Below are positions 1-64,000 of a stretch of 64,000 bases of DNA, piece by piece. Origin of the DNA: Carcharhinus longimanus. Its lineage: Eukaryota. Positions within the stretch are counted from its first letter, which is position 1. Each line of letters opens with the position of its first letter. Made by a program: the position numbers and the translations under genes. Under the pieces are notes generated by a model. It was not told the origin of the DNA and made no database searches. It was given only the letters and a program-made list of their open reading frames with translations. The stretch spans positions 34,098,853-34,162,852 of the forward strand of contig JASCQW010000162.1 of assembly GCA_030264375.1 (NCBI GenBank), read 5' to 3'.

Positions 1-80
1 CCGAGTGTAGGGTGTCGAAATTTGCTGATGACACCAAGATTGGGGGAACAGCAAATTGTGCGGAGGGTGTGGAGAGTTTA
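1..80 (+). mobile_element. CR1/HER1 LINE RT fragment
   Basis: Encodes VSKFADDTKIGGTANC (CR1 RT motif FADDTK). Confidence 0.8.
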
Positions 81-1929
81 TGTGTGCGATTGTTTGCTGC
101 CAAAGGGCTCCATTTCCCATTTTATACATACACTGACTAAATATCCACCCCCCCCCCCCCCCAATCTTTGACTGCCAAACTGACAAGAATTTTGAATTAC
201 TAATTCCTTCAATAATTGTTCAGGAAGTAAAACTTCTTCATATGCTGCACGCGTACATTTTGACGTGTGTTCAAATGTTTCCATTCGCAAAATGGAAAAT
301 AATCAAAATAAAAATATGTAGCATTACAAGCAAATTTAGTAGCCTGACCTTTTACAGAATTTAAGTCATCATTTGGTTCATTGGTTTTCAAGCTGCGACG
401 TCTGGACCTGAGAGATTCTTTCTATGAGGAGGTTCCTGGTTCCCAGAAATCATCAGATTTGAGAACTCCTCTTCATTTGACTTACCAACATCTTGCCCAG
501 TATTTACAGCGAGATAACAGTTAAAGAGCCCATTGAGCTTGAGACAAGGAGATCTCAGTGACCTTAATGACGGGGCCTCTAACATCTTGGAGATGTATCT
601 CACACCAAAAAAGAGACTTGAAGACCAATAGCTTGGGGTTAACAAGTAAAACTTTTGCCTTTTACTCTATGTTCACTATCACAAACACGTTATACAATGG
701 TAAGAACTTTCCAGCCATTCATGCGAGCGGGATCTTCCAGTCCAGCCAATGGTGCATCCCCACCACAGATTTCCTGGCAGCAAGGAGTACATTCAATGGA
801 AAATCCTGTTGACAACGGTGGGATCAGCGTGTCCCANNNNNNNNNNNNNNNNNNNNNNNNNNNNNNNNNNNNNNNNNNNNNNNNNNNNNNNNNNNNNNNN
901 NNNNNNNNNNNNNNNNNNNNNNNNNNNNNNNNNNNNCCTCCAGCCAATAGTGGGTTACCTGCACTGCCGCAAAATGCACAGTGAGGTTGCGTGGAAAATC
1001 CTGCCCAACTATGTATTGATACAAAAAGCCAAAATAATGCAGGCGCTGGAAATATGAAAACAGAAATTGTTGGAAATACTCAGTATATAAAGCAGCACCT
1101 GTGGAGAGAGAAGAAGTGATAACATTTTAATTGTGACGAGAGGTCATTGATCCGAAAAGTTGAACAGAATTTTCCTGACCCTCTGAAGAAGGTTTTGGAA
1201 GCAGATGCCAGGCAGCTACTGGGAAACCCAGTCAGGATGCTCCTCAACACATTCCTCCCCTTCCCTGCAACTTTCCCTGGGTAGGTCGCCAGGTGGATTG
1301 GCAGACAGCAGCCATTAGCTCCTATTAAGACCCAAACAAGGTCTATTATCCTAGTTTTTCATCATTGGAGAGGCTCCAACACTGAGTCCGAAACGCAGCA
1401 ACTGCCTGTGTGGCAACTCAAATGTCACTGGAATTCCTCTCAAGCATTGAAAGACAGCAACACAAAGCAATTATGGCTGCAGCCACAACCAGTGCTGGAA
1501 AGGGGCACCCTCCTCCACAGTGAAAGCCCCTAAAACCTCTGGGCCTTCCTTCTTTTTCAGACATGTTCAGGAAACAAGTGAAAGGAGTTCCATTTTGAGG
1601 CACCCTTGCACTCATCTCAGTCGCTCAGCAGTGCCCACCTCTCTGAGTGGGACTGACAACAATTCAGTGCTGTGGAGCCTCTCACTGGGCCTCCCACATT
1701 GTGGTCCCACACTCTGTCCATAGTTGATAGCTCACCTCAGATGCTTCAGGGCACATGCAGGCTCGGGACAAAACTATGGTCTTGGCATTGGGTTCCTGAT
1801 GCCCATGGGGAAAAATCAACCCATTAACTGTTTCCACCCCCACAGGTGCTACCAGGCCAATTGAGCATTTGCAGCGCTTACTGTTTTCATATAATCTGTG
1901 CTGATTGTTCTGGCCGCTTAAGACAATAA

Positions 1930-2268
1930 TAGGTGGCACAGTAGCACAGTGGTTCGCAGTGCTGCTTGACAGTTCTAGGGACCTGGGTTTGAGTCTCGGC
2001 TCGGGTCACTGTCTGTGTGGAGTTTGCACATTCTCCTTGTGTTTGCGTGGGTCTCCTCCGGGTGATCTGATTTCCTGCCACAGTCCAAAGATGTGCAGGT
2101 TAGGTTGATTGGCCATGATAAAACAATTGCCCCTCGTGTCCTGAAATGCGTAGGTTAGCGGGATTAGTGGGTAAAATATGTGGGGATAGGGCCTGGGTGG
2201 GATTGTGATCGGTGCAGACTCGATGGGCCAAATGGCCTCTTTCTGCACTGTGGGGTTCTATGTTCTAT
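1930..2268 (+). mobile_element. HE1-type tRNA-derived SINE
   Basis: ggtggcacagtagcacagtggtt head, core gtgtggagtttgcacattctcc...cccacagtccaaagatgtgcaggttagg, and CR1-like tail gatgggccaaatggcct...ctgcactgt. Confidence 0.9.
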
Positions 2269-2429
2269 GAATAACAAATACTTTCTTTAGCTGGAACCAT
2301 AATTCTAAAGTAAGGATAAAGATGTTGGGGTTAATTTAAACCTAACAATTCCAATTGAATGCTGAGAGAAATTGATTAGCCATTGTTCTTATGTCCACCT
2401 GATTTTGCTTTCCAATGGTTTTAATGGTG

Positions 2430-2640
2430 TAGGAAAAAGGTAGAATAGAAAACTAGATTGGATAGAAAATGGACAGGATGGAAAATTGGGTAAGATAGAA
2501 AATTGGGTGGAATAAGAAATGGGCAGGCTAGAAATTTGGATAGGATAGGAATTGGATAGGATGGGAAATGGGCAGGATGGGAATTAGGTGGGATGGGAAA
2601 TGGGCAGAATGGAAAATTGGGCGGGGTGGGAAACGGGTGG
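2430..2640 (+). repeat. ~20-bp purine-rich minisatellite
   Basis: Repeated variants of ggataggatggaaaattggg. Confidence 0.85.
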
Positions 2641-3663
2641 TCGATCAGATCCCATCAGCTTTTCAATCGGCAAGCTAGACTAAAATTACTCCCAGTTGTA
2701 TCTGTAAAAGATTTCTGAGAAGCAGGAACTCTCAACCTAATAAAGACTAGTTTAATTTAAGGCCTGGCATAGGTGGAGTTGAACTTTACAACTCCAAGGC
2801 CTGTGGGATTAATAAAGTGTACCGAGAATAAAACAAGAAGAAAGTAATGGGAAGGGATTGCTGTAATTTTCTATATTTTTTTTAGCCCTTGGTTCTTTCT
2901 TGGACTGAATCCCAGTTTGAATTAGGCTTTATTTGAAAAGAAGCAGAGTATATTTCTGCCCTTTTATACCAGTATGTGATTTTTTTATTGCAGAACGAAG
3001 GGACACTTTATCCTATTGCTTCACCAATTCTGCATTGGCTATTCAGCATGAACTCTTTGACCGAAGCCTTTTGTTTAACTTCTCACATTATTCAGTAAGT
3101 GAGCCCCAGGCCTTGAAATGTTTTAACCTTAGTTACAGGCACATGAGTGATACTGTACTCCTATAACGTATAAATTCCAGCCATTACAACATCTTGCCAA
3201 CTACAGTATTTTTCCTATGTTAAAGAAGTCAGTAAATTGTAAGTAGTGCTGCAGCTACTTAAGGCTAAAGTAAGAATCCATTTGAAAGTGGTTCATGCAT
3301 TCAATGAATGAAAGCAACTAGATTCAAAACAACACAAGTATTGCTAGAACATATTAGTAATAACTGTAAATCAAAACATTTAATACAATTTCCAGAGCCG
3401 GAAAATTCTTCAGGGGGTTTCACCAGACTCACGCCATATCTCCAGCAGGAGACCAACAGCATCCATTCGAAAATGTCTGTACCCAGTTGTACCTGGTCTG
3501 TTAGTTCTTATATTTTGAGGTCTGCTCTATAAGGTGTCTTTACAAGGCAATTGTTGATGGGGGGGGAATGTGGAAGATGATGGGGGATGAGAGAGAGTTT
3601 GCTGTGTGGGCTGCTGGGCCTGGGACCTTCTATACTGGAAGTTTCCATTTTCCAGGTTCATTT

Positions 3664-3915
3664 GGGTGGCATGGTGGCAGGTAGTTAGCACTGCTGCCTC
3701 ATAGCGGCAGGAACCTGGGTTCAATTCCAGCCTTGGGTGACTGTGTGGAGTTGGCACATTGTCCCCATGCCTGTGTGGATTTTCTGCAGGTGCTCTGCTT
3801 TCCTATCACAGTCCAAAGATGTACAGGTTAGGTGGATTGGCTATGCTAAATTGCTCTTAGTTGTAATCCAAGATGTGCAGGTTAGATGGATCAGCCATAA
3901 GAAATGCGTGGAGGT
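3664..3915 (+). mobile_element. HE1-type SINE
   Basis: Same head and core as 1930-2268; truncated by a CR1 fragment. Confidence 0.85.
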
Positions 3916-3917
3916 TA

Positions 3918-4200
3918 CAAGCACGCCAAGGTCCCTTTGTTCAACGGAACTTCCTAGTGTCCTATCATTCATTGAGTACTTCCTTGTCAAATTACTCCTT
4001 CCAAATTGTGTCACCTCACATTTTTCAGAGTTAAATCTGCCACTTATCTTCCCATTCCATCTATATCTCCTTGTAGCCCAAGACACTCCAACTCACTGTT
4101 GACTACCCAACCAAATCTTTATATCATCCGCAAACTTGCTAATCCACAGTCATCAATGTCATTTATATAAATGACGAATAATAGGTGGCCCTGAGGAACA
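3918..4200 (-). mobile_element. CR1/HER1 LINE fragment
   Basis: FNSEKCEVTQFGRSN...LGSSVEQRDLGV, plus the KFADD region. Confidence 0.85.
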
Positions 4201-4514
4201 AAACACTGCAAAGTTGTTGCCCAGCTCCCACTGTTTAGCTTCCCTAATTATGCATCTTGCAAGAACGCCAGCCCCAGCACAGGTTAAGAGTTGACCGTTC
4301 CAACGATACAGGCCCCACTTTCCCCAGTACTGCTGCCCGTGCTGCCTGAACCAGCACCTACTTCTTCTGCACCAGGCTTTGGACCAAGCATTCCTCTCTC
4401 TAATCAAATTTGTTCAATGCCAATTTTCCCGTGGCTCAAGTAATGATCCAGAGATTATGACCTTTGAGGTTTCCCCCTGCAGTAGAAAGATGTTCAGGTT
4501 AGGTGGATTGATCT

Positions 4515-5215
4515 TGATGAATTGGGTCAGTGGGCTGACGAATGGCAGATGGAGTTTAATTTAGATAAAAGCAGGGTGACGCATTTTGATCGATTGAACC
4601 AGGGCAGGACTTACTCAGTTAATGGTAGGGCGTTGGGGAGAATTACAGAATAAAGAGATCTAGGGATACATGTTCATAACTCCTTGAAAGTAGAGATGGA
4701 CAGAATGGTGAAGAAAGCATTTGGCATACTTGGTTTCATCGGTCAGAATGTTGACTACAGGAGTTGGGATGTCTTGAAGTTGTACACATTGATAAGGCCA
4801 CACTTGGAATACCGTGCACAGTTCTGGTCACCCTATTATAGAAAGGATATCATTAAACTAGAAAGAGTGCAGAAAAGATTTACTGGGATGCTACTGGGAC
4901 TTGATGGTTTGAGTTATAAGGAGAACTGGATAGACTGGGACTTTATTCTCTGAAGCACAGTAGGCTGAGGGATGATCTTACAGAGGTCTACAAAATAATG
5001 AGTGGCACAAATCAGCTAGATAATCAGTACCTTTTCCCAAAGGTAAGGGAGTCTAAAGCTAGAGGGCTTAGGCTTAAGGTGAGAGGGGAGAGATACAAAA
5101 GGGTCCAGACGGGCAAATTTTTCACACAGAGGGTGGTGAGTGTCTGGAACAAGCTGCCAGAGTCAGTAGTAGAGTTGGGTACAATTTTATCTTTTAAAAA
5201 GCATTTAGATAGTTA
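4515..5215 (+). mobile_element. CR1/HER1 LINE ORF2 3' fragment
   Basis: LIRPHLEYRAQFWSPYYRKDIIKLERVQKRFT and FFTQRVVSVWNKLPESVV. Confidence 0.92.
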
Positions 5216-5219
5216 AGTC

Positions 5220-6205
5220 TTTGCAGGGACAACAATCCCAGTTTATTCAATTTCTCCTCATGGTGTATACCAGGCAACATCCTAATAAACTATTTCTCCA
5301 TGTCCTTCTGATAGTGTGGTGACCAAAATTGTCAAATGCTTTACTAAAGTCCATATAGACGACATCGACAGCCTTTCCCTCGTCAATCATTTTTGTCACT
5401 TCCTCAAAAAACTTAATCAAATTGGTGACACACGACCGCCCTCATACCAAACCATGCTGTTTGTCCCTAATACAACCACTCAATTCCAAATGTGTATAGG
5501 TTCTATCCCTAAGAATCTTCTCCAACAGTTACATCAGTGACGTCTAGTCCACTGGCCTATAATTACCCAGGTTATCTCAAATAACAGGACAACATTGGCT
5601 ATCCTCCAAATCTCTGGGACTTCACCACCAGGCAATGAGAAAACAAAGATTTCTGTTAGAGGCTCAGCAATTTCCTTGCTTGTCTCCCTCAGTAATCTGG
5701 GATAGATGCCATCTAGCCCTGGGTATTTGTCTACTTTATAATGCTTTTTAATACACCTAACACTTCCTCCCTCATAATGGTGACTTGCTCTGGAGGGTTT
5801 ATATACCCCTCCGAGATGCCATCAGTGTGTCCCTCTCCTTTGTAAATACCAATGCAAAATACTCATTAAGGATCTCACCCACTTCCTTTGGTTCTACACA
5901 CAATTTCCCTCCTTTGTCTTTGAGTGGACCAACTCTTTCTCTAGCTACCCTCTTGTTCCTCATATATTCATAAAATGCCTTGGGATTCCCTTTAATCCTG
6001 CCTACCAAAGACATTTCATGACCTGTTTTTGCCCGCCTCGCTCCCTGTGAGTTGTTTTGTACTTTCCCTGTATTCTTCAAGTGCTTTATCTGTTTCTCAT
6101 TGCCCAGACCTCATGAATGCATCCTTTTCCCTTTTGCCTAGACTCAATTTCCCTGGTCACCCACAGTTCCCAAATCTTGCCTTTCCTGTCCTTCTTTTTC
6201 ACAGC
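5220..6205 (-). mobile_element. CR1/HER1 LINE ORF2 fragments
   Basis: IKGNPKAFYEYMRNKRVARERVGPLKDKGGKLCVEPKEVGEILNEYFALVFTKE. Confidence 0.9.
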
Positions 6206-6248
6206 CGTCAGGACTCTCATTCCTTGCTGCCCTTTCACTATACTGTCC

Positions 6249-6767
6249 TGTTGAAATGGAAATTTTCCTGCTTCTTGCCTGTGGTAGAAAGGCTCAACAA
6301 AGTCCGTCCCAACAAAATATTTATTTACCAAAGACTGCACGCAGTATTGGCAAAAACTTGAGTTCAGAGAGCCATCGTTACGACTTGCTGACTCTTCCTC
6401 AAGTCCGCGCTAACAGAAGGAATCAGTTCGGTATTTATATATAATCCTGATCAGTTTATGTGACCTTATTCAGGAATTTGATCAATAATAGCGTCATAAG
6501 CAATGTCATAAATCATGCTGACCTCCTAGAACTCTTTGTCTCATCAGTCATCCCTTTATCTTGTCCTTTGATAGAGCAGAGGAAGGTCGGTGACTCCTTC
6601 ATCCCTGACCTTATCTGGTCATACTCATACAGCTCTAGGTCATGTGGTGTCAGCCTTCTCTGGTCTTATTCATGTCTTAAGTTATGCAGAGTCAGTTTTC
6701 CTGATTTTGTACCAAATACTTGACCAATTTTCCCATCATGCCACTACTTTGTTCGTATAACTCCACA
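6249..6767 (-). mobile_element. 3' LTR of the ERV, preceded by a polypurine tract (6768-6779)
   Basis: On the minus strand, 20 nt after the env stop: PPT GAAAGGAGGGAA followed directly by TGTGGAG. TATATAAA near 6435-6442 and AATAAA at 6320-6325. The end is either ...TTTCAACA (6249) or ...CTACCACA (6280). Confidence 0.75.
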
Positions 6768-6798
6768 TTCCCTCCTTTCGTCAGATCACGACAACTAG

Positions 6799-7832
6799 TT
6801 AAATAGGTATATCCACGACCCAATTAAAAATGCAACCAAGCAATCCTATCCTCAGTAGCAGTAGCATGAGGGCCTTAAAGATCCAATCAAATAATCCGTG
6901 ACCCAGCCATCCCGACTGACCCGGTGGGTCCTCGTCACAAAATTCAAGGCCAACCTCTTGAAGCTGATCAGCCTGCCTCTTGATGTAGCCGGCCAGGTTA
7001 CTGGTATTTTCAGAGGCGGCTGGGATATAAGTACAGCACTCTCGACCTATAATGGCGCACGTTCCTCCCTCCGAGGCTAATAGATAGTCCAAAGCCATTT
7101 GGTCCGGACAGCCACCAGCTCAGCCGAGGCCTGGGCTAGTGCCTGTCCAGTCACCTTTGCTTCCGCCGCTGTTACATTTGCCAGTTGTTCCAATGCCGAG
7201 GCCAGAAGAATCAGTTGGTTTGCAGCCTTGGCTTTTCCATATGGTGGAAAGGCCATCATAAAGAACCATTCAGTTCCGCAAATGGCCCTTCTGACTCACA
7301 AGGGGTGGTGCTGAAGGGAGGGTAGGTGGTGCAGGTAGGGTGCGACATATCCCAGATAACAGGATCCAATCCAATTGGTAGGAAGCCACGAGTAGGCTTT
7401 AGTGCCACATATGAAATATGTTCCATTGTAGGCTGTAAAATCATCGGCCAATGTCATCCAGGGTACGGGGGTGTTATGTGCCCAAGAGCTGTTAGAGGTG
7501 ATATTCCATACCCCGGAAAAATCAAGGAGAAACATACCCTTATCAGATAGGCCTGCTACTGGTCTCTGCCATTCAGTTGTAAGGTTGCATTTACTTTGCC
7601 CCACCCTCTCTCCTGTCCCTGATTTACTAAAACATAGGGAACATCACACATCACTCGAGGAGACAACAAGGGAGGGTGGAAGAAAGGCATGATTATATGC
7701 AGACTGGTACCAGGTTGAAAACCTACTCATTTCATAGCCAGCCAATTCCCATTCTATCATATCTCCCCCGATCCCTGTTCGGTTTTGACGTAAAATCCAT
7801 TCCACGGTCTCTGCTAAATGACAAGGCACTGC
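6799..7832 (-). pseudogene. env: Endogenous retrovirus env (gamma-type, SU C-terminal part plus TM), disrupted
   Basis: Joined ORFs 7644-7829, 7296-7604, 7077-7259 and 6799-7098 give NGTYFICGTKAYSWLPTNWIGSCYLGYVAP (SU end), *VRR (furin site RVRR with CGA>TGA), a fusion peptide and heptad, a partial immunosuppressive domain MALDYLLASEGGTC, CX6CC (CAIIGRECC) and a hydrophobic TM segment. Confidence 0.9.
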
Positions 7833-8103
7833 ATGATCAGTTGTTGCATAAAGTTAAATCTCACAGGATCCAAAGTGTATCTAAATGGATACAGAATTGG
7901 CTTCTTGACAGAAGCCGGAGTGTGGTTGTAGAGGGTTGTTTTTCAAACTGGAGCGGTGTGCCTCAGGGATCAGTGCAGGATCCACTGTTATTTGTCATTT
8001 ATATTGATGATTTGGATGAGAATGTAGAAGGCATGGTTAGTAAATTTGAAAATGCCGCCAAAATTGGCGTCATGGACAAGTTGGGCCGAAGGGCCCGTTT
8101 CCA
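7833..8103 (+). mobile_element. CR1/HER1 LINE RT fragment abutting the 5' end of the env remnant
   Basis: WIQNWLLDRSRSVVVEGCFS...SGVPQGSV.DPLLFVIYIDDLDE. Confidence 0.9.
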
Positions 8104-8227
8104 CAGCCACGGCTAGTTTGCTCATCCATCCTGTAGCCCCCATTCTCATCCAAACAAGCACAGATAACCTCAAACCTGTTGGACAATGGAAAAGACCAAG
8201 TCTCTGGAACTCCTGCCCTGAAGGTCC

Positions 8228-9445
8228 CTAATCTGCCTCACTCGCAGTCACACACTGTTCTCGACCACTGACCGAATCAGAAGACCCTGTGCTAAGATAT
8301 CTGACTGCCGACCGATACAAAGAATCCATGTAGCTTTCTCCCTTCCTGATGTCTCGCAGTGTCTGCAGCTCAGCCTCCAGCTCAAACACTNNNNNNNNNN
8401 NNNNNNNNNNNNNNNNNNNNNNNNNNNNNNNNNNNNNNNNNNNNNNNNNNNNNNNNNNNNNNNNNNNNNNNNNNNNNNNNNNNNNNNNNNGATTAAATTC
8501 CATCTGCCACATCTGCCATTTGACCATTCAGTCTATATTTTCTTGTAGCCTAAGATTCTCAACCTCACTGTTAACCACCCGGCCAATCTTTGTGTCATAT
8601 GCAAACTTACTAATCCTACCCCCCACATAGTCATCAATGTCATTTATATAAATAACGAATAATAGGGGCCAACACAGATCTCTGTGGTACGCCACTGTCT
8701 TGCAGTCACTAAAGCAGCCTTCTGTCATCACCCTCTGTCTCCTACAACTGCACCAATTTTGAATCCACTTTATCAAGTTACCCTGTATCCCATCTGAATT
8801 TACCTTCTTTACAAGTCTCCCATGTGGGACCTTGTCAAAGGCTTTGCTGAAATCCGTATAAACGACATCGGCTGCACTACCCCCGTCAACTCAACTGGTC
8901 ACCTCCTCAAAAAATTCAATCAAATTTGTTAGGCATGACCTCCCTCTGACAAAGCCATGCTGACTATCTTGATCAAGCTTTGCCTCTCCAAGTGGAGACA
9001 GATGCTCTCCTCTAAATATTTCTCCAATAGTTTCTCTACCACTGACGTGAAATTCACTGGTCTGTAGTTTCTGGTTTATCACTGCAATCCTTCTTAAATA
9101 GCAGAACTAGATTAGGTGTTTTCCAGTCATCTGGCACCTCCTCCGTAAGAAGTCTCACAACACCAGGTTACAGTCCAACAGGTTTATTTGGCAGCAAAAG
9201 CTTTCGCTCCTTCATCAGGTGAGTGAGGACTTGTGAACTCCACATCATGACCTCGTCCGTGGACAGACAGGAATTGAAAATTTGTGTCCTCCTTTGTCTC
9301 CCACAGCAGCCTAGGACACAATTCATCTGGATCTGGATACTTATCCATTTTTAAGGCTACCAACACCTCCAATACCTTGTCCTTCCTTCTGTCAATTTGC
9401 TCCAGAACGTCACAGTTTCTCTCCCTGAATTCCATACCATCGTTC
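8228..9445 (-). mobile_element. CR1 LINE fragments (ORF1 piece 8228-8390; ORF2 RT pieces 8491-9445), spanning an N gap
   Basis: ELEAELQTLRDIRKGESYMDSL (CR1 ORF1-like coiled coil); SQHGFVRGRSCLTNLIEFFEEVT; PLLFVIYINDID...ISKFAYDTKIG. Confidence 0.88.
9145..9249 (-). mobile_element. Penelope-like element terminal fragment inserted in a CR1 copy
   Basis: Minus strand CACTCACCTGATGAAGGAGCGAAAGCTTTTG...AATAAACCTGTTGGACTGTAACCTGGTGTTGTGAGACTTCTTAC. Flanked by acctcctccgt (9136-9146) and acctcgtccgt (9250-9260). Confidence 0.65.
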
Positions 9446-12399
9446 TCAAGATACATTACTATCCATCTTTACAGAAATCCTTGACTGCTCTGAAGAAACT
9501 TCAAGTTGCACATTAAAGACCCTCTGCTCCTGCCTAAGTATTCTCCTTCCCTTCAGAGTTGCAAGATTCTCGACAACATATCTATTTTTGTATCAATTTA
9601 CTTTGGCATATCTATAGTTTTGATTAAACTACAAAATGGGTTTATATTATGAGGACAGGTTTCAGTGCAGGAACTATTAATACAATTAGTCAGGTCAATG
9701 AACCTTTTACCATGAAGTGATTAATCTCTAAAGATAAAAAAACTCAAGTAGATTAAAATCTATATGGTTGGAGGTTACAACAACCCAGGACTTCCAAATC
9801 AAGGTTGTTATTAGTTGATTTCAACTTGAATTTGATTATTTGCCATAAAAACTGCAGGTAATAAAGTTAATTGTTAAATAAGATTATATTAATATTATAT
9901 TAATATTCCCTATATTAATATTCCATCTCTAAAAACATTGTAATCTGTTCCATTATTTAGGCATTTTTGAGAAACACAAATCAAGCTTATCATTTGAAAG
10001 TTGCAAAAGATTAGTTTGAAAAATAATCTTTTCATTAGGCAGCCGCTAACTCAGATTTTATCATTAATTGGAGGAATGAACAGTGTAATGATACACTGAG
10101 AGAATCCTTTGACTGAATTATTTTTGCCCAGAGGTATATCTCAGGTGTTCCATTTTCAGAAATGACATTGTTTTCAAGATTCACCTGTAAAATTACCTTT
10201 GATTGACATCACTTCCTGTGACATAGCGTCACTTCTAATCTGTACAATGGAGCTTTTCTCCTCTCATATTTCATCGCTTTACTCAATCCTCCGATTTCAA
10301 TTGTCGAATTATTACTGCGACTTTCAGGTTAAATGGTCCATTTTCATGGACAAGGCCATTCTGTGCACTCTTCCATCTCTAAGAACTTAAGCCAAGAAAT
10401 TCCTCCACAACCCACTTCTCGTTAAAGTTCGAGAAGACATTGAGTAAGGCTGGAAGAACACTCCTTCAGTCACCATTTTATTTCCAACTACACTGTAGCT
10501 TTAATCGTTTTTATTTCCTTTGGGAAGAACAAAGCCTAAAAATTGGTAATCATTCCCTGGGCAGGAATGAGATAATCCATGATTAATATTCTACCAGTCT
10601 TTGTGATGAAGTGGAGATTTATGACATTTCTCCAGCAGCATTTAAAAATACTTTCAACTTAATATGACCCTGAAAGAATTTAATGTTTGTCAAACTGAAT
10701 CACAGGTAAATTAACATATTAATCAAGCCAGATGAATCTAAGCACTATATAACGAGACAAGATTTTGACTGAAATTGGTAGTCGTGCATACTTAAATGCT
10801 AAGCGATCTCATTTATCTGGATAGCAATTTGACTGTTCGCCCCCGATGATCTCTAAATAGAGATTCAAATTCAGTTAGTGCTATGACCGGAGCCACAAAC
10901 AGATGGTACATGTTGGAAAAATGAATTTCCAACACATTTGACTAAGGTCAACTTGTCTCATTGAAAGCAGTCTCACTGACGTTTCACTTCAAAACAAAAC
11001 ATAAATAAAGTTTTTCTTTAGAAATTCACATTAAATCTGTGCCCAGTTACTGTAAAAATCCACACAAGATTGAAAAAAGCACTTCGTTCATTTTGTTATT
11101 AGAATAGCAGCAAACACTAGTTAGCTAAAATCTTTGTCTCTGCCCTTTTGGAAGGCAGGCGGATTTGTATTTTTAATCAATTTATATTTTATTGTGTCCA
11201 TCCAATGCATTGCTTTATCTGATTATTTTGTGACTGATTATGTGTCCAGATCTATGATGGCTGAGGGAAATATTTGTCCAGCTTATGCAAATATAGCTAC
11301 TGCTTAAAATGTGGTCATCACTTCCAAGCTCTATCTTAGATGAATGGTTTCTTATAACTGATTTCCACCAATAAATAAATAAATTCAGAAGTGAACTATA
11401 ACAGCAATTAAAACTGCCAGCATTGTATACCATAGAGCAGTGTACCATACAGCAGTTGTTTTTCAAACTTTTTTCCCGGCAACAGACTTTTACCACATGG
11501 CCAAATGGCTACCCCTTGTTAACAACGCTACGTTCCCTTGTTACTTGCCTCTGGCTCTCTCTTTCACATCACAAAACGACCTATAATCTACAATCAGCTT
11601 ACTAGAAGCGGAAAGAAAATTGGGGCAAAGTACACATACAGGGCATACTAAACTGTTTATTCTTGTCTCATGTGGTCATATTCCATACCGCAGTGAGAAT
11701 TTACCCAGAGAGAAAATGGTCAGGCAATCCTTGGAAATCATTCTTTGTTTATGATGCATTTTTCAACATTCCGTGACTAATCCACAAATCAAGACTCCCC
11801 CATTTTGAAAATCACTGTCGCGGATAGAGATGGAAACATGCTGGTTGTGGACTTTCCCCAAATGGGTAAAAGGCAGAATTTTGCAGCACAATTATTTCTC
11901 TCTTTCATTAGAACAAAATTCCTCTTCCTCCAAGCAATAGAGGGAGCAAAGTCAGGAGCTGGAGAATCAGAAGCCAACCAGCAAACCATCTGTTGGCTTT
12001 TCCAATCCAAAATTCCCAGGCAACAAGTTTTCAATTTTGCCACAAAGATGGTTGTTTCAATCCAAATCAAAGGGAAGATATTAAATACCAGCTTTTGACA
12101 TACAAATCCACCTGCTGGAATAGACTGGATATTGTGACCCATCTCTCTACCTGAATTCCTGATACATGCTCCCAATAGGTGAAGATCAGTGGTTGGAGCA
12201 TGATTTGGTAAAATCCGCCATGAAATATTGTATTTGATCTAACTATTTCACTGAAACAACTCATTGAGCATGTGTGCACGCATACATTACCTTACTTGCT
12301 GCGCTTCAACATTAATACAACTGAAGCCGCCTTGTTAAGTCAGTGCCAATGAGCCTCTAGTTTAAAATCTATTACCTCCTGTGGATTTCTCACACAGGG

Positions 12400-12970
12400 T
12401 GAGCCCAATAACACATAATCTCAGCATCCTGTTGAACTCTATCTGAGCTTTTAACACCCACCTCTTCCATCACTCGACATTTCTCCACTTATGCATACTT
12501 ATCAACCAACTATACTGCTCAAATCCTCATCCATTATTACAAGTTCTCTGATTTTCTCTCATGTGGTCTTTTCCTCTCCATGTTCAAACTTATGTGGAAC
12601 TAATCCTCCTCCCTCACAACTTCCCTCACTCATTTGGCCTTCATGTTCCCAGCAGATTAATTCCAAGATTCTGGGTTCTAGTTTTAATTTCCCTTCATGG
12701 CCTTTCACCATCCAAATTAGGAAACTGCCTTTGGCCATTTGTTTGCGTCCTCATTGCTTTGAAACTCCACATTACTGCATGTTCCCTGCTTTCTTCCAGA
12801 ACCATTTTATCTTGCTACTTCTCCCTCTGTTTTTCAAAGGCACCAAAGAAACAACCCTTCAGCTGTGCCTTCACACTCACCTCTTTATTCCCTGCTCAGC
12901 CTCTGACACTCTTTTATTGTGTTGTGAGATGTTCTCCTACATGAGAAGTGTTTAAGTGTAAACAGTTTAA
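12400..12970 (+). mobile_element. Old L2-like LINE 3' fragment
   Basis: Pyrimidine-rich decayed body ending in gtgagatgttctcctacatgagaagtgtttaagtgtaaacagtt, similar to L2 3' ends. Confidence 0.4.
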
Positions 12971-13699
12971 TCGTAATCCTTAGTGAAACATTGAAGTGCT
13001 GCACATTCATTAGTTTGAACCTGCATAACATTACTTCTTATTTTCCTCAATTAAAATTGAATGAATAAAGCACTATTCAAGTTTCCTCTCAAAACTTCCT
13101 GCACCTAATAGACCAGAATGTCTTTATTTCTTTCATTCCTTACACTTTCCTATTCATCTGCCTTGTTGGAGTTAATGCTGTATCATTTGTTAGCTTTAGC
13201 TCGGCTCCTAATTTGTCAGGAACTAATTCTTCTGTTACCCCTTGCAACGCTGACACCTGCAAGAATTCTCTCGTAACAGATGACTGCAATTAGTCACAAG
13301 TTACTGTTGATGTGGAAAGAATTCTTCTGCCTGAAGTAGTTTGTGTGAGAAATAGCCATCTGTGCCATGTCCTCACCACAGGACACTATAGTCACAGAAT
13401 AATTGTCTTGGCCAAAGTTCGAGGGTGTTCAGCTGCATGTTACCTTGTTGGTACTAGATGTCATCAAGGATACAAAACCAATAGGTCACCAAAAACTTCT
13501 GTAAAGCCAATTCCCATGCCTGCAAGAGCAGAATTTACATGAAGACATTTTCATTGTTAGAAATTATTTGGAGCTAATGATGTATGTTATCTCAGTGTGA
13601 GTTTTTCTGAGTAACCTGTTGCCATTACCACTAGGTTGACTAGTTGCCAAGATACTTAAAGTCTATTTTGTGCATACAATTTGAACACACCTTTCTAAA

Positions 13700-15240
13700 C
13701 TTCAGAAACCTTGCACAGCGAGTGTGATTTTGGCATTGAGTATAGAAAGCACTTGTAGTCTATATCCCATAAAGCTTGCAGCTTCAAATTAAAGGAAACG
13801 AATCAAAGTAGGTTAGAGTAATCTGTGAGTCTGTGATATGTGATTTTTGTTAAGGCAGCCCTAAGAAAAAGAAGTGATATGTAATGGTAAAAGCAACACA
13901 CAAGAGTATTTAAGACCCTGCTAATGCCTGACATTGTTGATGCGTTGAAGTAGGAGATGCACTTAAAGAAGACAGGCGCAAGGATGGCTGGTGAATGGAG
14001 AGCTGGTGCACGGAGGGTTGGTGTAATGAGGGCTGGTGTATAGGGGCTTGGTGTATGGAGGGTTGGTATTGGAGGACCGGTGTATGGAGGACTGATGTGT
14101 GGAGGGCCAGTATATGGAAGACTGGTGTACAGAGGCTTGGTGGATGGAGGGCTGATGTTGGAGGGCCAATGTATGGAAAACTGATGTACAGAGGACTGGT
14201 GAATGGAGGGCTGGTGTATGGAGGACTGGTGTACAGGGGCTTGCTGTATGGAGGGCTGGTGTTGGAGGGCCAGTGTAAGGAGGACTGATTACCGAGGACT
14301 GGTGAATGGAGGCTGGTGTATGGAGGGCTAATTGGGAGAAACATCCAGATGTCGGACCAAATAAGATCAATGGACAATCTTGCATAAAATCCCTGAACTT
14401 GAGACACTAGGAGAGACCACCAACCCTGATGAGTCAGTCCCACATCCAGTGAGAATTATTGGGCTTCCAGTCACCATTCTGAGACATCGAGATGTGGACG
14501 ATCAGCTCACACAGTTTGAAGAACTCATGGACGCAAAGGACAACTCTGACACCCGAACTCTGGGCACTGAGCTGGTGGAAAATATCACTGGGTTATTAGT
14601 GGGCAGGGGAAAATCTCCAAAAGAAGTTAAAGGGCCTCCCTGAGGTCAGCAAAGCAAAAATAAGACAAAAAAGTACAATTGTAACATAGGTACAAAGAGA
14701 TACCAGGCAAAGCAGAAAGCACTATGTTGAGTGACTCAGTTGCTCTACAACCAATAGGCCCCAAACAAAATCCTAACCCACATTTCTGGTTGCTGCCTAT
14801 TTGTTATGAATGCAAGGATCAAACAACAGACTGGAACAGCCGCACCTGTATGTTGCTGAGTGACATCATGCCAGAGATCAAGGCTTGTGGCCAAGCGTGG
14901 CTCCTTGTAGAAGTCTGGTATAATTTTCAGGAAAGATCAGAAAGTTGCAGTAGTTGATGTCACAGTCTGGTACAAAGATGACAACAAGGCAATTGAGATA
15001 GCGTGGGAAGAAAAAAAGTGGAAGTATGTACACCTTGGATCTGAGATTAAAGAAGGAAGCTCAAATCCCGACGTATATTGGCTTTGTATTGGGTGCAAGA
15101 AGAAAATGGCTCAAGATAAACAACAACCAATTTCAATTTCTCAACGTTCAGAGATAGAAGTCATTCACCCAGCAAATTTCCAAACTCAAAACATCCCGGA
15201 CGCTCCAAATGCTGCAAATCTTCAGTGACAGTAAGTTGGA
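13700..15240 (+). mobile_element. Degraded R2-like (RLE non-LTR) retrotransposon with RT region missing
   Basis: 14770-14823 ILTHISGCCLFVMNARIK (zinc-knuckle end). 14896-15060 RGSL*KSGIIFRKDQKVAVVDVTVWYKDD...AWEEKKWKYVHL. Near 15070 TYIGFVLGARRKWLKINN; near 15160 KSFTQQISKLKTSRTLQMLQIF. These follow the order and wording of R2 C-terminal motifs (KPD..F, VVDVTVRY, EK..KY..L, GF.LGARGKW). The 5' part (13700-14370) is only weakly recognisable. Confidence 0.8.
13985..14330 (+). repeat. 15/20-bp minisatellite (ggactggtgtatggag/ggctggtgtatggag variants)
   Basis: Visible tandem array; it produces the spurious Pro/His-rich ORFs 13910-14443. Confidence 0.9.
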
Positions 15241-17399
15241 TTACATTTCTATAGCCCATCTCCCTGCTGGTGGTGACAAGCCAACCCTCGGTTCCAGAGT
15301 GTGGCATTGTGAACGATGACAGAGTGTGGTGGGCACCAACACAGGGTGCAAAAATCATGACGGAAAAACAAAATAGTAACATATAAACACAAAATGGAAA
15401 AAAAAATGTAACCAGTAGAAAACCCCAGAAGTGAATGGTGATGGATAACTCATGTAATGCAGGACTATTGAATAAATGGTGCATGGTTAATTACACACTG
15501 ACGGGATGTTGCAGCAACACTATCAAATGATGAATTCTTGCAATAGTCCTCACACAACAAACTGGAATGGTACTCGAAACAACATGCTTGGTAACTTGAA
15601 AGAATCAGCCCCAAAACAGTAAGACACCAATGACCCCAGTCAACCCCTGTCTCAATATAATCCCAGTAAAGACCCCCGTTTGTGGTAAAGCTAGAAGTTT
15701 CAAAAATGTGGACAAGCCACGTAAAGGCTCAGGTAAGGCACTCACATTGTTTTCAAATAAGCCTTTGTAACAATACCCTGTCCCAAACAGGTAAACGGTC
15801 ACTGATAACAGGGCACAATATGTATTAAGCTTTCATTGTTTTTATCCTTGTGGTTCATTCATTGTACCTCATGCATATCCACAACACACCAGGACACACA
15901 GTTAAGATGTAAATTACAATTAAAATCTCCTTCATTATTACAGCATCTCAAGCGTACATTCCTGCTTGCAGCAAAATTTCATGCAGAAAATTGCCTATGA
16001 GTGAAATTGAAAAGGATGCAAACAATTAAAGAGTATGACAACTTGCTGTCAGAATAGTGAAACACAAATCCTTACAGCCTTAGGAGGACTTCAATAAACA
16101 TCTCAAACCATGACTTTTCTTTGGCTCAAGGGGAAAAAGGCTAAAAAGTGACAGGTAAGAATGAAGTAAAAGGAAACCAAGATACCGGCACAAATCTACA
16201 AAGAGGTGTCAGCAGCCCAACCCCCGTACTGTTTGATGGCTGCTGAAGTGAAGACGATGTTGCCTGAGGTAGTTAGGTAATAAGGAAGACCTGTTTCGAG
16301 TGACCTTTTATGCCACTTTCTGCCCACAGCTGTATAATTCAATGGGTGGTATTTTATGACCTCACTTGTCCTGAAACAATAAATTCCCACCCAAGGTCAA
16401 CGGGCCTTTCCATTGTCCGCCCCTCGTCCGCTCCGATTCCCATGGCAGGCGAGCTGGTAAAATTCCGGACAATATATCTCGAGAGAGAGAGCGAACCCAG
16501 TGCTTCAGTGGGGCTATCATTCTATGTTGCATGGTAGCTGTAAGTATTCTTACGTCTCTACTAAGCCAGAACCTCTGAATAAAGCTCCATATAATCCTTA
16601 TTAGGTTAGCATAAAGAAGCATGTAGCTGTTGGTGGTGGCATCTTGGTGGAAGTAGCTAAACAGGCTCTGTCGGCTGTTGTGTATTCAGATATGTCTTTC
16701 ATGGAGTGTCATTTTAATAGTTGATATCCTCTGAATAGAATGTTTCTGTTACAGACATGTGAAAATCTGCCTAGTTGCATGAGCAAGATGGATGAGGAAA
16801 GATGAAAGAGAACCATCTTCCCCATATAACTAGTCAGGTTTCACATGTCAGTACCACTGGCCTGGTATATCATTACTTGGGAACCGTAGGCTCTTTGTGG
16901 GCATGAGGGTGAACATATAACATCTGAGATGCTCTCTGACCTTCATCAAGAGTTCAGAGATGCATGGAGTTCCCAAGGGGACAGCCAATGTAGCACAGTG
17001 GTAACCGCAGAATGACTAGAAGGTCGACACACATCAAATGCCAGATTCTAAGATGAATACAGAGTGGCAAAAGAAGAACAAAAAGATCAACTAAAAGGGC
17101 TTAGAAATTACCTCAAGATTTAAGAAATAATTTTCTTGTGAGGAATCACGAACCTAACTTTCATATTCAGCACAGCAGCTATTCTAAATGATTAGGACCA
17201 TGAATGAGCATCTATCCTGCATAACATCACTGGAAACTTCCTCATAGGATGCTCCCTATTATGTAAATATTTTAACTTGGCTCCATTTCCAGCAACTGCT
17301 CTCAACCCCAACAAATATATGCAGCACACAAAATGCACTTAACCAACCAGCACGACAGATTTCCATCTAATTTAGTTATCAGGTTTTCCCAATCTACAT

Positions 17400-17730
17400 T
17401 GCGGCATGGCAGCAAAGTGGTTAGCACTGCTGCTTCTCAGCTCCAGAGACCTGGATTTGATTCACAGCTTGGGTCACTGTTTGTGTGGAGTTTGCACGTT
17501 CTCCCTGTGTCTGCATGGGTTCCCTCCGGATGCTCCGGTTTCCTCCCACAGTCCAAAGATGTGCATTGGCCATGCTAAAGGTTGCTCCTTAAGAGTCCCG
17601 GGATGCGTAGGTTAGAAGGATTAGTGGGGTAAATATGTGTGGTTATGGGGAGAGGGCCTAGATGGGATTGTTGTCAGTTCAGGCTCAATGGGCCGAATGG
17701 CCTTCTCTGCACCGTAGAGTTTCTATGATT
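17400..17730 (+). mobile_element. HE1-type SINE
   Basis: Head, core and tail match the other copies. Confidence 0.9.
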
Positions 17731-17877
17731 CAGTGGACTTGATCAGAAATTCTCAGCCTGCATATATAACATTGAGCCTCTACGTGTTCATAAACTGGTT
17801 TAGAATGAGTCTAGGATTATTTCACTATATTTCTTCAGCAAAGGTACAGATTTCAAGCAAGAGAACATAGAAACTAT

Positions 17878-17999
17878 GGGCCAAATTTTCCCATCCTGCC
17901 ACGGAAATTGTAGCAGCGGAAAACAGACCATATAAAGGTCCATTGACTGCGATCGTGATTTTCTGGTCTAGGGGCAAGTGCGGTCAGAAAATCCCACCC
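17878..17999 (+). mobile_element. Short MITE with GGG...CCC TIRs (Harbinger-like), second subfamily
   Basis: gggccaaattttcc...gaaaatcccaccc with internal aaaggtccattgac. Related copies at 32854-33000 and 16385-16468; more distant ones at 28410-28534 and 705-1006. Confidence 0.6.
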
Positions 18000-18814
18000 C
18001 TCTATCTCCTCTGCCTTCAGCCTGCAATTTCAGGCTCAGAGCATTGTTTGACTGCATTTCCCAGGCATAGGTCTGCCTCAAAAGGTTCATATGCCTGGAA
18101 AGCAAGGGAGCAAAGCCAACTAGTACAGGCCTGCAGTCTGCAGCGGCTGCAATGTCAGTCAGTCCATACGTCGCAGTCCGCTGAACTCTGGCTAAAAAAA
18201 ATGCCATGCAACACCTGGAAAACAAGGCTATTCATTTATATTTACAGATTAAATGTTGCTTCTCAAACCCTCCAACTTGAAGGGGACTGGGTGCAAAGAC
18301 TAAGGCCCATTTCCTGTCACCGCACTTTAATAGAATATTTGGCATGTAAACGGGAGGCACTGTGTTGTCATTTTCCCAGTAATGTCAATGCAGTGTTAAT
18401 GTAAGCCTACTTGCGACACGAATAAATAAACTTTAAACTTTTCCCCCTGTGTCTCTAACCTGGTGTTGTGAGGCTTCTTACTCTGCATAGGATTCCCATG
18501 CTTGCTGTAAGTGTCCCCAGTTCCCTTGGGGGAACTACCAGGATTTACATAGCTAAAATAAGCATGGTAATGCTAATAGAAAGACAAAGTGAAAATTCAG
18601 TTTGGAATATACATGCTGCCTTTGGAGTCCACAATGAAAACACTAAACACCCAATAAACAAGTTAAAAACCTTTGCTTCCAGCATGGAGCTCTGTTACCT
18701 GGGATTGTAGCCTGTGAAATGATAATGTCCACTAGGGCCACTACAATGAGAGACTTTTCTTATTGAGCAATTTAAATATGCATATCCGACTGACAATCAA
18801 CTCCATTCTCTCCT

Positions 18815-19107
18815 CATAGTATCTACAGTGCAGAAGGAAGCCATTTGGCCCATCCAGCATGAAACAACAAGGTTCTATCCCTGCAACCCATTATATTTGC
18901 CCTCCTCATCCCCTGACACGAAAGAGCAATTTAGCACGGCCATCAACTTAACCCGCATATCTTCGGACTGTGGGAGGAAACTGGAGCACCCAGAGGAAAC
19001 CCACATAGACACGGGGAGAACATGCAAATTCCACACATAGTCACCCGAGGCCGGAATTGAACCACGTCCCTGGCGCTGTGAGGCAGCAGTGCTAACCACT
19101 GTGCCAT
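18815..19107 (-). mobile_element. HE1-type SINE
   Basis: Reverse complement of head and core (gctaaccactgtgcca; ggactgtgggaggaaac). Confidence 0.9.
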
Positions 19108-19851
19108 GCCTCACCACTGTCCACCTCCCCAATCTTCCCTTGACAATCAACTTCTTTCACTCACCCTGCTAAGAAGAAATGCGGGTCGTTACCCTTCATC
19201 CACACTCCCTTTTCCTTTCTCCTCTAAAGTCAAACTGTGGCTTCTACCTTGCCTGGATCTAATGTTGGCCTCTTCCCGCCTCCCCCTCACTGCAATCTCC
19301 TGGCAAACCCTCAAAACTTCCCTTAGCCATTGACTTTTTGCAGCTCCCTTCAGTGGGGAAAGAAAATCAACCTATTTCTCCCACCACATTAAGATTAAAA
19401 CTTTCCCTCTGCTCCTTTCTAACCCCTGCACTACTGAAGAGAAAACCAGTGCTCTACCACCTAATCCCCACCCTGCATGAAAGCAAAAGTTGGCTCCAAG
19501 CTAGGACAACGCCCCCACCCCCATATGGTGAAAATTAACATTGTTTCACAGCACGCTGCTTCATTGAGAAGAAAATCAGCATTTGGCCGAGGGCCACCTA
19601 TTCTTTCCCTGCACCCTTTTGTGAGCTTCCTGGTCTATCGCAACTATCTTCCTCCTTCTCCTTTCCTCCTCACCCTCCTGCACTTCTGTGAAGGATGACC
19701 CATTGCCCCCATCTTCACTTTGAAGAAAATAATGCAGTGCGACCCACCCTTACTGCCCCAACTCTTTCTTCCACCGACTTCTTTTCCCTCTCTCCCAGTT
19801 CCTACCTCCCTCCCATCTGCCTGCCTCACCTCACTCTGCATCTACTTACGA

Positions 19852-20065
19852 TCATAGAATCATAGAATCCCAACAGGGGAAAAGGAGGCCATGCAGTCCA
19901 TTGAGTCTGCACCGACTCTCTGAAAGAGTATCTTACCAGGTCCACCCCTCTGCTCCATCCGCATAATCCCCACATTTTTCCAGCTAATCCCCCTAACTTG
20001 TAGATCCTTAGACATTAAGGGACAATTTAGCATGGCCAATCCACCTAAACTGCACATCTTTGGAC
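19852..20065 (-). mobile_element. HE1-type SINE, 3' part
   Basis: atcatagaatcatagaatcc tail followed by ...ctgcacatctttggact. Confidence 0.85.
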
Positions 20066-21582
20066 TTTCCATGTCCACTCCTCCACATGCTCTCCCAACT
20101 TCTACTCTCCTTCTATGCCTGAATGCAGTTATTCAGCCCACCTTCAAGCTTTGCTTGTCACCAGTGCTAAAACTAATCTCGACTAATCTAATGTTACTGT
20201 TCAGACAATACAGCTGGCTTCATCTGTCGCCGAGTCACATTGTGCATAATGTCTGGATTCAATAATTATATGACTGCAGTATTCTGTTTCCAATGCACAC
20301 ATCTTAAGTGTTTGCAGAGAGCAAGCAGCAGGAATTAATTTTTTTTTGCAGTTGGTAAACAATTTCATCAGCCTCTGTGGGTGATCAATGCTACATTCAG
20401 TCAAGCGACAGCTGCAGTCAATATTTTAGCAATGAGGATTCAGACATAAAGTTATCTATCAAGACACCATGGGGTATAAATCTGCTTTTGTAAAGAGAAT
20501 GCTAGTTATGTGTGATCAGGGTAGTGGGAGGTCCAACGCACCCACAGGACAGTAAAATCAATCTTCAGCTACAACAGGCGCATATGGGACATTTCTTCTG
20601 ATGCAATTAAGTATATTCCACCAGTGGGAGAGGATAATGTATGACTGAGGCCAGATGTTGACACCATAAGGGTCTATAGTATTCACCTAACAAAATATAA
20701 GGTGATTTTATACTCCCAGCAGTATTTATCACAGGCAATTCCTTCAAGATAAAAAGGTCAAATTTGCATAAAAAGTAAATTAATATTTTAAATAAAATAG
20801 GAGGGCAGTAGTGGGCAACCTTACATGGAAAGAATCATTTATAGCACAGGCACGGTGCTGCATATAAAGTAACTGCCTCCGACTATATACATTTTCTGGC
20901 CTTTTGTTGTACACACTGTTAAAAGAGAATGAACAATGAATATTAATAAACATCAATTAATTCTCTAGTTTGGGCTCAGATGAAAGAACTCAATCTTTTA
21001 GCTTTACTCAAATCCTACAAATTGTAAAATGAGCTTCCAACCGTTAAATTACCGTCAGCAACTAGCAATTTCCATTATTTATTTACCTTGTGTACATTGG
21101 TTTGGAAAAACAAAAGTGGTATCAAGGTTCAGAGAGAAGACATTTCACATGACTTTCAACAGCCAGCTTTTTTGTAATGGTAGTGATGATAGCAAACTGT
21201 CAGCATGAAACCTTCATTACTCCTCTGAAATTTATAGCAGTCTATAGTCCACACATGCACACTTAACCGTGGAAATCCAGAAAATACTATCCGTGATTCT
21301 ACATTTCTCAAATGAACAGGGCTGTGGAAATTCCTCCAGAGTTCCTCATGAGAACTTTCCATTTTACATTAATATACCACAGCAACAACTTTTGAAAAAA
21401 GTGTTTCTTAACACTAAGTTAATAATTATTGCTGAAAAACCTCTCTGGCCCTGAAAAAAAGAATTTTATATTTGTGAAATGCCAAAAATACTTATTTTAA
21501 GCTTAGTTATGAAATTTTAGCTTTTACTTTAATCCCAAAAGCATTCCCCAAGCATTTACTTCATTCTTGTGAACAAATGAGT

Positions 21583-21860
21583 AGCACGGTGGCACAGTGG
21601 TTAGCGCTATTGCCTTACAGCACCAGGGACCTAGGTTCAATTCCCAGCTTGGGTCACTGTTTGAGAAGAGTCTGCATGTTCTCCCTNNNNNNNNNNGGGT
21701 GTTCCAGTTTCCTCCCACAGTCTGAAAGATATGCTTGGCCATGTTAAATTTCCCTTAGTGTATCCAAACAGGTGCCGGAGTGTAGTGACTAGGGGGTGTT
21801 CACAGTAACTTCATTGCAGTGTTAATGTAAGCCTACTTGTGACACCAATAAATCAATGTT
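21583..21860 (+). mobile_element. HE1-related SINE with alternative 3' tail
   Basis: HE1 head and core, then acagtaacttcattgcagtgttaatgtaagcctacttgtgacaccaataaa. The same tail occurs at 18375-18440 and 50960-51060. Confidence 0.8.
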
Positions 21861-22229
21861 AAAAGTGAAGAACATCATTGCATTTTACTTCTTGGTTTGC
21901 TGTCAATCAGAATACTTTGATGTGATTGGCCACTTCCCGTGCTTGGCGACTTGGTTACCTTGAGATCCACTTGACTTGGTACCTGATTCAAATTCTTGTA
22001 GGGAAAGGGGAAGTTGACACTATAGAGGTGGCTGGTTCTTTGTGAGCAGCTTTCTTCAAGATCAGCAGCCAATACCATCATTTAGCCGATGATCACAAAA
22101 TTCGGCCTTCTATCGTTGAGGCTTTGGCATTAATCGGACACGATGATGCTCACATCATCAGACAAAATTCTGTTTTGTGTTTTCACAATTGTGCTTCATT
22201 TTAGCTGAGGGTGGAATGTTCCACGCATC

Positions 22230-22500
22230 TCAACTTGGGTTACTGTTTGTGTGAAGTTTGCACATTCTCCCTGTATCTGTGTGGGTTTCCTCCGGGTGCT
22301 CCAGTTTCCTCCCACTATCCAAAGATGTGAGGGTTAGGAGGATTGGCCATGCTAAATTGACTCTTAGTGTCCCAGGATGTGATAGTTTAGAGGGATTAGT
22401 GGGGTAATTAAGCAGGGATAGGGCCTTGGTGGGATTGGTGTCGGTGCAGACTTGATGGGGTGAATGGCCTCCTTCTGCACTATAGATATACTACTCTATT
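22230..22500 (+). mobile_element. HE1-type SINE
   Basis: Core and tail motifs present. Confidence 0.85.
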
Positions 22501-24717
22501 CTATTCTTCTTATTAAATGCAAATTATGTCACGCAACAGTGAAAAAACTATGCCAAGAAAGCACGTGATCTATATAATCTGTTTGAACAGGGATTTATTT
22601 CAGCAAAATAGCTGAAAATTATGTATTCAAATGAAGACAATAGACTCACCAGTGCCCTTTGTTTGGAAAAAGGAGTTAAACAACAAAAAAATCCAGTGAT
22701 GCTGTACAACATGCAGATTCCCATGTGCTAAACAATTCTAAAGAAGTGGTATGACAGGCGAAGCCGGATAAAAAGGATTTCCAGTTATTTCTCTTTGGCT
22801 AGAACTGTCCCACCCTGGAATTATTACAGATTTTCTCAAAGCAACACAAAAGCTCTATAGAATGAGACCGAAACTTCTGGCTGCCTTGCAAAAGTTGCCT
22901 TTATATTTAATATACACCACCGGGTCATTTTTCTCTTCAAATAGCACACCTGTCTCTCTTTCTATTGTTTCACCACACTATAGATACAGCCAGAGGACTT
23001 TGATCTTTTTCCATATTGTGGTAGATTTTCCTTTTCACTGCCTTGGTGGTGGTCTGGTGGGCCGCCACCTAGAAGATGAAGGCAAAGCTCCACCCCAGTG
23101 CGTGTCAAAGTCAACATGCTCGGTCATAGCCCATGTAAATAGGTGGTGACATGAAAGAAAGTTTAAAATGTCTGATTGACTGATCATTGCTTGCTACTGC
23201 TTACATGTACTGAAAATTCTAACACAGTCATTCTTGCAGAGATAATCTGTGAAATTAGATTGGGTTGTGTAAATCACATCAGGGCCAGCAAAACAGTCTG
23301 CCTCATCATTTGCATTTGATGTGCGCACTAAAATCATGAAAGTGAGTATCAATCTTCACTCAAAGAAATCTTTGTCTATTGCTTGCAGTATAGACGTATG
23401 CCAGAAGTAAACTTATGAACATTTCTCTTATTAAAAAATGCATTTGTTTTGTTCATCCTAATTAAATAACCTGAAAGTGCTGCTGAGATATCCTGTAACT
23501 CTTAACATTGTCATCAGGGTTTTCTCTGAGTCAAGCAAAATGGCCGCCAGGATTGCAGGGATTTCTGATTTTCAAGAGTGCCTTTGATGAGTGCGGGCTA
23601 ATTCAGGTCAAAAGCACGGGCCCTGCACTCCCAACCTGGCCGACTCCACTGAATGTCTGAGTCCTTTGCAACTTTCATGAAGTCGGGCCACATTTTCAGT
23701 GGGTCATGAGCACCTCTCAGGTGGATGATAGGCTGCATGAGGGGAACTTTTAAAAGGTAGGTTCAAAATGTCCTCCTCATGCCCCAACCCCATTGTTGTG
23801 GATCTGGAGTCACATGTAGGCCAGACCAGATAAAGATGGCAGATTTCCTTCCCGAAAGGACAGCAACGCTATTGACTCTTAAATGCCCTCAGGGATGGCA
23901 ATAAATGCTGGCCCGACCAGCAATGCCCAGTTCCTATGAATACTAAAAAAATCTTAAGGACCTCCAGCTTCAATGCACACAAGTTACTTAAGCCAGAGTA
24001 ACTGGCTATATAAGACACATTTGGAACACGGGTGCACAACTTTGGACATCTTACTTTAAAAAGCTAATGAAGCATTTTGGGTTAGTCAAGAATACGTTTT
24101 GGGGTTTTACTCAATTGGCTTTTGAGAATCAAAGGAAACCTAATACAGATTTATCTTCTTAGATATTTACTTTGGTTTTATTGACTTCCTCAGGAGACTA
24201 AATGGACTGGGTTAAGTTCAAGTCAGAACGAACTTCACAGGTCACAGAGTCTGTGGAAGAAATAGACCTGGTTGGCTCAATAGTCTCTTTTGATCTATGG
24301 TGTATTTTTCATATGGATCAGAACTTGTTAGAAAATCTAATTTCCCTACCAAAAACCATAACATGTATTTTTACTTCCTGGCAATTATCCGTTTATTTTG
24401 TGGTGGCAGATATTCTGAAAGAAAAGTATGGCCGAAGCTTCTTAGACTGGGGAATCTGCATCTATCAAATACATACACATAACAAATCTCATTCATCACT
24501 TACAGAGTCCTTTTCGAAACAAGAGCATTCTCAATTTCCAGCATAATTTAGGTTCCAAAGGACTGCACAGCCAGTTAATAACCTGCCTACTGAAGTCTAA
24601 ACCAATTTTCTGACAGATTTTCCCATCCATTTTATCAATAGATTCTATTCAAACAATCGGTGCAAAAGCTGCGGCCAGCTTTGAGAGAGGAACATGAGAG
24701 AACCTGGAATGGGAAAG

Positions 24718-24990
24718 GCCTCACAGTGCCAGAGACCTGGATTCAATTTCGGTCTTCATAGAATTTGCATGTTCTCCCCATGTCTGCGTGGATTTCCTCC
24801 AGGTGCTCTGGTTCCCTCCCACAGTCCAAAGCTGTGTAGGTTAGATTGAATAGCCATGCTAATTTGCCTCTTAGTGTCAGGCAGAGTAGGGTAAATACAT
24901 GGGGTTATGGGGATAGGACCTGGGTGGGATTGTTGTTGGTGCAGGCTCAATGGGCCAAATTGTCTCGTTCCGCACTATAAGGATTCCTCT
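24718..24990 (+). mobile_element. HE1-type SINE
   Basis: Core and tail motifs present. Confidence 0.85.
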
Positions 24991-25424
24991 ATGAATGTTC
25001 TGCCCTATCATGGACTATCCTGACATAGTTTCTAAAAGGTTTCTGCAGAACCTTTTACTGTCACACTCAGAAATAAATTAATCAGCACTTGAAAATAATG
25101 ATTTAATCATTCCTACTACATAATTCATTCAGTTGCAGTTGCGTTCCTGAGCATCACGTTCCTATGGTGCCAATTGTTCAGGTAAGAACAAGTTTTATGA
25201 ACCAATGTTTTTCAATACTTTTAGACCTAAACAAAGCCATATCAATGACTTAGCCCCATGATTCACCAATTGTGCAGGAGAGGGAATTAAGAAAGATTAG
25301 GATAACTAATGAGAAATAAAGATGCAACTAGCTGAAAAAAAGAAAATTTAAAATTAATGTAAACATTTGTTGCATCCACTGCATGTTGACAAAGTCCACT
25401 CAAGTGAGGCCATAATTAACAGAT

Positions 25425-25554
25425 GGGCTAAGGTTCTCCGGCTATCTGCTGGCGTTGCCAATGATAATGGAGAATTTGGCATTCAGCCTAACCTCCCTTC
25501 ACTGCAGCCAGACAGGAGAATCCTGGCTGCGAGTGAGGTTGGAGAATCTGGCCC
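25425..25554 (+). mobile_element. Short MITE with GGGC...GCCC imperfect TIRs (Harbinger-like)
   Basis: gggctaaggttctcc ... ggagaatctggccc. Related copy at 56046-56220. Confidence 0.6.
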
Positions 25555-25585
25555 ATAAGTTTGGCTTCATTTGGATCTGACATGG

Positions 25586-25881
25586 GGGCAACACCGTGGC
25601 ACAGTGGGTAGCACTGCTGCTTCACAAAGCCAGGGATCAAGGTTCAATTCCAAGCTCAGATGTCTGTCTGTGCGGAGTTTGCATATTCGCCGCTTGTCTG
25701 TGTGAGCTTCCTCTGGGTGCTCCAGTTTCCTCCCACAATCCAAAGATATGTGGGTTAGGTTGATTGGCCATGCTAAATTGACATTTACTGTCAGGGGAAT
25801 AGAATGGTAATGGCTTGGGTGGGATTGTTGGTGGTGCAGGCTCGATGCGCCCAATGGCGTCCTTCTTCACTGTAGGGATTC
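25586..25881 (+). mobile_element. HE1-type SINE
   Basis: Head, core and tail motifs present. Confidence 0.85.
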
Positions 25882-26812
25882 AAAGAGTCTCTGCAGTCTA
25901 AACCATTATCACCTGCTTCTGAACCAAAACGTACACAGCATAAAAAATCAGAGCACAACTTTGCAGCCTGGCCAAGCTTTTACTTATTCCAGTTGTGAAA
26001 CCCTGGGAGAAACAATCTTGTGGAGGAGACTGGGGTCTCAGTTACCAGCCAGCAAGCCGGAAAGATATCATATCCCCTGCCACAATTTTGCCACTCAGGT
26101 ACTTGACAGGCCAATGGTGAGCTTTTCCCTGGACTCAAGAATCTAAGGAGTAGATGTCCCACCCACCTAAAACTGCTGGCCAATCTGAGGCCAGCAGTTT
26201 TTCTGTACTCAGCAGCACCAGATGGTGGCTGCTTCCGGTAATACACCCAACGAAAGCTTCAGATCAAGAAGGGCTCTAGGAACAGATGAGTGAATGCAGG
26301 AAGGGAGGTCTCAGGAAGGGGGTCACAGGAGAGGGAGAAATGCAGCTGGTGTTTCTCAGTGGGCGATCCCTTTCTAACTGGCCTCTCGATCAGGCACTGA
26401 ATGCCTTTGAATAAGGGTCCTGGGAGCCCTCAAAGAAAAATGCCATGTTTTGCTTGTCCTGCCCCCCGCATGATGAGCCTCCTGCTTGCCACAGCATTAA
26501 TACCAGCAACAGCAGGGTGGAACCCTTAACTGCGCATTAGTTCCCAGCTCAAAGGCTTCAGTTGGTAATGGGATGGTCAGGTTGTCCAAATGCCTACAAG
26601 TCCTGAACTTCATTGAGATGAAGGTGAAGTGGCAGGGTCTCCACCCTGCCCCATCCAATTAAATGCCCCCACCATCAAATTCATCAAAAGGGAAGGCACA
26701 GGATTCTGTATCAAGATTTGATATATCTAGTTTCCATCAAATTATTAAATTGTGTGATTTTCTAATGATTATGTTGAGTTTTGAAAGGAAACATTCCATA
26801 AAAATAGACCTA

Positions 26813-27143
26813 AGAATGTAAGAACATAAGAAATAAGAGCAGGAGCGGGCCATCTAGCCCTTCGAGCCTGCCCCGCTATTCAATAAGATCATGGCTGATC
26901 TGAAGTGGATCAGTTCCACTTTCCNNNNNNNNNNNNNNNNNNNNNNNNNNNNNNNNNNNNNNNNNNNNNNNNNNNNNNNNNNNNNNNNNNNNNNNNNNNN
27001 NNNNNNNNNNNNNNNNNNNNNNNNTTCCTCCTCAACTCCGATCTAAACTGCCTCCCCCTTATCTTGAGGCTGTGCCCTCTAGTCCTGCTATCCTTTCTAA
27101 GTGGGAAGAATCTCTCCACCTCTACCCCATACATCCCTTTCAT
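26813..27143 (-). mobile_element. CR1/HER1 LINE 3' end about 100 bp downstream of the exon 3 donor
   Basis: FFPLRKDSRTRGHSLKIRGRQFRSELRR plus 3'UTR and (taagaaca)n tail. Confidence 0.9.
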
Positions 27144-27241
27144 TAGGTGAGTACCAAGTTCTCATGAGATAGGCAATCTCTAAAGCAGTGAAATGAAAAG
27201 AGACAAAAAAAAGTATCAGAATCACTTGATAATTTTCCTAC

Positions 27242-27914
27242 CTTGGCAAGCTGTCTCCTTTTCAGCAGGTTCATATCCAGGAGCACAGGTACAAGCTCCA
27301 ACAGGTACCATCCACTCCCCGTCCCCATTACAATATAGCTTCAGCGGCACAGATAGTTCAATAGCATTACTCAGACAGGTACCAGGAGCAATGACAAGTG
27401 ATGTAGGTTCTGCTCCAGTAACCGTTTCTGGAAAAACGGCAAAATTTGCGATCACAGATGGGCATTTCTTGTAGAACACTCGCAGGGAAATGAGTGACAT
27501 GCACGACCCCAGATCCTGAAACGCTAAATAGAATCCATTCTTGGCCAATGGACCAAAGCTTCTGATCTTTGTGTTGACTCGCCCAGTCTCCAGTTTGGAA
27601 AAACTCTCATCAGGTGCAATGGTGTCCACTTTCACATAAGGGTTCTCCATCCAGAATGGTGTTGACGCTGTTGCTGAGTCTGTGTCAGATTCGTAGTAAA
27701 ATAAATTAAAAGTTTCCTTACAAGAACCTGGGATATTTGGTATGCTGTTGCAGTCCCGCACAGTGAATTTCATCTCCACATATACTCTCTGAACATCTTT
27801 ACGTGCTATGTAAGTAGTTCGAAGCCAATTATTCTGGTTTGCTTCCATCACATTACAGACCTGGTATGTGCGAATAGGATTTATTGCATCATCGTATCCA
27901 CTTACTTCTTCCCA
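27242..27914 (-). CDS. EPHB3: EPHB3 coding exon 3 (ephrin ligand-binding domain and start of Cys-rich region)
   Basis: Minus-strand translation [33 protein letters not shown]...[13 protein letters not shown]...[30 protein letters not shown]...[35 protein letters not shown]. Motifs [40 protein letters not shown] and the short 'GRVNTK' loop point to EphB3 rather than EphB1/B2. Acceptor ttcctttgttcAG at 27915-27916; donor GTagga at 27240-27241; 673 bp, phase 0 to phase 1. Confidence 0.96.
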
Positions 27915-28135
27915 CTGAACAAAGGAAACAAATAATATTTGTTGTAAAAAAAACTGTCATTTTACAATTGAATATGTTTCTGATATCATCTATATATTAA
28001 CTAGAAAGTCAGTAAATTGGGAGTCAAATGTCTAGTACTGTAACACTGATAGATGGCATTCTGATCAGTAGCATTCTAAATCATTTAAAATAATCCTTTT
28101 GTTGTTACTCAATCCCTACAACATTGCTGACAGCA

Positions 28136-28294
28136 TTCCTGTGTATATTATGATAATTTGTGATACAAGTTTTAGTGCCATTCTGTTGTTCCTATGTATA
28201 TTATGACAACATGTGATACATGTTTTAGTGCCATTCTGCAGTTCCTATGTATATTATGATAATTTGTGATACATGTTTTAGTGCCATTCTGCTG
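28136..28294. repeat. 53-bp tandem repeat, about 3 copies
   Basis: Unit ttcctatgtatattatgataatttgtgatacatgttttagtgccattctgcag with few substitutions between copies. Confidence 0.92.
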
Positions 28295-28963
28295 TAACAA
28301 AATATTATCAAGCATGCAACACAATTACCAGCCGACGGCACTGTTCCAGTGAAGCACAAACCAAGTTTGAGGAACAGCACCTCATTGTTCAACAATTTTA
28401 GACCGTAGACCAGGATTTTCTGGCATTGCCGTGGCAGGCTCCCCCGTGGTGCATGTGGCAAACCATCCAAATCTCCATTGATGTCAACGGGACTGGGCGA
28501 TCCCGTTGGTGGGAGGGACCAGAAATTACCACCCAATGGGGAGAATTTTGCTATTTTTTGGTCAAGTGTAAACCCAGTTAGGAAAAGCAGTGTTTAGCCC
28601 ACTGGCTACACTGCCAGCTTTTGCCGACACATATTGAAACACATTGCCAAAAGCAAAACCAGGAGGCGGATCCCGCGAGGTCACACTGGTGGAATAGATC
28701 CACCCAGAGCCCGCATCGCCAGTAACAGTGGCTCTAAGAATGCCTCAGTGTAAAAAAATAAAAGTAGAAATAAGCAGGCAGCCACCCCATCAGCACAGAA
28801 CACGCTCCTCCTCCCCCTCCCCTTACAACCACCACGTATCCCCCCATACTATGTAACTCCAGGCAGCTCCTCCACAGAATCCCACACCTTGACTAGTGCT
28901 AAGGGCAGTGCCTGGGGAAGTGCCAGGTACTGCCCAGATATGAATGTTTTGGGACTCCCTGGG

Positions 28964-28994
<31 letters not shown>

Positions 28995-29189
28995 CCNNNN
29001 NNNNNNNNNNNNNNNNNNNNNNNNNNNNNNNNNNNNNNNNNNNNNNNNNNNNNNNNNNNNNNNNNNNNNNNNNNNNNNNNNNNNNNNNNNNNNNNNCCCT
29101 CCCCCCCGCCGATTCTCCACCTCTGCCTCCATTCCTGCCTTCCGAAATCCCCCCGTCATTGCCTATGCCCCATTTTGTTTGCAGTCAGA

Positions 29190-29483
29190 GCACACATGCC
29201 CTAGGCACATCCTTTTATTCACTGTTTTCTTGCACCATCTCCTTTCCCTTTGGCCCTTTAAGACTAACCTTTCTGTCTTCCAATCTCTCCTGTCTTCCAC
29301 CCTATCACAGGTCTTCTCTTTGTCATTGTCCCACCCACCCCTCACCTGAAACCTATATCATCTTTAACTTTTTCCAGTTCTGATGAAAGGTCATGGACCC
29401 AAAGTGATGTATAACCTATTGATTATTTCCAGAATTTTTTGTTTTAATTTCAGATTTCCCACATCCGCAGTACTCTGCTTTTC
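29190..29483 (+). mobile_element. Penelope-like 3' region/pLTR fragment (second family)
   Basis: Pyrimidine-rich stretch, then ttCTGATGAaaggtcatggacc... and tatttccagaattt...ttcagatttcccacatccgcagtactctgcttt. Related copies at about 1020-1165, 31930-32010 and 47035-47235. Confidence 0.55.
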
Positions 29484-32129
29484 AATTAGCACCCAACATA
29501 TTTAACTTACCTCTAATCAGCTTTTGTAACATTTTGAATAGACAAGTTTCTGTGAATAGAGGTGTTATGTGTACATGACAATTCACGGTGCAATATTGTG
29601 TGATCTTTACTGATTGACTTCCGAGAACACAGACTGACACTTGAGGCTGCTGGTTCAGGCAAACTAAAATAACTGCAAAGATTTGTTTTCTAAGATGTGA
29701 TTATAGATGTCCAGGCTGCTAGATTTACTAAGTAGTTAATAGCTGTTAAAGGTCAGAGGTCCCATCAAGTCTAGTCATGTCAATATAATAACCAAAGCTG
29801 CTTTTTTCTTTTAAGTAGCTGGACCCTCTCAGGACTCTGAACTTAAGCTTGCTGAAGGTGAAGGTATTTTTCAAAGGTGAGATTGCATTATTGCTTGACC
29901 TACTGAACATCACTGCAGCTTACAATATGCATAACTACTGTTTAGGGACAAATTGCAAGTTAATTTAGTTCTTTCTAATCAGTGAAACAACTTCAAAAAA
30001 TCTAATTAGATTTGTTTTCTGCTTTATGAGCTAATTTAAATTAAACAATTGTCGTTGTAGTCACACAGTGCAGCTAATTATGTTTTTCTCAAAAGAAAAT
30101 GACCTTGGAGTTGAGATACATTGTAATACTGATTCCAATCTATGCTTTGGATCAGAGAACTGAAGAGGAAGAGGAGACAGCATGCAATGCTACTAAAATA
30201 TTTGTGACTGGATGAGGTGCAATCAACAGGCTAAACTGCCTCTTCTTGTTCTACTTCATACATCCTTATGTTTATCTTTCAGAGCTATTGCAAATGCATC
30301 TTAAGAAGTAACTTTCGTGGTTGCAGTAATTACTTAATGCTGCAAGCTTCTAAAAGCTTGGCAACCACAATCTGTTTCATAGGCATGTTTGTATACATAT
30401 ATGAATTGAGGAGTTGCCCGACTAATTTACGAACACAGATTAGGCAAAGATATACACAATTGAGGAAGGCGCCTTGATGCATTTATTTTATCCAAACACC
30501 GTCTTTCTGGGACTTTCATATGAAAGAGTGTTTGTTTTTAAACATTTCAAAAATATTTATTGGAAGCAAAAATAAAGTGAAACTCAGACTTGCTTAAGAC
30601 AAGACTGTTTTGTTTTGTTCCATGGAAATATTGCCCGTGTACGTTGGGCACACAAAAGTCATGCGATGGATAAGGTGGGAAAATATATACGTTGCACATG
30701 TGCTTCCAATGCAGAAATGAAATCTATAATATTTGTCAGGCTGAATGATGAAAGGGCAGAGAGAGATTAATGATAATTTCATTCATTGCCCTTTTTTTTC
30801 TATTCAGAAGTTTCACACCTGTTCAAATATTCCTCCTCATATTGCTACTGACAGAGATAAAATGCTCTGTGTGGTACTCATCACCAGTTTATTTCACTTG
30901 TAGTTTAGTGCAGTCTTAATTCAAATATAATGCTGAATGAGGCAGAATTTCTATTGTGGCTAATTAGTTATACGTGTACCAGGATTTGGCTGTATTTAGT
31001 ATTCTTTCTAATTAATTCCCATTCTTGCAAACAATCCTTTCAATGAATTCCTATAACTCCTGTCTTTTACTATTTTTATTGACATATGCTGGAATAATTG
31101 ATTTATTACTTGACACTGAATAGTTAAGCCAAGTTGTTTTATGTCCTCATATGATTCCAAGTCACTTTGTAATTGTCCACTATTATTCAAATATTGGGGA
31201 TCTTGGACTGAGTTCTTACTCTGAAGCTGTGCAAACAATGGCACTTGCAAGATTTGGTGGATAATTGAAAAAAAGAACAAATTTTTCATAATGTACACAT
31301 TAGCAATTATATATAGATAAAGGGGACATTTTCCTGGACCTGTGCCCAGCTGCACTGTATTGTATGGGCTGAATATCAGGAATTCAGCCAGGTTGAAACT
31401 TAGGCCTGTAAGGTAATTTATTCAATTTTCATCCTCAAATTAATTGAAATTGTAGAAAATTGAGCAGGCTTGGTTACAGCACTATATTCCCACTCGCCCA
31501 ATACACCTGGGCCCAGATCCATGAAAATCTCTGCTCACAACTCTTCCTGTTCCGCTGACTCAAATATAATATTTCAATTGAGGAACGATGTTTTCAAGGC
31601 AACTGACGCCTTTTTGTTTTATTTTGCATTGCCTCATGTTGAAATATTCCAAACTGTTTCACACAATTAATTACTTCACTAGTGCAAGGGGCATTATATA
31701 GAGAGAAGCAGCAACCATTCTCCATTTGCAATGTCCCACAAACAACGAGATGAAAGTGCAAATAGTCTGTTTTTAACAATATTAATTTTCCAGGATGTGA
31801 TTCTTAATCTTATTTATGCAGTGTTAAAGTGTCTTTAACAATTTTAAGGGACAGATCCTCAGCTGAACAGAAAGGGCAATAGTTCCATCAATGCCCAGTA
31901 CCTTTAGCACTGCAATATTAGATCACCAACTTGAAATGTTAACTTGGTTCCGCCGTCCATAAACATTGCCTGATCTGCTGAGTATTTCCAGCATTTTCTC
32001 TTTTGATTTCCCTCATCACCGTACCAGAATGTCAGCCTAAGTAATCACTTCAAAGTACTTAAGTTCTGAGAAGTTGTTTTACTGTTTTCATTGCGTCAGT
32101 CAATGATCTATTGTGTAAATTGTCCTTAC

Positions 32130-32194
32130 CCCTGAATCTGGGTGTGCAGTCCATCCCAACTCAGCAGTTGCCCATCTCGAATCCATAAGAGTCT
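32130..32194 (-). CDS. EPHB3: EPHB3 coding exon 2 (65 bp, N-terminus of mature ligand-binding domain)
   Basis: Reverse complement reads ccacAG|AG ACT CTT ATG GAT TCG AGA TGG GCA ACT GCT GAG TTG GGA TGG ACT GCA CAC CCA GAT TCA GGG|GTaagg = (E)TLMDSRWATAELGWTAHPDSG. It splices in frame (phase 0) onto WEEVSG of exon 3. Too short for the ORF track. Confidence 0.95.
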
Positions 32195-33859
32195 CTGTGG
32201 ACCAAAATGGAGGCATTATCAATGTAGGATCTAACAATGAAAAAAACTGTGGTGAAATACTAAGATGAGTCACAGTAACTCATGTATTCCCAAAGCCCAA
32301 AGAATAAATCAGAGCCAACTTTCCCCTGCATTTATAACCCGAATTTCCCATCCACGCATGGAGAAATGAACTGTGCAAAGGGTATGTTTATGTCTTTTGA
32401 ATCAAATGTTTTGCGCTTTAGCTACAGAATTTTTGATTTATGCAAAATACAACCTGAGGGTCTCAGCACATAAATCAGCACTTTAAAAGACAAAGGTTAA
32501 GGAAACCAGGGGCACAAGTTGCTTGGGAGGGAGGACAGGGTCAAAAGCACAGAAGGGTTTTAAAATGAATCAGGATAATTCACATTAAAGATGCCCTACA
32601 GCAGAAAGCGACTGTTACAAATCAGTGAAACAGGAACGATTTCTGTAGCCATCTATGATGAAGGCCAGCTGCTCTGCAACTTGACTATTATAAAGAGCTA
32701 TTTTTGAATTAAATCTGTGTAGATAAATAGATTTCTCAAAATATACTTCAAGCATAAACAGCTCGTTTTGATCCATACAGAAGACATGGCAGATGGAAAG
32801 ATGACAAGTGAGAAGGTCAGAGGTAAAGGCAAGTTTATCAAGCTGTAAAGGTATGGGGCTAGCATTAGGATCTTCCACTCTCGCCCACAGTGGGAATTGT
32901 CGCAGGAGGGAACGGACAATTTAACGGACCATTAAAAGGTCCGTTGACCTCGGGTGGGAATTTCTGGTCCCTGGCAAGCGGGACCAGAAAGTTCAGCCCA
33001 TGATAACTAATGATCCATTGGAGCTTGTTTTGAGGTTATTGGTATTTACTCCACACATGCAAAAATGAACCTAACTTAGAAATTAAAGAAACAAAATCAT
33101 CAAAATTTGCTGATGGCATCTATTTGAAACAATGGGAAACTATGACTGGGACTATGAAAGATCAAAGGGACCAGTATAGGCATCAGGATGGGCAGATACT
33201 GACAGAGACAATCTAATTCAGTGAAAAAAATTATAAGAAATAGGAGTGTCCTGTTAATTGTAAGATTTTTGAAAGGGTAATGAAGCCTTGGTCCACAGAT
33301 GCACTGGGTGCAGATTTGTGCCCATATCTGCCACGAGTGCAGATGGCAATGCCAGCAGAAAATCTCACGGGAATCAGAAAATGGGATTCCCTCTGGCGAG
33401 ATCTCAATTTCTGATTTTCCCACCCCTTGCTGGTGTTATAACAAGGTTCGGCCCTTTTGTTCAACACAGAAGATTGCTTTCCCACCACGTCATCCTCCTA
33501 CATTTCGTATTCTTGACATGACAGTTTGCAACTGCTTTTTAAAAATATTAAGTAGTCAAGAGGAACCCACCAAAGATGCACAACTATGTCTAGCTCCTGG
33601 AAGGGAGAGGCACATGCCTCCCCAGTGCCCTGGCACTGCCCCCTGGTATTTTTCTAAGCTCAGATCAGGGCACTGACCCAATCTCTGTGAAGCTGGCCTT
33701 GCCAGCTCTATTTGGCCCTGACCCACCACCACCATGGCATGGGCAATGCTTCCAGGTTTTTTTGTGCACAAAGTGCCAGATTATCTGGAAGAGAACTCGA
33801 CTGTGCAGCTGGAGAGCTGCATGCTGGTTTTCTTGCCTCAGCCAACACTCTGTGCGCAG

Positions 33860-34110
33860 AGTGGAAAATGCTGCCCATGGGTTATTATAGGAGGCAACAT
33901 AAATAGAAATGAAACCAAATGTCACCACTGCCCCAGAGGCTGCTCTCCCCTTTGAGAGAGAGAGCTGACAGAGTCACCACACCCCAGGTGAGGGGCAAGG
34001 TTGAGAAAGTGGGATCTCCATGATAACCTCAACTGATACAGGAATTGAACCTGCGTTGTCGGCATCCCTCACTAACCAGTTGTCCAGCCAACTGAGCTAA
34101 CTGACCCCCT
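33860..34110 (-). mobile_element. tRNA-derived SINE of a different family
   Basis: Minus-strand head ggggtcagttagctcagttggctggac...gcaggttcaattcct with A-box and B-box-like motifs. Confidence 0.7.
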
Positions 34111-34999
34111 TAACACAAGTGGATAAGGCCATCAAAAGCATGTTAAATTGTTCCTATTGTATCAACAGGCACATAAAAAACAAAGTAATAAGTAAAAGCA
34201 AATAAGATTAAGCCTCATTTACATTTCAATTTAATACTTGTCAGCTGGCAGTTGCAGGAAGCACACAAAAGCAATGAGAAAGTAAAATGTACCTTCATTA
34301 AGGTGTTATCAGGCATTAGAGATTAGTTATGAAGGAAAATTTGATAAGTTTGAGTGTTTAAGTGGAACTAAATGGATTAAAGGTCTTCAAAGTATTGAAA
34401 GTTAAGTTGATATTGATCAATGAAACATTGATAAGAGAACAGAATTTTAAGACAGAAAATATGACTTTATTACAAAAAAAGTGAAGTTAGAAAAAAATTC
34501 TTCATATAGATGATGGTTGGAATATGGGATTCATTGCTATAAACCTTTGCTGAAGTGATGTTCACAATTTTTTATAAAGGCAATGACATTGTTGTTTTTA
34601 AGGAAGGAATTTGTGTTTACATAGCAACGTTTACATCCTCAGGGGACCCAAAAGTATTTCACAACCTATGGATTAGTGATGAAGGACACGGATGATAAGT
34701 CAACATATGTGGCAGCCAAATCACACACATAACCGACAAACTGGCCAATTCATCTGCTTTTTCATGATGTTGGTTAAGGGAGTAATATTGGCAGCACATC
34801 AGGAAAATTTGTGCTCTTATTTAAATTGTATCGTGAGATATTTTGCAGTTGCGCTACAAGTCACAGAATCCTAGACATTTATAGCTGAGATAAGGCCATT
34901 CTGCCAGCATCCAAAAGGCAGCCTTTCCAACAATGAAATGTTGGGGTCTCGGTTATACGCTCATATCTATAGTGCATCTTGAACTGTTTACTTACTTCG

Positions 35000-35465
35000 A
35001 ATCAGAGATAGATAGGTTCTTGATCAGTAAGGGGATCAAAGATTACTGGGAAAAGGCAAGAAATTGGGGCTGAGAAACATCAGCCAAGATCAAATGGTGG
35101 AGCAGACGCGATGGGCTGAATGACCTAATTCTGCTCTTATATCTTATGGTCTACTGACTTGCAGGTAACAGTACTACCAATTGAGTGAAGCTGCAAAAAG
35201 AAAATTAAAGAGTATAAAACTGAATAGGTTATGCATTGGATCAGGTGGCCAAAGGGGGATAAACACCAGAGCAGGTTCAAATGGCCTTATTCTATCCTGA
35301 AATATTAAGACAGAGATAGATAGGTTCTTGATTAATAAGGGGATCAGGGGTTGTAGGGAAAAGGCAGGAGAATGGGGATGAGAAAAATATCAGCCATTAT
35401 TGACTGGCGGAGCAGACTCAATTGGCTGAGTGACCTCATTCTGCTCCTGTGTCTTACAGTTTTAT
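35000..35465 (+). mobile_element. Two CR1/HER1 3'-end fragments (35000-35150 and 35305-35465)
   Basis: agagatagataggttcttgat...gggccgaatggcctaattctgctcct consensus. Similar short 3' ends at 39784-39940, 44200-44345, 49040-49185 and 55508-55590. Confidence 0.85.
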
Positions 35466-35689
35466 GGTTTCAGTGTTTGTAATCGAAGATATTGCCTTGT
35501 TTGGGATTATTTGCAGGTCTTTTTCTTTCTAGTGAGGAGCTTGTTGAGTTGGTTGTATGACATGAAAGTTGTGTGGTATTTACCTGTTTTGTATGTGCTA
35601 TCATTCTTGCATTTACGCTGAGGGAGTGTATTTGTTGGTACCATTCACTTTATTTATAGAGAAGATGAGTAGCACCACAGCAAGTTCGG

Positions 35690-36900
35690 TATGGCCTTAT
35701 AAATCCTCATTGTGGTTGAGGAAAACCCCCATTAGAACTATTAGTGTCCCATTTTTCTTTTGTACTTCTGTTATTGGTAGGCGTCTTCTGGAGGGCTGGG
35801 ACTTTGAGGGCCCAGCCTGATTTGGATGTCCTGCTATGGGGCAGGTGTACCCTCCTTGGCATGTGGAGCTGTGGTGGGATTACAGGAAAAGGGGATTCGG
35901 ACCATTGAGATCCTCCAGCAGTCATCTGGGTGGATGGCCTCGGAGTGTTGAGCTGCTGGTCTTCCTCCCTATGGGTGCCTGACAGCCCCTGGCTGATTTA
36001 CTGTGGAAAAGGGAAAGTTTTATTGAGATCGAGTTGCTGCCTTCCTTTCTTGTTTTGACATTGATGGATACCACCACAGCTAAATCAATGGAGTACAACT
36101 TCTGCACCAGTGCAAGACTGATGTCCTGGCCAAGATCTTCATGACACATCCTATCAGTGTTGACCTCAGTGCATTAGTGTGCTGACACTATAAGCTCAGA
36201 CTGAAGCTTAGACATTGTGCATTGTAATCTGAGGAGTGCGGTTGACGTCCCTTCCTGACGTTCCTGAGTTTGGCTTTGCAGAGCTACTGACTAATTTAGG
36301 GCTGAGCCCAGAGGCTCATCATCAGACTTGGACTCAGCAAATTCCTGGCCCCCAGCAAATCTTCGAGGGCTGGCAACCTGGGATGTTGTTGCTTCCGCCT
36401 GCTGTGAATCAGATTGTGAGCCCAATACTACTCTAGGACTAGGTCCAACCAAAGTGTTTGTCTCTTTGCCGATAGAAGGTGCGGGTAAGTGCTGTGTCAG
36501 GTCTGCGAAGGCGTTGTGCTTGGTTTCCTCATCTAAGGTGTCATTGGGCTTGCATTTGAGGGCCTGGCTCCTTGTTGCCCTCGGCAGCTTTCTAGAGGTG
36601 CCTGGAAAGGAAAGGAGAGGTAATTAGTGCATGGCAGGGGACTGTGAAGCAGGAGACATCACTCACAGTATGGTTGTCTGATGGATATTGCAGTGCAGGA
36701 TCTTCACTGGGTGTACGCCACCAACCTTATCATCATCAGGGATATGGCCTGTGTCCACTCTGGCCAGGTCAATGTTTTCAAAGTTCATGAGAACCTTGGT
36801 CTCGAAGACTCCTCTGCCAGTATGGGATCTCTCTTTCTGTGAGGCACATGTCTGCATGAAGACAAGTGGAGAGAGTGTGAGCAAGATGCATATGAGGGAA
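35690..36900 (-). mobile_element. Possible PIF/Harbinger transposon remnant (Myb/SANT-type ORF, degraded)
   Basis: GC-richer block. ORF 36663-36884 contains SQKERSHTGRGVFETKVLMNFE, resembling the 'RER..TGGG.P....LT.FE' motif that follows Myb/SANT domains in Harbinger accessory proteins. Confidence 0.5.
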
Positions 36901-39900
36901 CATGGGAAGGATGTCTGTTTGTGTGGGTGGTGAGTGTAGCTGTTATAAGGGATGGAGAGTGCATACTGTGTGCAGGGGTGCCATTTAACTATGGCCCCCC
37001 TGAGTTGAGGAGCACAGTGGTCACAGTGAAAGTCTGGTGGGTGAATCAGAGGCTGTCCACCAGTGATATGATGTGATCCCCATGGATGAATATTTAATGA
37101 TGTTTGAATTATACAATATGACTCAAAATCCCTCCATTGTGGCCGGCAGTTTGAACGCCGTTTTTCATGCTCGATACTGGATTTTGCATTTTTCAGGAGA
37201 AATCACGGCCACAATCTTAACTGTCACGTTATTGACTTCAGTTGAAAGGAAAATTGGATAAGGTGGAAATAGATGACTAATAGATTCCTGCTCATTTCCC
37301 ACTGGTCAAACAATTAAGATCAATTTCATGATCACTCATTTGGACATTTGACAGAGGGATTAAATTTGGATGGGAAATGTGATTCCTGCTCCTGATGGCA
37401 CATTGAAACCTTTGTGCTCACTGGCAGGGAAGGAAAGTACAGCAGCATTTCTTCACTGCCTTTAAGGCACTCCAAAAAGAGCAAAATAATCTCTACCTTT
37501 TTCTGAATGGTTTTCTATCTGCCCTACTTGTAGGAGATTAGTGGCGTCCAGCAACAATGACTTCATCAAGCAGGTTGAGTAACCAGTCAGATTGAAGAAT
37601 TCTCAATGACAGTAAAGCAGGAAGTGAAAAGCACAGACTATGATCCACTTTTTAATCATTTTGTAGAAAGCACAACCAAAATTGGATATACACGTACAAT
37701 TAAAGTAGAAGCTGAAACGTCAAGAACAAACTTTTAAAAAGTATATATTTTTTAAATCATATAATTTTTAACATGAAAAGGTGAAAATGAGACTCCCAGC
37801 ATGTAAAATCAGCTTCTCAGGGCCTGCAAGGATTTTTAACAGCATTATGTTTTGGTGTACTGTCAAACACTCAGTTGCACCTCATTTCAATGGTGTGTGC
37901 AAAAGTTCAAGTTCGTGTTAAATCACTGATCTGCTATTGATTATATCTATAAAAACAACAACAGCTCACCCTGAAGGGAAAACCTGTGGTTTCCAAATGT
38001 GTGCATGTCAAGCATTGCTGTCAGTTTGATTTACCACAATGCGAGAACTGACAGTTTTGCCATCATTAGAACTGTAATATCCACGCCATTAAAATGGTGT
38101 CAGTATCCCCAACTTTAATCATTTTCTTATTGAACCCCAAAATAATTAACATCAAAATGTTCATTTAAGATGTAGTTTACATCACATTATGATCCCTATT
38201 TATAAGTCCAGACTTACACAATTTACTTTACAAAATTGGCATTTACTCCACAGATGACCTGTCACAAAAAATGTTACGAAATTGGTAAAAGCTTTAAAAT
38301 TCTGGATTTTTAGATTTAGGATTTTCTTTACCATTGTTTTCCTCTGTGAATATAACTTCTTGCAAAACACCTTTGGCCTAAAAAACAGATCGTCCCCAAA
38401 TTAAAAACATCCCAGCTCAGTGCATGTGCCTCATGAGGCCCACGGTTGGCCACAGCAAATTGTTCTGCCATGTAGGGATATTATGGTGAACTGCTGCAAC
38501 ATTGGGGGCCCCTGAGGAAGCTCACCAGTTGTGGATGGGCAGCAGGGTCAGCTGGCTTAGATGTCCAGGGTTTCGAGATAATCTGGGAGGGGTAAGAGAA
38601 ATAGGTGGAATGGGGTAACGAGCAGTGGACAACAGCGACCCAGGAAGAGCACCTCTGCTGGATTCAATTAAGGTACACATTTGGCACGAATGAATACATC
38701 TAGCACAGAATGAACACACCCACAAACTATCCATTGCCATATTAGACTCTAAAACACCTGTTTCATTTGTGTGAAATTGGCACAGTGCTATCAGATTTCG
38801 AGACCCAAATATTTTAAGTAGTTCAGTTGCTTTGAAAGATATCACATATATCATGAGGATCAATCTTCGCATTACTTCATCGGTATGTAGAATTCTAGTC
38901 TGGGGAAACTTTGATTCAAATACTTTTAAGAAACTAAAAATTAGACTATGGAAAATTTCTTTATATGTAACCTTGGATAAGTTCTTGGATTAATTTTTAT
39001 AAAAGTTTGGTTGAGCATGTGTGCCATAGGAAACAGTAAGAAATTATCAAAACTTCTGAACGGCAAATGCTAAAACTCATTCTCACATAGATTGTATGTG
39101 CTATCGTGCTTAATGAAAGCAAATTGTGGCAAATCATGCCTTCGTGCCATGCTGTATATTGCAATTATTTTTGGATAAATGAAAAACTTGATTCAACAAT
39201 ATCTGTAAGCACCTTTTATGATTAATTACATTGTTCATCAACATGATAGTGTGCCATTGGCCTGAAGGCTGTCAGGCATGCTGGCGGATTCACTCAGTAT
39301 AAATATATGTAACTTACTGAGAAAATATTGCTGTTGGCCGGCATACCTAGAGTTGCTGAAGGTGTTATATTATTCTAAGATGCAAAGCTCTGTAATATCA
39401 TCAGCTATAGTGGATGAAGCACAAAACCATTAATCTGCTGGAGCGTGACCTGTAATGCTGACATAGACAATTCATCTGATCTACAAAAGTACTTAGAAAT
39501 TAGTGGGAGAGTGAAAGATGAAGAAAGAAAAAAGTGAATGCAATGAGTAGAGTTCAGTTGTACATTGTTAACTCTAGCCACTGATTAGAGCTGATCTGAA
39601 CTGTGGCAGCTCAACCTAAAAGAAAAGCTGAGGAATTCTTGCAAAAGGATGGAAAAAGAGAGTGAGGAATAAAAAAAAACTTGNNNNNNNNNNNNNNNNN
39701 NNNNNNNNNNNNNNNNNNNNNNNNNNNNNNNNNNNNNNNNNNNNNNNNNNNNNNNNNNNNNNNNNNNNNNNNNNNNNNNNNNNTTAAGACAGAGATAGAT
39801 AGGTTCTTGATTAATAAGGGGATCAGGGGTTGTAGGGAAAAGTAAGGAGAATGGGGATGAGAAAAGTATCAGCCTTGATTGAATGGTGGAGCAGACTTGA

Positions 39901-41737
39901 TGGGCCGAGTGGTCTAATTCTGCTCCTATGTCTTATGTTTTAAACATTGTGTAATCCAAGATTATATAATGTTCTATAGAAAATTATGTAGGCACACTGA
40001 TTTTAAAACATTCTTTTTTAATAAAAAGTGAATTATTTCCTGCTTTACATCACTGACAAACCTTAGTTCATGCTGGAATTAAACATTTTTCTGATGTTAT
40101 TTTATCTGACAGTGAAAAGCACATCATTACTGGTCAACTCCTGGCTTTAGGATCACAGGTAATTGTGCTAATAGGCGATTGAGCAATAGCTGAATACCAA
40201 TGAATAGGGAGGACAAACATTCAAATATTAACAAATGCACTTGTCTAATTAATGTGGATTGTAACTCACGAAAAGCCTTTGCCTAATTTGTTTGTTGCCT
40301 AAACAAATCAATTAGTGCCATAATTAGATGTAAATCGACAGGAGCTCTTGGTCAGTGGGATCAAGAGACATGCCAATGTAAGCAAATTTGAGTACATCAG
40401 GCTGCTGCTGCTTGTTTGCTCAGCATTTGCTCAAACAATACAGATAATATAAAAAAATGGATGACAGAAGATAAATGATTCTGGTTTGTTCCAGTGAATT
40501 TAAAGTAGATAAATAATATTGCCATTAAAGTCAGCTTTAACATGCACAGCATCTGCATTTTTTCACAGCCATAAACATTAAGCTGCCTTTGTGGGTGATG
40601 TACTGTGTTGTTTAATATGAGGCATAATGTTACAGACAAAAGAAAACCCTACAGGGTTTTTTGATGTCCTAAAATTGGCTCTTGATATTGGTCTCCCTTG
40701 GTTTAAATCTTTTACATAAATGAACAAGAATAAATCAAGCTAATAAACACCAGAGCTCTTAAAGTATGCAACAATTAACTGCGAGATTGAAAGTTTGCCT
40801 GTCTGGACTGTTTCCTTTCAAATACTTAAAGGAAAAAATCAAATTCCTAATGATGAATACTAAAAAGCAGAAATAAGCTGGACTACAGAACATGCTTTAA
40901 CTCTCAGCATTATTGAAATAAAATGGAAACATTCATCATGTTAAAACATTCAAGCATAGAAATGACTGATCAATACTTATAGCTTTTTTGGTTTTAACAT
41001 GACAGTGATCTATGTCATTGCTACAGTATGATCTGTGATTTAAAATGTATTATGAAGCAGACCCATTCCATTTTTTTTACAAATCACAAGGTCAAGGTAT
41101 CAGTACAAATAATCACAGTTGCAGAATCATTTGGTCGCTATCCACTTTTAGTTACTTATATCAAATTGATCTATAGAATTTGAAGCTGTGCGCCTGACAA
41201 TTTTTTTCCTCAGAATCAATAACCCTCACCCTCAAGAGAAGTAGCTGTTGCACAAATCACAATCCAAAACCATTTACTTCTTGAAATATTGAACTGGAAA
41301 GTTAGCCGAATGGAATTTAAAGTAATCTTTTTTTTATTTCTACGCTGCTATAGACCAGCATGTCAATCACAAAGTCATTTCACCCTATATTGGGAGATCA
41401 GAACAAGTAACAATAAGTTTAAAAACTGAATATAGGTTGCAGATACTGGGTGTCTCTCCGGCTTTCTTTGTCTCAAGTGGAAAGGAGAGTTAAAAAGAGA
41501 AAGGGGATCATGATTTCTGGCAAAAAAAAATGTTGATCTTTAATAATATCCATGCCAACCAAAAATATTGATATGTTGACTTTAGCTAATAGCATATTTG
41601 GTTAATCTTTAGAAATAAGTTCAGCCTCAACTAGAAATTGTATGGCTTTGGAATGAATTTCGAAACTTAAACAAAGGCCATAACTAACAAAAACATCTGC
41701 ACGTTTGGATTTTACTGTATCACATGGAAAAACTAAT

Positions 41738-42062
41738 CAAAGAACAAAGAACAATGCAGCATAAGAACAGATCCTTCGGCCCACCAAGCCAAGGCTGAAA
41801 CATGGTTTCTATCATTCTGTTTGCCTCCTGTTTACGTATCTATCAAAATACACTTTGAACATTGCTAACATGCCTTCTTCCGCCAGCTGAACTTGCAGTG
41901 TGTTCCAGGCACCCACTACTCTGTGTGAAAAACTTTCCCCCCATGTCTCCCCTAAACTTGCCATCTCTCACCTTAAACATGTGTTCTCTTGTTCTCAACC
42001 CTTCCACCCTGGGAAAAAGCCTCTGACTATCCATCCCATCACTGCTTCTCACAATTTTGCAG
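41738..42062 (-). mobile_element. CR1/HER1 LINE 3' fragment
   Basis: DSQRLFPRVEGLRTREHMFKVRDGKFRGDMGGKFFTQ. Confidence 0.85.
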
Positions 42063-42079
42063 ACTGGTTTTCTAGACTA

Positions 42080-42392
42080 ATCATAGAATCCGACAGTGCA
42101 GAAGGAGGCCATTTGGCCCATCGAGTCTGCACTGACCACAATCGTACCCAGGCCCTATCCACACAACCCCATTCATTTACCCAAGCTGGTCCCCTGACAG
42201 TAAGGGATAATTTAACATGGCCATTCCATCTAACCTGCACATCTTTGGACTGTGGGAGGAAACCAGAGCACCCAGAGAAGAGCAACTGGGAGAATATGCA
42301 AACTTCTCACAGATAGTCATCAGAGGCCAGAGTTGAACCCAGCACCCAATGTGCTGCGAGGCAGCAATGCTAACCACTGTGCCACCATGCCA
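42080..42392 (-). mobile_element. HE1-type SINE
   Basis: Reverse complement of a full-length copy. Confidence 0.9.
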
Positions 42393-42664
42393 GAATCAGA
42401 ATGGTGATCTTGCTGATGGCATTCATTACTGAAGAGGATGACTACTTTGGGCAATGGTTAAGAAGGGAAGAAAACAGAATTGGAGAGGTGGTTGTAGATT
42501 CCCATTGACGTCAGAAAGCTGTAATTGTAATGCACAAAATCATACTCTGCTTTTAATTGTTGTTTTACAATTCAACTCAGCAGATCTACAATGTTTTTGT
42601 GAAGTGATATAGCAATGCCCCTGGCTGTCTTCTCATTTCTTACTCCTGAGATGTAAATTCAATT

Positions 42665-45457
42665 TGTTGTTATATTGATATTGACACCACTCACTCAAAA
42701 GAGATTGTGAAAATGGGTTTGTTTATTTAGTGTAAGCACGTGGGAACATTTATACAAAGGTAGGCAGTTTGAAGCAGCAGATCTGTGTGTCTGTGCTCTG
42801 TTCAAAAGCAAAATTGAAACTAAGACTGAATCACATGACACTTCCTTTCTAGTGATGTCATGCTGCTATCCCTTCAGCGCAAAGTACAGTACCCGCCGTT
42901 CTTTGTAAGCACGTTGCCCCTCTCATAGACAAACAACTATTTACAATACATGTTCATGTTTAGTTACCATTACGTAAGTGGAGAGAATGAATAAATTAAT
43001 GAGTCTCTAAAGCGTAGAGGTAATCTGCTGATGCACTGAGATCTTGTAACAGTTTTCTGTAGATTTTTTAAAAAATTACTCTCAGTGATCTGTGGGATTA
43101 TCATTCTTCGATATTGATCCTGGATGCATTTGGTTTCTTGTCCAAAATGCATTCAGACTGTATGCCAGTTAAAGAGCTGGAATGAATCTGGTTTGTCCGT
43201 TTTATGACTCAACATTGCACCTTTGTGTGTAATGACGTTATAGCAATGTGGTTCTGAACAAATCATTGTCACCACAGTTGGTACCCTCATATTTTCTGTG
43301 GGATCTTGGCTGCAGACTTGTTCTCCCAATTGTAGCTTTGGCAATTCTGTACCCATATTTTTACTCTTGGCTAACTTCATTTGCAGATTGAAATGTTGTT
43401 CTCTAGTTTCTGGAGAGAGTAGAATGTTTAAGTGTACGTAAACTGTTTCACACTGGTCTGCCAAACATGAGCTCTGCTGGTAATGGAATGCTGCCACTTA
43501 AAGGTACTGCTCTCAGATTTAACATTGCGATGTGTCGATCTTGCTTATTCTATATACATTTGAGAATTAGGAATTTCACCATGTGTATTGTTCTTTCAAC
43601 TCAGCCATTAGATCTAGGATAACAAAAAGAAGACGTGGTGTGATCGATATTCCACTTCTGACACACATCTTGAAATGGCTTCCCAATAAAACACAAACCA
43701 TTATCCGTAATTGTCACTCTAGATGTATTAAATAATCTGAAACTAGCACTTAGAGTGTGCAACAGTTGTGTTTGATGTATTCTGTATTTCTTGAATAATG
43801 GAATACTTGACAAAGCAGTTAATGATTAAGTCAGTACCATAGACATAAAAGATTCCAGATGCGATTTTCGACCAATGATGGGAGAAACTTTATATGGAAT
43901 CAATGGTGCTTTGTGCTGATTTGCCATATGCTCTTGACATGCCTCACACTTTTTTATTCCTACTTCAATGTCATCATTCATTCCCGGCCAATAGAATGTC
44001 ACTCCTGCTAGTCATCCTGTCCAATCTATTCCCATATGTGAGTGATGAAGTTTTTGAAGACTATCAGGTTACAACGATTCTGGAATGATGATCTGGATGC
44101 CTTTAAAAAATACTCCCTCGGAGATACAACTCATCCCAGTAAGACCAGAACAGTTTCACATGTTCATGAATGTTGTTATTCATTGAATATAAAAAAAATT
44201 CAAGATTGAGATAAACAGATTTTTAATCAGTAAGGGGATGAAGGCGGGATAGTGGATTTGAGGATTATCATATCAGTTCAAACATTTTGTCACTGAATGG
44301 CAGATGGGCTGAATGGCCTACATCTATTCCTATTTTATGGTCCTCTGTAGCCCTTAATTCCCAATTGCAAGGCAATGTTTTATGGCTTGCTTACCTGGTT
44401 CAGGCATGCCTGAATTAAGAAACCATTGCTCTGAACGCTGTTTAAACATTGATTTTAGATTGTGGATCACCTGTATCCCAACTCAAATTAGGAAATTTTG
44501 ATGACATTTTGACAATATTCTTTTGTTCTCCCTTATTCTATTGTACCTGGGATGAATGTTGCTGTAGCTGCTTTCATGTGCTTCTTTGAAGCTACACGAG
44601 TTATAATCACAACCTTGGCCAGAATTGTCCGACACTTCTGTGGTTGGTATTCTCTAGTCCGGCTGCACTGAATGGAGTTTTGGCTGAGCGCCAACATCTT
44701 TATTCTTGCTGGCAACAGTGGCAGAGCAAACAAGATCAGAGAATCCTGACCCTTACTTGGCCAGATTTTAATAATGGTTGTTTCGGGGAGGTGGGGTGGG
44801 GGGCATTGTTTGACTCTTCCTGGCTCACTATTGATCTGCCCCACACCTTGGTTATTCACCTTTCTTGATGAAGCTAACCCTGTGTTAGTCCTCTCGATAC
44901 ACTATCGCATTCACTAAACTGACAGGCTATGCACTGCAATCTGACCATGATGGATCCATCTGCTTACCAGCTCTTTATCGGAGCACTATCCTGGCACCGT
45001 GTCTTCAAAGCTTTTTTGTGCAATCATCACGCTGCAATTTCAACATTCTCTGACTCTGCTGCAGTCTTCATCTTATTCCCTACAGACTTATGTAAAACCC
45101 AAGTGTGCCATTTTATGTTGAGGGTCACCCCACGCCATGTAGCATGATCCAAGGCTGTTCACCATTCATTCCTGTTCTTAATATTGTTGCAAGACTATTT
45201 CACCATCACTGAGCACCATGCCATGTTGTTGTGACCATATAAACATCAATCACACATAAGGGATTGTGTAAGCATGTTGCAGGTTCATTTATTTAGACTA
45301 GACAGATAGGAACAGTAATGCAAAGGTAGAAAGCTAAACGAGTTTAATAGCAATGGTATGTGTTCTGCTCAAAAGCAAAAGTGAAATTAAAACTGGATCC
45401 CATGGCACACTTCCCTTCTAATGATGTTGTGCTGATATTCCTTAAAGGCGCACTACA
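42665..45457 (-). mobile_element. Degraded, internally deleted Gypsy/Ty3-type LTR retrotransposon
   Basis: Two diverged direct repeats (42665-42888 and 45224-45457), both TGTA...CAACA on the minus strand; TGG (PBS start) at 45221-45223. Integrase remnants ITDNGLCFIGKPFQDVCQKWNIDHTTSSFCYPRSNG (43601-43813), LPKLQLGEQV...CSEPHCYNV (43153-43497) and terminal TRSQCISRLPLRFRD (near 43000). Confidence 0.85.
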
Positions 45458-48400
45458 ATAATAGGTATTGTGGGCAATGTTTAAGAGAGGGGGGGATGGG
45501 GAAACAGAATTGGACAAGTGGTCATAGATTCTCATTGCTCATTGCTGCCAGAAATCTGTGATCCACAAAGTTACATTCTGCTTTAATTGGTGTTTTACAA
45601 TTCAGCACATCTATGTTTTTTGAATTGTTATGGCTATGCCTCTGACTGTCTCCTCACTTGTTACTTTCTTTTTTCACAGATGTAGATTAAATAGTTTTGT
45701 CGCCCTTTTTGCTTTCACATCCTCCTTCAGTTATCTTTCAATTTATTTCAATTCAGAAATGTTTAAACAGATTGTTTGTGTGCTCCAAAGCTTCTCTGCA
45801 ATATCTGTTCCCCTAATCTGCTCTGCATAATTTTCAAATTTATCTTTGACTTTATCTTGCTACTCTGCATACCTCACACAACACATGGAGGCATGTGCAG
45901 AGCATGTTTTGTTATAAAGTGCACAGTAGCCCATTCAAGAGGTAGGCTTGCGAGAATTTCTTTTAAAATGGTAAGATTTTAGTCAGAACCACTTTAGTGA
46001 ATACTCTGGGTCAAACATGATGCAGACATTCCTACACTGTTGCTGTGACACAACTGGGCTTTGGCTAATGTACCGAAAACTGTGAAAGACTTGAAAAAAA
46101 AACGGAGCTATGCACGTCCTGCAAGGAGCTGTCTTGTGGTTTTCATCTTATTCCCTACAGATTTATGTAAAACCCAAGTGTGCCATTTTATGCAAATGGT
46201 TTGTGACAAGGTTCAGTTCCTGTACTGGAAGTCATTTATCTTCATCAGAGGTGATGAAATGATCCCTGACTCTTGATTATACTTACCATGTGTCTGCAAA
46301 GGCATGAGAAGGTTGAAAATTCAAGCAAAAATATAATGAGACTTGTGTAAAAGATAGCTCACAACTATGTGCTCTAATTTATGAAGGGCTTGACAAATAT
46401 TCTCCACAGAATAGTTGCTGATAGAATTAAAGCAGATTTTTTAACTCACATGTCATGCATAAGTTTGGGTGAAATTTTACACCTCAAACCTAATGGGGTT
46501 ATAATTTGAAGGCCCATAAGTCGTGCTCAGCTATTTATGATGTAGATAAGTTGTATTAATTATATTGTTTAGCATCACTTTATAAGAACAGATAGAATTA
46601 GAGTAGAGACATCCAGACCTTTCATAAACCCCAGCAACATCTTCCAGATGTTAACAGATTGAATTAGTATGATCACTTATAAAATGCACCACATCTTCAT
46701 AGATTTACTTTGCAACTAAAGTTATGTAAATTCCTTTGTCATACAGTAATTGAGTAGCCTTCTCTGATTAAATCTTACAAGACATGCAGCAAAAGAATTA
46801 CCCCCGATATTGTTTAGCAAGTGACAGGCTAAGGATCATAACTGAGCAGTGCATTCAGACTGTAATGACTAAGACACTGATACACACTTGAGGCTGGGGT
46901 TGTACCACTAAAGTACAAAAAAATACAGAAACTGAATGGCCAAAAATGAATGAGATATTGACAGACATGTCCTCTATCTGAACAGAGTACTCATAGATTA
47001 ACTAGGCAAAGATATTGATTTCCAAGTAGCAGAGGAATACCTGGAAACTCACAGCAAGGTCAATCAGCATCTGTGGAAAGAACCACTGATATTTTAGGTC
47101 ATACCCTTCATCAAAGCTCTAATGGATATGAACCAGAAGTGTAGATTGTCTGATTTTCTCACAGATGCCGACTATCCTATTATATGTTACGATCTTCTGT
47201 TTTCTGGTTTCAGATTTCCAGTATTTTCATTTTTACTTAACGAGTGCTTTACTTCTTAAATTTTCTGATGAGGTGGGATGGGGGAATGGGGGGGGAGGTG
47301 AGGAAAGTGTTGATGTTTGGGTCCCCAGATGTTCCAGAAAGACTGGAAATCTACCACATTGGAAATTGAACTTGAATCCAATCTCTCCGTCTCTCTGTGT
47401 CCAGCCAGCTGTGACAAGAAGCTAATTCGAATCCACAGGGGTAAATTTTCATCTGCCGTATGCCTAGCAGCCTGTCATCTGCTGAGGATATACTTCGAGA
47501 ACTGGGGCACACACTTATCCCATTATTTCTTAGACTCTTTAGTCCTAGAAATGCCAATATTAACACGCCACACTTCACAAGCCCATAAGACATTCTTCAC
47601 CCTGCCACTTTAACAGAGGCACTGACCTATTTAAAACCTGGTAGATGGATGCCTGCAGGTGAATGCTTATATTAAGTTAACAGAGGCAGGCCATGCATTT
47701 GTCTGCTAATAATGCAAATTACTAATTCTGGGTATACTGCTCCTAGTTGTTATAACAGTCTTAAAACTAGTCGTTGAAATGCACAGTGATAGGAAGAACT
47801 CTTTTGAGGGTCGAGGTAAAGAATGAAGCAGCTCTTGTTTCCATGCAGGTAAGAATACTGGGCCCAAACATTCATGGGTCGAGGGAACGCATCCTAGAGT
47901 AAAAGGTCGAATATGCCCTTCTGCCACTGGCCTCCCAGAACGAAAAGTAACTTCAGACCAGATCTGGCTTGAACTGGCAGGAACTGGCCTCAGCTGGATT
48001 ACACTGATGACTCTGAGTCACACAGTTGGTGCCTCTTAACTTGTAATTCTACTGGACTCATCAAAAATCCAGCAGGGTCTCCTAGCTGGCGAGTTGGGGC
48101 ACCAATATTTTGCAGCCGACTTCAGCTGGAACAAGTTCAGCTGTTGCTAATTTTACAAATACCAGTAAAAACCCTCTCTCATCCCTCTGTCCCCACCAGC
48201 TCGTTCCCCCACCTGTATTTCTCTCGCAGTCTCCAGCCTCCCTATCCTGCACCTCTAACTTTTATTTTGTACTGTCTCTTCATATGATTAGGCAAGTTCT
48301 CTTCATGAAAATCCATTTGAGGAGCATATTCATTGTCTCGTTTTTAAAATGCTCTTTTTGTGCAGAAGCAAAATTGCAAGAGTTGTATAAGCGACAATTT

Positions 48401-49899
48401 CAATGGCGTTTGCAAGTGTTGAAAGGTAAACCTGATTTTAACTGGCTCATGACAATAAATGCAGTATTTATGTGATCTAATACACTGGCAAGATTCCATA
48501 TCACAACAACAACAAAAAACAGATTATTTCATGATTTTAGTCATGGAATTTGTTTTATTTTATTATTACTCCTTAGGATTGGACTTTACCATGCACCCAC
48601 CAGTTATATTGCAATTTCTCTTGCCAACTAGATATACCAACTTCCCACTCCCAACCACTCCCCCGACTGCAGCAACACCCCCCTTTAACCACCCCCCCCC
48701 GCCCAAAATGCAACATGTCCTCCTCGAGCTCTCCACCAAAATGCAGCATCTCAACCCTCAAGCTCTCCACTGACAATATCACCTTTCACGCACACCAGTC
48801 TCACCGTTCCCCTACAATGACAGATAGCAAGGCTTTCAAGGGGCAGCATGGAGCAGCAGATTACAGAGAAAGATCAGGAATGTCCTAATATCCCAGTGAC
48901 CAGAGAGAACCGGATCAGGAGATGGTCCCTTGACTGGCAGGTGCTCATGGCACTAAGCTCTTATTTCGGGTGGCCAGTGATTATCTACAATTTCAAGTAT
49001 CACTTTCTAGTATCACTTAAGTGATCACTAATATTACTTAAATGAGAGGGGATTAAGGGTTATGGGGAGAGGGCGGGAATGTGGAACTGAGCCACGACAG
49101 ATCAGCCATGATCTTATTGAATGGCGGGGCAGGCTCGAAGGGCCAGATGGCCTACTCCTGCTCCTATTTCTTATGTTCTTATGTCCATTGAAAAATGTTG
49201 AAGGTGCCCAAAGTGTAAGAGGGCACATTCATGTGGTTAAGAAATCCTCTTTTCCTATTTGTATACTGTGTGTGCATGTGTGTATGTGTGAGGGAATTAG
49301 GGTGACAGCTCACCAACTGGCTTAAATCCCAAGATGGAGTTCACTGCTGCCAACTAGTATGCTGCAGTGCCATATCTACTTTCTGATCTATGCAACAAGA
49401 GGCTCTTTGCCCATGAGCCCAGACAGAAAATCCAGAGTGTTTGCCGGGTGTTGATATATTTTACATTCACGCTGTTACAGTCCAGCCAGAGTTATGCAGC
49501 AGTGCGTGAGAAGTGTCGCAAGTAGCCAGTCCCATATTGAGTAACATTAATGAAACATTGTTACTGCATGGTTCAGTGCACGGGAGCTGGTCTACTTTGA
49601 ACCTTTCTCCACATAAAGTCATGTGATCGCATTTTGGTCTTATTATTTTGAAAATAAAGGCTTCTGCGAGACATTTTCTCTCTTTTCAATATATTTCATT
49701 TCTACAATTCTATAAATGTGAGTTTAAATTTAAAATATCGGTTATGGTAACAGTACGTTGAATGCATGTTGAATTAACTGGCTGTTTTGGAAAAATGATT
49801 CAATAAAAATGTTTTTGGCAATGTCCTTTCCCCTTTAGAATTATTCCAAAATATTTTGTAGGGCATTTTAACTTGAATATATTGGATGTTTCAAGTATT

Positions 49900-50112
49900 C
49901 AGTCCAAAAATGTGCAGGTTAGATGGATTGGCCATGCTAAGTTGTCCCTTAATGTCCCAAGATGTGTAGGTTAGGGTGATTAGTGGGGTAAGTATGTGGA
50001 ATTATAGGGATAGGGCAGGGGGGTTGGGACTGAGTAAGGTGCTCTGTTGGAGTGCTGGTGTAAACTCAATGGGCTGTGTGGCCTCCTTCTGCACTGTAAG
50101 GATTCTATGATT
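49900..50112 (+). mobile_element. HE1-type SINE, 3' half
   Basis: cagtccaaaaatgtgcaggttag...ctgcactgtaaggattctatgatt. Confidence 0.85.
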
Positions 50113-50269
50113 GTTATTGTGTATGTTTTTTGATACAGAACAGATGTACATATATAACCGATATGTCGTACAGGACATGTATTTTTCATTACTGGAGGTA
50201 GAGTAACATTGCAAATTAAGATATTTCAGGCAGAATCAGGTCACACAAGCCACGATTGATGCTCTAGTG

Positions 50270-50615
50270 GTGCACTGCTATGTCTGAGGTGTGGTGTTTT
50301 GAATGAGAAGTTAAACCAAGGTCTTATCTGTCTTCTTGGATGGACAGGAGAGATCTCACATCATTATTTTGAAGAAAACCAGTTGAGTTATCCCCTGTGT
50401 TCTGGCCAATATTCATCCCTCAATCAACATTACAAAAACTGGCTTATCTGACCATCATCGCTTTGCTGTTCTTGGGAGTTTGCTGAGTGAATATAGGCTG
50501 CAGTTTTTCTTACATTGCAACAGTGACAACACTTCAGAAAGTACTCAATTGGCTGTAAACCACTTTGAAATGCCCAGTAGTCATGAAAAACTGCGTATAA
50601 ATGAAGTCTTTATTT
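50270..50615 (+). mobile_element. Deu-domain SINE (SacSINE1/AmnSINE1-related)
   Basis: gaggtgtggtgttttgaatgagaagttaaaccaaggtc...cccctgtgttctggccaatatt...tgtaaaccactttg...gtataaatgaagtc resembles the Deu-SINE central domain and tail. More decayed copies near 34600-34980 (-) and 31670-31800 (-). Confidence 0.7.
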
Positions 50616-50957
50616 TAACAAATGATGGCAGGTAGTAGTGATTTTAATCATTGCGAAGAGGATCTTAAAGCCAAAGAAGTCAAAAGCATTTGCTTCAACA
50701 TCCCTAATGTCTCAATGGTTCACTGCTTCCTGTGGTATTTAGCCAGGAAGGTACCAAGTTTGATTTCCAATATGTTCCAAGTTAGCTGATCTCAGTTGAA
50801 AAGACAGTTAACATGATCAGAATGGTCTCAGCATCCTTAGAATAATTAGAAGCAAAACAGGCAGGTTTTCTTCCCATTAATTACTAACATGTAACACTGT
50901 TGGCAAATGTGCATATTAATAAGATTTGTGGGAAGGGTCATGTTCACTAGCGTCTTT

Positions 50958-51250
50958 TAAAGTTTAATTATTCATGTATCAAGTAGGCTTACATTAACAC
51001 TGCATTGAAGTTACTGTGAAAATCCCCAAGTCGTCACACTCCGACTCCTATTCAGATACACTGAGGGAGAATTTAGCATGGCCAAAGCACCTAACCAGCA
51101 TGTCTTTCGGACTGTGGAGGAAACTGGAGCACCCGGAGAAACCCAAACAGACATGGGGAGAATGTGCAAACTCCACACAGACAGTGACCCATGCCGGGAA
51201 TCAAACCTGGGTTCCTGGCGCTATGAGACAGCAGTGCTAACCACTGTCCA
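50958..51250 (-). mobile_element. HE1-related SINE with alternative tail
   Basis: Reverse complement of the 21583-21860 type. Confidence 0.85.
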
Positions 51251-51794
51251 CGGTACCAGCCCTGGGTCTTCTACCATGGGTCTGGGTCTTCCACCATGTG
51301 AAGAAAATTGGTAAGAGAATTGAAGAGAGGAAAATAAACATTTTGCTTTCAAATCATTTTGGTGTGCTAAGTGGAGATTAACTTTACCCCTGGACCCTAT
51401 ATTTGTATTATTATTTCTACCCTTTGATATTTGATCAGCGAACACACCAGCACATTGGCACAATGCACTTACTGAACATGATCTCTGCCACTCAAACTTT
51501 AAGCTAGGTGAATGCAAGATCATAATCTTTGCCAAGCTCACTGTCGGCACGCAGTGTGTGACTGCCTCTTATATACTAGTGAAGGAAGATTCTGCAGCTA
51601 CACTTCTTGACATTAGTTTGGAACAGGCTTAGTTTGTAAATTAGCTTGAAAAATATTGAGCATGGGCCAGACTAATCCATATATCAAACAATAGGTTTCA
51701 GATCAGGTTTAGTGTTAACTTATATTGCTGCATATTTATAAAACCTCATAATGTGCAGTATTCATAATATGACAAATTTATTAAATTACTTTCA

Positions 51795-52115
51795 TGGAAA
51801 CATAGAAACTAGAAGCAGGCGTGGATCATTCAGCCCTTTAAGTCTGCTCCGCCATTCATTTTGATCATGGCTTATCATCAGATTCAATATCCTGATCCCT
51901 CCTTCCTCCTCCATATCCCTTGATCCCTTTGGCCCCGAGAGCTATATCTAATTTCTTTTTGAAATCAGACAATGTTTTAGCCTCAACTACCCTCTGCGTG
52001 AAGAAATTTCTCCTCAGCTCATTTCTAAAAGGTTTACTCCTTATCCTCAAACTATGACCCCTAGCTCTGGACTGCCCCATCACTGGGAATATTCTTTCTG
52101 AATCTACCCTGTCTA
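51795..52115 (-). mobile_element. CR1/HER1 LINE 3' fragment
   Basis: SRARGHSLRIRSKPFRNELRRNFFTQRVV. Confidence 0.88.
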
Positions 52116-55100
52116 CTCACGATCACAGGCTCTACGAATACATTGTGATTTTTATTTTCAGAAGGGTTCACAGTCAGTGCTTCTGCTTGTTGATTTTCTT
52201 CAATTAAAATTCTATCATTACGTTGGTTAGTTTAAAGTGTTTTTCATAACTATAGGTTTGATAAAGCCATTAAAGCTAGTACCAATTTCAAATCTAGTTG
52301 AACTCATGATCATGCCCTCAGATTTACACTTGAATTACATTCCCCTGGTGTGTTAAAATATTCTAAAAGCATCGGAGGAGCATTCGGTTTAAAAGTATTG
52401 AGGATGGGCATTGAGGGAATGTACACAGCATTCTGTGTGTGGCCTCTACTACTCTAACATTTTGCTTGTATCGTAACAGAATACAATAAGGCATGAACTT
52501 CTATGAAGGCAACAGAGAACTATGGGCCGGGAAAAAAAATTGCACATTGACTTCTGAGAATGGACTCAGGCATGCACTGGCCTGGAACAAAAGCATCTGA
52601 CAGGGGTTAACAATGGTGGCATCGTCCACCTCCTAAAGAAAGTTGATAGTTAATTGCACAAGACAGAATTATTTTTTTTTACACACAGCAGCCCCTTGCT
52701 TCAGTTGCTGCATGCAGAGTGCAGTCAGTTATACAAAACTATTCTTGAGGAACAATTACACGGAGGGGAAAAAAAACTGTGAAAATGGTAATTTCACCAG
52801 CTAATGAGCTACAGGCTGCCCTGCTTGTCTCTCGCCTGCCAATCTGCAGTGAGCCTTGACTCAAATGAAAGAAAATGCCGCAGAGTTCAGGAGAACTTGA
52901 GCAACATCTCAGCAGGCAGTAATTCATCTGAGAAGAAAGAAAATCACAGTATAGTCAAGCCATGCAGTAGGTCTTAGCATGTTAAAAGTAGCAGACTCCT
53001 AGATCCCTTTTGGGTTTTTCCTGGAGTTTGATTAAAAACTGGATATTTCCTAAAGTTGATTTTAAAAAACCTCCCTTCACTAAGATATGCTTTTCTCTAA
53101 TACAATCAGCTATTTATCAGAACCTGTACCATAATTATATGTATATATGAAACCACTGTGTTGGAACATGAACTTTGTCAAGCTTCAGTATATGTGGGGC
53201 ATACCTGAATTCAAAACAAATTGGCTCTGTTTGCGCACACAAGGAGTTTAATTATCTGGCACTAATTTATTCAAACTAGTTTCACTTGGTTTAAAATATT
53301 AGTGTCTTCAGTGCCATAAATTTTAAATAATGCAGTATATGGGTGGTCCATTGCTTCACAACACCAGATTTATCCCTGGGATCCAGTTGTGAATCCAACT
53401 CTAGCTGATGATATGTGTCTCCTTCTGATGGCAATTATAGAAAGAAATCTGGATTATCTTAACCAAATTCACCATGTGTTCACTGTCTCACTGAGAAAAA
53501 CTCTAGGGATGGCTGGCATTGAAAGTGGAAAATTCACACTGCTGAGATTGGTGTTATATACTGTTGCAAAAAGCACTCAGGAAAAGTTGCTAAAATAAAT
53601 TATTTGCTCTGCCTGATCGAAGGCAAATTAATGCTGATATCAATTACTAAGAATGGAAAAAAGTGTACCTTTCACCACTCCTAGTCAGCAGCCTGCATAG
53701 ATCAATAGGTGAATGTTGAAATTAGAAGGGATGGGCAACTTTTGGTAATGTTTTACCTTACTGTAATTTAATTGAGTGAGCATTATCAGTTATTTTGCTC
53801 ATAAAATATACAATCAGATGTCTTTTCTACCCATGATTTACTAATAACCCAAATAACATACTTTCATTTTCCTAATGAGTTCTTATTTCCGAGGCTACAT
53901 CCTGCCACAGCCATGCACCCCATAAGCCATTCATTCATAAATCTTAAGCACTCCCGGTCAATGCACATAGGGCTAAACTGTTCTCCTATGGCCACTGCAG
54001 AAGTGTGAATAATTAAACAGACAATGAACAATTTACAGACCATGGCTTTCTTCTTTTCCAATTTATTCATTTTGGAATGAAATAAATCTAATGTAGATTT
54101 ATTACCATGGTATGGTCTGTCTGGATTTTTTCACATAGACATTACAATTGCGGTTGCCAATGGTACAATGTGAATTCTTGCTAGATGACATACTGTGATT
54201 AATTAACATTTAAAACCGAGTGCAAGTCCAACACAGCTCTTTTCTGAAATTGTTTATTTGATTGTATTGTAATATCAAGTTGGGAAATAGATAAAATAAA
54301 TCTAAGTATCAGAAGCCTCATTCCGGCTCCTGCTGGTGCAAAATGGTTAGAAAGTAACATTCAACTAAGTGCTTCTAATTCTTGTCAGCAAATCAAAATG
54401 TTTGCATTTAAAATAAACAGACTGAAGTGGATTTACAGTAAACCAGCGAAACTAACATATACTTATTCCGCAAGATCATAAAAACAACTGCAGTAATTGA
54501 ATCTACACCCTGGAACCTAGTCAGAAAGTTAAAGAATGTTGCAAAGGGATGAGTCGCCTTAATTTGGTTAGGTATGGGTGATGGTCTAGCTGCAGTAACA
54601 AAGAAACTACTGTCTAAGTTTGGCATTGGTTTTCTGAAATGCACAATCACTAACCAGTTCTTGATCACAAAGGTAGCCCTAGGCAGAAAAAGCCTGTGAA
54701 ACCTTGACTCATACTTTACCCTGTTTAATTAATACATATACCTTATCTTCTACTTTGCATGGTCTTTTTATGCAGCCAAAGTTATAAACAACTAATTAAT
54801 ATTCACTATGCTATGTAAAAACAATAGTTCAAACTGTTATTAAAAACAATAAGAGTTACATTTGCTTTGAGTGCTGAAAGCATTCTTGTTTTATCAGTGT
54901 AACAATTGCTTAGACTATTTTCCATTTTTTGGCCCAAGGGCCAGAGTACAGCTGTTTGCTGTTACCTAGACATTTTACAAGAGTTTTGTAATTTTCTTCT
55001 ATTATCTTTATAGGCTGTTCTTATCTTCTGACTCATCCATAAAAAAATTATAGGCCTGTGGTTTAACAGGCGTCTACTACAACTGTTACAATTGGTTTAC

Positions 55101-56176
55101 CTCTGAACGCACAGATATTTAACTTCTCGGTAAAGCCCAGATGGTACCTGTTCATTAAAGGAGATTTGCTATTTAGTAATCTGTCCTGTGAGGAAATTTA
55201 GCCAGCACATTATAATCAGCAGTGGTAAAACTGTATCACTGAATGGACAAAAAATGTAAAGGATAGTTGGTATTGTGGAAGTGGCATTGCAAAATTCTAG
55301 CATTGAAGTAAATAATGCATCTGTGGTAACAGTGCTCCCAACGGATAACATGGTTCTGCAACAGTGTTTTTAAAGAACAAAGAAGAACAGCCCAGCACGG
55401 GAAACAGGCCCTTCGGCCCAACAAGCCCGCGCCGCCACATCACCCTACACCCTACACCTATTCTACCNNNNNNNNNNNNNNNNNNNNNNNNNNNNNNNNN
55501 NNNNNNNTCAGCCATGAACTTATTGAATGGCGGGGCAGGCTCGAAGGGCTAGATGGCCTACTCCTGCTCCTATTTCTTATGTTCTTATATTTTCTTTTAC
55601 TTATGTAAGGAAAAATCCTGAAATTAACACATAATCCATTAGCCCAATGAGTATTGGATAAACTGTAGTCTACATAAAATGATATTCATCTCACAACGCA
55701 ACCAGTGGTTACTTCAGAATAAATGAGTACAAACTTTTCAAGAAGACTTTTTCTGATATCTTATTTGTTATGTACTATCAAAGTTGTTTTGCAGTGGGGT
55801 ATTCTCAATTGCACACAAAAACTAATAAATATTATTCTTTTCCTTCTGAACATAATAAGAAAGTAAACAGAAATATTGTGTCAGTGTTCTATTTGAACAA
55901 AGTATCTAGTTTTAACTCAATGAACTAACTATTATAAAACTTGTGTACGCATTTGGAATTTCAGTGATTAGAATCTTTCTCTTGTTCACCATTTTTCTAT
56001 CAGTGACAAATTCTAAAAGACTTGAAGAAACAAGAATGGACACACGGGCCAGAGCTTTTCGGCTGTTCTCACCCCGCTGCCACTGCCAGAGAGAACGGAG
56101 AATCTGGCGCTCAGCCAAATCTCCCCTGACCACGCAGCAAGACCGAATAATCCCAGCTGTGGGCAAGATTGGAGAA

Positions 56177-56199
56177 CCTGGTGTTGTCAGACTTTTTAC
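56177..56199 (+). mobile_element. 23-nt terminal fragment of the same element family as 9145-9249, with 13-bp TSD
   Basis: cctggtgttgtcagactttttac matches the reverse complement of 9145-9167 at 21/23. It is flanked by perfect caagattggagaa repeats (56164-56176 and 56200-56212). Confidence 0.8.
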
Positions 56200-57794
56200 C
56201 AAGATTGGAGAATCCAGCCCGTGATCGGATATAGATGGGATGAGAATATTGCGCACAGGCCTCCAGACTCAGTGTGTGTCCCAAAGAGGGATAGACCCCT
56301 CTGAATCAGTCTGAGGAGAAGCTTGTTTTTTCTTTGACCCAAGTAATTCAGCACTAAAAGATTCATAAATCATGACTCTCTGCAACCTCAAGAAAATTCA
56401 ACCCTTTTGTATGTACTGAAACAAGGCCTTGCAAGCAATGTTAATGCAGCAGCTTTCTGATGATTAGGTTTTGAATATTTATTTAGCAGAAACAGGAATT
56501 TTCACACACAGCATCAGCTAATAGGATCCTCAATGCTGGTTACTTTTCTGAAAATGAAGAAAGATTAGAAGCTCTAAAAGTTATGTTTCTACTCTTTGGA
56601 AATACTGAACATTTTGGACAGGAGTTAAAGGACCACCACAGATTATGTTGCAAAATAAAGCCCCTAAGCATTCTGAACAACATTATCCAAAAAACCTGTT
56701 GTAACTCTTCAAAGTTTCCAATAACAAGATAATGCCATTGTAACTGTGATTCTGGAATATTCTATGGTTGGTTAGACTGACATTTTTGTGAGTACTCAAA
56801 AAAGCCAGAATTCTAAACCCACAAATCATGAGGCACCAGTCGCTAAATTTAAAATAGACTTCTTGAACAGGTGCAGTTTCTCTGACAAGTCACTGGCTGT
56901 GCTGCCATTTTGTCTACTGCTCTATGTTCATATTGAGGTCAACTGTACGCAACAGTGGAAATATTTTTAATGCTTCATTTTTTAATTCTTAGTTTCCTGC
57001 CTCAGTTGATGCTCTGAAAACTGCAGCTTTCAATTATTTAACAACTGCAGCCACTGGGAATCAGTTACCCATAAACTTAGCATTTTCAAGTTCTGCTAAT
57101 ATCACTTTCAAAATGGTGAATATAATCTTTCTGGAGATTTCAGCTGGTAAATATTGTGACGCTGCCATACGTCACCTTGACTAAAATCAAATATTTAATA
57201 GCAATAATATTTTATTTTAGTTTCATTTTGATACCATACTTTTGGTATAAACAGAATGCAGAGCATTAATTAATTGCATAATGTATCCCATTCATAGCTT
57301 ATACAACCTACAGACGCACAGAACCAATTTGTACAAGTAATACTTGTAAATTATTTGTTCTCTTTTAACCTCGACCAGATTTTGTAATCAGCGGTTTGCC
57401 ACAGAGCATCCTCCCTCTCCCAGATAAAACCGCCCACAGTATAGATTTTTATATAAATACACTAAACACACTTATACACACAAGAAAGATTACAATACAT
57501 GTATCTTAAGGCCCCAAAGGGGCTCCTTAGAGTGAAGCAGCCCCAGAGTGACACCTAACGTCCCAGCAAAGCACACCACTGCCCTCTTCAACCTCTGACC
57601 CCCACCAGCATACACATATAGAAGCTGCCTGAATGTTCTAGTGTCCAGCAAGTCTGGTAATTCAGAAACCAAACATATATTTGAGGATCAAACTCTTCTA
57701 TTCTCATCGGCAGTTTTATGACTTTAGCCATTTTTGTCTCCAAATTCAACAAACTTTCACACACATGCATAAGATAAACGCATCGTGCATATGA

Positions 57795-57898
57795 CAAATA
57801 CACATACACACATACTCACACACACACACATATATATAAATATACATCCACACATATACGTATATAGACACACATACACATTTACACACAACACATAC
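57795..57898. repeat. Degenerate (CA/TA)n microsatellite
   Basis: cacatacacacatactcacacacacacacatatata... Confidence 0.85.
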
Positions 57899-59355
57899 CT
57901 TTGCTCAATGCAATCCATTACAAGAGATATTTCATATCAAAAGTTTGTTCTCAGCACTAAGTGTTGGTGCAATAAATAAAGTATAATGAAAAATGACTTT
58001 TTAATTTGAAGCTAAACCTCTCTTGTGATGATACTGTATGATTTGTTCTCGAGTGCAATAATTTGTAGTAATTGGGAATTATTGGGGGTTTTCGACTCAC
58101 AGCAATTATTCGTTAATCTTATGCATTCATTTTTCAGATTGGGAGACGGTGAATGTTAGCAAGATTTTACAGGATTTGGCTGCCTGCATTACCACTGCAC
58201 AAGTCTCAACAAAGAACCAGCACAGCAGCGTTATGTGATTTCCTGGAGTAGAGGCAGGTAGAGACAAAGGAGAAAGGATACACGATACAATGAAAGTGTT
58301 CTAAAAAAAACAGAAACCTTTATTCTCATCTCGAGGGTAGATGCAATACACAAAATTAAACCATCATAAAACAAAGTTCATGCTGGATGTGACAAATTGA
58401 ACCTGGTTATACCTGACTATAAATTACATTTGGCGTGTTATAATTTTGCAAATTTTCCATTAATTCTTATTTTGACAATCAACCTAAAATTATTTATACA
58501 ATTAAAAATAAACTGGCTTATTGAACATGCCCATTGATTTACACCAATATTAATTACTTTGTTCTTTCAATTTCTTTATTTAATTTTTCATGCATTTTCT
58601 GTGTGATTATAGAAAACTATTCTTGATATTAACTTATTTTAGTGTTTATACTTTCACCATCAGATGCTGTATTCCAGCTCAATAACCCCTCTTCTCAGAT
58701 CTCATTGTATATGTCCCTTGCTGTTCTTTCTCTTTCATTAATTCCCTTCTTGCATCTTTACTATTTTTAATCAAATTATCACAATGTTGTTGTATTCATT
58801 CTCCCCACATTAACTTCAAGTTCTCACTGACTGAAGATGTTCATCAAAAAAAAGCAGCAGACATTGACTGTAAAACATCTGGCCAGCTGCACACACCATC
58901 GATCACTAATTGCTGCCCTGCAAAGGGAGGAATCAAAAGCTCCATTAGTGATGTGGAGTGCCTCCCCATCCTCAGTGAAGCACACTCATGCTCATTGTTG
59001 TCTGGGAGGGCCCTTGACAGAGGGAGTCATTGACTTTTTTCACAGGCTTTCCTGCAGAGTGGGTTGTGTGAAGTGCTATCAAGGCACTGGTTGTGCATGT
59101 GTATAGTTGACAGTTAAACGTGATCCTTTTCCTACTCCAAAAAATAGAAATCACAGCCAGTTTTGGGAAATTGTGGTTTTCTCACACTTTTTCTCATGTA
59201 AATGGCAACGCAGCTCACCACATGTTCCATTCTGACATTGATATATTTATGATTCATTATGTTCACTATGCACTCACAAAAAACAGACCATCTCTATTTA
59301 TTTAAAACATCAACTTGAGCAGAAGCTATCTGAAAAAAGTCAAACATACTGAATT

Positions 59356-59391
59356 GTTTCTTTTGACCTAAAATATTAGGTCAAAAGAAAC
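59356..59391. repeat. Perfect 16-bp inverted repeat with 4-nt spacer
   Basis: gtttcttttgacctaa-aata-ttaggtcaaaagaaac. Confidence 0.95.
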
Positions 59392-61589
59392 TATTATTTA
59401 GATCCATTGACTTTCAGCATAAAGCAGCCTATATATGTATATATGCCTATTGTCAGTACCACGTTTTTAAGAAATGAAGGTACACGGATTGGCCTTAAAA
59501 GCAAGATTGCAAGACATTTTCTCATAGCAAGTCAAAGATGGCATACAAGGTTCAGATTAAAACTTTGTTTCTTAGCGTGGTGGTACTTTCCAGTTAGATT
59601 GTATGTTGTGATTTCTGAACTTTGATTCATGTAATATATATGTGTCTTTAACATTCACTGCAGTCTTAATCCAATTCAGCTTAGAATATTAAAGCAGCTA
59701 GAGGAAGGGCCACCAATGGTCATATTGGTGGNNNNNNNNNNNNNNNNNNNNNNNNNNNNNNNNNNNNNNNNNNNNNNNNNNNNNNNNNNNTGCATCTTGA
59801 TTACATTTGAGGACCAACGTTAAATACGTTTTAAAAATGTCTTGTTACTATTCAGAACTACTTAAAGTTTTAATTAATGGCTGTACCGTTGGTGAGGCCA
59901 TTGTTAAGTGCTGCATAGTCTAAAATCACGCCCCCCCCACCCCATCTAAGTCCGATATCCAACCCATCTCTATAATTAATTTGACTGTTAGCATTTATAT
60001 CTGGTAAAATAACGTTCTCGAATATATACTAGTCTTGCAACTACTACCTTACTCTACTACCTCAATCATCAATGCAGGGTCTGCAAATTCCACATAATGG
60101 TGCAGCAAATTTCTTTGAAAGGGACAGAAATTGGTTCAGGAAATATGGCACAAACATGAAAAAAAACAATTAATAAAATATGAACAAGACGTCCCCGTGA
60201 TGTTAAAACAACTTGTGGTAGAAACTAATGTGACCTTTCTTTTCCAACAGCCTCCTGCACTGCCAGGACTCATCATACATTTCAAACCTAATCCAATTTG
60301 CCTGTCGTTTTCCCAATAAGGCTCTGTGGGTATTGCTCCAATGCTATTTCTGCTTTCCCATCAGCAAGTTCACGACCTCTCTCTGCCCTCTTGATGACAG
60401 TTCATGCCTCGGGATTAAAAACTGCAAGCTCTCGGTGCATTAAATCTGCAATTCATCATTCTAGTGCAAAGGGACAGTGTATATGCACTGATTCCACCCC
60501 CATTGAAGCTTCATTGGCTTCCAACACATTGGCCTTAATATATATTCAAAGTTAACCTGGCTCAACAGGAAAGAAAACAAGGCCACCAAAGTAGATTAAA
60601 ATCGAAGACCTATGTGATCATTCAACCCTAATTTATTTTTGTTATTATTAAGTAATGTTGTCTCCTGTCCTGGCCAGAAGCTGAAAGTTCTTGAAGCCAA
60701 CTAGAAATGCAATATCAATTCTGTGAGAGCCTTAGCCAGCTGAAGTTGCTTTGATCTGTGTTAAGTCTGTATACAGCACCCGGGTATGTCATGATCTATC
60801 CACATATATAACCACTAAACCCTGAGATGTGTGCTCCAATCCACTTGCGTGGCAATCCACAGTGCTGCGATTATAGACAACTCATTTTCAATAGCTCGAG
60901 GTGCCCCGAGGATTTTTATTTTAGTCACACGAAAATGTATCCGGTTGCAAGCGAGCTGCCATTTACTTTGTGTCGCTGCATAATAAAAATATTATCAAAT
61001 GACTGGATTAGAGATGAGCCGTTTATAAATAACCGGAAGCTCGCCTTGCATTATACTGCCAAACGCTGTAAACTGAATCCCCAGCCCGTTGGTTAGAATG
61101 AGGCGAGAACCACACCTCAGGAAAGAAAACCCGTGAAACACCAATCTTCTTGCCGTTGTTTACTTAATGTGCTGTCATGGTATCTGGGGGATTTGCTTCC
61201 TTCTAAAACAAATCCACTGAAAGGAACTAAATCCGCCAGCCCTTGTGCTGAAAACGCCACAACAAGCAGGCACGCAACGCTGAAACCAGAGTCTAAACCG
61301 GACTGCCACATGAGCAGCTTTTAAAACCAACAGCCTGTATTCCACAGACCGGCTTCCTTGATGGAAATGCAAAGGGGAAAGAGAGGGAAGGAAGGGGGAG
61401 GAAAAGCCCAGAATAATCTGCGAAAATCACTTCAGACCAAAAAAGATCCCAGGAGCATAGTGAAATTCACACCGCCCAGCCTCCTTCCCTGTCTGTCTGC
61501 CATGGAAGAGGGAAATGCTGCAGAGCCCATCAGCAGCTAACTGTGCGGCCGGGACAGCGAAGATGCAGACAAGAGAAAGCACGGAACTC

Positions 61590-61993
61590 AGTGGCACAAT
61601 CCCCAATAATAGTCTCCAGTGATAGTCTCCAATCCAGCCCCCAATACAATCGCCAATGACACTGTCCCCAATAGAGTCTGCAGTTACATAGTCCCCAATG
61701 TCACAGTCCCCAATGGCACAGTCACGAATGACACAGTCCCCAATAACAAAGTCCCCAATACAGTCCCCAGACGAATCCCTAATAAATCCCCAATATCACT
61801 GTCCCCAATTCAATCCGCAATGACATAGTCCCCAATTGAGTCGCCAGTGACACAGTCCCCAATGTCACAGTTCCCAATACAATCCCCAATCACACAGTCC
61901 CCAGCAGCGTTCCCAATGACACAGTCCCCAATGTCACAGGCCCCATGTCCCAATGACAATCCCCAACACCCCAATGACACAGTTCCCCCAATG
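61590..61993. repeat. ~15-bp minisatellite (gacacagtccccaat)
   Basis: Visible degenerate tandem array. Confidence 0.9.
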
Positions 61994-64000
61994 CGCGGGC
62001 CAACACATGCAGGAGACCCGTCTCTTTCGAGCAAGTGGCCCAACCAATTTCCTAGTCCGTCCCCATTCACAAATCCCTTTATCGAGCACTTCATGTCTGC
62101 TGTTGGCAAATCTTAGAAATCGGTACCTGAAATTTCACCAATTCCACTTTAATCAAGATTGCCGGTCCAGAGCTAAATATCAGAGCAGAGAATGCAATTG
62201 AGGGGTAGAAAATTATGTTTTACATTGTGTACATTGTGGAGAGTTAATTTATAATTCCAGAAATAAAAGCATCATTCATATGAATTTGAGCATAAGGCTC
62301 ATTGATCAATTATTAAAAATAGTTCCACTTTAGGATTATTTCCATAAAAGGTCATCTTTCGAGTAAACTGCAGCGCAAATAAGAAATGTGATGTTTTGAG
62401 TTTTATAAAATGAAATCCCGAAAAGTCTTGGGCAATGTATTTGCTGATTTTGCTGTTGAATGGGATGTTAAATTATCAAAATTCCTGTGATTAATGTTAG
62501 CGCTTTTGAGTTTGCATAATGCATCTTTTAACATGGATACCAAATTATTTAGTTCATGGTTATGCTGAGGTCAGAGGATCTCATGCACTTGAATTCTTTA
62601 GTATTGTATTAAATGTGCAGAGATTGGATCACGGGATAACCTTTGCTTTAAATATCATTTTCCCCAAATATGCACTGGAGGCATAATATGCACTAGCTAT
62701 CTCCATAGCAGAAGTTGACAACGCAGAGGTTTTTCTTAATGTTTGACTCAGCTTTTTATGAATATTTAAATTATATACTGAGGTTAAAACACTCAAACTG
62801 TGCATACTTTCTGTGAATCCCGTAGCAATTTAGCACTGATGATGTCTAATTACAGGATTCCGCCCTGGAAAACCGGCTGTTGTTTGATGAAGTTTTAAGG
62901 GAAAGATTAAACAATGAAATAAAACACCCCGCCGATTTGCGGGAGCAGCGATAAGTAATAGGGCTGACTGAGGTCGAATTTGATGCGGGGTTTTATCACG
63001 AGAAGATTTAGTCTGAAGTAAAGCAATGCTCTCAAATGACCGATATTTGTTACCGTCACTGGGAAACAAATAAGCCCCGTGTTGGCTCACAGCTCGTTTT
63101 CACCCGGTAATTCAATTGCTCCTCTCTGCTGTATTGGCAAGGCGGCGAATTTAGCACGAAAAAATAACATTACTCTAACTGGAGCGATTGTGTTCATGGA
63201 GAGAATGTTAATTGTTGCCCTGTTAACCAAGGGCCCAAGTCCTACTGTGACTACCCTGACAGTTTTTACAGAATATGAAATACAGAACAGAACAGCTTCT
63301 AGTTGTCACGGGCAGCCACTGAACATAGCTGTTTGATGTGGTGGGGGTGTGGAAGGTAATTACAATCTCTGCTCACCATACATAAATCTACAGCCGGGAT
63401 AGCTATCTATCTTTGCCGCGGTAAAATGTCATTAATGTCCCTGTGAAGTCCCATGTCCATTGACTGACTAACTTTTATACTCTGCCCGCTTGAAAGCTTG
63501 AGACCAGTTGAGGGGTTTTGGAAAACAATGTGGACGCCAGCATCTAAACTGATTTGGGGGGGACAACAAATAGTTAAAAAGAGCTTATTTTTATTTTGGC
63601 GTCCGCAGTCGAATTGTAAAGTGGCCGAACACTGAGCACAAGCTGCAATGTTGTCCTGGGAGTTGCAATGACTGGAACTGCCCGAGAATTTCCCTCCTAT
63701 CCCGGGTTGTAAGAGGCAACAGCAGCTCCCACATACGGGTTCAGCAGCTCTCGAATTCCAGTCCATACACATCCCCGTCAACCTGGTTTCTCCCCAACCC
63801 CGGCCAATCGAGACCAGACTTGTTACTGATGAATATTTATTCCTCGGGCTACCAGACTTTGATTGACATCGGTTGTGGCCAAGATGCACAATTGGTTAGA
63901 TACCCTCAAAGTCTTGGCATGCTTCGGGTTTCTAAACCCGTCCCGTGGAAATGTGAAAAGGGGACGTGAATGCTTGCAAATAAATCCCATACAAAACTTC

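What the first reader, a model, noticed from the sequence alone, without database searches (positions are those of the whole stretch)
13700..15240. R2-like retrotransposon fossil outside rDNA, antisense in an EPHB3 intron, with the RT domain missing
Seen: motifs in R2 order. These are the zinc-knuckle end THISGCC...ARIK (14776-14823), G-S-L-*-K-S-G-I-I-F (a decayed G.LWKPD.IF), AVVDVTVWY, EEKKWKYVHL, GFVLGARRKW..NN and the C-terminal FTQQISKLKTSRTLQMLQIF. Weak upstream traces are QRV*FWH*V (about 13715, possibly a CpG-decayed zinc finger), KATHKSI*...TLLMR (about 13890-13945) and QMSDQIR (about 14345), which resemble the R2 Myb region. Only about 400 bp separate these from the knuckle, too little for an RT. 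Established: R2 elements normally insert at one site in 28S rDNA. I see no 28S sequence (TTAAGG/TAGCCAAA) at either flank. Inference: an old off-target insertion, or a dispersed non-autonomous RT-less R2 derivative in sharks.
Basis: partly seen in the sequence, partly recalled or inferred. Interest (0 to 1): 0.7.

Follow-up and report, generated by a model that had tools for sequence, protein, structure and literature searches.

The report
Dead stray shark R2 retrotransposon
This is a long-dead, broken copy of a jumping gene that normally inserts only into ribosomal RNA genes; it sits in a shark gene's intron as one of about a hundred strays, likely misfires of the insertion enzyme, several of which landed at one look-alike spot inside another repeat.

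Summary
Confirmed: window 14427-15759 is a decayed lineage-A R2 copy, antisense in a 45-kb EPHB3 intron, with no 28S nearby. Against an intact 1323-aa R2 in the same genome, about 650 residues (RT, thumb) are deleted at a 9-nt microhomology. The non-autonomous family idea fails: 6 deleted copies, 6 different junctions. The copy is not alone: 96 places were listed. Of 44 distinct 3' ends, none lies in a whole rDNA unit, 6 carry a short 28S tail, and 7 independent ones hit the same base of a LINE RT gene whose sequence mimics the 28S target as the published R2Tg off-target logo describes. Best reading: rDNA-resident R2 leaking off-target copies over a long time. Stray and internally deleted vertebrate R2 copies are in print; the LINE hot spot was not found in 8 searches, but this scan noted it before in another shark genome. 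The copy is ordinary, the family context moderately interesting.

The parts
14427..14764 (+). R2 spacer and N-terminal extension just ahead of the RT (aa ~390-503 of the intact ORF); first securely aligned base of a 5'-truncated copy
   Evidence: tblastn aa 404-498, 41% identity, E 9e-14; nhmmer 14427-14764, E 2.6e-18
14756..14764 (+). Internal deletion junction; about 1.96 kb (aa ~503 to ~1157: RT, thumb, linker) missing; 9-nt microhomology inferred from relatives on both sides
   Evidence: alignments to 6 left-side and 6 right-side references; jump 498 to 1162 over 25 bp
14757..15234 (+). Decayed zinc knuckle, restriction-like endonuclease (PD of the active site reads SG) and C-terminus; stops and one frameshift near 15070
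15235..15759 (+). 3' UTR ending in the family's conserved terminus; followed by non-rDNA that starts like the first bases of the 28S target
   Evidence: 66% to G000:C122 copy over 36-530 and 85% to C99 copy over 454-530 of 533; end in register with the family
14340..14426 (+). Possible further R2 sequence (end of Myb); uncertain
   Evidence: 3 of 10 references above shuffles, registers disagree
13982..14329 (.). 15-bp minisatellite, 23.5 copies, next to the 5' end; not shown to be part of the element
   Evidence: TRF score 272; no match in other loci held
27240..27914 (-). EPHB3 exon (aa 41-265) upstream of the host intron
   Evidence: 98.7% to shark EphB3 P0134; next exon at G000:C162:34080758-34080934

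Best explanation
The stretch is a dead, 5'-truncated, internally deleted copy of a shark lineage-A R2 retrotransposon, likely put into the EPHB3 intron long ago by an off-target priming event of an R2 protein whose source elements likely sat in 28S rDNA. Shown: identity, ends, deletion, private junction, dispersal of relatives, 28S tags on relatives, recurrent LINE site. Inferred steps: (1) source copies in rDNA were co-transcribed and released by the 5' ribozyme at -28; (2) the protein sometimes nicked near-cognate DNA and primed on a few bases matching the RNA's 28S-derived tail; (3) the RT was lost by a template jump or later repair across a 9-nt microhomology; (4) strays persist because they escape rDNA turnover, which leaves a layered record of one lineage; (5) one position in a LINE RT gene is hit repeatedly because it mimics both recognised parts of the 28S site. 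The copy has no function.
For: Intact 1323-aa ORF at G000:C137 with three zinc fingers, Myb, RT, RLE; E 1e-218 to R2Tg; closest proteins are shark. The window row falls inside this genome's R2 set on a long end branch, 0.33 against 0.02 for the intact copy (quick tree, 51 rows). 16 distinct loci begin with the 28S-derived leader at or near -28, the commonest R2 self-cleavage site (PMC3774820 section 15). 28S beyond the leader (to -47...-106) or a 3' 28S tail of 28-166 nt followed by non-rDNA in 12 family loci, from old to young layers. 44 distinct non-SINE 3' ends: 7 LINE site, 6 28S tail, 31 other; 17 of the 32 first classed 'other' continue with G as the 28S target does. LINE site: P 6e-16 at the estimated share of 5.5e-4, 3e-5 even at 2%; independent events, since like flanks carry unlike R2 and the reverse; LINE sequence runs on to the gap or contig end in 6 of 7 and for 470 nt in the 7th. 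R2Tg off-targets match 28S at -25..-19 and in 4-5 downstream bases (PMC12222951 section 11); that 7-mer stands in the 5' flank of the one LINE-site copy with both flanks and in the nearest empty relatives of both hosts matched at over 92%. Other sharks have R2 in long 28S flanks (4 of 8 rows seen of Table S2, PMC13188248).
Against: No copy in a whole rDNA unit was seen: the assembly holds only 5 exact matches to the downstream 28S probe, 2 of them empty sites, and no read-level count was obtained, so rDNA-resident sources are inferred. The upstream 7-mer is not generally enriched: of 38 copies tried, 27 were usable and only 4 scored 6-7 of 7, two of them because they carry 28S itself. In the LINE the 7-mer lies one base further from the junction than in 28S, and only 8 of 30 empty sites have 6-7 of 7. 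The window copy's own 5' junction and empty site are unknown; no target duplication over 6 nt. The tree is the quick one and holds no R4, NeSL or CRE rows. The intact copy abuts a 100-N gap at its 5' side and could be an assembly chimera.
Confidence: 0.78

Rival explanations
1. The lineage has relaxed specificity and partly propagates outside rDNA, for example from copies in LINE bodies read from the LINE's promoter and freed by their own ribozyme.
For: 38 of 44 3' ends have no 28S tail; an intact ORF has a non-28S 3' flank; all 7 LINE-site ends and 3 further LINE 5' flanks are in sense with the host; non-specific R2 families exist in flatworms and cockroach.
Against: 28S beyond the leader and 28S tails occur in old and young layers; no copy carries a short LINE tail at a new site as a LINE-hosted master would give; only 1 of 54 matches has a full open frame; the nearest copies to it are 94% and 92% identical, so no burst. 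Sense orientation follows from the mimic itself. A 2026 review warns that extant locations mislead because loss rates differ (PMC13580325).
Confidence: 0.15
2. A dispersed non-autonomous RT-less R2 family (SIDE-like).
For: The deletion is clean and keeps the 3' UTR; one other copy has a right breakpoint within about 10 nt (L048).
Against: 6 deleted copies, 6 junctions: 498/1162, 545/1156, 354/1113, 341/992, 181/1263, 288/796 (50 of the 54 places were fetched). DNA searches with the junction region found only the copy itself. No 28S leader near it.
Confidence: 0.03
3. The copy was first inserted in 28S or a 28S pseudogene and moved or stripped by recombination, not by off-target priming.
For: Some relatives have 28S on both sides (L042, L101, L165); human pseudo-28S sites are used by R2Tg.
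Against: The window copy ends exactly at the family terminus with no 28S on either side; recombination would not give 38 exact 3' ends or the LINE site.
Confidence: 0.05

Closest known systems
Shark lineage-A R2 elements (R2-1_STig, R2-1_SCa, R2-1_CCar; PMC13188248 Table S2)
   Same: Three zinc fingers plus Myb, very similar N-terminus by eye; shark proteins are the top hits, 53-71% in the RT.
   Different: The passages read define R2 by 28S flanks and do not describe dispersed copies or a LINE site; the listed R2-1_SCa upstream flank leaves 28S after about 100 nt and R2-1_CCar has none (by eye).
Avian R2 remnants, including internally deleted R2-2_MUn (PMC5035012)
   Same: Decayed vertebrate R2A copies flanked by fragmented 28S or non-rRNA DNA; one internally deleted.
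   Different: No count of this size and no recurrent second site in the passages read.
R2Tg off-target insertions in human cells (PMC12222951)
   Same: Match at -25..-19 and 4-5 bases downstream.
   Different: Engineered and under 1% of reads; here natural, germline, and concentrated in a LINE RT gene.
R2 SIDEs of Drosophila (PMC3414825)
   Same: Internal deletion that removes the coding core.
   Different: SIDEs keep the 5' ribozyme, are multi-copy and sit in 28S (abstract); this copy is single and 5'-truncated.
Non-specific R2 families R2NS-1_SMed, R2NS-1_CSi, cockroach R2-like elements; Drosophila non-28S R1 and R2 copies
   Same: Copies outside rDNA; Drosophila R1 strays carry 28S tags at both ends and often land in repeats.
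   Different: R2NS have young copies over 98% alike with no 28S link; the shark copies keep 28S tags through all layers.

Membership tests
R2 clade, lineage A | C-terminal zinc knuckle plus restriction-like endonuclease closest to R2 | tested here: met
   R4, NeSL and CRE proteins were not available for direct comparison
R2 clade, lineage A | Three N-terminal zinc fingers and Myb | tested here: met
   met in the parent family; absent from the window copy
R2 clade, lineage A | Single ORF with RT | tested here: met
   parent ORF has RVT_1, E 8e-36; deleted in the window copy
R2 clade, lineage A | Insertion at the 28S site | tested here: inconclusive
   window copy: not met; family: 28S tags at the exact site in 12 loci, but none in a whole rDNA unit of this collapsed assembly
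R2 clade, lineage A | 5' HDV-like ribozyme cleaving upstream in 28S | tested here: inconclusive
   5' ends cluster at -28; fold and activity not tested
R2 SIDE / non-autonomous family | Several copies sharing one deletion junction | tested here: not met
R2 SIDE / non-autonomous family | Keeps the 5' ribozyme end | tested here: not met
   no leader match with up to 5 mismatches near the copy; profile starts at position 1317 of 2031
R2NS (lost specificity) | Young near-identical copies at unrelated sites with no 28S link | tested here: not met
   nearest copies 94% and 92%; 28S tags in old and young layers
R2NS (lost specificity) | Protein lacks preference for 28S | not testable with these tools
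   needs a biochemical or cell assay

The most novel reading that the evidence does not exclude
Sharks carry a vertebrate R2 lineage with a real second home: it reads a 28S-mimicking site in the RT gene of an abundant CR1-type LINE, inserts there in sense, and can be expressed from there, which makes it a living intermediate between strict rDNA targeting and target switching; its 3' UTR has also seeded a new SINE family.
Probability: 0.2. Interest if true: 0.72.

Novelty: new member of a known kind. Interest (0 to 1): 0.4.

Why it matters
The copy itself does not matter. The family does modestly: R2 fossils are normally erased by rDNA turnover, while this genome keeps about a hundred dated strays of one lineage. 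They give a natural off-target map for the class of enzyme now used for gene insertion, agree with the R2Tg laboratory logo, and name a testable second site and an intact ORF with which to ask whether R2 specificity is graded, a question raised in PMC13580325.

Tried and rejected
Upstream zinc-finger/Myb traces: no signal by HMM, frameshift-aware scoring or genome search. Pre-RT segment against the PDB: only chance hits. Word-index protein search with the decayed piece: 0 of 80 candidates; the HMMER library search gave 12 unnamed hits, not used further. Shared junction with L048: left breakpoints differ by about 40 aa. Target-site duplication: none over 6 nt. General upstream-motif enrichment at 5' junctions: not shown. 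A second hot spot: only two pairs of like flanks among the other ends (L115/L125 in an unnamed repeat; L026/L053 in a SINE tail), too few to call. Sequencing runs: 24 listed, no RNA holder listed; no read or contig lay-over was obtained, so the share of copies in rDNA stays open. Careful tree not finished; 3 of 13 outside proteins were dropped for short alignments. One of two Pfam queries on LINE flanks was out of frame and gave nothing. PMC10087745 and PMC13343379 passages held nothing on stray R2.

Full report
Observation. Read with X at stops, 14680-15078 matches three R2 proteins in the PDB (E 6e-5 to 2e-4) and otherwise only a lectin at E 1.2. A search of the genome with this piece gave 54 matches among 81 candidates, one in a 1323-aa open frame at G000:C137. 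That ORF (P0013) has three zinc fingers, Myb, RT and endonuclease, scores E 1e-218 against R2Tg and is closest to shark proteins: a lineage-A R2.

Anatomy of the window copy. Against P0013, aa 404-498 lie at 14467-14748 (E 9e-14) and aa 1162-1322 at 14773-15229 (E 5e-19 and 4e-12). A DNA profile of 12 5' halves extends the left part to 14427-14764 (E 2.6e-18). About 650 residues, the RT, thumb and linker, are missing. Relatives show a like 9-base word on both sides of the gap, and the window has it once at 14756-14764, so the loss likely ran through microhomology; whether during insertion or later cannot be told. The endonuclease's PD reads SG. The 3' UTR runs to 15759, in register with the family terminus. 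The upstream traces are not above chance (rank 9 of 249 frames; 113 of 152 controls as high); QMSDQIR stays open. A 15-bp minisatellite at 13982-14329 borders the 5' end. No 28S lies near. EPHB3 exons at window 27240-27914 and G000:C162:34080758-34080934 bracket the copy on the other strand.

Is it a non-autonomous family? No. Searches with the junction region returned no second copy across it (7 matches, 1). I fetched 50 of the 54 places and more; six copies have large internal deletions, each with its own junction. The 28S-derived leader of full 5' ends is absent near the copy. SIDEs need both ends and several copies (PMC3414825, abstract).

The family. Merging the lists gives 96 places, 69 of them on 28 low-numbered contigs, which where fetched are mostly chromosome-scale; this is a floor, since only 40 of 138 and 40 of 46 candidates were scored. 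In a quick tree of the C-terminal region (51 rows) 39 rows from this genome form one group (97), laddered from the intact copy (end branch 0.02) to an old group of 8 that holds the window copy (98; end branch 0.33). Full 5' ends start at or near 28S position -28 with unrelated DNA before them, the usual R2 self-cleavage site (PMC3774820, section 15). Twelve family loci carry more 28S than that: upstream to -47...-106, or 3' tails of 28-166 nt followed by non-rDNA; two of these were found through a 28S probe and are left out of the count below. This is what RNA co-transcribed from rDNA would leave; Drosophila R1 strays show the same tags (PMC2718515, passages). The assembly has collapsed rDNA (5 exact probe matches, 2 empty sites), so resident copies cannot be counted.

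Target sites. Of 56 distinct 3' ends, 12 belong to a SINE (see below) and 44 to R2: 7 abut the same base of a LINE RT gene, 6 have a 28S tail (5, L003 added), 31 are other, the window among them. The host codes RT (RVT_1, E 9e-10); the CR1 label is recalled from its motif and fits PMC13343379 (passages: CR1-group elements are 22-34% of elasmobranch genomes, galeomorph sharks lack L2). A strict pattern finds 1080 such sites against 30 in the control; 4 relaxed sites in 317 kb give about 34,000, or 5.6e-4 of all TAG; 7 of 44 has P 6e-16, and 3e-5 even if the share were 2%. The seven are separate events into LINE bodies, not short tails. One has both flanks in the LINE, and three more copies have the LINE just upstream of their 5' end. 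R2Tg's rare off-targets match 28S at -25..-19 and in the 4-5 bases after the nick (PMC12222951, section 11). The LINE site has such a downstream match, and the 7-mer stands in the one retained 5' flank and in the nearest empty relatives of two hosts; it lies one base further off than in 28S, which fits if the nick falls one base earlier and the RNA's A-rich end pairs there (inference). Against this, a third host's nearest relative (88%) has the word shifted by one, only 8 of 30 empty sites match 6-7 of 7, and other 5'-truncated copies show no general enrichment (27 usable of 38).

Mechanism. Most likely, rDNA-resident R2 made RNA, the protein now and then primed at near-cognate DNA, and the strays outlived their sources. 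The window copy is one old stray that lost its 5' third and its RT. The main rival is a lineage with relaxed specificity; it gains from the intact ORF with a non-28S 3' flank, which however abuts an assembly gap, and loses from the 28S tags in all layers and the lack of a burst of young copies.

Prior knowledge. Shark R2A elements are catalogued (PMC13188248: passages, section 5, and 8 of 15 cartilaginous-fish rows of Table S2 with cut cells; supplementary files 13-16 not searched and may bear on this). Decayed bird R2 copies with non-rRNA flanks and an internally deleted one are described, as are two non-specific flatworm families (PMC5035012: passages and section 13) and cockroach R2-like elements (PMC7650587, abstract). 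A review notes that specificity may be graded and that extant locations can mislead (PMC13580325, passages). PMC12180492 (passages) gave structural background only. Eight searches listed no paper on dispersed shark R2 or a LINE site; the library lacks most subscription papers. This scan noted the LINE hot spot in another shark genome (e1-8021769) and a stray with a 28S tail (e1-9314391); I had the hot spot before that look-up.

Verdict. Real, correctly named, wrongly bounded, and ordinary as a single copy: a new member of a known kind. The family record and its LINE hot spot raise the interest to 0.4.

Noticed in passing
L113, L116, L118, L123, L124, L126-L131, L138; source segment L038:7557-8014: A SINE family (12 ends seen; many of the 138 candidates may belong) joins a SINE body to the last ~80 nt of the R2 3' UTR and a LINE-type tail. 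The young R2 carries the same SINE body in its own 3' UTR, ~170 nt ahead of that end, so the SINE likely arose from a deleted R2 3' UTR. V-SINE and CR1-tail labels are recalled.
   Followed up: partly
L038:3294-7265 (G000:C137:49665293-49669264): Intact 1323-aa R2 ORF with 77 nt of 28S before it, a 100-N gap beyond that, and a non-28S 3' flank.
   Followed up: partly
L166:560-650 (minus strand): An element unrelated to this family at DNA level ends exactly at the 28S R2 site with a 48-nt 28S tail, then non-rDNA: possibly a second R2 lineage that also strays. L146 and L161 also fall outside the main group.
   Followed up: no
L165:1377-1533 (minus strand): A 56-nt R2 3' stub inside about 100 nt of 28S, stranded in non-rDNA.
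   Followed up: partly
L115 and L125 3' flanks; L026 and L053 3' flanks: Two pairs of copies end at the same position of a shared repeat (76% over 147 nt; SINE tail): possible further preferred sites.
   Followed up: partly
L137:1358-1415: The 28S-derived leader is repeated three times in tandem at a 5' junction; L078 shows a similar stutter.
   Followed up: no
window 6799-7643, minus strand: Two open frames that read like the transmembrane part of a retroviral envelope remnant (by eye and recall); not tested.
   Followed up: no
window 54934 of the minus strand (about 9050 on +): An empty LINE RT site of the hot-spot type lies in the same intron, about 5 kb from the R2 copy.
   Followed up: no
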